Positions 1 through 64,000 of a stretch of DNA of 64,000 nt are shown here, in pieces. The stretch comes from Cirrosporium novae-zelandiae. Its lineage: Eukaryota. Every line of letters starts with the position of its first letter. The stretch's first letter is position 1. A program made the translations under genes and the position numbers. The stretch lies in contig JAPETS010000006.1 of the NCBI GenBank assembly GCA_026023565.1, forward strand, positions 558,001 through 622,000, given 5' to 3'. A model generated the notes under the pieces. The model did not search any database. It was not told the DNA's origin and saw only the letters and a program-made list of their open reading frames with translations.

Positions 1-594
1 TTTTGCTTTGCTTGGCCTGAAATTGGATATGGATTTCTCATGATTTCCTCCAAAAGACGCGTTCGCCAGTACATACAAGGCCATGAAACAGAAAAAAAAA
101 AACAACCCATCATCATCTCGTATAATTCGACATGAACACATATGGATTCATCTTGGCGACCGTTAGATTTTCAATAAAAGTTGAACTTTGTCGTTGAAGA
201 GAATACATGAATGGAAAAAAGGTTTCCGGTCATTGTCGCTCTCTCTGTCGTGGAATAGCCGAAAGCCTTGAGAGGCTCTAGCATGGTTACCCTGTTGGAG
301 GACAAGGGACCGAATTGAGTAGAAAATGATTAACCACCACATCATCATCATCGTAGAAGAGAACTATCGTGAGAAGGAAAAGGAAAATTGAATGAGTGCG
401 ACATCAATTCATCATCATTCGTCATATCGGCGCTGTCGTAAACTCCCAGGCAAAAGCAACTCGGGAGAATTATGGCTGAAGAAACATTAACAGTGGCTGA
501 TGGGGCGTTGGTAAATGATGTTCATCGAGTCTGTATAAACAAGACGTGAATCGGGTGGATGACCCGACCAGGAATAAGACGTAATGTCATCAAG

Positions 595-2709
595 CTATTT
601 TTGCATCTCATTTGGAGGAATTCCAAATGTAGAGCTTAAGCTGTCGTTGCAAGAGATACTGTTGTGAAGTACCTCATCAATGGAAGAAGGTCCAGGAAAT
701 GGGCCTGGCATTTGGAAGCGAGCAGATCTGCGAATAGTCGAGAACTTGCGAGTGTCCGCTGGTAAGGGAGGAGACGGTGGTGCATCCATAAAAGCATCTG
801 ATACGGTTCTACGGCTAGAAGGACCGGAGTGAATGCTAGTATTTCCAATGAGCCTGAAAGGAGAACCGAGTCTCTTTGGGTTGTCGAGTGAAGATCGAAG
901 TCCTGAATCGGCAGGTACCGCTGGTCCTGGAGGAGTGATTTCACGATGCCCTTGCTGGATTGGCTTGTCATATGTAAGAGCCTCGCTGAAGATATTAGAC
1001 GTTTGTCGAAGACGATCAACATTGTTCAAGCTAAAGCCACGGCTTCTAACGCGACGATGGCTACTCTTTCCAAAATTGATGTCAACCGGGAAAGCTCCAT
1101 GCTGAGGAGATCCGATTGCGGACCCTCCAGGACTAAGTTCCTCTTCCAATTGATGCTGAGCACGACGTTTCAGAAGACCGGTAAGTGGCTGCAGATGAGG
1201 AGGTGAAAAGCGAGCTGCATTTTGCGAGCTGAGATCAATGATTTGGTCGACAGGAGTAGTTGGCCTGGAGATTCCACCTCGAACATGTCCACGTGGGCTC
1301 CATGTATGATATTGAAAAGGTGAGCCCAGTCGCGCGGCTTGGCTGCGAGCATCGTCGATGTCTAGATCGGTCTGAGAAGATTGTGATTTGTACAGAGGTC
1401 GTGTTTTCTTCACAGGGCAATTGAACCACTGATCGTCACGTTGGGCATACCAAGAATCTGCACCTCCTGGAGCTTGTTGGGCAAGAGGATTGTCATGTTG
1501 CATGAAAGGCATTGTTTCTGCAGCCAAGGAGACTCGCATGCTGCGCGTAGAAAACCCATCATTTTGATGGACCAGGTCAGTTGGGTGTGTCGACGCTGCG
1601 CGAAGACCCCTCGAGAAACTGAACGGGGACGGGCTGCGTGATCGAAGTAGACGCTGGTAATGAGTAGGAATGGTAGGTCTCTGTTTGCACAATTCTCGGA
1701 ACCTCCTCCTGGTTGCTGCATCCGATCTTGGCCAAGTCTTCTGATTGGCTACTCTAGAAGCCCTGGGGGTGCTTTCATCGCTAGCATGGAGACTGGGATC
1801 TGAAATTTGGGACGTAATAGCTTCATGAGATTCATTGTGAGCATCATCAATTGGAGTCACGGCACGGTTGAACTTAGCATGACTTAAGCGACCTCTGCCA
1901 GAGGACTTCCTTGCCTTTGGCCAAGTGCGTTTCGCTTCGCGTGCGACTCGGTATAGAACGCCAATTGGCGGTGTAGATCCCGGAGCGACTTTGAATGGGG
2001 TGTATCTGGGATCCTGCAGATATCTTGCGTATGTAGTCATGATATGTTCATCCATCTCTTCCGTGAATTTTGGCTTCTGTCGTTTTTGGCGATTATTTCT
2101 AGGAGACTTGGGAGCAGGGCTAACAGGTGGACAAATCATGTTAGATTTTGTCGGGGACGGTACTGTAAGATAAAATGGATCCTGTGATTCGCTGTCATAG
2201 CTCGTGAGACTACCACCCAATGATTGTTCTGAAGCCAAGCTATCATCCGTCGAGCCAGAAGAATTGGAGTCATTTGAGCTCGATGACATAGGACGCGGAA
2301 TGTCAATAGTTGAGCGCCTAGATATTTTGGCCGGCGAAGCCAGTCTTCGCTGTGAGTCAAACATTTGTGCCAACGGTGTTTTCGGGGAGCTGTTTTGTGT
2401 TGATGCGGCGGCAAGGGTGCTAGGAGCCGATTCGGTAGTCAGGTACTGCAAGCCAGGAACAAAAGGAAGACCGAATGATGTAGTCTCAACGTTTGGCAGC
2501 AAAATTCTGTCGCGAAAAGCCCTTCTAGGGCGTGGATGGTGTAGCAGGTGTGAGAATTCATCATGCATAGAATGCTGTCGGTGTGGTGTGGTTGGCACAA
2601 AATCGGAAAGTTCGCGAGATTCTGGTGTCCTAGGTCCATTCATATCTTGGGACTGGTAGATAAAGTTGCGAGGCAAACTCGCCGACGGTACTGATTGGTG
2701 GTTCCGCAT
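595..2709 (-). CDS. Hypothetical protein, 704 aa, Ser/Pro-rich with a central helical (possibly SANT/Myb-like) block
   Basis: Long uninterrupted ORF. Block KFTEEMDEHIMTTYARYLQDPRYTPFKVAPGSTPPIGVLYRVAREAKRTW...WPRSDAATRRRFRELC resembles a Pezizomycotina conserved hypothetical family. RLGSPF occurs twice. The start codon is uncertain. Confidence 0.8.
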   Translation of the reverse strand: MRNHQSVPSASLPRNFIYQSQDMNGPRTPESRELSDFVPTTPHRQHSMHDEFSHLLHHPRPRRAFRDRILLPNVETTSFGLPFVPGLQYLTTESAPSTLAAASTQNSSPKTPLAQMFDSQRRLASPAKISRRSTIDIPRPMSSSSNDSNSSGSTDDSLASEQSLGGSLTSYDSESQDPFYLTVPSPTKSNMICPPVSPAPKSPRNNRQKRQKPKFTEEMDEHIMTTYARYLQDPRYTPFKVAPGSTPPIGVLYRVAREAKRTWPKARKSSGRGRLSHAKFNRAVTPIDDAHNESHEAITSQISDPSLHASDESTPRASRVANQKTWPRSDAATRRRFRELCKQRPTIPTHYQRLLRSRSPSPFSFSRGLRAASTHPTDLVHQNDGFSTRSMRVSLAAETMPFMQHDNPLAQQAPGGADSWYAQRDDQWFNCPVKKTRPLYKSQSSQTDLDIDDARSQAARLGSPFQYHTWSPRGHVRGGISRPTTPVDQIIDLSSQNAARFSPPHLQPLTGLLKRRAQHQLEEELSPGGSAIGSPQHGAFPVDINFGKSSHRRVRSRGFSLNNVDRLRQTSNIFSEALTYDKPIQQGHREITPPGPAVPADSGLRSSLDNPKRLGSPFRLIGNTSIHSGPSSRRTVSDAFMDAPPSPPLPADTRKFSTIRRSARFQMPGPFPGPSSIDEVLHNSISCNDSLSSTFGIPPNEMQK

Positions 2710-4023
2710 CTTGAGGTAAGCTGTATAAGCACAGTGAGATCAAATGTTGACGGGTTACCGCAAAGTGAGATTGGGTGCGGTCTCTATGACAAGGTACGAG
2801 CAAGCTAGGAAAGCTTCTACGCGACTTGACGTTTGTCACCGTCTTTTCAAAGGTTGAGAAGGCAGTTTGATCGAATAGGTATAGAGCGGTAGTATAATAG
2901 CTAAAAAGCCTGAACCTTAAGCGATCCAAACCAAATGGCAACGTGCACAAAGTAGAGATGAGGTATGATCTCAGACTCTCATATTTCTCATGTAATTATA
3001 CTGTACTGCTCGATGCTTGCAGTCCCGCGCCGTATCTTGTACAAGAACCCAGGGTATCTGTTTGACGTCCAACTCCTCAAGAATAAATAAATGATAGGAA
3101 AAACGTGAGTGTAATGATTGTAATCGGTCGAGCCGAGGTTTTAATGAAGGTAGAGATGCGCAATTGCTTCGATCAATTTCAGCTCAGTTTGCTAAAAAAG
3201 CGAGTACCAATTTCGAGTCGTGCTGAGGTGGGACTAACGGGTTGAAGGGCGGAGGCCTTGTGGGGGGTCTCACAGCTTTGAAGCACAGACAGGATATGCA
3301 CTGTTGACGTTGCGCAGATGGTGTTGAGGCGCGACCGAAGTGAGATGGAGGAAAGTCGAGTAAAAGTTCAGATGAAGTTGAAAGTGTCGTGTCTAGGAAA
3401 CTTGTGAGACTTTTGGCGATCATTAAAAAACGAAAACAAGGAGACGCGAGGAAATGTCGAGTCGAGTGGTTTGTGTGTATATGGTTTTGAGAGTCCCTGG
3501 GGCGCAAAGCACTGATCGCAACAATAAGGATGGGGAGGGAGGGATAGGTTAAGAGAGATGGCGTTGTGTTGTGCTTCTGTCGGACGGAGGTGTTGTGTTC
3601 AACCGAAGTGTGAGGCGTAGCGAGGAATGTCTTCGAAACAGCGGTACAGTGCAAGGTGCATCAACAGGAGGATGGAGAGGACGCGACCCTCGGAAGGACA
3701 AGTTGAGAATCTTGTCCAACTCCTACTCTCCAACAAGTCTCTTGCGAGAAGGGGTTAAAAATTATCGTTATATTGAGGGTGGTGAAAGGGGAGGAGAAGA
3801 AAGAAGAAAGAGCGACGAGAATCGAGGACGATTAACTAAAAGAGGCGGCGGACCTTGGAGGTTTGAATCAAACGGACGGTCAGTCAAAGTTTAGAGTAGT
3901 TTGGACCAGACAAGGCGCTACAAAGTACAGTACATGGGCTCACTTGAATTTCTTTGGGGCCCTTTTGGGGGGGGTGAGGAAGGGAGGGAGTGCCGGGGTA
4001 CCGGGGGTGCCAGAGCCAAAGAG

Positions 4024-4092
4024 CCCAGGATTGCTCAGGATTACCAGGATTACCAGGGTACCAGGGATACCAGGGATACCAAGGATACCAGG
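4024..4092. repeat. Degenerate 8-10 bp tandem repeat (TACCAGG[G]A[T] core)
   Basis: ccaggattaccaggattaccagggtaccagggataccagggataccaaggataccagg is visible directly. Confidence 0.85.
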
Positions 4093-4790
4093 TAGTGTCA
4101 GGGCATTTAGCAGACCAGACGGTCGTGCTAATACTGCAGTAACTTACAGTAGTGTGGACCGTCAAGAGGACCTACTTCTGTAGCAAGACCACAAAGCAAC
4201 CATACAAATCCCAAGCCAAGACCGGGGTTTCAAAGGATAAATGTCTTATTAAAGTCATTCATTGATCAAGTTAAATCCAAACTGAGGAATTGTCCGAATT
4301 TTCATGGACTGTATCGTAGTAATTTAATGCCAAATGCGAATTGGAATGCCATTGCCAGGTGTGGAGTGGGATTTGACGGGAACTCAATTAATTGAGAAAA
4401 GTCAATTAGAATTTCTCCAGGTGAAGACAAATAATGACAAATACAAGGATGATGATGAAAGGGAAAGCAACTTCAAAAGATTTTCTGAAGATCTTGGAAG
4501 GAAAAAGGAAATGACGCTGTGATGATTGTGTGCCGGATGGGTGATAATAATGCAGCAGATAGGGAGCGATACTCGAGTAGTAGCACACCCAAGAGCACCC
4601 AGGTGCACCTAAGAACATGTAAAGGAGCACCTAAGAGGGCACCAAAGAGTTACTCTCTCCAAACACCTATCAGCACCTAAGCACCTTAAGAACCTAAAGC
4701 ACCAAACGAACCAGTACATATTACCACATTTTCCCAACCAGTCTTCTAGCCACGCGTAATTCAGACCCTGGTCCTAGACAAACATCACCA

Positions 4791-4825
4791 CATCGCTACA
4801 TCGCTACATCGCTACATCGCTACAT
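4791..4825. repeat. (CATCGCTA)4 tandem repeat
   Basis: Four perfect 8-bp units plus CAT. Confidence 0.9.
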
Positions 4826-7612
4826 ACTCTACCTAGATAGCTATTCGAGTAGCTACACACCTACAGTAGCCCCCCCCCCCCGATCCCTACGTCCCTCGGT
4901 CCCTCTAAAACTACTAGGGTCCAAAAGCACGACAAGACAACTGCATCTAATCCAAGCATCTTTAGTACAACGGCTGTGCTTACATTGTACTATGCTTTGT
5001 ACAACTAATGCTGCCATTGCCATTGCTGTTGTTGTTGTTGCTGCTGCTGCTTGTTGCTCCCTCGTTCTGCTTCTGCTCCTGCCACTATGCAGCCAGTTAG
5101 ATTTTGTTGACCGATCCAAGCAGGTCACTGGTTCTGCACCGTGCTCCACCCTCTCTCCACCGAACAATTCAGGTGGCTCTAGTCTTGTGAACTATATCAG
5201 AGCACGTTCAAGCTTCTGCCGCCAGCTGCTGGTAACTTGGTAACTTACAGGCTCATGCTACACATATCATTCTGAGAAACCGAAAGAGAGCATAAGACAG
5301 AAAACAGGAAAGTAGGAATTGAAACCTCCCTTTCCAGTACCAACCACCCTTTGGCGCTAGATGATCAAGTTTTAATTAATGCTACCAATGGCATTGTTTT
5401 CAATTTCCTATTCTTTCTCTTGACAGGCTTGATGAATAGATTTGACTATGCAACTGTGGTTTTCCCAGCAACAAGCGCTGGCCGATATGTCAACCTGATG
5501 CACATCAAATAAATTAAGACATTCCTCACCGAGTGAGTGCGAGTGCGTGTGAAATAATGCTAAATGGAGAATTAAGATATTAAGCCACCGTCTAGAATAG
5601 GTAGTTGATGACTTATTTCAGAGATTTGCTTTGAATTGATTTTCCTTTTCCTTACACCGTACAGTACCTAATTACCTAAACTTCTTTTGGTTGGGTTCGG
5701 CGCGAATAAGCGAACCCACAAAGGAAAGAAAAAAATAAATCTGCTAAACTGAATTTTGATGTTGACGCGCCTGTCTCGTGAAATGACTGACTTTGACCCC
5801 CAATTCAACCAATTCGACCACCTCCTTGACCAACCTCGAACGACCAACTTAAAACTACTGCGCAACATGGCAAAACACTGTTACTGTCTTGCCTTTCGCA
5901 CTTCCCATTCCCATGCCATTGACCATTGACCTCGGAAGCAACCTGTCAAACTGAAAAATAACTAATGTACATTCATGTATGTATTCTTTGTTTCTTCTGA
6001 CGACCTTCTTAAACTGTCTTGACCCCTCAAGCCCGTCGGCCTATCCGTCAACCCATTCCTGCCTTCTGTTGGCGTTTCTCTTCTCGTTCGCATCCTTTCT
6101 AGATTATCATTTCTTTCTTCAATTTGCTTATTCTCAGCCAACTTCGGCCTCATACTTATGCGGGATGAAACTTTACCGCTGAGTTTTTTGTCTCCTAATC
6201 CCATTGAAAATTGACAGCTCATTCTTAGTTACCTCTGAAGAGCTTGAGATGGAAAAAGAAATTTAAGGGTCCTCCAGCTTCACAAGCCATTAGATACCAA
6301 AATGTCGATTCTGCTCCGGCTTTGCTCTCCATAGCCAATCCGCATCTTCGGCGTCCCTCGGTCTGAATATGACCTTTGAATAATCCATTTTGGGTGGAAT
6401 TACCAATGTGATGTTCAGATCGAAAATGATACCGAGATCCGGTGGGCTTCTGATGTCGGTAACAGCTTCTGGCCAGCCTCACACCCGGGATAAGAAGGGC
6501 GATCATATTACCCAGTACCCTGGAAAGCAGTTGTATAATAGACAAATTATGGGTCATAAGCAGGACCCCATCTCGATAGGATTGGAAAGAGGTCCTGATT
6601 TACCGGGAAAAGGGATATTACCAACCTGTTCGCATAATGGCGGAATGATGCGCAGATGGCATTAAATATAATAAAGATATTATAACCTATTAAAGGCCCA
6701 TTGAAGTCACGGTTGATGTAGAGCATTAATATCCCGATATCATCCAAACTTTTTCTTAGGCCTGGCTAGTCAAATGTGCTTTTTCCTTCTGTTCCTGTTA
6801 CATATCTCCATAACCTTTTTTTTCTTTATCGCATCGAGTATTTTCTAGCATGGATTTGCATTCTTATTTTTTTTCTTCCAACTTGGATTCTATTTGAGTA
6901 CCTTATTATATATTTCTACCAAACGAAACCACAATTGAATTCTCATGGCCCATCTAAATTTTCAATTTCTGACTAAAACTTCGAGCCTGATATGAGCATC
7001 TTTGGTGTCCTCATAACAATACTTGTTCATAAGCTCAAGGTTCATTTTATGTGGCCTGGCCTTGTCTCCTTGAACTCAACAGACTAAAAATATATATGCT
7101 TTGCCATCTCATTGATTACTGAACGGGGTGCTGTCAGGAACACAGGAAGGTTCCACATCTATTATGAAAATTCCGACCCTCTTTAGCTACACCGCCGCAT
7201 CATTATCCCTCTTCCTAGTATAGTTTGAATGGCGATAAAAAGGTTAAGGATCGGATCATGCATTGGCGTGAAGCAGGGGTCGATGGCACAGCATGTTCTC
7301 GATGACATTGGCTCCATCCGCTGTCGAAATAGAGAATAGCAGATCAGCCCAGGGTATACTAGAGTAAAACCAGTAAAACCAGTTTGGTTATCGAATGACG
7401 CAGTTCCTACTCTTTCCTTCCAGAAGAAGTTTATTTTACAACCTCGATGGCTAGTCTTAGTGAAGGTGAGGTTACCATCGGAGCTATTTCTCAGTAGCTT
7501 AGTCTACTTTTTATTTGGCGTAGAGAACGGTTTCCCTTGTCTTCTTAGGATCGGGGGATCAATGAATAATAATTATCTAGGATGTAATTACGTTCCAAGG
7601 TTGTTGTTGTTG

Positions 7613-7643
<31 letters not shown>
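7613..7643. repeat. (ATT)n microsatellite
   Basis: About 10 ATT units after a short (GTT)n run. Confidence 0.9.
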
Positions 7644-7646
<3 letters not shown>

Positions 7647-8035
7647 CGCAGTAATCGTACGTCAGAAGCTCATCTCCCCACCATTGATCATTGACCATTG
7701 ACCCCACGAACGCCCAAAGCCGGAGCGACGGTATGGAATAATATGAACCTGGCACACTCCCCATCTTCTCATCTTCTTTCTTCTTTCTTCTCCTTCTAAT
7801 TAATCCCTTCCACATGTTCTCCCTCAAGTTTTAAATTTTTCAAACTAATTACTGAATTGTTCAAGCTTCCTCCTTCCCCAGGTGGATCCATCAGATAACT
7901 AGTCGTTCTTTAACTGATATCTACTTGATACTTAATACCCCGCCTACCTTTTTCCTTATTTATATATTTGATAACATATACTCTTAATTATTCATTGAAC
8001 CCAACATTTCTAGTGGGATTATATCTATCTATACC

Positions 8036-9180
8036 ATGGGTTCTAACAGCAATGCCGACGTCCTCTCATCCGCATCCGCTGCTCCACCCGCTCTCTCCAT
8101 CTCTGACAAAGAGGAAATCAACATCTTAGTCACTGGCTTCGGCGTACGTTTTCCCCAACCCCCAACATCCACCACCCCCGCGTTGATTATCTCATACTAA
8201 CACTAAAACAAATGGAAATTCTAGCAATTCTCTAGCTTCTCCGTTAACCCCTCTTACCTCATCGCACGCTCCCTACCCACCACCATCTACCCCTCCTTAC
8301 AATCACCCTCGTGTCCTCGCATCACCTTGCACGTGCACCCCGACCCCGTTCGCGTCTCCTATCGTGCAATTCGCACTCTAATTCCCGAGCTACTCTCGCC
8401 GTCCAAAACTCCAGTCATAAATTTCGCTACAGCTGTCACCCCGGACTCCAGCAATGACGCCATATACTCAGAAGAGGACGACGGGGTGATAGGACCCTAC
8501 GACGCCGTTCTGCATATCGGAATGGCCAATGGACACAATTACTACGCTTGCGAAGCCCAAGCCCATCGGGATGGATACGAGATCAAAGATGTGGACGGAG
8601 AAACAATGCAAAAAGACACCTTCTGGAAGTCGCGTGGTGCGCCGCCCATACTAAAATCGGCATTCCAAGTCGATGGAGATGTCTGGCGGAGGTGGAAGAG
8701 AGATGCGCCTGTATGCATGATTTTATCTATCTAGTCCTTCCTGCAGTATTTCCACTCTGATTCCACCCGACCGATAATGTTAAATCCGGATGACACTATC
8801 CATCCCATCGGCGACCCCCCAAACCAAAAACCTTTCCCATATCTTATCTCTCATAACCACCCATTCCCAATCCAACCCAATCCAAACTAACCCTCCCACC
8901 CCCACGCTCTCAGGATCTCGACCTCCGCCCCTCCTTCGACCCAGGCCACTACTGCTGCGACTTCATCTACTACACGAGCCTCTACGAGCTCTGGCGCACG
9001 AATCGCGAGCGCCGCGTTATATTCCTGCACGTCCCAGGCGCCACGAGCCACGCATCTATTGAGCGAGGGACTAGGGCCGCGGTGGGGTTGATTAGGGCTA
9101 TGGTTGAGACTTGGGAATCTGAAGCGGAGAAAGAAAAGAAGAAGAAGGAAAATGAAGAGGCGGGGGAGGAGGTTAAGTAG
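8036..9180 (+). CDS. Pyroglutamyl-peptidase I (peptidase C15); exons 8036-8143, 8225-8710, 8914-9180
   Basis: Spliced product contains ILVTGFG-QF..VNPS, VLHIGMA, E..AHRDGY..KDVDG, S.DPGHYCCDFIYYTSL and IFLHVP (Glu/Cys/His triad motifs). Both introns are GT-AG with CTAAC branch sites. Confidence 0.9.
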
Positions 9181-9799
9181 GCGACTGAATTGGTTAGGAC
9201 GTTTTTCTTTCTTTCTTAGGAGTAGGGGATAGGGTATTGTATCCCTTTAATGACATGATTTGACTTGTAGCAGTTCACTGACGATGTGATGCAAAAAGAG
9301 GGAAATGAAGTGGAATGAAACGAAATGAAAAGCAATCGACAGATAGGTAGAGTATATATACATAACATAACTTAGAACAACACACAAAATACTTTGAACC
9401 GCTTCTTTCTGGTTCGGATCCCAATTCTCAGTCCCCAATTCTCAACTCCTATCTATGAAAAGCAATCCACAGATAGGTGGAGTGGAGTATACATACATAA
9501 CACAGAACAAAACAAAACAAAAAATACTTGGAATCACTTATTTCTGGCCCCAGTCCCAATCCCCAATCCCCCCATTATATACCCCCATCCCTCATCACAT
9601 ACAAATCCCTTGCCTATCTCAAAAAATAGATATATCTACAAAGCCTTAAAAAATAAATGAATTATAAATATATCCAAAAATTGATTTTGTTTAAAGGCCC
9701 TCCTTAAAAAGGCCGCATTATTTTCTATATTAGTTCTATCTTTGGGGGTCCTGGTCTGGTTGCTTTCATTTCTAATTATCCGTCAAAAAGTTACCAACG

Positions 9800-10402
9800 C
9801 CAAGTTTGATCAAGGCCTTGTTTGTTCCTGTTTTTGTTCTTCTTCTTCGTCGCTTGAGATCAATGAGATAGCATATCGCCGCTTGGTTCTGGAATCCTTG
9901 GGACTTTGTATATTTATCACTTAAGACTTAAGCGATTGATGATGATGCGATTGATCAGTTCGTCTGAAGTAGACCTTGCTCTCTTCTTCCTTCGAGGCAA
10001 AAGCTCGATGCAAGTTCTTGAATATGGGCAAGCTCCAGGTCCACACTATTTGCTACAGGGTGTTTCTTTCGGATTACCCAATCCATAAGGCTGCTAAACG
10101 CGAGTCTGTCCTCATCTGGAAGGTGGATAACAAGTATATCCCCTCCCTCCGGAGACGATCATCACCATGGCATGGAAAACTTTGGAACATTTGCATATAG
10201 CTATTCTTGGGGAATCCAGTTAGGCATCGCGGTGGACCATCTTTCAGGCCAATGGTGATTTTTTACTGGTTCCTGATGGAATGCTTCTGTTCCACGAGTA
10301 ATTAGATAAGATATTTTCTTGTGTGTGGAGCTTCGTGGCCAGGTGAAAAAGCCCGGATTACAACTTACTCGGACATCATTTGGGCCAGGTAAATTTGCCC
10401 AT
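9800..10402 (-). pseudogene. Degenerate BTB/POZ-domain paralog
   Basis: Minus-strand fragments AFHQEPVK/ITIG, WIPQE*L/CKCSKVFHAM, IHLPDEDRLAFSSLMDW and VLSDKY/..QGFQNQA align with the neighbouring BTB gene. There are several frameshifts and stops, and an intron relic at 10368-10287. The 3' end is approximate. Confidence 0.75.
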
Positions 10403-11471
10403 GGTGAGAAGTATGGTTTAGTGAAAGAATGTTTTTTTTTTTGGAAGCTCGCTCCTTGGAGGAGTCATTTTCACTACTATATTCCAGAAGATGGAACAGT
10501 TAGAACACTTGCTTATATAGTGTCTTCACAAAAGGTCAGTCTCATATACCTATGTGCACTTGATACGTCTCGCCTTTAGCGCCTGTGAGTTCTGGACCCT
10601 TCATTTCCCTTCTCAAAACCCGAAGTCTTGTCTGATTTCAAACGTTGCAAGATGAGATGAATCTTAAAATCGACTTGCACTCAAGTTAGTTAAACATTGA
10701 AACCCAAGTCAAAAGCACTCTCTCATCAAGTTGAGGTATATATATATACATTACCTTTTAGGATGGGATTTCCTACACCTAATTAAAGAAACTTTCAACG
10801 TCGTGTAAGAAAAACCACAATGATTCCTAAAGTCGATTATCCTTGGATAATAATGACTGTTGGGTATAGTAAGTCTGAGGAAAGTGGAAACAATTTCTTG
10901 ATCAAAAACGAATTGAATTATTACTTGTCTGCCCTTTAGGGGGGCGACTTTAGTCTCATCAACCCCCCTTCGGTCCTTCCTCCGTAGCAGAAAGTAGGAG
11001 AGAGAGAGAAGTTCAGAAAAAAAAATCTATTTCACCTGCAGGTTTTATTTTATTGCCGTAGTTTAAGCGGCATATGGACATAAAAACAGTGAATTATCAT
11101 CATGTTATTGCGAGATTCTAGATATCGAAGCTTCCTTCCACTTTAGGCAATTAGGAATGAATGCAGTTACTTCTTATAATTAGCCGTATATTGGTTGCAT
11201 AACAACAACAGCTTAAGGATCCTCCTTGATAAAAATCCTGTACTATCTATCTAAGAAAACAAGTCAAGTGACCTCTTTGCATATACCATAAAGATATTAG
11301 GAAATAAATATTTTTAACACTTGGACTTAGCTGACAGGACCCCTATATATAGTTGGCAGTTGGTTAGCAAAAAGTTCAATGAGAGTAAATCCGAGATTGG
11401 GAAATGGATTCTTAAGTTTCTTTAATAAAAGGTATTTAAGATCCTAAGCACTGGAGTATGTATGTTCGAAG

Positions 11472-12066
11472 TTATTTGGCCTCTTTGAAGGTCGCGCAAT
11501 CCAAAACCCTCTGCAAGGCATCTGCGGCGAACTCTGTACCCAAAGCCACCCAATCCTCCTTAGGACCTGCAAGAGCATTTTGCTGGGCATGGAATTGTTC
11601 GATCATAAATAATCGAAGCTTACAACCAGAGAGTGTATGGTCGTAGACATATTTAACGTCGTCAGGTAATAGTAGACAGGCGCTGTACCATTTATCGAGA
11701 AGGGAAATGGCTCGGTCCTGAAAATCCGGAATGTCGTATTTGTCGCCTAGAATCCAATATTGAAAGATACGTGTTGCGGGCGTACTGGCTAACAAATCGA
11801 GAACGTGGCATAGTTCTTCAGTTAGAGAGACATTTGACTTGAAATTCGGTGCAAGGTGGGTCTGTGCCATCCAGCGTACAAGATAAGAAAACACCTTGGG
11901 ACTGTCGCTTGGTAGTTTAATAAACCCATCATATGTTTCTTTGAAGCCACTGGTTAACATAGCACGAAATACCGCTGAGCAAGCGCATAGCCAAAATTGG
12001 GGAATCCAGAATGTTTGTGTTGTACCAGTGCCGACGATGACTTTGACCGGTTCAATGTCAAAGACT
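11472..12066 (-). CDS. BTB/POZ-domain protein (main exon; 5' exon unresolved and possibly damaged)
   Basis: After the acceptor CTAAC...TAG at 12067: VFDIEPVKVIVGTGTTQTFWIPQFWLCACSAVFRAMLTSGFKE...IKLPSDSPKVFSYLVRWM...YWILGDKYDIPDFQDRAI...VYDHTLSGCKLR. This is a typical fungal BTB plus helical tail. No clean ATG exon was found upstream. Confidence 0.75.
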
Positions 12067-14618
12067 CTAGAAAATCAGAGTTAGTCAATATCTCATTCGG
12101 AGATAGATGGATTCAAAAGTTACAACACCAACTAGTGTTTGCAAGTCCAGAGCCAAATTCAATCCAACTGGAGATGGCTTGAGGACGCCGTGAATATATG
12201 CACTTTTAGTGAACCAAGACCTGCAGTGGCACTACGTCAAGACCTCACTAGTATATTGCTTTTCGCTTTGTAACTCATAATAGGGGTTTAAGTTGGATTA
12301 TCGCAGACACGAACCCTAAGACCAACCCCAGTAGTGAGTATCGACTTACCTTAGTAACTTGTCTAGCTCACTGCTCGAGGTCGATGTTTTCCGGGGACAG
12401 CTTTTCACTACAACTCCCAGGGAATCTTTGGTGGCTCGTTCCTTGTCACGGAGTCGTTTTCGGAGAGTGTCTCTGATACGGGCTAGTTTTTTGGAATAGT
12501 CTCCTGGCATCGTGGATACCATCGTCTAATTGAAGTTATAGTGTTTGTTTGTAGTAGAATTCCTGCCGAATTGAATGGCTTAGAACCTTTGAGTGTTAGA
12601 CCAAGTATTATCCCATCGGTCAAGGTTGGTTGTAGGAAGGAAAGTGATAAGAGATAAATTTTAAGATATATCCTACAATGCAACTACTGGAGCTAGAAGC
12701 ACGAAGAATCCTCCTGTCTGTGCTGGTATGATTCAAAGGCTCAAGACCATGTTAGATGCGCTAGCTGCTGTCTGGAGATCCCGTTGAACATACTAGAGTG
12801 CTGGAGTTCTTGCCAATTGGTACAACAGACATCATGATTTTGAAAAATTAGAGAATGTAGGATTCCTTATAAAAGGGGATCCAGGACCATAACATGAGAG
12901 GGTTGATATTTCATGTTCGACTGATAGATTCTGGGAAATCTTTAGCTTAAGTAGGTGAGCAAAGGCAGAGAAGCTGGATCCATTTTTATCGTCGTTCCCA
13001 CTTAGCTTAACTCGAATGTCTCTCTCGAGAAAAAAAGGTCAAACTTTTTCCAGCTTAAACCACTAGGCCGGAGAACATTCGGTGTTTGTATTCAACCCCA
13101 GGTTAAACGAAGGAGACAGATCAAAAGAAGTTTGGATAAGTGTGGATTTGTCGCTGATGGATTAGAAGGGTAACAAGTTGGAAGAAACGCTAAGCCTCAT
13201 GTCTTGGCAGGGGTACCTTGGGGTTCGTTGGATTTACGAAAAGGGCTAATTAATTAGAAAGTCTAGCTGCATGGCTCAATTTCGCCCATACAGAAAATGT
13301 AATTAATGATCTAACCTAGTATCAATTCAATAATGCTTTCATTAGAATTTCGCTCAGTCGAGCTCCACTCTAAAACCCGCCAACGAACCTGAAAATTTGT
13401 TCCAGAAGAGGAATGATCCAAACTAAGAATGTATAGATTCTTTACAACAAAAGGTCCAAGCTACTCCACCTTTCATTATAATAATTATTTCCCCAAAACA
13501 CTTTACTATCACTCTTTTGAATCCTCATTACGTATACTATATTGATAGCCATTCAATCATAAATAATATAAAGGGTGCATCGTTTGAAGAGGGGACGTTG
13601 GTATTCCGAGAATATTTAACTAACTGTATTTGCCCTTGCTTATTAGTTAATATTATTTCTAAGACTGGTAAAAATTTTTGATTAAAGCTCTCTTGACATA
13701 CCTAGTAGTATAAATGATTATGATAATGTAATATTATATAAATCGTGAGAAGGCATACGTCGTAAAAATTGCTGAGATATTTAGATATTTGATCGGAGGT
13801 AAGTTGATTCTATGCCAAGGAGGTAGGGCTGGGAAGCACATGACAGAGTAGTTAGCTAAAAAATTGATTGGGATGTTTAGTGGGAATGGTGGGGCATTTT
13901 GCTCTTGTGACCCTAAACTTCGGGTTTTAAGAACCTAAAATAAATCTACGCTAACAACATAGTTACCCGTCCCTCTCACACTCTTATTCGACGTCGATGT
14001 AAACGTAAGGCGACAACGAATATGTAAACGATGTAATATTTTATTCAACTCTAGATATTTTCCCGGCTGGAACTCTGATCTTTATGGCATGACTTTTCAT
14101 GGGTATTAGATGAGTACCATCCTACGCTACTTAAGCATCCAGGAACCTACTGGACGCTTTAAGCGATTTCTAGAAGTATAGCTATTCCGAGGATGAAATA
14201 GACTTATCCAGTAGATATTGAGGCATAATCATAGGGAAGAGAGGCTAATAATGAGGAGAAAGACTCGAAGGCTTGTTAGAGAGCAAACAGTGACGACAGC
14301 ACTGAAACAAAAGTGAGGGATCGTTTGTTGGTCCTTCTGGATCGCTTTGGGATAGACCTATGGGTTTACTGGAAGAGAGAAAGATTCTAAGAACGCAACA
14401 TTTCATTTATTAAACTAGAATACATGTAAAGATCGGCTCATTTTGCCGTGGAATAGCTGAGCATTGGTATCACTTGGTAAACTGAAGATCACACAAACCC
14501 CGAGACAGCTTCTTATCGAGAACTGAGATAAATAGTTACTGAATGAACGAAAACTTGAAAGTAAAAGAAAATATATCAACACTAGAATATCGCCTCGTAG
14601 ACGGACTGCATTTCTCCC

Positions 14619-15417
14619 TCACATACGCATATAATCGTTATCGTCGAAGCAGAGAAAATCATCCAACATGAATAGACCATTCATCATATGATGTTTAATG
14701 CCCATGTATGAGATCTGATATGTGAATTCAGGTTCTTCGGCCAAAAAGCTTGCCCATTCCCCGATGGAAACGGTCTCGCGGACTAGGTGGCCAAGAAATA
14801 CAGCATAAGCCATCACTGATCGTAGCTTGGCACCTTGCATAGTATCCCTGAGAACCATCTGTAACGTGTCAAAGTGGACAGGGATGTATATCCCGGACAC
14901 ATCATTTGGATCTTCGATATAGTATGTCCACCACCAGATGATCTTGAAAGGAGTTAGCCTCAGTCAGAATGGTCAAAACAAATACGCTTGAGGAGAAAAC
15001 TTGCCTGTGATTCCATGTAGGACTTGTATTGAAATCTATCGGCAAGAATCCAGTCCTTGATTCGTTCCGCGGGATTTTCATTTGGAATATCCATACAATA
15101 AAGAAAAGCTACTAGTCTTGAAAATGCAGCTTTGTTTACGTCCTTGATTGTCACCTCTTGAGTACTGTTTTCACGCCAAGGGCCAGTTAAGAGCCCCCCA
15201 AAATAACCACCAGTGGAGACAAGAGTATCGCGATGGATATAGTAAGCATCGCTAGTGCCATCAGAAGCTTCAGCAATGACCTTTACGGTCGGCGATCGGA
15301 ATATTGTCGTTCTGGCATGGCCTTTAGCAACAAATCAAGAAAGGCAACAGATGATTCTTACGATGTAAATGCATAGTCACCTTCAACGTCATGCGCGCGT
15401 AGAGTGATTGCAGACAT
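14619..15417 (-). CDS. BTB/POZ-domain protein; exons 15417-15362, 15311-15005, 14942-14619 (second intron GC-AG)
   Basis: MSAITL...IFRSPTVKVIA...YYIHRDTLVSTGGYFGGLLTGPWRENSTQEVTIKDVNKAAFSRLVAFLY...WILADRFQ...RDTMQGAKLR. The frame is restored by GT-AG 15361-15312 and GC-AG 15004-14943. Confidence 0.8.
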
Positions 15418-15859
15418 TTTTCTGGGATCTTCTAGGGCGATAGTGAGAAGCTGGTTAGTTAGAATGAGAAGTTTATGAACCACAAGAGATACAACTTACT
15501 GGTCTAGAGTTTTGAGCAATTTTGAGGCGATATTTATGCTTGATTAAGCTGAATGATGAGCGAGGTGTATATTTGTTGGAGTCTGAAGCAAGAGATGTTG
15601 ATGAAAAAGAAAGTGAGGTGGTGGAGAGTTTGAAGAAAAGAGCACGATATTTGTGATGCGTGGGTCGAAGTGTCTTATTGACTATGTATTCGTGTTTTGA
15701 CTGACTTCGTAGTAGCAGGCAGAAATCAACACACTGACTAATGGAAAACATTCAAGCAGCGCGCAAGCCCTCGCAGCAGGTTGACATACGGGCATACATG
15801 ATTATTCCGGCAACATAAATCTTCTGGTCAGCCTAAGTAATAAGCCAAGAGTCATTTAT

Positions 15860-18800
15860 TCACTGGCGCCTTTGTTTTATAGACGCGGTCCAGTTCTTGA
15901 AATCAACGAAAAATGCTGGTGGCACTTTACAGTCTTCAAGAAATTGGGCTTTCCATAACTCTGCATAAAGAGCCACAATTCTAGAAAAGGATCCTAGTGT
16001 CTTGCCCTTCCTAGTATTTCCAAAATCTGAACCAAGTATAACCTTCACAATAAGAAGGCTTAGTTGACTACAGGTGTTTCCATGCGCGTTTGAGCTTCCT
16101 AGTTTTGCCTCGCAATGTATTTGTTGAAGGACTTCCCAAGCTTCTGTCTGATCCGGCAAGGTGGGAAGAGAGTTTCCTTTACAGAGGCGACAGTACTCTC
16201 TAGCAATATTAGATACTTTCTCGGATATCTGTTTGCTCGTAGTTGTTCGCATGGCCTCCAACAACGGCATGATGAGATGCAATGCTAGGGGGTTTGAATG
16301 TTGCTGTTTAATATAGACATCGAGAAGATCAAGGACCCTGCTTTTGAAATTGATGATCTTCTCCTTGGCATTCTTTTTGTCCTTGGTCTTATTTGCAAGC
16401 TTTTGCCGTTCCTGGAATATGCGGATAAGTGGAGCATCTAGGGCCTTCACTTGTTCATCATCCATTTCTTCATCAGAAGACCCAGCGGAACTGGCGGCAG
16501 CCAGCTTGGCACCAAAAGCTTCGAGCTCTTCATTACCCTCACCATCACTCTCATCACCCCTCTCCGAACTAGAACCGCTATTGGCCTCTGCATCAATCAT
16601 TTCCACGTCAGATGGGAGACTATCTTCACTTCCATCATCATCACTATCATGATCGTCTTCTTCATCAAACATCTCTTCTTGCCCTGCGAGGTTTTCTTTT
16701 GCCTCTAGAACCCTGAAGAGTGACTGCAACCCCTCAGCTGTAATATGGTGAGAAAACACTGTAAATACCCTCGTGCTCAGCTGTCGGAATAGTTGTGAAG
16801 GCTTGGAGACAAACCCAAGAAGGATTTCAACAAGCATCTCCGATGCTTGCTCTCTGGAAGACGCCTGTTTTTCTTTCTTTCCGAGTTTGTTGAGGACATC
16901 CTGAAGCTCTTCTAGCAACGACAGGGAATCGGGTTCACCATTGTATACTTGCAGGATTGCCAACGAGAGTAGCGCCATAAGCGCTTGCCTTACCGATTCA
17001 TCAATGTCTTTGTACCCCTTCTTCTATGAAGATTTAGCTGTGTCTGCAGAAATGAAATATGGCCCAATTCTATGATCTTACCGCTTTCTTGATCCTTGAC
17101 AAAGTCTTCTGTGCCTCCACTATATACTTTCCCCCTGATTCGTCCATTTCAAGGATAGATTCCAGACCATGTTTCCTCTTTTCCAGGCGCGAGATGTATC
17201 GCACCACATTATATGGATATTTAGATGGATCCCGGGTCGAACTCATAAGTTGAGTCAAGCAGGATGTAAGCCTTGTCCGAAATAAAGTCCGTGAAGCTTC
17301 TGAGAATGTCGGAGCAGGTACCTCTTTACCAGAAGCAGGATCCCGTGTGTCTTGGAAGTACCCATGGGTCACCAATACCTTCCACAGCCGCTCTACCCAA
17401 CCATCCGAAGTAGTTTCTGGTAAGTCCAATAAGGAATTTTTATGTTGGCGAACTACCGAAACAAGTACATCCGCAAATATTTGACGATTGGTGTTTGTGG
17501 CTCGCTCATTGTCCGTTCTTGGGTGGACAATTTGCGTTTCAAGGAAGGAGACAGCATCATCCAATGTTACCGCATCAGCATATCCCATTACATTCTCAAG
17601 TGTCTTCCTGGTAGTCTGATCAAGTCTATCCATCGGTTCTCGAGACCCGATTAGCCCGGAGATTATTGATAAAATCGATTCAGGTTGCTGTTGGGCTCGA
17701 GACTCAAGAGCCTTCAAAGATTTTATAGCCATAGCATGTAAGTACCGCTCCGAGGAAGAGGCGTGATTGAGCATGCAATTCACAAGATTCGGTGAGAATA
17801 TATCTGATATAAACCCCAGCGGTGTATTTTGATCCTTTATGACCTTTATGAACAGCATAAAGCCCCAGTGCTTTCGTTCATGGGAAGCGGATGTTGAAAA
17901 CAAACCACCTGCAGACATGTGAGCAAGAGGTTAACAAAAACATTTACAAATTGGGATAAAGACTCACGGTCTATTACTTCAGACCAAAATTCAGCAAAGT
18001 TGATAGATTGTGTAGGTTCCTCTTTTGGCTTCCCTCCCTGGAGTTTGTAGAGCCTAGCCAAGACCAGGTCCCATACAAAGTGAAGCTTTGAATTCCACGA
18101 CCCCTTTTGAGAGAGTCCATCAATTGGCGTTTCTCTTAAGGCTTTTGAAAGAACGGATTTTTCTTCTTTGTGTAACGGACTCTCATCCAACCAAATCCCC
18201 TTGACTAGAATATCTGGTTTATGTCGAGCTTGGACGCAGAGCCAGAGTGCAACGCCTTCCGGTGTTTTAGAAAGCTGGTTGGAGCAAAACAACTGCAGCG
18301 CCTGTTGTGCATAGGCATCCCCAATTGCAAAATCCGTTTCAGAAGACTTCTCATCAAGAGCGGTATAAATACTCCAACCGCATTCTTCTCGCAACCATGG
18401 TGCCTTCTTGCTTAGGGCTATTATTTCCGATAACGTCTCAGTCCAGTACTCGCTGGGCACTCCAGGTTGAAATAGGATCTTTGATTTGATAATTGCTTTT
18501 GCACCGAAGACCTTGCCAAAGTAATGGTCTTTCCCTTCCTGTAACGCTATTAGCCATTGTTTATCAACTAGTTGTGTGAATACTTGTAACTTACTTGTCC
18601 AGAAGCGCTACCAGGGGGGCGGGCTGTGACATTCTTCCAGATGTTCAGGATATGTTCAACATTTATATCAATACCAGTAGGTTCATCTTGTCTTAGGAGT
18701 GTGCTTAACAGTTCTGTCAATGCTACCGAGAATCCGAGTCGAGCAGCCTTCCTTCCACTACAAAGACCTCGAAAGAGCCTAGTAATTGCTTTCTCGGCTT

Positions 18801-18960
18801 CTCCAGTCGTCGGGTTTTGGTCTTCTGTAAAGCGGGAAATAAGAGCCAAAGCAGCCTTTTGGCGTATATCTAGGGCTTCATTAGAAAGATCCTCGTATAT
18901 CTCCACCAGTTTAGTATCAACGCTGGCGATTTCTCGACGGCGCTTTTTTGTCATCGACAT
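15860..18960 (-). CDS. POL5: Pol5 / DNA polymerase phi (MYBBP1A-like) nucleolar protein; introns 18594-18539, 17967-17909, 17081-17024
   Basis: RLFRGLCSGRKAARLGFSVALTELL, PWLREECG, SHERKHWGF, LVEILLGFVSKPS, acidic EEMDDEQ and NFKSRVLDLL motifs. The three canonical introns join the ORFs in frame. Confidence 0.92.
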
Positions 18961-21484
18961 CTTTCGTCTCTTGTTTTTGTATGATATGCTTGCTAATTAA
19001 AGATGCTAGTTGAAGATTGGTTCTCTACAAATTTTTTCTTTCGCTTAGTTACGGGAACACCATAGTAGCTCCTTATCAACTACCTAGCTACCCAGCTCCA
19101 GGTGCTGTGGTAAGCTCTCTTTATCAACTAGGACTTTAACTTCAAATTTTCCCTAGTAGAAATATTTAAGTAACCGATATAATTCTGAAGTATTATTGAG
19201 GATATGCATTGTATTCGAAATATACTAAAGTATAGTCTCTGTGGATAGTTACACAGCCCGAACGCCTCCTCCTTGGCTTGATAGAAAATACCGCGGTAAC
19301 CTATTTTGTTGCATTGTTTACTGTGTACAATTTATGTCTCCACTTTATAGATGCTAGATTTAGGAAGAATACATGTATTTTATGATATGGTGGAACACTT
19401 GCTGCTGCAAAGTGGAACAGCTACTGTTAGGATAGCGTGGATCAGAAGGTTGAAGGCCCCGGGAGCTTAGAGGACAAGTCACACAAGTCTCTTTTTTATG
19501 CCAAGAATGACGTCAAAATCACTGATCCTCGCGCTCATCTCGTGGAATCCCTGATTTTGTTCCAATGTTTATTTACCTTCTTGGAAACGCGTTGTGTCGC
19601 ATCAATAAATAAAGATGGGGAAACCCCTCTTCGAAGGATCTGGCTGCTAGGGATGATAAGGTTACCTTTTCATGATTTTTTTCGAGGGTTACTTCCTTAT
19701 CTCCCCGTCAAATCACCTAACTAGGTGGAGCTTGTTGCTGACACTGCCGTTATTCTTCACTTGGAATAAGTAGTGAGAGTCATAATCCATGAGCCATGGT
19801 GGTCTCATGATGTTCCCCCCCGTCCAGCTGAATATGTATGAGGTTCGACACTAAAGCTGGCTTGTTGGTTATCCTCGGCTTGCAAAACAAACAATGTTTA
19901 GCGAGTGAGATTCGTCGAACAAGTTGTAAACTAGAATAATGTTTAGATGATCAACACAACAACCTTGGTCAGCATTTTCTTTGAGTTTTAATTTTTTTCA
20001 AAGTAATTATTTTGTATACAAGTGTGCACAAACCCGTGAATGCTCTTTCCCCCTCAACCGTAAGAGAGAATGACGTTTGTAATAAAAGTGTATCGGATTT
20101 TGGCGGGGTCATCGAAAGGTGGCAGAAGAGAGATGACGAGTGACGAGTAAGCTAGTTAAACTTCCCAGTTTTTCCTTCAGTGGAGCCATCATTTACTGTG
20201 TAGATGGCAAAATTAGCATTAGTATTGAGTATTTAGACCGTTTGAGTGGGATGGAATCAGTGAGGGTAATAATAATAGATAGCTACTTATCCTAAAAGAT
20301 GGTTGAAAACGAAATGGTTGTTTTAGAATTTACCCTAGCTTTAAGAGATGCTCGAGTCGAGGACTGAAAGTCCAAGTGATAGATATGAATGGTCAATTCT
20401 TCGTAGAGGATGAGGGGATCCGCAATCTTTAACTAATGTAGTAAATGCATGATTGCTGGGCATCTGGGTAAAAATGGCGTATCGCCATCCTTATCAATAA
20501 TAATACTAACAGGATTTCCTTGTGTTTGGTAGCCGAATGCGAGAAACGCCAGGCTTCTGATGCCGAGCCAATAAAGCATCAAAATCTTGCTATGGCAATG
20601 GACCAAAGGCACCCATGGCTTCATGGACACGGGTGGGCTTTCAAACCAAGATGTGAGCAACCAAAGACAAGGTTTACACGCATGATGAGGGAGGTCTCGG
20701 GTATGCCGACTTTCCCAGAGATTGCATCCCGTCTTTTCCAGAACTCTAGCATGGACGATCCAAAGATAAAATGATTAGATGGTATGTATATACATCTATA
20801 GAGCCATAACGAGAGATAAACATGTTCTAGAGAAAAGTATATAATCTCCACCATGTGGATTCGATGATAATGATATATATGTCAATTTAAAGAATCTGGA
20901 ATTTGATACATAGTAACATGTAACAAGTCATAAGTAATAACAGCAATAATAATAATAATGATAATAATAATGTCCGATCTGGGGTACCATGTTTTGGTAG
21001 TCCAAGCTTCTTGTTCTGGATTCGCAATTTGGTCCATGCCAACCATGTTTATTATGCAAGCCAGCAAATGATGGCGCATTTCAAATATCCAATACGACCA
21101 TCTCTTAATATGTAACATGTACAAGTAGCCTGCAGCAAGCAACAAGCTGCAAGCTACAACGTTGAAAGCAAAGGTGGACGGATAACGATGAGGAGTACAG
21201 GAGATTATAGATTATAAATTTTCACGGATTGGTTCAACAAGGCCGGCGAGAAGGTTAAGCGATTATTTGATTTTGCCAAAATTGCCGGTAAAACGTCATT
21301 TGTTTAAAAGAATAGGAAAAGTGTTTTTGGTTGTTTAGGTGATGTTAGGTAATTAAGAAGAACTGAAAACAGCTGAAAAGGGAGAGGGAGAGGAAGGTTC
21401 GGAGACAGGAACGACAAGTAGACTAGGGAACTATCTAGGGACCTATAGACCTATGGGGAGGGGGTCTAGGATCCAAGGACTGCT

Positions 21485-21521
21485 TTAGGGCTTGTTTAGG
21501 GCTTGTTCAGGGCTTTCAGGG
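21485..21521. repeat. Degenerate 11-bp tandem repeat (CTTGTTYAGGG) upstream of cdc25
   Basis: tttagggcttgtttagggcttgttcagggctttcaggg. Confidence 0.7.
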
Positions 21522-21816
21522 ATTCCATGCCCGGATGTTCTGCAGTCTACCAAGTACTGTACCTACGTACAGTGAAGTTATGCAGTGTGCCTGCAGCAAA
21601 GAAATAGTAAAGGAGGAGCAAACAAGTTGAGAAAATAATTAATTAATTAATAGTCAAGTAGTAAACAAGTTGGAGCAACTAAATAAATAATTATAAGCCA
21701 ACTACATGTCCCCTACTATCTACTATCACGAGTTTCCGCATTTTCAGCAAAAGGTCCTTCTCAAAGAAAGGTTACTAAACATATGCAAGCCTAATGCAAG
21801 CCGCTGTAAGTTGCTG

Positions 21817-21864
21817 CAAGTGTCTCCAAGTGTCTCCAAGTGCCTTCAAGTGCCTTCAAGTGTC
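21817..21864. repeat. 10-bp tandem repeat CAAGTGYCTY, about 5 copies
   Basis: caagtgtctc caagtgtctc caagtgcctt caagtgcctt caagtgtc. Confidence 0.85.
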
Positions 21865-22626
21865 GTTCAATTCCTCGCACCGCTACTTCGCAAGATTTCC
21901 ACTTGGTGCAGATTAAGCGAACCTCGTTGCTCTGGAAAACTACTGGCAATGCTTCTGGTTGGACTGAGAAGAAATTTGGAACCTTGCTTGACCTTTACTT
22001 GGCTGGGTTATCCCCACCTTGTTGCTTGGGACGACAGAGAGCAACCAAATGCAGTCTTCATCCCGTTCTGAGTAGCCCTTCACCCTGCTAATTGATATTC
22101 TTTGGATCCCTTCAAAGACTCCTCTTCTCTCCATAAAACTTCTCTTTCTCTCAATTCAATTCCCCTCCATTCAACTCCAATAAACACTTCCTCCTACTAA
22201 CTCGACCTACTCCGCCTCTCACCATCACTCCCTTACCTAAACCCCCCCATCGCCACCCCCACGCCTCGACTTGTATAAAAAAAAAAGAGAAACGAGAAAG
22301 GAACCATTCCTGGGAAAAATAGACCCTCCGAATCATTAGGAACCATTCATTATCTTCAGGACATCATTCATAATGGCCAACTAATTGGGGACCCTGCGTG
22401 AGAAAATCGACTTTACGTTCCTTCCTCCTGATACTTCCAAACACCCGCCCAGACTTGATTATACTTCATCAATCGCCAGAAAGAAATTTGGACTGTTCTC
22501 CCTCTTTTAAACCAGTTCCACGCTACCGACAATTAAACCTTATCAAAGCTGGCAGCGGTGTAAGAAGGATATCTTGAATACACACACTGGATTGTGTTTG
22601 CCTATCATTAAAAATAAAAATAAAAA

Positions 22627-24513
22627 ATGGAGGGCTCTTCACCATTAGCGGCTATGCAGCCGCCTTCGATGAGATTTGGGGACTGGGGATCATGCATGGA
22701 AGGGCCTACTTCATACTCTCAGCTTGCCGCAGCCAACAGGATGGGTCATGACATTTTCAATTTCAAAAGGAGTCCTTCGGATTACTTCAACCTGAAGCCT
22801 CTTAGGGGATCATCTCCCGCCGCCAGTCTCGCTGCAGATATTTCTCAGAACTTCCACATTGACCAAAGGTATTAGCGCCTCTCCATACAATAACTTCCGT
22901 GAGATTAATCGAATATAGCCCGCAACTGCCTACCCCTCGCCGGTCGTTGTTCTCATCTAACCTGTTTGCTACTCTTGACGGTAGAGGTAAGAACTATAAT
23001 ATAATAATATAATGTATTGGGAAAGCATTGACCAAAGGGACTAATCCTTGGACGATCCTGCAGATATTGCTACCACTCCTCCTTTACCCTCGTCTTCACC
23101 AGCTCCGGGAAATGACTCCATGATGGATATTTCTCCTATTCCTCAAAAACCACTTAATTTTACCTATCAGACCGAGCTTCAGTCGCCTACACCAGATGGT
23201 ACCCCCACGCGTGAGGATACGAACATGCTTTCCTCCCCGGATCCATTGGTTGCGTCTCCATTGGAACATGCAAGACCTTCGTTCTTAGAGTATGTCATGC
23301 CCCTCCGTCGTTTTAGCTTTTACTGATGAGTACAGCCGCAAACGATCAAACCATCTGCGGCCATCTCTTGCCCGTAAAGGCTACTCAACAAACATGGTAC
23401 AGTTCAGCTCTGAAGTGGATAGCAAAATCCCTCCGTTCAAATATCGTACCAGCAATGGTCTTGGGACAAGTACGAGTTCAATGTCATTATCCGAAGCTTT
23501 CATGGCTTCTCCTCAGCATGACAAATCGTTGGTTCGAAATCATTCCGGACATTTGTACGGTGGTCCTCGTTTAAAGCCTGCGTTTGGAGCTACCTCTAAC
23601 CCAAGAGGGTCTCCATCTAATGGACATATCCGAAAGCCTTCAGCTCCTGTAGCCCGGCCAAGAAAACATGTTCGTAGAGCACTTAGTATGTTTGAGAGTC
23701 CTGGTGATATGATAAAGAATGAAGAGGTTCGTTCTTCTGCAGGAGAGCTACAAGCAATCATGGATGTTGAAGATCAACATGTGCCTCAACTCCCACATTA
23801 TCTCCTTGAAGACCAATCAGACAACTTGCCGCGGATAACGAGAGACACGTTGATCAATGCGCTCGATGGTAAATATGATAGTTTCTATAAGCAGCGCATT
23901 ATCATCGACTGCCGTTTTGAATATGAGTACAAGGGTGGTCACATTGACGGTGCTGAGAATTTCAACGACAAAGAGGATCTTGAGAGTCGTTTGTTTGACA
24001 ATCCACCAACTTGCGATACGCTACTAATACTTCACTGTGAATATTCTGCTCACCGTGCTCCTCATATGTAAGTTTCTTGTTGTCTTCAATCTTTATTTTC
24101 TAACATGATTTAGGGCAAGATTCGTGCGCCAGGCAGACCGAGCCAAAAACAAAGACATCTACCCACAACTGACATACCCAGAAATGTATATATTAGAAGG
24201 AGGGTACAGTTCCTTCTATAACACACACCCCACCAGATGCTATCCACAGAATTACGTTGAGATGGAGGATGCAGCGCATGCCTCTGCCTGCGAACGTGGA
24301 TTAAGCAAAGTAAAACAACAACGAAGTAAACTCACTAGAGCCCAGACCTTTGCTTTCGGAGAACAGTCACCGAATATTGAGGAAAGCCCAACAACTGCCG
24401 TTGCCCGCCACAACCATCACAATCATAATACTCCTTCTCTCACGGCCATGGGTTTTACGACAGAAAATTTTTTTGACATACGACAGTGTTCGAAACGATC
24501 AACATCTTATTAG
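22627..24513 (+). CDS. cdc25: M-phase inducer phosphatase Cdc25 (NimT/Mih1); exons 22627-22868, 22919-22986, 23064-23289, 23336-24067, 24114-24513
   Basis: Rhodanese-fold motifs IIDCRFEYEYKGGHIDGA, HCEYSAHRAP (HCX5R) and YPEMYILEGGY. Fungal N-terminal SSPLAAM and SLAADISQNFHID-SPQLPTPRRSLF. Confidence 0.95.
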
Positions 24514-25722
24514 ATCGAGATTGATCATTTTCTTTACGACATTTTTTCAACGGCAAAATGGATCATGGCGTTTTATGCGTCCCTAGCAAACGGCATTTTT
24601 TTGATTGACCCATTTTCAGCCGTGACATTTCCACTTTCATTGGCTCGACCCTGAAGACCTTGCATCATTCTCTTGGCGTGGTTGGCTCCGCCGAAACCAT
24701 TTCCGTCTTATCGACATATCTTTTGCGAAACCCACATGGTCAAACACCACATTGCATTGCTTAATGATAGCTCTGCTAACTAAATGCCATAAGCCACGAC
24801 CTACATATTGCACCATCCGCATACTCACTTATGGATAATCGACGCACCATAGATCATACCCCTAACTGTTTTTTCTTTTGTTAACAGTATCAGCCAGGCT
24901 CTCCCCTAGAAGAGCCCAGGATATTTCCAACGGCTTGAGTAAACAACTGCTGGTTACTATTCCAGACAAGACTTGTGAGCAACTTGTATTGACATGATGT
25001 TTCTTATCACAGGAAAATTGCATCTCGGATATTGTCCCTGTTCTGCTATAACTTTTTCACCCTTCTTTTGTTGAAGATACCCTTTTTAATAACTTTTTTT
25101 GCTGTACCATAGCCATGATTCTTTGTGTATTGTTGGTGTTGTCGCCCGGTGTTATCAGGCTGGGGAAGTATCTTCAATGGCTTGGGAGCATTTTTGGTCT
25201 GGTGGATAAAAGAGGGTTTTTACATGCACCTCGGAATAAGAAGTAAAGTAAGGTGCGATGCAGCTAAAAGTGGACAATTCCTCCAAGGAGATGTTGCTCA
25301 CTATCTAAGTAAGCAATAAAAAAATATTTTAAATAATACATGGGACTTGTAGGGAGGGAGATTGAACAAAGGAGTGGTTCTTTTAGAACCTATTTTGTAG
25401 TGTATATAAAGTTCTCACTGTAAATGGTGGTCGAACATGTCTAATGATCTAGTTGGAAAATATGGATGAATCAATGAAATACAAATATATGGTTACCTTT
25501 TGCACTCATTCAGCTTCGTGCCCCATTCCTAGCTCAATTATTCAAACCTCGTAGCATTCATCCATCTACCTATCTATTTACCCAAACCCAAGACTTATAT
25601 TTGACCCCACTACTTCATCACACTCTAACAATTAATCCTAATCCTTTTGTTAATGCCACACATACACATATACACAACCCCCCTCCCTCTCTCTTTACCA
25701 AAAAATAAAACAAAAAAAAGGA

Positions 25723-26882
25723 ATGAACGAAATCGACGACATCCTCGCATCCGTCGACCGCGATGCCATACCTCAAGAAACACGCGATCTCCAAGCTCTA
25801 ACCCGTGCCTGGGTTTCGGAGCGATGTGCGCCGGAAGTGTTGCCATGGCCTACGGAGCTTATGGATAGGGTTATGGGGAGGGTTAGGAGACAGGTAGGTA
25901 GCTGATTTGGTTGATTATGTTTTTTTTATTTTTTCGGTGTTGAGATGTTGCCCGCTGAAGCAACGCCGCTATGATGATGAATGATATATGTATCAACCAC
26001 CAGAAAAACCAACATACACATTCATTTATTCGTCCTCCCCCCACAATATAAACACAAAAAAGCAAAAAAGAAGAAAAAAAGCTAACCTCCCCCCTCCTCC
26101 CCCCCCCACTCTAGATCGAAAAAATCGAAGACCTAACCGCCTCCACCACCGCCACGCCCTCAAGTACCTTCCCACTAATAATTCTCCAAACCGATCTCTC
26201 CCGCGTCCAATTCCTAGTCCGCTCGTACCTTCGAACACGTCTTTCAAAACTCTCGAATCATGCGTTGTTTTACCTTACGACGACTACTACTACTACTACT
26301 ACTACGGCACAGCAGCAGCAGCAGCAGCAGGGGAGGGGTGGGGGATACAATAATAATAATGATTACGATGAAAGTGAGAGTGGGGGGAGCGTAACACCTA
26401 TGCAAGCTACTGCTACTGCTACTACTAGTGAAGGACAAGAAGAAAGAAGTCAAGATAGCTACATGACCACCACCCCCATTTCCACTTCCACAACCACAAA
26501 TACAACAACACAAACTCCAGCACCAATCCCCTTCCCTAACAACCCCCCCCTCCTCTCCCCCCCCGAACGAACCTTCCTAACCACCCACCAATCCCTCCTC
26601 TACACCCTCTACCGCGACAGTTTCCTCTCCTCCTTACCCGAGGCCCTCCGTCGTCTCGATGATAAAGTGGGCGGTGTTGGGATGGGTATGATTGAGGGTC
26701 CGGATGTTGATAAGGCGGTTTTTGTTAGGGTTTTGAGGGATGAGGGGGGTGGATATGGAGGGGTTGGGGGGGAGGGGGAAGGGGAAGGGGTGTTGGAGGG
26801 GACTAGGAGGGGGGATGTTATTGTTAGGAGGTGGAGGGAGGTTAGAGGGGTTTGGGGGATGGGGGGGGTGGAGTTGGTTTGA
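25723..26882 (+). CDS. SLD5: GINS complex subunit Sld5; exons 25723-25893, 26115-26882
   Basis: DLQALTRAWVSERCAPEVLPWP, ILQTDLSRVQFLVRSYLRTRLSKL, FLSSLPEALRRLDD...MIEGPDVDKAVFVRVLRD...G.VELV. Confidence 0.92.
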
Positions 26883-27373
26883 GGTTTGAATGAGGAGGGG
26901 GGCTGTTATAGATGTTTTCGGGGTGGGATGTCTACGTGAGTACAGTAGCTACTACAGCAATGTATGTGTGGATATCATATCCACATCCATCCCCATCCCC
27001 ATCCCATTTCAAACCAAGATCCCCATTCCCATATATAAGAATAAGCATGTATGGAATGGAATCCCTGAACCGTCCCTTCCAAAAAAAAATTTCTTTTATT
27101 TTGAACATATTTTATTCTAGCTCTAGCTAATAATCCAAAACAAACACAACACTAGACGAGGAAGTTTTCAAAACCACATTTAACCATTCCTAGGAAGCAG
27201 TTTTTTTTTTTAAAAAAAAAAATAGGTGTGGAGATGTTAATGTATATGAAGGATGAAATAGATATACTGATTTTATAGCTATATGTAATTATGCCTTACT
27301 AGTTACATCTTTTAGAGACCCCCTACACATTATCTATTAGTTTATTAAACTTTACCATCATATTCATATTCAT

Positions 27374-27523
27374 TATTACGGTTCCCTATTAGGTTAGGCC
27401 CTAGGGCACATGCCCTAAGCCCACCTTATAAGGTGGGCTTTCTACTTTAACTTAGAACATCAACCAATACATATCACACCAAGCTACCCCTAGATAATAA
27501 GCATTATCCTAGGAGACGTAACA
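27374..27523. mobile_element. Solo LTR (150 bp) of an LTR retrotransposon, apparently RIP-mutated
   Basis: Termini TATTACG (TGTTACG with G>A)...CGTAACA form an inverted repeat. The direct repeat TTCAT flanks both sides (27369-27373, 27524-27528). Internal palindromes and TATAA are present. Confidence 0.75.
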
Positions 27524-28275
27524 TTCATATTCATATTATTTTATACAAAGATAAGGTTTTTTATCTCATAAATAAATAAATATATATCTACGTATACTGT
27601 ACATGTACATAAAAAATACTGAAGTAGATACCCCCGTACTGTATCCCCTTTTTAATAATCTACATAGTATAAGAGTAAGAGTATTTATTTATTTTATCGA
27701 CACCCACCCTCCCCCCCCTTCCCCCCTTCCCCCACACCACCTCTTTCTACTAAATAAAATTTTATGTTTTCAATTTAAAAAAAAAATCGCAAAAAATCAT
27801 TTCATATATTTTAGATAGAGGAGAACGATCTATCTAGGAAGATATGGAAGGAGGAGGAAGAAGAAAACATAAGGTACATTTGGGGGTTTGTTGGGAGAAG
27901 TAGTAGTAGTTTTTGGTAACTTGTGAATTACTTGATTGCTTACTGCATGGGGTAGTATTCGCTAAATGGATTGGACTGGACTGGTCACCTCTCACCTTTA
28001 TATAAGGTGTGTGTGTGTGTGCATTCGAATTTTAGGGAGGGGGTGAGGGTGAGGGTGCCAGAACATACATACATGAGTGCATGTGGGTATGGGGTGGATT
28101 ATTCCCTTCTTTTCTTTTTCAACTGGAATACCAAAGTGTGTTCGTTGGGGTAATACGGGAAGGGGGAGAAAGAAGCAGAAATCCAAGGCCATTTCAGGTA
28201 CTTATCACATCAACATCATCACATCAGCTATCATTCGTAAAAAGTGTCATGAAAACTAACGGGAAGGAGGTTCAG

Positions 28276-31147
28276 TTAAGCTAGGTATCTATAGGCGGGA
28301 AGCTCCGCGTCTTCCACACGTTCTAGGTATTCTCGTTCGATGAGACTTTCGATTCGTTTCTTTACCATGTTGATGTCTGGGGAGAAGCGAGATGCTAGTT
28401 GTGTGATGACTTCGGCTAGGAGCTGTTGATGTTGGAGTTCCTTGCGTTGTCTGGGGGGGTGTTAGTTTTGTGGGAAAAGTTTGGGTTGGGGAAGAAGAGG
28501 GTTTTTGCTTATTTGACTTACTTCATGATTCTAACTACCGCGGCTTCGATGGCTCCATTTCGTCCTTCATCTCGTTTTTGTTGTGTTGCTTTCCTTTCTT
28601 CGGGGGCTTCAACTCTGTTCCCGGAAGCTACAGCACAAATTTTTATTTTTGCGAATTGACTATAGAAACTTTCATTGAATCGGAATTTATCAGTGGTGTC
28701 GATTTCCTTGCTCATTGGCTCTTTTATCAAAACTCGAGTTTTTGGAGCAACAGCTAGAGATTGAAGATTTCTAATGAGAGCATTCGCTGGTATGTTAGTT
28801 TCGGCTTGTATCTCTTGGAATGTAAGGCTCTGATCTGATTCTAGGTCGTTAAAGAGTAAGAGGATAATCATGGCATATGTTGTGACATTAAGTTCTCGCC
28901 TCTGTTCTTTTCCTTTAGCTTTTGGGAATGTTGCTCGGATATCAGCTGTGCCCATTGTCGGTTGCCAGGTAAGACGTCGTCCGTTATACTTCTTCAAGTA
29001 GAATGTCTCAAAGGCTTGCTTAATCCTCTCCACTTCAGGCGGATATCGACATTGTGGTTGGTCTTCTCCAACATCATGCATCATAATTTCAACCGGCCAC
29101 ATTGTATTTGTCAAGATATGAGCGTCAAGTTCAATCCGTGCTGGATCCGGATCACCAAGGTTTGTGACATATTTCTTGTAATCCTGGGTGAGGTCTGTAG
29201 ATGTCTTCATGTCTTTGAACATGGACTCCAATTTCTGAGTAAAACTGTTTCCAACTTCCATCTTCATCTTGGCAATCATCTGTTGTTCCGCATCCATACT
29301 GACTGACCGCTTCATAAGTAGCCGTCTAGCAAGATGCCTCTTGTAGTACATTTCAAACATATCTTTGTCTGAGATATATCGCAATAGTGTTATACCTTTA
29401 TCAAGAAGCTCGTCAACTTCCATTTCTGTCTTTCCTTTAAGTCCTTTCTTGAGGTTCTCATCAAAAAAGAGAGAAAGATATTCAGAAGCTCTTTGGAAAG
29501 CATTCACAAATTCTGTAAAGCTTTGAGATAGCGTAGCCTGCATCCCTTGATCCTTGTCGAATGCCGTCTCCCAAATGCTATCATATTGGCTTTTTAAGCG
29601 GATGATTTCATCTACCCATGTAATAGCAGCGGAGTTTTGCTGATGAGCAGCTTTGCTTTCGGAGGGGATCTTAGTCCCATTTTCGGCTTTTTGGTCTTGT
29701 TTAACAGAAGACGCGGTGGCTTGTTGGGGGGCACTTGCAGACTTGTTGATCATCACACCTAGCTCGTAGACACGATTTGCAACCGCTTTTTTGAGGCTGA
29801 CTTTCTGTGGATCAACTCTAGATATGAGCTCGTATACAAATTGCAATTCAATGATCTGGTTATTATCAAGCATATGTTTAACCCCACTACCCTCCATTTT
29901 GATAACTTCCTCAATGTTTCTTCGTATCATCTCGTCATCAATAACCGATTTGATACTGTTCTCCGTAGTTGTAGTGAGCATAGATCGGCATCTTTCAGCT
30001 TCCTCGGTAAGACGTCTTCGAACCTGTCTGCAGTATGCAGGAGCATTTCCTTGTCGAAGAAGAGTTGCACCTTCATTCTGATAGAATAGTCGACTCGCAC
30101 GTAGGAACTCCGGTTCAAATATCTTGAGATAAAGTTTAGTGCTCTCGTGTTCATCCTCAGATTCATATAGGCGTTCCAACATCTGGACACAAGATCGAAT
30201 GAGTGTCTTGTCAATGACATCGCCTTCACGCTCCATTCTGATCTGATCTAGGATGACATTTATGACCAGTGTGAAAACAGTAATCCCGGCGTCAGGTACG
30301 ATAGAGGACAATAGGATTTGGTCACGGAAAAGTGCCATACAGGCGGGGTAGATGGACGGCTTTCGTGCATCATGGCAGTATACACGATCCTACAGGAATC
30401 TGTCAGTATTGATGTTACAGTAAAGTAGAAATTGAAAAGAAAGGGTATCGAAAAGAACTAAGGAGCTGAGGGTACACTGACCAGATACATCAATACATCG
30501 GTAATGAGATTCATACACAGAGTGTGGTCGTCCCATGCTTCAGTCACACCTTTGAGAAGCCTCTCACCTGCTGCTCTCCTTTCATTCGTACTAGCTGTAG
30601 GAACGCTACCTTGTATTTCAGTGATAAGCGTAGTTGAAAGAAGGGAGCGAATACGCTCAAGTATTTGGGTCTTCAGCCAGTCGGATTCCCATTTTTTTAC
30701 ATCATCGTAAAACTGCCCGCCATTCTTTTTTAGCACGATACGATACGCTGTTCTGTAGAGTTCTTCGAAGGATAGCTTAGAAGCATTTCGGGTATGAATC
30801 TCTTGTAGAGACCTTGCGACAGCATCCCACGACTTATGATAATCTAACGACTCCGATGAGCCCAGTCCCTGCACGGCGCGGAGCCTAGTAATTAGCATTT
30901 GATGCAGCGACATCATGTAAATAACAAGATGGGTATTGATAACAGAGAAAACTTATTGTGGGTAACTGAGCGAGCCCGTCGACATGAACAGCTTGGAATT
31001 TTTTGGTTGTTTATAAATGAGGTGAAACAAAGATGAGGACGACACTCATAGTCATTGAGAAAATAGAATATATCGTTGTTGATGGGCTATATGGTAAAGA
31101 CTTACACGGCGAGGTGCCCTGATCTTTCCTCTACGATTTGACATCAT
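28276..31147 (-). CDS. CUL3: Cullin-3; introns 31105-30869, 30481-30390, 28521-28451
   Basis: [66 protein letters not shown], and [13 protein letters not shown] (neddylation site). C-terminal [12 protein letters not shown]...YRYLA. Confidence 0.95.
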
Positions 31148-31680
31148 CTTGAAGCGCTTTTTGGTGTATTGTTGCTTGGGGATATTCGAAGTGTGATGTT
31201 GGTTGGACCGTTTATGGGGTGCGTTGGCCTTAATAGTTGGCGATCGTTGTGTTGGAAGTTCAGAGGTGCGATAGTAAGGAAATGTTCGATATTGAATCAT
31301 GGCACCGACGGGGGCGGCTGCAGGCCTATAGAGAGATCTAATAGCAAGAAGAGCACCCAGGCTCAAACATCAGCCTGAAACTGATACGGAGTCCCGAGTG
31401 CCAGTGATAATAGTTAGATAAATATGTGTTTGATGCTCCTCTCTTCATTGTCAAAGAATTTGGAGTTCTACAAGATTCCAATTACAAAGTATGCGGAGGT
31501 GTATCGGGGGAACTTACCAGCCAAGGGCAAACTCCCGCGTTACAGTGATCCCGCCATATGACGTCCTGCTAAAAGACCCGCCTTCCAGAGCTTATTTTAC
31601 AGATACACCATAGAGTTCCGTGCTCCGCTACCAATTCTCCAACCCTTTCTTTACAATGAAAAAATAATAATAATAATACA

Positions 31681-32294
31681 ATGGAGACATCGATTAGGAT
31701 TCTGCGACCCTTTATAAGGCTACAATTAGCTGTCCCTAAGGGCTCTACTCCAAGATTATTTGCCAGAAATCTACATATCCGACCATCCGTCCTTCCTCTC
31801 CGAGCTTGTCAGCCCCTCCTTAAACCACAATCCCCCGTTCAAGTGCATACGACGCGGAACAATTCTACTGCCCCAGCGCAGGGGCTTTCAAATCTAAATA
31901 GCCAAAAATCCAATAAGTCGCCTTCACGACAAGAACAGGAACCTGCATACGAACTTACTTTCACCTGCAAACCATGCGGATCACGGTCTTCTCATCGTAT
32001 TTCGAAACAAGGCTATCATAAAGGAACCGTTCTTATTACTTGTCCGGGCTGTAAGAATAGACATGTTATTAGTGATAACCTCAAGGTAAGAATGTTTATT
32101 CCCAGGACCACATCAATCATCTTAACAGGTATGCTGATCGAAATTTGCAGATATTTTCAGACAAGTCGGTGACCTTCGAGGAATTGATGAAGACAAAGGG
32201 ACAGTTAATTAAAAAGGGAGCACTAGATACAGAATCGGATCTTGAATTATGGGAGGATGGCACCACAACGGCACATAAGGCACCAGGTTCTTGA
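31681..32294 (+). CDS. ZIM17: Mitochondrial Hsp70 escort Zim17/Tim15 (DNL zinc finger); exons 31681-32085, 32151-32294
   Basis: FTCKPC...[31 protein letters not shown]; Arg-rich N-terminal presequence. Confidence 0.92.
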
Positions 32295-32656
32295 GGAATA
32301 TATGTGAATATGAAGGAGATTTATGAGCTCGATGAATTATATCACATGTTGATGGCTCTGGAGAATGATGCCTTTATTAAGTATGTCCCTAGTCTTCTAT
32401 ACAGCCCCTACAATTGTGTTTTCCTGGTGGTTCTAGCAAGAGGATACCATTGAGAATTTTGCGATGAATTAGACAATTTAGAGTGAACCTTATCTATTGG
32501 GGTGTCATCTTAATTAAATAGGAAATTGTACAAAATTCCGGTTTAACAGCATCCATCCAACCCTTAAATAACCAACTTTTCATCCATAGCTCCTTAGAAT
32601 CCTAGAAATTTGTTAAATATGAAAACAAAATCCATCAAAGAACAACAGACACTTAG

Positions 32657-35600
32657 TTACCAGCCCCGCCGTTTCGATCTATGGTCAGCACTCTTCTCTT
32701 TCCGCCTCTCCTTCTTTCTCTCACCCTTCTTCTTTTTCTCCAAGCCAGCCTTTTCTGGGTCGGCGACAGCCTCGATCCTTCTTTTCGTACGTCTTCCCTC
32801 TCGTCTAGCCTTGACATCTGCTTTCACCCTAGCGTAAGCATTCACAAACTCGGTTGTTCCGACCTTCTTTTGGATCAAACTCAAGGCCTCTTGACTATTT
32901 GATACCAACGTCTTGTATGCATTATTAAGGCTATCATCTGACGAATGTGGTGCAGGGATAGATGGATCAGTGAGATTATGAAGGGGTAGGAGTATTGTGG
33001 ATAACGAAGGCGAGAGAGATGCTGCAGGAAGATGGTTGCATAAGGCAGCTATAACTTGCAGACAGGCGGTTTTTGGTATCAAGGAGGGAGCCCGAGTGGT
33101 AAGCGTTTCTCGCCGGAGGATAGCTGATACCCGTTCAAAAAGATGCTGAAGAGCAGAGCGTTGTTGGTCTAGTTGTACTAGGTTTTGTTGATCATCATCG
33201 CCTTGTTCGGCTTCCATTTCTTCAGTGTCTGCGAATTTACTCGCCACATCACTTGGTTTCCATTCTAGCCCATTGACACCAAAGCATCGTCCTAGAAACA
33301 CTAGGTTACGTACAGTTTGGGTTGCAAGTTCCTGACTGATCCCTGAAACCTTGAGGTTTCTCACACTAGCAGACAGAACATCGACCATGGTGGTTTCGTC
33401 GAGGACTAACCCAGCTATTCCAAGGAGTGGAATATCCTGTAAGCCCAATTCACTATTGGCTCTTGCAAAATCAGCAAAGACTAAGCCTATAAGCCTAGCA
33501 GCTGTAAGCTTTACCCAGGCATGTGGAAAGGAAAGGCGATCCCGGATGCACATCCATAATTCTTGGTGTTGGCTGGAAAATATCAAGCTCGGGAGAAGTC
33601 GACAGGCTGTGGCAATGAGATCCATTGCGAAATATATCTCTTCCCATCCGAAATCTTCAGATACATCATTATCTCGACAGATAAGAAATGTGGTGCGAGA
33701 GAGAACTTTGTTCCATTCTTTCTCTCCTTTCGACCCAACGGCTTCAAAATATAAGCGATACACCTGGAGGCTTGCTCTAAGTAAGGGCGGATTTTCATCC
33801 TGCTCGAACCAGGTTCGGAGAAGCCCTAAGAAAGTTTGGGTCCGCTCCCCGTCTGCCTTTTCGAAGGCTTCCTTAATTATCGCACCGGCCATTTCTCTAC
33901 ATACATTCGACTCATCGTTAACCAAGTTCATTATCAGTGGCACAAATAGGGTTCCAATAATGTCCTGGGATATTTCCTTGTCACCAAGTTCTCTCAGAAG
34001 TTGGTGGATAGCTTCCATGATTGATTGGCGGCCCTCTGGATATTTATAATTGAGATTCTTGACTAGAAACGCTAGCTGCTTCGATAATCGATCTTGACCT
34101 TGTGGGTAATTCATTAAGAATTGAACGTAGATACCTCGTGTAAGGTCGCGTGTACTGCGAGTCTGGTTTGTAACCATCATAGCCGCAATCTGCTCCAAGA
34201 CCTCATACACCTCTGTGATAATTATTTTCCGACCTAATACAGCTTTCACGAAATTGAAGACGGCACCCTGCCGATCTGGTTCGTCAAGATCAGTCTTTAG
34301 TCTCTTCAGAAGATAGGCCACATCGGGCTCTCTTATCGTAAAACTCTTGCGCTCACGAAGTATGGCACTGACTAACTTCAGAGCCGCCTGACAAATTTCA
34401 GATGTGATGGACGGTGATGCTTTGATCAGCCCAACTGCCTCTGCAATATAGACATTTGCATTACGATCAAGCTCAGGAAGAGGAATCCGTATTATAGTGG
34501 CCAGCAAGCGCAAGGCTGAATTTTTCACTTCTTCTTGAGGATGAACCAGAGCATCTCCGATCATCGGCAGGAAGCCTTTGAGGTTGGAAGGTGTCATTAG
34601 AGGCTTATGTTTATTCAATATAGACCGTAATACATCGAGCGAGAAGCGGATAAGCTTATAAGTGTAAGCGGTTGTGCTAGCACGACCACGGTTCTCCTTG
34701 GTACTGTTGAAATTGACTTCAAAGCGCTCTCTCCAGGCATCTTTCTTCGAGCGAGTCGGCTCTATGCGTGACTCCCCTTGCTGGCTTTCTCGAACGAGCT
34801 CATAACAGAAGATAAGAATGTCTCTGTTCTGCACAACTAGATTCTGGAAGATACCAACACCGATCCGCCGCAATAGCTCATCAATCTTTTTTAGAATCTT
34901 GTCATTGACCTTTTCCTGTAGTAGATTTTTTATAGGTCGAACCAAATGAATAAGGTTCTGAATGCTGACCGACTTGGCTAGAAGTTCAACTGAATCAAAG
35001 CTCTTATGACTTTTGACTTCCTTCATTTTGCTAATGTAATCTTCAGCGTCTTTCTCTTGTCCGGTAGCCCCGAATATATCATCAAGAATTATTGTGACAA
35101 CGTCGGCTAAGTCCTGATCAAATTCTCCAACATTAGTAGTGTTGCAAATTCGCACTAGAATCGCATGAAGGGTAAAGCCAAGCACATGGAGCTGATAGCC
35201 TCTTTCTAGCGAAGCTCTTAGCTCTTTTATTAAGAAACCGAGATAAGATGGTCCGATAATCAATGCGATATCAGCAAGGCTTTTCCTTGCAGCATCTCGA
35301 GCTTCTTGAGCTCTACTGCGCAGGATCTGACAGATATCTGTGAGTATCGGTGGTAGATACTGTGTTATTTGGGGTTGAGGAAGGAGAATGATTAACTTGA
35401 CTGTGGAGATAGCTAGCGGAACTCGAAGGCTAACTTCGGATTCATCCTTCAGGTGTATATAGTTTGTTAGTCGAGGTATTATTTTGGCTATTAGCTCCTC
35501 TGCGAGCTTTTCTGGTCGAGGACTACTCAACGAGAGCAGCGTCTGAATGTCTGGGGAGTCACTAGCACCTTGCATCTCGACATCCTGAGGTTGTACAACT

Positions 35601-38600
35601 TTGTTCTCATCTTTAGTTATTGTGGTTGCAATGCTCAACGCATCGAACACACTTCCCAAGAGTCTAATATTGATTTTTACCATCGTTGGGTTACTCTCAA
35701 ATTGGTTCATATAACGCTTGACCGTGGCTCTAAACTGCGGCCACTGTAACCACTGTGCAAGGCATTTTATAGTAGAGATGGTTTCACCAGCTAGATTATG
35801 TGCGCCCTCATCTTCTCCTCTATTAAAAATGTAGTGTTCGATAAGTGGTAGGAGAAGACGACTAATATTGCCGCTCTTAATATGTCCTTGCTGAATCTCA
35901 GTGGATAATCGGCGGAGGGCTCGGAGGCGTCGATGAAGCTGTATATGAAGAATGTTATTGAAAAATGAGGCTTCTTCATCGCCGTCCATCAAAAGACCGC
36001 TCATATCATTGACCTCGTCCCAGGATTTATCAAATTCAACAAGATGACCAAGTATAGAAACGTATTCCATTCGGACAAATTCAGATGACTCTGACATACC
36101 ATTCCGCAGTGAGGGTAGAAGGATAGTCTTAATAGCATTGTTGTAATCTTGAGTGTCATCGGAGGGAGATGCTGCTGCTGCCTCGATAAACTGACGCAAA
36201 CCAAACGAAGAATTTGACCGTATTGCCAGTTCATCGTTATCTCTGACAAAGTAGAGTAAAGTATGGAGGATTGGAAGCCACTGTTTCCCAGAAAGCTTCC
36301 GGAATTGAACCTCGTTGAGTTCATTAAAAGCCTTTAACCGTCGATCAAAGTTTGGTTCATCGAGTCTACCAGAGTCGAAGGAATTCAGATCTGCACACAT
36401 CACTGAGACTTTCGCGAGATATGGGTACTGCTTGGCTAGATTACTCAATACCAAGCACAATGTTTCTCGACTCCCACGATCTCGAAAGTATGAAAATAAT
36501 GCAGAGACAGTAGATATTGTTCTCGTTCCCAAGTTCTCGTTGCAACTAAAATCGTATAGGAGAACAAGGTGTTGTAGGAGCTTGATCAACCCTCCTTTAG
36601 TCTTTGGGCTTACTTTGCTGGCAGGCTCATTGAGAAGGTTCACAGAGATCTCAATGAAAACTTCGGCTTCAGAAGTAGACGATACGAATGGACTCAACTG
36701 AGACGCGGCTTCAATCGTCGATGCTAGAACATCTTTGCTTGGATGTTCTTGTAACACGAAACGGATACGTCTTAGCAATACTTGAAGATGAGGTTCGATG
36801 ATATCTGCACGCACGCGCTTCCAAGTTTCTTTAACGACATTTGAATTGCTTAATTGTGTGCTTTCTTGTGCAAGATGTATAACCGGAAGTATAATGTTAT
36901 CAACGATGAAAAGTTTAACTTCTGTCTTAGCAGAAGGAACTTCTAGGGATTCCGTTATCTTCGCAAATAGACTTGGGTTGTAGTCTACCAAGAAAAATGC
37001 TGTATTGTAGGATAACGACCAAGTTGCGTAGAGCTGCAGCATACCAGATACCCCCTGAGCAGTCTCAATTGGAAAATTATCCAATCGTGGATTTATGACC
37101 TCGTTAAATATATGAGGCAAGTATTGTGGCCAGTTTAGACTGGGACATTGTCGGGAGAGTAAATTAAGGCATTTCACGGAGATCTGCCTGATATTCTTGA
37201 GAATATTTTCTTCCGAACTCGATTCCTCGTTGGTTATCACCCTTTGTCGACTATCCCTAGATTTGCTGGCACTCTTAATGAAACAGTAAAGAACCGGAGC
37301 AATGATCTTATAGGAAAACTTGTCGAAACGTGAGCCCAAAGCCTCAACCATTGAATAAATCATAGAAACTAGACCAAATTGTCTCCTGGTGTTGATCTTC
37401 TCATCCATAATCCACTTCCCTATCTCTTCTGGATCGGCTGGGAATTCCAAATTTTGCAAAGGACCAAGAGCAATATCGATAAACATGGACAGAGTAGAGT
37501 CATCAAAGAGGAACAGGGTCTCTAGAACGGCTTTTCGTTTTGCTTCCTGACCCTGTCCTCGAGCGTGTATACCAGATCTCGATACAACTCTCCCAAAGAG
37601 CAATCGAATCAAAATAGGAAGAATTTCTGGACGATCATCCGTTCGAAGAGTAGACTTTTCCGTATCGCTGACAAAAATAATAGAAAGTTCATCTCGAAAC
37701 ATAGCATCATCAAGAATATGCATTAGATTCTCCTCATACCGATTGATTGCTTGAACTTTCCAGGTAAAGAGTGCACGTAAAGCACATCTTTGTATTTCCA
37801 CATCTCCATTGGTGAGGAGACTCAGTAAAGCCTCACGAACTTCCACGGACCTATATAAGACATTGGGGTTTATAAACTGGGAAAAGACATTCAGCATTGA
37901 TTTCCGATCAACGAGTCTCCATCTGTGTTGCTGGACTTCTCCCTGGATTGTTCCTGATGATTCCGATTCATACTCAACGTCCTGGAAGGATATATCGTTG
38001 CCATGTAATGCCCACGAAAGGAAAAAAGGAACAAATTGCCGTGACCGCTTCTCAGCCAATTGCGGTAAACCATGAAATACCCTAAGAGCCTGCGACCTCG
38101 ATGTATCAGGCACTAATGGCAGGAGTTGATGGGCTGTCACAAATTTTTCTTCCAATTTCCTCCGTGCGTTCACCATGTTTTCAAAGCTCTGTTGTATGAT
38201 ATCCTGGTAGCATAGGACATCGTTATCCTCAAATGGTGTAGAAGAGTATCGTTTACCGTCACTAGTTGGTGGATCGTGACATGGTTTGAAATGTATCTGG
38301 CCCTCGAGCCACGCAAAAGCTACTTCGGAGACAATGGCTTCTCCAACCTTGGTTTGGGAAATCATTTTCAAGGCTTCTATGGCCTCATCCCACGCTTGAG
38401 CTAACTTGAGACTCAAAAGACCGAAACAGTATTTGGGGACCAATCTTGCAAGGAGCTGATTGGAAGAACAATCCCCATAGAGGGTGCCAAGTCTTCTAAT
38501 GCGCATCGAAATTGTTCGAGCTGTCTGTATATTGATCGGGGACTGTTCAATTGCCAGTGTAGTGGCTACTATTTCAGGAACATTGCCAAATTCTTTCTCC

Positions 38601-40540
38601 AGAATTTGTTCAAGTATTTCCAACGAAAGTGATCGGAGGATGTGTGAGGGGCTAGAAAGATTGTCGATTAGAGCATTTGCGAGCACTTGGCAATCGGGTT
38701 TATGAGCGCTGAATAAGTTCGGAAGGCCTTTAGCTAATGCCAAGATATTTTCCAGGAAGACTGGTAAATGATTATATCGAGGGGCAGCAGCACAGAGACG
38801 AGCCCACAGTGCATCATCAAGGAAGATTGAAGGGGACGTGATGCGGAGATATCGGAAGATGTTCCCTATCGCAAAAAGAGACCGGAGCTCTGAAGCGTCG
38901 GAATCAAAATCCAGCGCAGAAGAAATCCGCTTCAGTAGAGCATCATTAATACCTATAGATTCTGCATCATGTGATTCGACATACCCCAGAAGGATAAGAT
39001 AGGTATTTAATTTTACCAAATCGTCATTCCTACTATCTTGACTGTTGAATATTTCAACCATGTGGGTTTTCCAGGTATCAAATGAAGATTTGTCCAGATG
39101 TTTAGAACTTTCTTGAATTTGACTTATAGGGAGCTGAGCCAGTAGCAGGGCAAGCTTGTCCTCGTTAGTTTGCCAATGTCGGACGATGAATTTTTGAAGG
39201 TGAGGCAGTAAGATACTCTGGAACCTTTCTTGTCCTAAATCAAAAAACATTTGACAGAAGGGCAAGAAGAAAGTGGAAAAGCATTCATCAGTGACTGACT
39301 TTTCCACGACCTGGAGATGTGGGAAAATAGCGTCCATCGGGGCCATCTGCATGGTTATTGCTGTTACTGCAAGAACAGTCGGAAAATTATCAGGATACAA
39401 TACTCCTATCTCGATTTGGGTCTTTAGGAGGTTCGTTAAAGCTTGCATAACTGGGGTCCATGACTTTATCCGGGAACCTTTCTGTGCTGCTGAGATTGTA
39501 AATAACATGCGGCTACCCAGTTCAATTTCATTAGACTTTTTAGATATTGACGCAGCTTTGATATGGTTCAATATCTCCTCCACTATCGGTTCAAAGGAAT
39601 CACTGTCAGTATTGTGCACTGAACTTGTGAGTATCCCGCATACCGTCTCCTGGGCCTCTTTTTGAATAGTTTTATCTGCATGTTTGGTATTATTGATCAA
39701 TGCCAATACTACATTGCGTCCACTAGAGTGTATTCCTCTGTCCAGCCCTCTGATTGCCTCAGCAAACATGTTCATGACACTATAACAATACGATGCCGAA
39801 TCTTGGTCCTGAGAATACTTGTGTAAATCTTCGAAGCAATAAGTGATTAAAGAGTCCAACGGAACTTGATCTTTCGGATATAACTGAGCTGCCTTCCGGA
39901 CCAAGAAGGACATCGCCTCAGCTGCAAACCGGTAGATGAAAAGTTTCTGGCGTTCTCGACCCAATAGGGGAGCCATAATACCAAACAGAGGTCTAAGGTC
40001 CGGGACTAGCAAGCGCGATAAAAACTTGAAAAGCCAAGCAAGACATGAAAAGGACCATTCTATAACGTCTAAATCGGGATGTGTTGCTGCAATATCGCTG
40101 ACAAGAAGAACCGCCCGCTTAAAGTGTTTCTCAAATCTCACACCTAGATCATGCGCAAATTGGGCCAAGAGGTTCAAGAGGGGCTCAAGAGCGAGCGCGT
40201 CTTTCTTTTCCAAGTATTCCACCAGTATATCCATGATCTGGTCCTCGTGGTGAAGGATCTGAGGAAGATTGCCGCTGAGTGGGCTCACCACTCTGGCAAA
40301 AGTTGTAAAATTTTCTGATAAATTTAATTCCTTCCATTGTCCCAACGCTGATGTAAAGTAGGAAGCTGAGTTTGAGGCGCTTTCTTCGCTGGTGATGGTA
40401 TGTCTCGTTCTTCGAATTGGATCGATTTTCAGTTTGGCGACTCGCTGAGAAAAAGATTGGAACTGATGAGCTTTTTTTGAATCTGATTTATTTTGTTTGA
40501 GGGTTGGAGCCCATTTCCTCTTGATTGACGGCATCTTCAT
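32657..40540 (-). CDS. UTP20: U3 snoRNP / SSU processome HEAT-repeat protein Utp20 (2627 aa, apparently intronless)
   Basis: FQSFSQRVAKLKIDP, WKELNLSENF, RLDEPNFDRRL, FFNNILHIQLHRRLRALRRL, GYQLHVLGFTLH (DRIM domain), FLVKNLNYKYPEGRQS, and a basic C-terminus. Confidence 0.95.
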   Translation of the reverse strand: MKMPSIKRKWAPTLKQNKSDSKKAHQFQSFSQRVAKLKIDPIRRTRHTITSEESASNSASYFTSALGQWKELNLSENFTTFARVVSPLSGNLPQILHHEDQIMDILVEYLEKKDALALEPLLNLLAQFAHDLGVRFEKHFKRAVLLVSDIAATHPDLDVIEWSFSCLAWLFKFLSRLLVPDLRPLFGIMAPLLGRERQKLFIYRFAAEAMSFLVRKAAQLYPKDQVPLDSLITYCFEDLHKYSQDQDSASYCYSVMNMFAEAIRGLDRGIHSSGRNVVLALINNTKHADKTIQKEAQETVCGILTSSVHNTDSDSFEPIVEEILNHIKAASISKKSNEIELGSRMLFTISAAQKGSRIKSWTPVMQALTNLLKTQIEIGVLYPDNFPTVLAVTAITMQMAPMDAIFPHLQVVEKSVTDECFSTFFLPFCQMFFDLGQERFQSILLPHLQKFIVRHWQTNEDKLALLLAQLPISQIQESSKHLDKSSFDTWKTHMVEIFNSQDSRNDDLVKLNTYLILLGYVESHDAESIGINDALLKRISSALDFDSDASELRSLFAIGNIFRYLRITSPSIFLDDALWARLCAAAPRYNHLPVFLENILALAKGLPNLFSAHKPDCQVLANALIDNLSSPSHILRSLSLEILEQILEKEFGNVPEIVATTLAIEQSPINIQTARTISMRIRRLGTLYGDCSSNQLLARLVPKYCFGLLSLKLAQAWDEAIEALKMISQTKVGEAIVSEVAFAWLEGQIHFKPCHDPPTSDGKRYSSTPFEDNDVLCYQDIIQQSFENMVNARRKLEEKFVTAHQLLPLVPDTSRSQALRVFHGLPQLAEKRSRQFVPFFLSWALHGNDISFQDVEYESESSGTIQGEVQQHRWRLVDRKSMLNVFSQFINPNVLYRSVEVREALLSLLTNGDVEIQRCALRALFTWKVQAINRYEENLMHILDDAMFRDELSIIFVSDTEKSTLRTDDRPEILPILIRLLFGRVVSRSGIHARGQGQEAKRKAVLETLFLFDDSTLSMFIDIALGPLQNLEFPADPEEIGKWIMDEKINTRRQFGLVSMIYSMVEALGSRFDKFSYKIIAPVLYCFIKSASKSRDSRQRVITNEESSSEENILKNIRQISVKCLNLLSRQCPSLNWPQYLPHIFNEVINPRLDNFPIETAQGVSGMLQLYATWSLSYNTAFFLVDYNPSLFAKITESLEVPSAKTEVKLFIVDNIILPVIHLAQESTQLSNSNVVKETWKRVRADIIEPHLQVLLRRIRFVLQEHPSKDVLASTIEAASQLSPFVSSTSEAEVFIEISVNLLNEPASKVSPKTKGGLIKLLQHLVLLYDFSCNENLGTRTISTVSALFSYFRDRGSRETLCLVLSNLAKQYPYLAKVSVMCADLNSFDSGRLDEPNFDRRLKAFNELNEVQFRKLSGKQWLPILHTLLYFVRDNDELAIRSNSSFGLRQFIEAAAASPSDDTQDYNNAIKTILLPSLRNGMSESSEFVRMEYVSILGHLVEFDKSWDEVNDMSGLLMDGDEEASFFNNILHIQLHRRLRALRRLSTEIQQGHIKSGNISRLLLPLIEHYIFNRGEDEGAHNLAGETISTIKCLAQWLQWPQFRATVKRYMNQFESNPTMVKINIRLLGSVFDALSIATTITKDENKVVQPQDVEMQGASDSPDIQTLLSLSSPRPEKLAEELIAKIIPRLTNYIHLKDESEVSLRVPLAISTVKLIILLPQPQITQYLPPILTDICQILRSRAQEARDAARKSLADIALIIGPSYLGFLIKELRASLERGYQLHVLGFTLHAILVRICNTTNVGEFDQDLADVVTIILDDIFGATGQEKDAEDYISKMKEVKSHKSFDSVELLAKSVSIQNLIHLVRPIKNLLQEKVNDKILKKIDELLRRIGVGIFQNLVVQNRDILIFCYELVRESQQGESRIEPTRSKKDAWRERFEVNFNSTKENRGRASTTAYTYKLIRFSLDVLRSILNKHKPLMTPSNLKGFLPMIGDALVHPQEEVKNSALRLLATIIRIPLPELDRNANVYIAEAVGLIKASPSITSEICQAALKLVSAILRERKSFTIREPDVAYLLKRLKTDLDEPDRQGAVFNFVKAVLGRKIIITEVYEVLEQIAAMMVTNQTRSTRDLTRGIYVQFLMNYPQGQDRLSKQLAFLVKNLNYKYPEGRQSIMEAIHQLLRELGDKEISQDIIGTLFVPLIMNLVNDESNVCREMAGAIIKEAFEKADGERTQTFLGLLRTWFEQDENPPLLRASLQVYRLYFEAVGSKGEKEWNKVLSRTTFLICRDNDVSEDFGWEEIYFAMDLIATACRLLPSLIFSSQHQELWMCIRDRLSFPHAWVKLTAARLIGLVFADFARANSELGLQDIPLLGIAGLVLDETTMVDVLSASVRNLKVSGISQELATQTVRNLVFLGRCFGVNGLEWKPSDVASKFADTEEMEAEQGDDDQQNLVQLDQQRSALQHLFERVSAILRRETLTTRAPSLIPKTACLQVIAALCNHLPAASLSPSLSTILLPLHNLTDPSIPAPHSSDDSLNNAYKTLVSNSQEALSLIQKKVGTTEFVNAYARVKADVKARREGRRTKRRIEAVADPEKAGLEKKKKGERKKERRKEKSADHRSKRRGW

Positions 40541-40949
40541 CAGCTCCAGAAGAGATTGTTAGAGAGCTGTTGTGGTGCAGACCTTGAGAGTGGGAAAAGT
40601 TCGCTATCGTAACTTGGAAAAAGTTATCGGCCGAGATAATTAGCCCGCTAAGAAATACCTAGAAAGTTTATTTTAGTTAACTGAGCTCCCATACCTTGAA
40701 TGACGGGTTTTTGAAAGTCATTTGAATATATCTATATCACAATTTTAAATATCAGTCCCTTCATTGGAAGCTGAAGTACCCCAGGATAGATAGATTTTTG
40801 AGGATTGCCTGAGTTCATAATTGAAATTATATCGGAATATTCCTTTGAAGTAATTACATCGGACTTAATTAAAGCTTACTACCAAACTTGACATCCAATC
40901 TTTTATTACTTTCGAAGTGCTAGAGGCAATACTTGACAACCAATATATA

Positions 40950-42802
40950 ATGGCATCAAAAATGTAAGCTCGCTCTAGTGATTGTTCCTTTATTGCCACG
41001 TCTGTCTACTTACTTTCCGATTTACGCTCCTTACCATTCGCTCTCTTTGAAACATGGTCTCTCTGGCATGGTGTTTTTGTTTCTCTTGAAGCAAACGTGA
41101 AACGAGACGCTGACAACATACTAGCATCGTCATCGGCAGTTTAAACGGTCACTTCAAAGAGGCTTTTCTGAAACTTGCTAGACTACAAGCTAAAAATGCT
41201 TTCTCTGTTGCCATTGCTACTGGGAACTTCTTCGGCGATCATGATGAAGAATCCCTCGATCAAGACCTTAAAGCTTTGCTTGCTGGTGAGATGAGTATTC
41301 CTTTGCCTATGTACTTCACGATGGGTGACCGTCAGTTGCCCAAGGCCGTAATTGAAAGGCTAGAAACGAACTCAGAAGAGCTGTGTGAAAATCTATTCTT
41401 TCTTCCCCGGACTCTCAAAACATCCGAAGGTCTTAGGATAGTAGCTTTGGGTGGGCAACTCAATGATTCTAGCGAGAAGGACGAAGGCCAGACAAGGAAC
41501 AAGTACGGGTCTTTCTACAAGGAGAATGATGTCAAATCTCTGCGTGGAGTGAACACTGCGGATCTTCTCATAACGTATCAATGGCCAGCCTCAATTCGTA
41601 GCGGCTCTAAAGTCGATATTCCTTCGCCAGCTAAAGCCCCGGAGGATATTCAGGGTATCGCTGATCTTTGTGCGGCCATCAAACCTCGGTATCATTTTGC
41701 CGCATCAGATGATATATTTTTCGAACGAGAGCCGTTCTTCCTTCCCGACACGGATAACCTAGATGTCAAGCACATTACCCGATTTATTAGCATGGCGGCC
41801 TACGGCAACACTCAGAAGCAAAAATGGATATATGCCTTCTCACTGGACCCAAAAGCACCTCCCCCCACGGAATTACCTACCGGCACGACAGCTTCACCAT
41901 TCTTAGGATCTCAAAAAAAGCGACAACGACTTCCTGATCAAGAACAGTCCTTCTCTCGCTTTAGTAGCTCTAGTGATCATCACCAAGGAGATAATTACCG
42001 CTCAAACAAGCGTTCTCGACAACGGGCGCCACCAACTCCTGCTGAATGCTTCTTCTGCCTTTCAAATCCCAATCTAGCAACACACCTAATCACTTCGATT
42101 GGAAATGACGCCTATCTGACAATATCCAAAGGACCTTTAAGCACTTCCGAAACATTTCCTAACCTTGGTTTCCCTTCGCATATACTCATAATTCCCCTCA
42201 CACATTCCCCGACCATCGCATCCATTTCGGAAGTTACTGTGAGGGAATCTACTTTCAAAGAAATGACACAATATCGAGAGGCACTTCAGTCAATGGTGCA
42301 AGAGAAATCAAGCGGGAAGCTTGGTGCAGTGACATTTGAAATCAACAGAAGCAGAGGTGTACATATACTTTGGCAGTTCTTACCAATTCCCGTAGACCTT
42401 GTGAAGAGGGGACTTGTTGAAGCAGCGTTCAAAGTCGAAGGTGAAAATGAGAAATATCCAAAATTTGAGAAGCGTGATATTGGTGATGGGAGCAATGAGA
42501 ATGGGGACTACTTCCGTGTATGGATTTGGGGACCTCCAGTTGAAACGGCAGAGGAATCCGGGACAATGGAGGTCGAGGGACCTGCCAAAGAAAATTCTGG
42601 CGTCGAGACCTCTCTGATCATGCCATTCTCATCGGCCCTCCGGTTCGATTTGCAATTCGGGAGGAGGGTTCTTGCTAAGCTGTTGGGCTTGGAGAAGCGC
42701 ATATTCTGGCAGGACTGCGGACAAGCGCAAGCCGAGGAAGAGGCAGACGCAGAGGCGTTCAAGAAGGCGTTCAAAGATTTTGACTTCTCACTTTCAGAGT
42801 AG
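40950..42802 (+). CDS. DRN1: CWF19-like protein 1 / Drn1 (pseudo-metallophosphatase plus CwfJ domain); exons 40950-40963, 41125-42802
   Basis: MASKI-IVIGSLNG, ADLLITYQWP, KPRYHF...FFEREPF, ECFFCLSNP, HILIIPLTHSP, RFDLQFGRRVLAKLLGL, FKDFDFS. Confidence 0.9.
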
Positions 42803-44990
42803 GTACTAATCTTTCTGTAATCAAAGGGGTTGGGGGATTTTTTTAAGCTCAGGTGAATATTTCTACGATTTCAGCATCACATTCTACCTAGTGGTGGGAC
42901 ATTGGCGTTTCTCTATTGTTGAGATACCCGTAGCAAAAGGGGAAATCGATTTATCATTTTTGAAAGGCTAGACTTATAGATCAGTTTTGGAATCGCGATA
43001 TAATCGTTCTACATAATGCAAAAGACCTCGGATGAGACTGGGTTGTCTTAATTGTCCCGAACTGAATCATCCACGGCGGCCTCCATTGGGCTGAGGAATT
43101 ATCATCGGAGACCGAAAGCCAGGCACATCTGCATCTATAACCTCATAACCATATGATTATTTTCGCGGACGCCAGGCTACATGCACGTTATATCATGTGA
43201 CATTATGTGACCTAGGTCACCTCCTACGTCTTACTGTAAAGGGTTTAGGTTTATACCAGGGTACTTTTTCTTCTGCAGTAAGTACCTAGGGACCTACCTA
43301 GATAGTAATGGCTTTAGTAGCTGAGACACGGGCTTTCCGGGTCAATCAGAAATGATCTCAGAAAGCCTCCAGGATAAGCAAAGGGACGTACCATTTGTTA
43401 CAGAGGTGGGGTGAGAAAGCAATATTGTTTGCCTAGATGTAGTTGTGCACACACAAAAGAGAGTCCGCGACATTTATGTTAATATAGTTAGGAGGGGGGA
43501 ACAAAATCAAAAGGAATAAAAAAAATCAGTAAATATTAGACAAAAGTTGATGATAGAGAGATAGAGAGCATATAGTCTATATATAGGTAGATAATTTAGT
43601 AATAATTCAATATGGCTAGAGAAGCCTATATGGTCTTATGTCAGAGCCTTGAAGAAATTCTTCTAGAAGTAACCGAGCAATCCTCGCGCTCATCAAACGA
43701 ATCTTGCAGCGGCAACCTGCATATCTTGTTATCCCCCATCCTTGCGCCTAGATTGCCCCAGATAGACTCCAAATGCCCGAGATTCTCGTTCACTCTCAAA
43801 CAACTTCTCTCTCACACACGTTTCGGATAGCCACAGCCACGATTATTCATATTTATATACTTATATCTTTATACAATTATTTTCTTTCTTTACAATAATA
43901 GCTATCGATAACATGATAGTGGTGGTGATAGCCTGATCATAATTAATTAGCTAGGTATTTGTTTACTCGAGTAATCCCCATCCGGATGTCTGTCCGTGCA
44001 GGGTAGATAACCCCTTTCAGATTAGTTTGACTTTGAAGTCTTCCATTTGATCTCCCACTCGAACCCCTATTTGACCATTTGACCATTTCACCTGTAAAAA
44101 TGATAACCGAACACTGATAGTGCGGCAATTTCTGAGGGGCTTTCGCTGTTTGAGGCATTGAGATTGCCCCTTTGGTTGTTATGGTCTTATCTGAGAAGCG
44201 ATGGATTAGGAAGCTCTTAGTGAGATTTCAAGGAGGTAAATAATGACATGCTGGGTGCTGTGTAGTGGACTGTGTGTGTGTGTGTGGAAGAAAATGCTTT
44301 TCAAGTCTTGATTGCTATCCGGATGGTACATGCATGAAACCCCACACCCGCTGTGCAGTTGAAGTTTAGGTGGTTAACTTACTTTTAATATATTAGCTAA
44401 CGAATGGACAATTTAAAAGAAGATTGGAATTATGTCTCCGGGGCCCGGGAGGGGTTTCTAATCAAAATGCGAGTAAGGGGAACTTAGCACCTTGGCGCGA
44501 CGAGTGATGGCCGTTGTGAAGCTCCGATACTCGACAAAGTATATATCTTCTTTATATTTATCTATTATTTCTTTTTGTTTGTTTGTTGTGATTTTACTTA
44601 ATTGGGCAGGTCTGACATGATTTGCCACAGCGTATGGAGGATTTGCGTGGCAATATATTTTGAATGGCTGTGATTGAAGCAAAAGATGAGGTGGACTTGC
44701 ATTGACTTAGACAGCAAAACTTGTTTATGCTTGCAGCCCAACGAGAAGTCCGTTGGCAGAACTGCTGGCCCGAGGACATCAGCCAAGGATGGGATGACAA
44801 AGGTAGATTTTCATGTAACAATTAATAAAGAAGCACGTTTGTGGGCATTACAATTTTTCGACCAAGGGGAACAACTGGGAGGGGCTTTTTTGGTACTTTT
44901 TGTTTTTTTGGTTGAGTTAATCGGCTTAGTCTGTTTGGAGTACTTGGGGGTCCGTCCTTGGGTTGTGGAGGTCACTAGGGAATCCTTGTC

Positions 44991-45016
44991 GTAAACATAA
45001 TAACGCGTCGCTCGCG
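44991..45016. promoter_or_regulatory. Adjacent forkhead-like (GTAAACA) and MCB (ACGCGT) motifs upstream of wee1
   Basis: gtaaacataataacgcgtcgctcgcg; GTAAACA at 44991-44997 and ACGCGT at 45003-45008. Function is inferred only. Confidence 0.4.
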
Positions 45017-46043
45017 CACCATCGGCCCTGTTTGCTTACCTTCCCAACTTTCCCTTTTCCTTTCTTTCCTAAAAAACCCCCCAAAACCACACAATACACT
45101 TATCATTCCTCCACACCAAGTGTTGCTTCCCCCCAAATCTCCCACCCACACCACCCCCCCCCCTCCTCCTCCATCATCCATTAACAAAAAAATAATAAAA
45201 TAAAATAAAAAAATACTGCTTCATCCATTCGCGCCTTGTTGTCACTTGATACATTTAGTCTCATAGTTTCATCACGATACGTGTGGTACACCGCTCCCTT
45301 GCAGGAAATCCGAATCCGAATCCCCAATCATCATCCCAACATTGCCAACATTGCCAACATTGCCAGTATCAACCAAACATACATCGTCCAAATACATTGG
45401 AAAGCAACCATAGGTCGATACTGGGAGGACCGAGGGAAGTATAGCTGGGACACATTGTTTACCAACAATGATAGTTTTATGGTAGCCGCTGCATCATCGC
45501 TACACCATCCATCGCCTTCCATAGGTCACCAACTCTTCCCTTTGACTCTTTTTCCACACCAAAGAGAAAACAATTGTCGCAGCATTCCATTAATTTGTTG
45601 GCAACATTCCAATCACCCATAACCTCCTGCGACGACGTGAACAACTTTAGCCAACATAGCTTCCGTTCCCAAAATTTAAGTCTAATAACACCACACACAC
45701 ATACGTACACGAGTGATCGATGTCTATCGCTGGATGATAACAGAACCGGAGTTTGTCAACATAGGAAGGAACGAAACGGGTTTGCTGATATAACGGATCT
45801 GGACCCTTTTTCGCATTTCTGGGCCTTAGACTTAATTCCATCTCTTTTTTATCGCGGTATCGCGGTATCGCGTGGTTGCCTAACCACGTTTTATGGGCGC
45901 GTCACCTCAATACCTCAAAACAAAAAAAACCACTCAACCGCCTTCCTCGCTCACTCATTCACCGAATCAATTAACGTATTGAACGCCAAGGCCTTGTCAT
46001 TCCTTACCTTCATAAGCAATCTTGCTGTCCAGAAAACGCCAAA

Positions 46044-49000
46044 ATGGGTACCGCATTTTCTCCCCACCATGATTCTCCCATAACCCTCCATTTTCCATCA
46101 CCTCAAAACATCCACTCTGTCGATGCCACTGCTGCTTTACGTCGACTTCTTTCGCGTTCACCATCGCCTGCCAAATCTCCATTTCGATCTCCATCCAAGG
46201 GTCATGCTTTCCGGTTGGTAACCTCAGGTTCATCGTCTACCTCGACGTCGCCATCTCCGAAATCGCCCTTGTCGCACGTACTACACTCACCTGGCAAAGG
46301 AGGTTCGAATATCTTCGCCTCCATTTCCCCACATTCACCAATATCGAAATCTTACTCATCAGGTGCAAAGGCTGGCCGACCAACATTGCGCCGAACTCAG
46401 GCTATGCGACCAAATCGTTCAAGAACATCACCAAAAAGCCCGACAAAGCGCCCGCTCACTGATTTGTCCGACCGTGGCAATGCGACACCAAAATCCCCAA
46501 TTCCACTCTCCAAAGGCGACGAAAATAGAATCGCCAGAAGCGGAAGTCCCATCGCAAGGAGGTCGTTTGAAAGAGAACTAAAAGCTTTTAGTGCATCGGA
46601 TGGAGAGCACCACCACCGAACCTTGACCAAGAGGTCAAGTACCAACTTATCTGGATTCTCCATGACCCAAAGCCCTTTGAGGCGAAGTGACGGGATCATG
46701 AATCTCGACCAATGCGCACTGGAGAGCCCAAATCCAAAAAGAAGGAGTGTTCATGGCGCAACTTTCGGATCCAACTTCAATGTCTTTGATTCTGAAGCTA
46801 TGCGATCATCTCCAGAGAGTTCTCAAGAATACGACGGACAGGATGTGGAGATGTCTCCCGCACCACCAAATCTAACAACCACGGCACCTCCTCTATTTGC
46901 TCCAATTCCAAGTCGGTCGTCGTCTTTACGGAAATCTACCTTACAACAGAGATATCATGAGAAGCCCAATTTTCGGGCCAAGTTCATGGAATCAGATTTC
47001 GGCACCCCCCCTCAGAGCAGCAAGAGTCGACCACGTATATTTGATACCCCAGCTTCACGCGAAAGTCCATTTACGACACCCACCACTCAGAACTTATTTC
47101 TACCTCCATTAACTCGAAGCAAGCCGTTCAATGAACAGAGCTCTGCTCATCCTCATCCCCTCTCCCGTACCATTACACAGACTTCCTCGAGTTCAAGTAT
47201 AGTGGATGATTCCCCAACTCATGAGCCCGTCCACAAACCGGTTCGACCGCAAGGAAAATTCAACTTCTCGAAATCATTGCCTCTAGGTGCTACAAGACCA
47301 TTTTTCAGAGACGTGCAAGCATCGAACTCTCCAGACTCCTCATTCGAAACTCCAGCAAACTACAAGCTGGTGAAACCACTTCCGGCCGCTTTCATGTCAA
47401 CTGGATTAATTTCAAAGAAGAATAGAAATGTCGAAGAACTAGTGGGTGCTGCAGACTCAACCGGAAATATGCCGGATACCCCGTGCAAACGACCAGTTCA
47501 TGCATTTCCTCTTCCGCCTCAGCCGATCCCTGGTAGCACCTTTCGGAAAAGCTACAACCTACGTCATGCTTTTGGTACACCTTCTACGCCATTTAATGGG
47601 CACATGTCCACCGCTACACCAGCTGCTTTTGGTAGAGGTGTTAGTATATTTGGTGGCAGTATTTCAAATGGGAACGCAAACAGGCGTAGCAGCTTTCTTA
47701 GTATCAGTGGGGACGAGAGATCTGACACGCCTTCACTTGGAGATAGACAGAGTAGTGCTGATTATGACCTCCCACCTACACCGACCAAACTGCCTTTTAG
47801 CCAAGAACCTCGCTCCCAACCAATTCACCATTATCAAGATGCCCTCGTTCAAGCAGATCTCTCGAATACGACGCAAGGGCATAGCTTCTCTACAGCACCA
47901 AGTCGTAAGTACTTAACTTTTTCAATCGGAACGCCTTCTGGAAGCGTGGACGAGGACAGTGACGGCGTGATGGAAGACTCTCCATCTGCCACCCTGAGAC
48001 TCAAGTCTTCGCAATCCAAACATTCTACTTCATTTGCACAGTCTCGCCTGTTAAAGACGGCCAAATCCCCTCCCTCAGATTCCGCAAAGTTTCTTACCAC
48101 CCCACTTCTGAGAATCCAAACAAGAAATCATACTAAACGACTATCACTGTCTCCAGCAAGCCCGCTTTATGAGAGATTTCATCGCCGCTCGCCCCATACA
48201 CCTCAAGATAACATGGCGCCTCCTGATCCCAGCGGACTTTCAATATCAGGACACGACAATGATTTCCTGTCAAGACCTGCTACTCGAGGGAAAAGCAGCA
48301 CCGCCTCGTTTCCCCCAGCTACCCCCACGGGCCCTCGAGACTACTTCTCCCAAATAGGAAAACGATCGCTTGCAGCTTCTCTCAACGGACTTGACACTCC
48401 TGATGTAGATGCCAGCATGACTTCAAGGTTTGACAAAGTGGAAATTATCGGAACTGGTGAATTCTCTCAAGTTTATCGAGTATCCAAAAAACCTGCGCCA
48501 TCTTCTGGAAGCTCCCCCCAGGCACCGCTTTCAGATCGAGTATGGGCAGTAAAGAAGTCGAAAAATCCTTACACTGGCAATCGAGATCGCCAACACAAGC
48601 TTCGGGAAGTCCAGGTTTTGAAGGTACTAGGTCAATCCGACCACACCGTTCATCTAATCGATAGCTGGGAAGACAAAGGTCATCTCTATATTCAAACTGA
48701 GTATTGTGAAGAAGGGAGTTTGGATATGTTTCTCACTCAGGTTGGGCTGAAGGCTAGGCTGGATGATTTCCGGATCTGGAAAATCCTGCTCGAGCTTAGT
48801 CTGGTAGGTCATTGACTTCCGAATAATTTTGAACTGGAACTAATACATTCATCCTAGGGATTAAAACATATTCATGATTCCGGCTTCATTCACTTGGATC
48901 TTAAGCCTGCAAATGTACTTGTCACCTTTGAAGGGGTCCTCAAGATTGGAGACTTCGGAATGGCAACAACCTGGCCAGCTCCTCCTGGAATTGAGGGCGA

Positions 49001-49589
49001 AGGCGACCGTGAATATATTGGCCCCGAAATATTGAGGGGAGAATTCGATAAGCCAGCCGATGTTTTTGCTCTCGGTCTTATCATGCTAGAGATTGCCGGG
49101 AACGTAGAACTACCGGACAATGGTGCTTCTTGGCAGAAACTTCGATCTGGTGATATGAGTGACGTCCCAAGCTTGACCTGGAGTTCGGAAGTCAGCAATA
49201 TTCCAAGGGATCCCTCTGGAAACCCACTCACATCCGAAGCCAATGAAGATGCGTTCTCCTTTGATTTTGGGGATGACGAATTTGCCTCCCCAAAAATTGT
49301 CCGCCAACGTAGTCAGAAGATGACCCCAGTCAAATATAATCGCCCAACTGAACTTGTTCAGCCCCCAAGCTTTATGACAAATCCAGATGATACGAGAGCT
49401 CTGGACCATGTTGTTCGATGGATGATTGCCCCTGAACCAAGTGACAGGCCTGTCATCAGCCAAGTTCTGCAGACTGATGGTGTCGTCTGGGCCGAGACGC
49501 GACGCCGTGCTGGTGCAACTATCTTTGAAGGAAACTGGGGTCCGGCAGATGAAGCCCTTCAGGACGACGCTGAGATGATTGACGTTTAA
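46044..49589 (+). CDS. wee1: Wee1/Swe1 (AnkA-like) Cdk1 inhibitory kinase; intron 48804-48857, plus candidate in-frame optional intron 47905-48156
   Basis: IGTGEFSQVYRV, WAVKKSK, HLYIQTEYCEEGSL, RLDDFRIWKILLEL, HLDLKPANV, KIGDFGMA and EGEGDREYIGPE. Fungal N-terminal ETPANYKLVKPLPAAFMSTGLISKKNR and MPDTPCKR. Confidence 0.95.
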
Positions 49590-51330
49590 CGCATTTCACT
49601 CGAAGTGAGCCACTCGCTAAAGCAAAATGGCTTTATTGTCTCCTGGATATGGAGTCTGGCGGTGATTGGACAGCTGCGATCATGGACCAGGATATGGCGC
49701 TATCGGTCTTCAACTTAACATTCGACATACTATTCAATTTGAATTAGTATCATGGCAAAGATAAGAGGCATCATTCTCAGATGACACCTCACCTTTAATC
49801 GACAACCTCATCAAGGGTGTAATCTTTGCCCTCTTTAGCCATTCTGCGCGCATTTTATTTCATTATAATCCTTTGGTAACGACCCCTCGTGGGCAAAGTC
49901 ACTCGTTTATTTTTCTTTTCTTTCTGATGTCCTGGCGAGATCGGTGTTGTATTCAAGACTTTTTATGGTGTTCGTTGTGCGAGCAACCTTTATATGATTT
50001 CTTTTGTATGCGTTGGTGGAAATGAAGAAATGGTGGGAAAAGAAAAGCCTCTTGTATATTCTGATGGCGATACCTCGCTCGGGCAATTATGACTGTTATG
50101 ACCATTGCATCGAATTGGACTGATGGAGGGCTGGAACTAGGGAAATAGCTGAGGTTGTCAATCCAACTTAGCTAGAGTATTAGCATAGGACCTTGCAGTA
50201 TCCAAAAGAGATACGCTCGCTACATTAAAGAATAGAAATAAGATATTCACCTGCAGACTGATTTCTTGTCTTTGTCCTAGTGGTTTGATCACTCGAAACC
50301 ATTTTCATGAGTGCAAGCCAAAGGAAAGGGTGATTGAAAGGGTGACATGAAGAACAGGAGGCCCCTGTCATTCAATTGTTGACAAGCATCTAGTAAACAT
50401 TTGTAGATGCTAGAGAGATAATTAAGAGAAGGTGAGAAGAAGAGACGGTAGAGTGAAAGAGCTTATGAATCGTAAGGGTTATGGTTCAGAAAATTTCATT
50501 GTATACATGAATCCAAAATGACGGGATTTAAATTGTATTGTGGTCGCCTTGGGCGATACTATGAACGATACTAATTAGTTAACCCCTCTGTAATAGTGTG
50601 TCTCCGGATGGTAACCCGCAGGGGAAATGCTCCGTCAATTTTTAAGATATCCAATGAGGGTTAGAAATTCTGTGACCAGGCAAACAAGATAGGTTCTACG
50701 CCTAATCTCAAGTCCATCTATTTTATGTAACTTCTGGAAAATTTTTAGGTCGGCAGGGGTTCGATTTATGAGAAGGGGGAAAGGGGAGTGGAAATTACGG
50801 GGATGCTTGATTGTTAGGTAGCAGAGGTATATCCTAGAAATAGAGAATAGTAAGGCAAGTTAATATATAGAGTCATGATATTTTGTTTGGGGAGGTCTTT
50901 AGATATCATATCCATTCTCTTTTACCTTGAACATGTACATAGTTATAGTTATATGTTCGTTTGATCGTTTTATGGAACGTTGGTTCAATCATATGTTCGT
51001 ACCTTTGTATACTTAGCTTCTATTGGCTAAAGCAGTTCGGCTAACATTTTGAGCTTCTCTTGCTTGCCATCACCACATGTACAGAGCTACAATTCCGAAG
51101 AAAACATACCTCTTCAGTCCTTGACCTTCCATGTGATAACTATCTTGTACACAAATTCATAATTTAATATTCAACTGTATAGGGTGGGATCGGTAGGTAC
51201 TGATTTATTTGAAACGCTTTCGTCGTGACCAATCCATAGCTACCTATTCTCTCTTCCGCCTGCTCGCGCAAACGCTACTCTGACTACCATACTCTTGACC
51301 TCGCAAACCCCCATATACCAGAAGTTCGTC

Positions 51331-54300
51331 ATGGACCTCCGCAACTTTGTTTCTGACAAGCTCATCTCCCTCACTGGCTTTTCCGAGTCCATCTCAGTCG
51401 ACTTTATCCTTGCAACCGCTAAAGATGCCAAATCAATATCAAGCCTCCAAGAATCGCTTGCCACGAACCTCGATAAACCCATTGATGATTTGGGGAGTTT
51501 TGCTGCCGGCTTGTTTAGCCGGTTAGGTAAAGAGGACGTTATTAAGAAGAAGCCGGAGAAGGTCAAGGCGCCCAAGACAAAATATGCACTAGTGAATATG
51601 GAAGAAGATGAAGTCATTGCGCCGGTTAGAGTCGAAAGGGAGAAAGCGAAAAGAGAAAAGGGCCGGAGGAAGAGGCGGGAGAAAAGCCGTGAGCGCAGTC
51701 CAGATCGCAGGTCGTCGGACAGGAATGAGAGACACAGACCTAAGAAATTAAGAACAAGGGATAGAGAGGACTTTGAGGATAGATGGGGCGATGAAGAATA
51801 CTATGAAGATGAGCCCGCCGAGGAAGAATTCCGGGAGTCTCCCGCGAAGAGGGTACGACTGGATGATGGAAGCGTGTCGTCCAGGCCAGGGACTGATGAG
51901 TCTTCTGACGAAGATGAGGAAACAAAAGCCGAGAAAGCACGGGCGCGAGATCTTAAGGAACGAGACGAGTTTTCAAAACGACTGAAAGAGAAAGAGTCAA
52001 AGAATTCGAAAAAGCTCGTGGAAGACCGTTCATCGAAACATCGGGAAGGCGAAGTAGCTCGAAGACTTCTTGCTGAAGACAAAGGTGCTAGAAAAGCAGC
52101 TATGCCTGATCTTCGTTTACGGTCTAGGCAGGAATATCTAAAGAAGCGCGAGACCGAACAGCTTGCCCTGCTGCGCAAGCAAGTCACTGAAGAATCTCAA
52201 GAACTACGAACAAATCCCGACCTTACGAGAAGAGAGAAGGAGGAGTTTGCTAAAAACAGGCAGGTGCTACAACTTGCAGAGGAGAGGCTCAAGATCGACG
52301 ATCACAGGGATGGATATTATATGCCCGAAGACTATATCACGGAAAAAGGAAAACTAGACCGCAAGCGCAAGGAAGAGGCGTTGTATAAAAGATATATTGA
52401 CCGTGACGAACATGGACAGGAGCGCTTTGTAACGGAACAAGAAGAATGGGAACGGGAACAAACGGCAAAGGCCAGGGCGCAGATATCACGTCCAGAGATT
52501 GTGGATGAAGGAGATTATGAATATGTATTTGATGATGCTCAGAAGATCAACTTTGTCGAGGATCAGACATCGAGAATGGCTGGAGACCGCAAGCACATGA
52601 CCCAGGAACAACGACTACTAGCACAAAGAATCAATGAAGCTGAAAGAAAAGCGGCTTCGATAGAAGAAACCCGGAAAAATCTACCAATATATGAGTGGCG
52701 TGATAAAATTATTGAAGCTGTCCGGGAACATCAAGTTATTATTATCGTGGGAGAGACTGGTAGCGGGAAGACTACACAAATTCCACAATATCTGCATGAG
52801 GCTGGTTTTACGAAAGGGGGCTTAAAAGTCGGCTGTACCCAGCCAAGGCGAGTGGCAGCCATGAGTGTTGCTACTCGTGTCGCCGAGGAAATGGGTGTCA
52901 AGGTAGGCAACGAGGTCGGTTATGCCATTCGATTTGAAGACGCTACAAGCGACAAGACAGTCCTTAAATATATGACTGACGGTATGCTCCTGAGAGAATT
53001 GTTGACAGAGCCTGATCTGGGAGCATATGCAGCTCTGATGATTGACGAGGCGCATGAACGGACCGTTGCCACCGATATTGCTCTAGGATTACTCAAGGAT
53101 ATCGCGAAAGCGAGACCAGAGCTGAGACTATTGATATCCTCCGCTACTGTGAACGCACAGAAATTCTCTGACTACTTCGACCAGGCTCCAATTTTCAACA
53201 TTCCTGGTCGGCGGTACCCGGTCGATATACATTACACCCCACAACCTGAAGCGAATTACCTCGCCGCTGCTATCACCACGGTTTTTCAGATACACATCTC
53301 TCAGGGTCCAGGTGATATACTGGTGTTTTTGACGGGTCAGGAGGAAATTGAGGCAGCCGAGCAAAATCTTCAAGAAACTGCAAGAAAGCTTGGGAGCAAG
53401 ATAAAAGAAATGGTCATTTGCCCTATTTATGCCAATCTTCCCTCTGAACTACAGACGAAGATCTTCGAACCTACTCCGCCTAATGCACGAAAGGTCGTTC
53501 TGGCTACTAACATTGCCGAGACTAGTTTGACTATTGATGGCATTGTCTACGTGATTGATCCCGGTTTCGTCAAAGAAAATGTCTACAATCCACGATCTGG
53601 TATGGAGAGTTTGGTTGTCACCCCCTGTTCTCGAGCTTCAGCTGTTCAGAGAGCTGGACGAGCTGGTCGTGTAGGACCTGGAAAATGCTTTCGGTTGTAC
53701 ACAAAATGGGCGTACTATAATGAACTTGAAGAGAACACGGCACCTGAAATTCAGAGGACAAACTTGAGCAGTACTGTCCTACTACTGAGCTCCCTTGGTA
53801 TTACAGATCTTATTGGCTTTGATTTTATGGATCCACCGCCTGCGGAGACTCTTATCCGTTCCGTTGAACAGCTGTATGCCCTTGGAGCTTTGAACAATAG
53901 GGGTGAGCTCACCAAAACGGGAAGGCAGATGGCCGAGTTTCCTATGGACCCGATGATGGCGAAGGCCATCTTAGCAGCTGATAAATACGGCTGTGTGGAC
54001 GAGGTTCTGTCTATCGTATCCCTACTCGGTGAAGCAAGTGCACTCTTCTATCGTCCAAAAGACAAGAAAATTCATGCCGATAGTGCTCGAGCTCGATTCA
54101 CAATCAAAGAAGGGGGTGATCATTTCTCTCTGCTAAATATATGGAACCAGTGGGTAGACTCAGACTTTTCCTACGTATGGTCTCGTGAAAACTTCCTACA
54201 GCAGCGCTCCCTAACCCGAGCGCGAGATGTGCGAGACCAGCTAGCCAAGCTGTGCGATCGTGTAGAAGTGACCATATCATCCTGCGGAGCCAACGACCTA

Positions 54301-54633
54301 CCTCCAATCCAGAAAGCCTTGACCGCAGGCTTCTTCCCGAACGCAGCCAGATTGCAACGGGGCGGGGATAGTTACCGCACGGTCAAGAACGGCCAGACGG
54401 TTTATCTGCACCCGAGCAGCACCCTGTTCGGGGATCAGGCGCCCAAGTGGGTAATCTACTATGAGCTCGTGCTGACCAGCAAGGAATACATGCGATCCAA
54501 TATGCCACTGCAGCCGGAATGGCTTCTGGAAGTGGCTCCCCATTATTACAAAAAGAAGGATCTGGATTCGCTGGGGTTGGATAAAAAGATGCCTAAGGGG
54601 CAGGGCGCTGCGGGTGAAAGGAGTAGGATTTGA
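51331..54633 (+). CDS. PRP2: DEAH-box splicing helicase Prp2 / Cdc28 (DHX16), intronless
   Basis: [29 protein letters not shown] and QRAGRAGR. N-terminal [14 protein letters not shown] and YYMPEDY blocks are typical of DHX16. First ATG at 51331. Confidence 0.93.
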
Positions 54634-55263
54634 GTGTTTATGTATATAATAATATTAAGTAGTAGATTACTATCTCGCTTGACGTGGGAATTATTAGTAC
54701 CTACTCCTTCCATCTAATAGCATCGAAATAACCACATACTATACATATACAATAATTGATATAGAATGTAAAACCCAGCAACCCCCTGTGGTGGATTTCT
54801 CACTCGTAAATGCATATCTAATAGATATATATGTAGATATGTAATTGTGTAAACAAATCACCACTTAAAAAGAGCTCATATCTAGTCTAGTCAGTCAGTT
54901 AGATAGTCTAAACCAGCTATCTATCTATCTAATGAATTAGCTCTACTAAACAAACACAATAGACTGGACTATTAAAACAAACTAAAACCACGTGCCACCC
55001 AACCAACCAATCACACCTCCCCTCAATCTCATGACACCCCGTCTCCCACTTCTCCGCCTAGAAACCAAAAAAAAACAACCTCGGCTTATCATCGCATCGC
55101 ATAGCAAACTTGCTCCCTTCCTACTCCTACTCCTACTCCGCCTGGATACATACTACTTACCCCGATTTCGGCTTGAGCTTATATCATTATTATCGTTGTT
55201 GTCTTTTTTATTTTTATTTTCTCTTTTTCTTCCTTTTTCTTTTATTTGTTCTTTACGTCCAAA

Positions 55264-55264
55264 C

Positions 55265-55297
<33 letters not shown>
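55264..55297. repeat. (CTGT)n microsatellite
   Basis: About 8 CTGT units in the cytochrome b5 leader region. Confidence 0.85.
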
Positions 55298-55299
<2 letters not shown>

Positions 55300-55441
55300 T
55301 TTCACCGAACCGGCACACCGATAGTGAGATATCGATCTCGGTACTGTGGTAGTAACATCGATATTAAGATTAACAAAGCCCAACGAACAACTTCAAACTA
55401 CAACCACAAACCCACACACCCGCCTTAAGACCTCCCCAAAA

Positions 55442-55783
55442 ATGTCCACCTCCTCCTCTACCCCCCTCAAAACCCTCACCCCCTCCGAAATCTCCACCCA
55501 CACCTCCACAACCTCCGACATCTGGTTAATAATCGACAATTCCGTCTACGACGTAACCTCTTTTCTTTCAGAACATCCGGGGGGTCCTAAGATCTTGAAG
55601 AGAGTTAATGGGAAGGATGCTACGAAGCAGTTTTGGAAGGTATGTTTTTTATGGAAGTTTTTTTTTTGGATTGGGGGGGATGTGGGGGCTAATTTAGATT
55701 TGTAGTATCATAATGAGGGGGTGCTAAAGAAATATGGGGAGAAATTGATTATTGGAGTTGTGGGGGAGGAGGCGAAGTTGTGA
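55442..55783 (+). CDS. Small soluble cytochrome b5 with C-terminal PTS1 (AKL); exons 55442-55639, 55706-55783
   Basis: [21 protein letters not shown]...[12 protein letters not shown] (both heme His ligands); ends EEAKL*; no membrane anchor. Confidence 0.9.
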
Positions 55784-56189
55784 GAGAAGGAGTGGGTGGA
55801 ATATATAACTTATATGGTGACCAATCAATCGATCGAACGGCCAGGCCCCGTCCTAGATAGGGGAAAGTGAGTAAGGATGATAATTATTCTTTTTTGTGTA
55901 TGTGTGAGAGAGAGAGAGAGAGAGAGGATGTATGTGCTATCAGGATGGAAATATAGAACGGCCAGAAAGGGATAGAAGGGAAATGGGATTGGAGAGCAAC
56001 ATATATACCCATAGATCGAAGTTATATCTATATATATGTTATTATCTATAAATGCGAAAGGGAAAGAAGGGGAAATCGAGATAATTAAGGGGTTTAAATA
56101 CAATACAATACAATACACCCAAAAACCATAAAATCAGTCTATCATAATATATATATTCATTCGTCCACCCAAACATAAAAAATAACCAT

Positions 56190-57586
56190 CTATAATTCAT
56201 CCTTCCCACTCTCCTTCATCATCTCCCCCCTCCCAAGTTCCATCCCCAAATCAACCGGATGCCTCTTCCTCCACTTCTCCCACATGGCATGAAAGTCCTT
56301 CTCCATGCCCCCCTCCATCTGATCCGGCAACACAACCACATATTCCACATTCAGATTCCCCCACTCCTCATCCTCGTCGCGGTCTTGATGCCACACCGGC
56401 ATCCCTTCTCCGGGTATCACCTCCACGGCCATGGGCTGTACGACTTGCCCCCTCTTGCGACCTAGATGTACTACGTGCCCGTCCAGGTGCGTGAGGTTGC
56501 GTTCCCAGTCGCCCATCCATGCTTCCCGGAGACTGAGAACCTCTCTCCAAAATAGCTCTTTACCCTTTCTTCTGAAAAAGGTGCCGTCGGTTTTTTCCTC
56601 GGGGGTTTTGCCTAAGGTGGGTGGGAGGATGTCGAGACGCACGTGCAGGTCCCCCGCAGTCCAGTCGGGACTCTCGTCGGCTTCGTTTTCAAAGGTTATG
56701 ATTGTGTTTTTATCCATTCCCGGTTCGACGTTCAGGGTGTAGGTTTGGGCTTTGCGCACGACGCGGTCGCCGTGGCAGACGGGGCAGGGTTTGCGGATGG
56801 TTTTCCCCTTGCCCCCGCATTTGTCGCAGGCCATTTGAACCTGTTGGAAGATTCCTGGAGCGAGCATGTGTTTCTGGAGGAGCATCCCGCGACCCCCGCA
56901 GTGGCCGCATGTTTCAACCACGCCGTCCTCGCTGCCTGTGCCGTCGCACTCGTCGCAGATGACTTGTTTCTCCACCACGAATTCGCGTTCTTTACCTGTG
57001 TAGAAGTCGCTTAGTGGGAGGTCGATTCGCACTTCCTGGTCGTTGCCGCGTCGTTGTCCGGGTGCGTGTCCGAAGTGGCCTGAGCCTCCGAAGAAGCGCG
57101 AGAAGAGGTCGAAGGGGTCGTGTTGTTGGAAGGAGGGGCCGCCCCGCTTGTGTTGTTCTAGCCCTTCGTGTCCATATTGGTCGTAGATTTTGCGCGTTTC
57201 GGGATCCGAGAGGATGTCGTAGGCTTCGGCTATGGAGACGAATTTGTCATGCGCGGTTGCGTCGCCACTGGTGGGGAGCAAGGGAAATCAGCTGAATTGT
57301 TTTTTGAAGGGGTAGAGAAGCGGGGAAGAGGGGGGAGGAGTGGGTTATCAAAGGGGATGGATATAATCTATCTGGAGTTCTAGATAAGGGAAGATTGTTA
57401 GACAAGAGGAAGTTATTATACATACGGATTCTTATCGGGATGCCATTTCTTGCTCAATGTTCGATATGCTTTTTTGATATCCTTTTCTGATGCCGACTTA
57501 TCAATCCCCAATACCTTGTAATAATCTTCGGCGCACAACACCAGCGCTATCAGCAAGAAAAGTAGAATCGTAGTAAAATGCATCAT
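56190..57586 (-). CDS. SCJ1: ER-luminal type I DnaJ co-chaperone Scj1; intron 57425-57268
   Basis: Signal peptide [25 protein letters not shown]-domain HPD, four CxxCxGxG-type repeats, and C-terminal KDEL. Confidence 0.93.
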
Positions 57587-58307
57587 TGCGCCTGCTACTG
57601 CTGCTGCTGCTACTGTCCAGCATGCGGCAGCATTGGAGGTGTTTTTTTTTTTTTTAAATAAAAAAAAAGGCTGTAAAAGCCAATAGAGAGAGTGGACGCC
57701 TTCTAAAAAATTTAAAGGCCAAGAGCTCCTTTTACACTTTTATAGAGGGTGGAGAGAGAGAAGAAGAAAAACAAGAAGTGGGAATGGGCTTATGGAAGGA
57801 TTCTTGGGTTCATCGGTCCCCCAAGCAAGATCTTGACACTTATATTGTAATAAAAACGGTGACGGAATTTCTTTGATTACAATTGATGCCAGCTTGGCTC
57901 CTACTGAACGCCGGAAAATATTTTATCCTATCCTGAAAGCTTATCGCCAGTCAAGCTAACAACTCGCCCAGGTAATTAATTATAACAAGTTGGGTAAATT
58001 TACCACGATAGTTATAATAAAGTAGGCTTTCTAATATTATCATAGTTAGGCATACAATACACGTTAGAAATATGACTTTCTTGCAAGATATATCTTCTCT
58101 TTCCTCCGACATGTGCCTGCCTATTACCATCTATTGAGCTGGCGTAATTCATCCTGAAGCGTCTGTATGATATCGACATTTGGCGCCTTTTTTCTTGTTT
58201 CCTTCATCAATTCACCCTGGAGGAAGTTACAATATGACAAGTCATCATTGGTTCGTCGTTGGAATGCTAGACTCCTATCCATGCGAGCCCAAGCTCTATC
58301 ATCATCA

Positions 58308-60080
58308 TTATACCCCCAGGGTTCTACGTTTGGCATTGGTTGTCGATTGCGCCGGTTCATCCTCGGACCCTAGCAGAACTGCTGCTTTTTTAATAATCCC
58401 TCCATTGCTGAAAGGGCTAACATCATTATTAGCCGAGCCCCTGTACATCAATCCCGGACAGAGAACTCCTATCACAGGACGACCATCAAGTCGTGTATTA
58501 TTAGCCCCAGTTACTATTGTAGGACTAGTCCCTAGCTGTAAACCATGCAGCGGATGTGCATCCATCAAGTCATTGTTATGCATAAATTTGCGTTGGTGGA
58601 GTCCCTCGAGGATCTGTAGGTGTGGATACCATTGCGAGTTCTTCCAGATGCTACATGACAAGAGACCAGCCTTCATATATATTGTATGAAGCTTTTTAAG
58701 TGCATTGCTGTTATCTATGTCACTGTTGTCGCTATTTATTTTGACGAATGAAGGCGCTAATGCTGGGTGCGAGAAGCCTACGCCCTTGATCTCTGCAGAA
58801 CTGCACGACCATACATTGAAGAATGTGCGATTTGCGGCTTTGGAGATTAACTTTGTAAGTTCTCCAAGATGTTCGTCTCAGATCACCTATGTCAATGACT
58901 CTGATACATTTTGCCCGCCAAAGGTGGGCATCTCTATCTGTACCTAGGTACACTAGTTAGTTCTCTTTTGTAGCATTGTTGATCGGTTGGATTACCGTGC
59001 CCGAGCTGTAACCTATAAATGGAATCCAAATTATGGCATGGATTGGGTCTCATTTGGGGTGAGTCCGTTGGCAAGTTTTTAAAAAAATTGTCTTTGCAGT
59101 TGTCAACCAACCAAAATGGATTGCTGATAACTTTCTTGTATATATCGTCTAGGAGAAGAGCGGATAGAAACAATGCATTAGGATTTGATGGTATAGCCTG
59201 TGCCAACATTCTAAGTCTTTCGACTGGGCTCGGTTGTGGTAGCTTGATGACTGGATCAAGACAATCGAGTAGATCTGAGTTGATCGTGAGCAGTTCTTGG
59301 GGTTTGGCGAAACTACCTGCCCATTGCTCGACATGCCTTTGGATCTCCTGTAATAATGTTCTTACTGTCTGAGAGGGGATGCTCCTATAATCGTCTAGGG
59401 GATCTATTGGTTGGTCATCTTCCGTGAGGCATAATATTACTTTTTCCTGTTCCTTAATAAACTCCTCTAGCCTATGGATATCTTTTCTTGCCGTCTTGTA
59501 AGCAGCTTTGAAGTTGAACCTAGAAGACGTAGAAGATACATCTTCTTTCCCTTCCCCTCATCTGATGGTTCCTACTAGGTGTTTCGTTCCTCGAGCTATG
59601 GGGTCCTTCTTCTGTTCTAGTTGCCCTCGTACTTGATCTATTTATTCTAGTACCCGTTGTTTCTTCTACTCTGGTACCTGTTGTTTCTTTTGTTTCAGTG
59701 TTTGCCGTTTCTTTCAGTTCAGGGTCCGCTATCTCTGTCGTCTCGATACCTATTATCTTTTTTATCTCATCCACTATGTCGTTTATTCCAATACTTGCTA
59801 TCCTTTTTATCCAGATACCTGCTATTTCTTTCATCTCGATGCCTAGTATTTTTGTTATGCTGATATCGGCTAGCTTTTTTATTATGGTGCCCGTCGTTTT
59901 CTCTATTCCGGCATTCGCGGTCTCTTTCATCTTGGTACCTTGAATTATTTTTGCTCTGGTATTCGCTGTTGCCTTCGTCCCTGCGACCGTTGTCTTTCCC
60001 ATCCTATATTGTCTGTTGAGGATATTTGACGGAGGCTGTTCACTATCTCCTATTCCCCAAACAAGCTCGAGTTGTCAATA
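58308..60080 (-). pseudogene. Disrupted fungal coiled-coil hypothetical-protein gene with an N-terminal 8-aa repeat
   Basis: Protein-like fragments (RLEEFIKEQEK...EIQRHVEQWAGSFA...LFLSALLLDDIYKKVISNPF; AHLWR; GRPVIGVLCPGLMYRG...KKAAVLL) are broken by a frameshift near 58740 and by many TGA/TAG stops in the repeat frame. An intron relic lies at about 58996-58945. Boundaries are approximate. Confidence 0.6.
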
Positions 60081-60203
60081 CTGAAATATGGAGGTTCTTA
60101 TCAATGCAAATTAATATAAGATGTGAGGTAGAGAACATGGAAAAAGTCTCTAATGTAGATATCAACATAGACCAGAAACTAGAGAAATGACATAATTAAG
60201 AGA

Positions 60204-60293
60204 AAGAAGAAGAAGAAGAAGAAGAAGAAGAAGAAGAAGAAGAAGAAGAAGAAGAAGAAGAAGAAGAAGAAGAAGAAGAAGAAGAAGAAGAAG
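60204..60293. repeat. (AAG)30 microsatellite
   Basis: 90 bp of perfect AAG repeat. Confidence 0.97.
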
Positions 60294-60573
60294 AAAACGT
60301 CTTAGAGCCGGCCCCAAGGATTCAACCATCAAAGATCCTCTCAAGGTGGACGGCCATTGTGCCCAGTGCTCTGGCTTTCATCAGTTTTGAAGGGGGTTTG
60401 ACGGATACGGTAAGAATTACACTCAAAAGTGATTTTACTTTCGTGAAATATAATTACAAGGTTATTTTATTTTATTTTACTTTGAAATGATCATTATTAC
60501 CTCCGTAGCCTCTAGCTAAAAGTCTAACCAAGTACAATTACTTGCACAGGTTTTTGTATTCTTCACCCTGCCT

Positions 60574-61948
<1,375 letters not shown>

Positions 61949-63596
61949 TCAATTATCCAGATCTTTAATCTGGTTGATGAGTGTTAATTAAATGCGTAAA
62001 GAAGTGATTTGTTTCCGTTGTAACGGTGGCTTGATATTTATATTCCTAGCGCGTTTAGAAGATTCCCGAATGTTCAGATACTGCAACAATGTTGCCGCTC
62101 GTTTCGAGTGCTGTACCAATTGAAACCGAATATCGGCAGATATGGGCCCACACACTTCATCCAGTGCTTAGAAATACAGGCTGAATGTCATCGCATGAGC
62201 TTTCTGCTCAAAAGTAAAGTGAAAACTTGAGCATTTCTCACGTAAAATGACGGCAGAAGAGTAAATATCCTGAGGGGCAACAAGTTGTCCCCATAACGTC
62301 TCCGAATCCCGGTAGATTGTCGTTGCTGTACAGGGCCAAGGGGGTCCACCATGCTTGGAAATCAAAGCTCATCACGATTTAAACCCTGTTCTCCATAGTG
62401 TAACCCCACAAGAATCAAAAGAAAATGTGTGTAGATAGAGAAGCGTTATACTACGCTAGGTGAACATCAAAACTTTTATCTTATCATTCTGAACAACTTG
62501 AGTGGAAACTTGAAGAAATAACGAATAAGTTATAATATGGATAAGTAGCATTTGGGGAAGATTACAGCATTTGATGAATGCACAACATATTTTGTATATT
62601 GTCTCGTTTGGGTTTAGCTTGAACATGATTAGTGATCAGGGAACACCAAGGTTTCGAAGAAAAAGCTTGGCAGGTAGATCTATTTATCTTCTCCACCATA
62701 ACGCTCCAACAGCGAGCCTATCCTAGCTCAAAAATCCCTCTTGATTAATTTGACGTAACAAAAAAAACTCAAAAAAGCTCTAGTTAACTACCCGATGTCT
62801 TTATTTCCGTTGAAGCGAGATGGAAAATCAATCTCACCAATGTGAGGTTAACATGAAGAGAAAGCAACTCATTGCAGCTGACTATTACCGTTACTTGATG
62901 GTGGTTTAGTCCATTTATATTGAACTTCGCATATGTAATTTGACTGAGGGTCTGCCAATCATGTTTTATTCCTTCCCAACATGTGTTAGTCTGTATAACC
63001 ATTTGACATGCTTCATTATTTAGCGGACAGAAACTGGACAGCTGGGAGACAGTCCCAAGCTGATAACATCAAAACTTCAAAGCTTAGGAAATCATGAGGT
63101 CTCCACATCTGGTTAGAAATTCGTCTGTTTCATGCAATGCCTGTTGCGGATTATAGGTGGTGGGGAAGGCATGCAGGAACCAGTTTTGGGCTGATTTCGG
63201 GTCGATCGAGATATCGAAGAGAGGGGTTAAGCTAGTCAGGTAAGGCAGGGCATGTAGGACAATGATGATTTTCTATTTTTTTTTGTTTTTTCGGGGAATA
63301 GCTGTTCGGGTTTCATCATGAAGGGGTGACAATGATGGTGGGATTTTGCCCTGACTTGATAAATGATTGATTGATGAAAATAACTATATACGTGAGAACG
63401 ATAGACATAGCTTCACTGCGTAATTTGTAAGACGATACAGAAAATGTACGTGTACAAACTTTTCTGTACCAAAGAGGAGTATCCGTAGACAGACGCAAAT
63501 GCATATACATATACAATAATGCAAGAGAAATGCCCATAGAACAGTTCCATTCCCCCACCTCATCCACCCCCAAACAAACTCTTAACCTCCCCTTGC

Positions 63597-64000
63597 TCAA
63601 GAATCCAGCACAAACCGATTCAGAAATTTAAATTTCTTCAACCCCTCCTCAAAGGTGCTCGCCAACGCACTTAAAGTTGTGTTTCCTACGTATACACCCG
63701 CACCGCTCGCACCAGCTGCCGTCAAGACACTAGCACCATTCTGACTCGCAGCTGCGACCGGCTTGCCGAAGCGGAACGCATCTGTAACAATTTGCAGGGG
63801 CCGTCCGCCGGGATAGTAGCTACTGGTAGTATTGGAGCTGAAGAGTGAGGAAGCGCCGTCAGCGACGATAACGCCATCGAAGTTTGTGGCATCGGAGCCA
63901 GAGTAAGTTTGATTGACGCTGCTGGCGAGGTACTCACCCACGACAACGAGGTCAACGTTGGCGGAGGCAAATGCGGTGGTTAGTTGCGAGATCTGTGATG
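63597..64000 (-). CDS. 3' end (C-terminal DJ-1/flavodoxin-like domain) of a large-subunit catalase (CatB/Cat-3 type); partial, runs off the window
   Basis: VVVGEYL...VNQTYSGSDATNFDGVIVA...YPGGRPLQIVTDAFRFGKPV...EEGLKKFKFLNRF. Confidence 0.88.
   Translation of the reverse strand, partial: SQISQLTTAFASANVDLVVVGEYLASSVNQTYSGSDATNFDGVIVADGASSLFSSNTTSSYYPGGRPLQIVTDAFRFGKPVAAASQNGASVLTAAGASGAGVYVGNTTLSALASTFEEGLKKFKFLNRFVLDS

What the first reader, a model, noticed from the sequence alone, without database searches (positions are those of the whole stretch)
47905..48156. Hidden in-frame, stop-free intron (exitron) inside the Wee1 regulatory domain
Seen: inside the continuous wee1 ORF there is a consensus donor GTAAGT (47905), a near-consensus branch TACTAAA (48131-48137) and a pyrimidine-rich acceptor TGTCTCCAG (ends 48156). 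The interval is exactly 252 nt (84 codons) with no stop. Both forms are therefore full-length kinases: spliced ...APS-PSPLY, or retained ...APSRKYL...LSPASPLY. The optional 84 aa sit upstream of the kinase domain and carry five S/T-P sites and an acidic DEDSDGVMEDSP stretch. Known: Wee1/Swe1 turnover is set by CDK/Polo phosphodegrons in the N-terminal region. Inference: regulated retention versus splicing could toggle a phosphoregulatory or degron module and tune G2/M timing. The weak branch site fits partial splicing.
Basis: partly seen in the sequence, partly recalled or inferred. Interest (0 to 1): 0.72.

Follow-up and report, generated by a model that had tools for sequence, protein, structure and literature searches.

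The report
Protein-coding intron in fungal Wee1
A 252-base stretch in the cell-division brake gene wee1 of this fungus has conserved intron signals and also evolves as protein across many filamentous fungi, so the gene probably makes a short and a long kinase, although the long one has not been directly observed.

Summary
Observation confirmed: 47905-48156 is a 252-nt, phase-1, stop-free GT-AG interval inside the single wee1 gene. Alone it could be chance (about 0.08 per exon this size), but relatives settle it. In 38 distinct sequences with an intron here, the donor is kept in all, and 35 are 201-264 nt, 3n and open. The ordinary second intron is never both (0 of 32). Codons are frozen at donor, branch and acceptor, while the interior evolves as protein (dN/dS 0.22) with reduced synonymous change. 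Near-identical protein pairs lacking exactly this segment, some from transcript-like contigs, show splicing in relatives. NCBI lists both isoforms for Cladophialophora immunda. No degron motif is conserved, and regulation and the long protein are unshown. No RNA run was listed for this genome. My searches found no paper on it. The scan has noted the same class in other fungal genes (Tea4, Cdc24, Rvs161, kinesin-14, VDAC) but not in wee1.

The parts
46044..47904 (+). wee1 coding exon part 1 (ATG to the optional intron); disordered N-terminal regulatory region
   Evidence: AlphaFold pLDDT under 50 over nearly all of it
47905..48156 (+). 252-nt phase-1 in-frame, stop-free intron that also encodes 84 aa (residues about 621-704)
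47905..47910 (+). 5' splice site GTAAGT, read as Arg-Lys-Tyr when retained
   Evidence: GTAAG in 38 of 38 distinct sequences, second codon always AAG
47949..47985 (+). acidic stretch ending in a conserved D/E-S-P site
   Evidence: Pro in 34 of 35 with all four codons; [DE][ST]P in 183 of 298 segments
48030..48074 (+). best-conserved peptide island, S-F-x-x-S-R...S-P (S663, R668, P676)
   Evidence: nearly invariant columns in a 48-sequence alignment; 247 of 298 segments
48131..48137 (+). non-consensus branch site TACTAAA, read as Thr-Lys when retained
   Evidence: GCT or ACT codon in 34 of 35 rows; 26 or 23 nt from the acceptor in nearly all
48154..48156 (+). 3' splice site CAG, across a Pro codon that is always CCA
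   Evidence: CCA in 31 of 31 Pro rows
48157..48803 (+). coding exon part 2: conserved S/T-P motifs and the kinase N-lobe
48804..48857 (+). ordinary 54-nt intron with an in-frame stop (used as control)
48858..49589 (+). last exon: kinase C-lobe to stop

Best explanation
An ancient dual-coding intron. The wee1 pre-mRNA is usually spliced at 47904^48157 to give a 1079-aa kinase. Because the intron is long for these fungi (about 250 nt against about 50 nt for the second intron) and its branch site is held off-consensus, a fraction of messages, or those of certain cell states, keep it and give a 1163-aa kinase. The extra 84 disordered residues add conserved Ser/Thr-Pro and basic S-F-x-x-S-R motifs about 90 residues before the kinase domain; most likely these are phosphorylation or docking sites that change turnover, localisation or activity. 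SHOWN: the signals, their conservation, protein-level selection, and splicing in relatives as inferred from sequence pairs. INFERRED: splicing in this species, existence of the long protein, and weak-branch control of retention. GUESSED: what the module does and whether the ratio is regulated (about 50% regulated, about 30% a stability or degron effect).
For: Donor present in 38 of 38 distinct sequences; 35 of 38 are 3n and stop-free; intron 2 is both in 0 of 32. Synonymous diversity is 0.00 at the donor, branch and acceptor codons against 0.64-0.80 at conserved Pro and Arg codons inside the segment. dN 0.079, dS 0.36, dN/dS 0.22 (0.16-0.28) over 7 disjoint close pairs; flanking dN is 0.07-0.12. 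Four-fold sites in the interior differ at 70 of 260 against 524 of 1236 in the flanks, P=3e-6 with sites pooled. P0188 (contigs up to 4874 nt) is 99.9% identical to P0211 and lacks exactly the 82-aa segment and the 17-aa read-through of intron 2. P0327/P0326 and P0347/P0344 (99.8-99.9%) behave the same way. C. immunda isoforms OQU94118.1 (1075 aa) and OQU94117.1 (1159 aa) differ by these 84 aa. Genomic loci with no intron (L029, L042, L050, L053, L078) or a short non-coding one at the same donor with a consensus branch (L038, L057) nest among open copies in the tree.
Against: No transcript-like sequence with the segment kept and intron 2 removed was found. The 17 such proteins with an unspliced-intron-2 neighbour, out of 182 examined, are all NCBI gene models (sources). 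No peptide evidence was found. Several lineages lost the coding state, including about ten of 150 cluster representatives whose frame ends just after the donor, so it is dispensable. The interior is poorly conserved between classes. No degron motif is conserved. All splicing evidence comes from other species.
Confidence: 0.75

Rival explanations
1. Constitutive intron: always spliced in practice. The open frame and apparent coding conservation are relics or by-products of nucleotide-level constraint.
For: All diagnostic transcript-like sequences are spliced. The donor is perfect consensus. Synonymous sites in the interior are constrained. The coding state was lost repeatedly.
Against: 35 of 38 are 3n and open across several classes. 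Conserved Pro, Arg and Ser residues use freely varying synonymous codons. dN equals that of the flanking exons while dS is about five times higher than dN. Where coding is lost, the intron shrinks to 92-103 nt and the branch reverts to consensus.
Confidence: 0.1
2. Textbook exitron: the retained 1163-aa form is the main one, at least in this lineage, and splicing is the minor regulated event.
For: The NCBI model P0001 keeps the segment, as do many other gene models. The branch is weak. GC is 0.47 against 0.36 in intron 2. Two Sordariales models (P0550, P0574) show a long segment with no donor-like tripeptide (protein only).
Against: Gene models are predictions that favour open frames. Transcript-like assemblies from lichen fungi and Xylariales are all spliced.
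Confidence: 0.12
3. Chance motifs inside an ordinary exon.
For: A motif scan alone gives about 0.08 hits per exon of this size.
Against: Frozen codons at exactly the three splice signals, precise in-frame deletions in near-identical pairs, and short conventional introns at the same donor.
Confidence: 0.02

Closest known systems
Exitrons, EIx3 class, of Arabidopsis and human (Marquez et al. 2015, PMC4484396; passages and section 4 read)
   Same: Inside a coding exon, no stops, full splice signals, length 3n, GC above ordinary introns, falls in a disordered region with likely phosphosites.
   Different: There the unspliced form is the major isoform and splice sites are weak. Here the donor is perfect, only the branch is weak, and the spliced form dominates the transcript-like evidence. 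It is conserved across fungal classes, with losses in two ways (deleted, or shrunk to a plain intron) and possibly a third (donor lost).
Intron retention in fungal kinase genes, e.g. STE20/PAKA of Trichophyton rubrum (PMC6274995; abstract read)
   Same: Retention proposed to change the N-terminal regulatory part of a kinase.
   Different: That case is proposed to remove an autoinhibitory domain in one species. Here retention adds an in-frame conserved module.
Swe1 turnover in budding yeast (multisite phosphorylation by Cdc28 and Cdc5; passages in PMC13320911) and SCF-beta-TrCP degradation of human Wee1 (title seen in the reference list of PMC10295169)
   Same: Long disordered N-terminal region rich in S/T-P sites.
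   Different: No conserved canonical degron in the segment. No splice control of this region turned up in my searches.

Membership tests
Exitron (EIx3) | Internal part of a coding exon, no stop, length 3n | tested here: met
   35 of 38 distinct sequences
Exitron (EIx3) | Canonical 5' site, branch point and 3' site | tested here: met
Exitron (EIx3) | Junction reads and exonic reads both observed | tested here: inconclusive
   No RNA run listed. Spliced forms inferred in relatives; both isoforms annotated in one species
Exitron (EIx3) | Unspliced transcript is the major isoform | tested here: not met
   Tested indirectly and only in relatives: every diagnostic transcript-like sequence is spliced. 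Assemblies drop minor forms and give no ratios
Exitron (EIx3) | Weaker splice signals than ordinary introns | tested here: inconclusive
   Branch weak (CTAAR in 34 of 35); donor consensus GTAAGT in 37 of 38
Exitron (EIx3) | GC above introns and length nearer exons | tested here: met
   0.47 against 0.36; 201-264 nt against 46-63 nt
Exitron (EIx3) | Origin from ancestral coding exon | not tested
   No identified outgroup; the tree was quick and midpoint-rooted
Wee1/Swe1 kinase | C-terminal kinase domain closest to Wee1/Myt1 after a long N-terminal region | tested here: met
   source names SWE1/WEE among homologues
Phosphodegron module | Conserved DSGxxS-like, D-box or KEN motif (definitions recalled) | tested here: not met
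   2, 19 and 0 of 298; loose acidic variant 68 of 298
Phosphodegron module | Changes protein half-life | not testable with these tools
   needs bench work

The most novel reading that the evidence does not exclude
Filamentous ascomycetes have kept, since before the split of their major classes, a regulated splice switch in the mitotic brake Wee1. Retention of this intron, set by a deliberately weak branch site and by constrained interior sequence, inserts a phospho-regulated module that retimes mitosis in particular cell states. It may belong to a wider set of such coding introns in polarity and cell-cycle genes.
Probability: 0.3. Interest if true: 0.87.

Novelty: new variant of a known kind. 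Interest (0 to 1): 0.72.

Why it matters
Most alternative isoforms in a well-studied filamentous fungus shorten or break the reading frame; only 11.6% were in-frame in Fusarium graminearum (10.1101/2021.11.08.467853, passages read). A frame-preserving, peptide-conserving intron in the main G2/M kinase, kept across several classes, would be a rare case of deeply conserved functional alternative splicing in fungi and an unreported layer of Wee1 control. It is directly testable with splice-locked alleles. It also explains why public Wee1 gene models split between about 1100 and about 1190 aa, so annotations and phosphosite numbering are inconsistent.

Tried and rejected
RNA runs for this locus: no RNA holder listed, so no reads could be laid. 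Conserved RNA structure as the cause of low dS was not found: window z = -1.04, mean z = -0.09 over 35 segments against synonymous recoding, and RNAalifold gave 0 pairs on 23 sequences; local elements are not excluded. A conserved antisense ORF was rejected: open in 8 of 35 segments against 6 and 4 in the flanks. A polo-box S-S-P site created by splicing was rejected as general, because the junction residue varies (Ser, Thr, Ile, Met, Leu, Pro). A folded insert is not supported: pLDDT is under 50 in a low-confidence model (mean 43). Peptide evidence: the supplements held for PMC6614480 (6 files), PMC9430611 (2 files) and PMC10775494 (1 file) gave no Swe1 peptide. The rice blast phosphoproteome supplements (preprint 10.1101/2023.08.19.553964, seen in the listing only) could not be seen and may bear on this. 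Literature searches for a prior report listed none, but most subscription journals are not held. The branch-residue count failed through a faulty pattern and was not used. No complex prediction was run.

Full report
Observation. The gene starts at 46044, has an ordinary 54-nt intron at 48804-48857 and ends at 49589. The retained product is 1163 aa and identical to P0001, which the tool labels as a hypothetical protein of Cirrosporium novae-zelandiae, a Xylobotryomycete. It is a Wee1/Myt1-type kinase and single-copy in G000. The five S/T-P sites match the local average of 4.7 per 84 aa. A motif scan by itself would give such a hit about 0.08 times per exon of this size, so the window alone proves little.

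Splice signals in relatives. A metagenome scan gave 79 loci, the best of 170 relatives. Of these, 17 were exact duplicates over the region, 8 did not span it, 9 have no interval here and 45 have a donor at the homologous place in phase 1. Collapsed at 90% identity and with the window added, these are 38 distinct sequences. All 38 have GTAAG and 37 have GTAAGT. In 35 the intron is 201-264 nt, 3n and stop-free. One (L051, 256 nt) has a single frameshift. Two (L038, 103 nt; L057, 92 nt) are short non-3n introns whose branch has reverted to CTAAC or CTAAT. The second intron serves as control: 46-63 nt, 14 of 32 are 3n and all 14 hold a stop, and the branch is CTRAY in 28 of 32. The long intron has CTAAR in 34 of 35. 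In the codon alignment of the 35 open copies, synonymous diversity is zero at the donor codons (AAG in 33 of 33 aligned Lys), the branch codon (GCT or ACT in 34) and the acceptor Pro (CCA in 31 of 31), while other Pro codons vary freely. Among the first 120 homologous proteins, 119 show the C/S/R/G-K-L/S/F/Y tripeptide that the donor spells; that set is biased, because the query contained the segment.

Coding signal. Over 7 disjoint close pairs the segment has dN 0.079, dS 0.36 and dN/dS 0.22 (bootstrap 0.16-0.28). The flanks have dN 0.07-0.12 and dS 0.68-0.88 (Nei-Gojobori counting, no tree model). Conserved residues inside use all synonymous codons, such as a Pro in 34 of 35 and an Arg with CGN and AGR codons, which is protein-level selection. 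Synonymous change is also reduced throughout the interior: 70 of 260 four-fold sites differ against 524 of 1236 in the flanks, and interior dS is lower than in the long upstream and downstream flanks in 7 of 7 pairs. I found no conserved RNA structure and no conserved antisense frame to explain this. Splicing-regulatory sequence is the remaining guess.

Evidence for splicing, from relatives only. The Logan, ENA and JGI proteins in these results behave as intron-blind ORF calls: they stop at intron 2 or read through it (P0211, P0212, P0214, P0215, P0230). P0188, seen on 4 contigs of at most 4874 nt, is 99.9% identical to P0211 over 1013 aa and lacks exactly the 82-aa segment and the 17-aa intron-2 insert, as a processed mRNA would. 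P0327/P0326 (99.9%), P0347/P0344 (99.8%) and P0456, P0458, P0328 against P0332 (about 95%) repeat this in Xylariales-like fungi; loci L063-L065 carry the last of these as DNA with both introns absent. P0130/P0202, P0124, P0205, P0210/P0235 and P0209/P0064 (99.6-99.9%) differ by exactly 80 aa. Their lineage lacks intron 2, so only the short contigs point to RNA. That these contigs come from RNA is my inference; retrocopies or strain-level intron loss are not excluded. Genomic loss is seen in L029, L042, L050, L053, L078 and, from ORF calls on 31-36 kb contigs, in Paecilomyces.

Evidence for retention. It is indirect. The selection data above are the main support. NCBI holds two isoforms from one C. 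immunda contig, 1075 and 1159 aa, differing by these 84 aa. A paper on that species describes RNA-seq, PASA and EvidenceModeler annotation with more proteins than genes (PMC5595782, passages read); I did not verify that these accessions come from that annotation. Against: among 182 retained proteins with intron 2 removed, the 17 that have a close neighbour with intron 2 unspliced are all NCBI gene models, so no transcript-like retained form was found. No peptide was found in the three supplement sets searched. No RNA run was listed for this locus, which is no evidence either way.

Breadth. Of 150 representatives at 50% identity, a script classed 78 as long and open (71 with the donor tripeptide), 23 as short, 6 as intermediate, 19 as ending after the upstream anchor and 24 as unclassified. 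About ten of the 19 end just past a donor-like motif; several of the others are long open copies that the pattern missed. The profile was built from retained forms and favours them. Named relatives with the long form include lichen fungi, black yeasts, Xylariales and Trichoglossum. In a quick, midpoint-rooted tree of 78 rows (2 proteins skipped, segment left out), short and intron-less states nest among open ones, which suggests the coding state is ancestral for this group. I did not test the root or the origin.

Mechanism. Most likely the intron is mostly spliced and sometimes kept, with its length and off-consensus branch setting the leak. The branch could read Asn or Asp with a consensus site but reads Lys in 34 of 35, so either the Lys or the weak branch is selected; I cannot tell which. 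The long form gains a disordered 84-aa stretch (pLDDT under 50 in a low-confidence model). Its best-kept features are S-F-x-x-S-R (247 of 298 distinct segments), S/T-P-x-P-L (198) and D/E-S/T-P (183); segments average 4.8 S/T-P sites against 3.4 expected from upstream sequence (segments were picked by pattern and are not independent). Since Swe1 turnover in yeast depends on multisite phosphorylation by Cdc28 and Cdc5 (PMC13320911, passages), a phospho-regulatory role is plausible. No canonical degron is conserved, so the degron reading is one option among docking, localisation and activity effects.

Comparison and novelty. It works like an EIx3 exitron (PMC4484396, passages and section 4) but appears to fail the feature that the unspliced form is major, so I file it as a translatable retained intron of exitron type. 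The cloned rice blast MoSwe1 cDNA encodes 1110 aa, and that paper has no occurrence of 'intron' or 'splic' (PMC10775494, passages). Six searches listed no paper on this event (listings and abstract starts only). Earlier notes of this scan describe the same class in other fungal genes but nothing on this sequence or place; I did not check those notes.

Verdict. Real, conserved and apparently unreported. The intron and its coding constraint are well supported; the long protein is probable; regulation and function are open. Interest 0.72.

Noticed in passing
window 51331-54633 (+): Uninterrupted 1100-aa DEAH-box RNA helicase (Prp2-like by recall) directly downstream of wee1. The same neighbour lies next to wee1 in 7 of 79 loci, though most loci are too short to show it.
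   Followed up: partly
window 45853-45901: Four CGCG cores, three in a tandem 8-nt repeat, within 200 nt upstream of the wee1 ATG (0.56 expected per 400 nt). They resemble G1/S promoter elements (recalled). Not consistently seen in 14 relatives.
   Followed up: partly
P0446 (KAG4222032.1): A 133-aa protein labelled Phytophthora cactorum on a 1793-nt contig clusters at 90% with Daldinia Wee1; probably fungal contamination of that assembly.
   Followed up: no
P0125, P0154, P0186, P0473: Gene models that remove a different piece overlapping the segment (upstream donor with an internal acceptor, or an internal donor); prediction errors or further splice variants.
   Followed up: no
P0550, P0574 (Sordariales): Long segment present without a donor-like tripeptide; possibly fixed as constitutive exon. 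Seen at protein level only.
   Followed up: no
P0211, P0212, P0214 (Lobaria-like): The second intron is 51 nt and open in frame in this lineage, so ORF callers read through it.
   Followed up: partly
L009, L029, L035, L041, L042, L050, L052, L053, L056: The second intron is absent from genomic DNA in several separate lineages.
   Followed up: no
L051:3533-3788: Long copy with a single frameshift but an otherwise typical segment; recent decay or assembly error.
   Followed up: no
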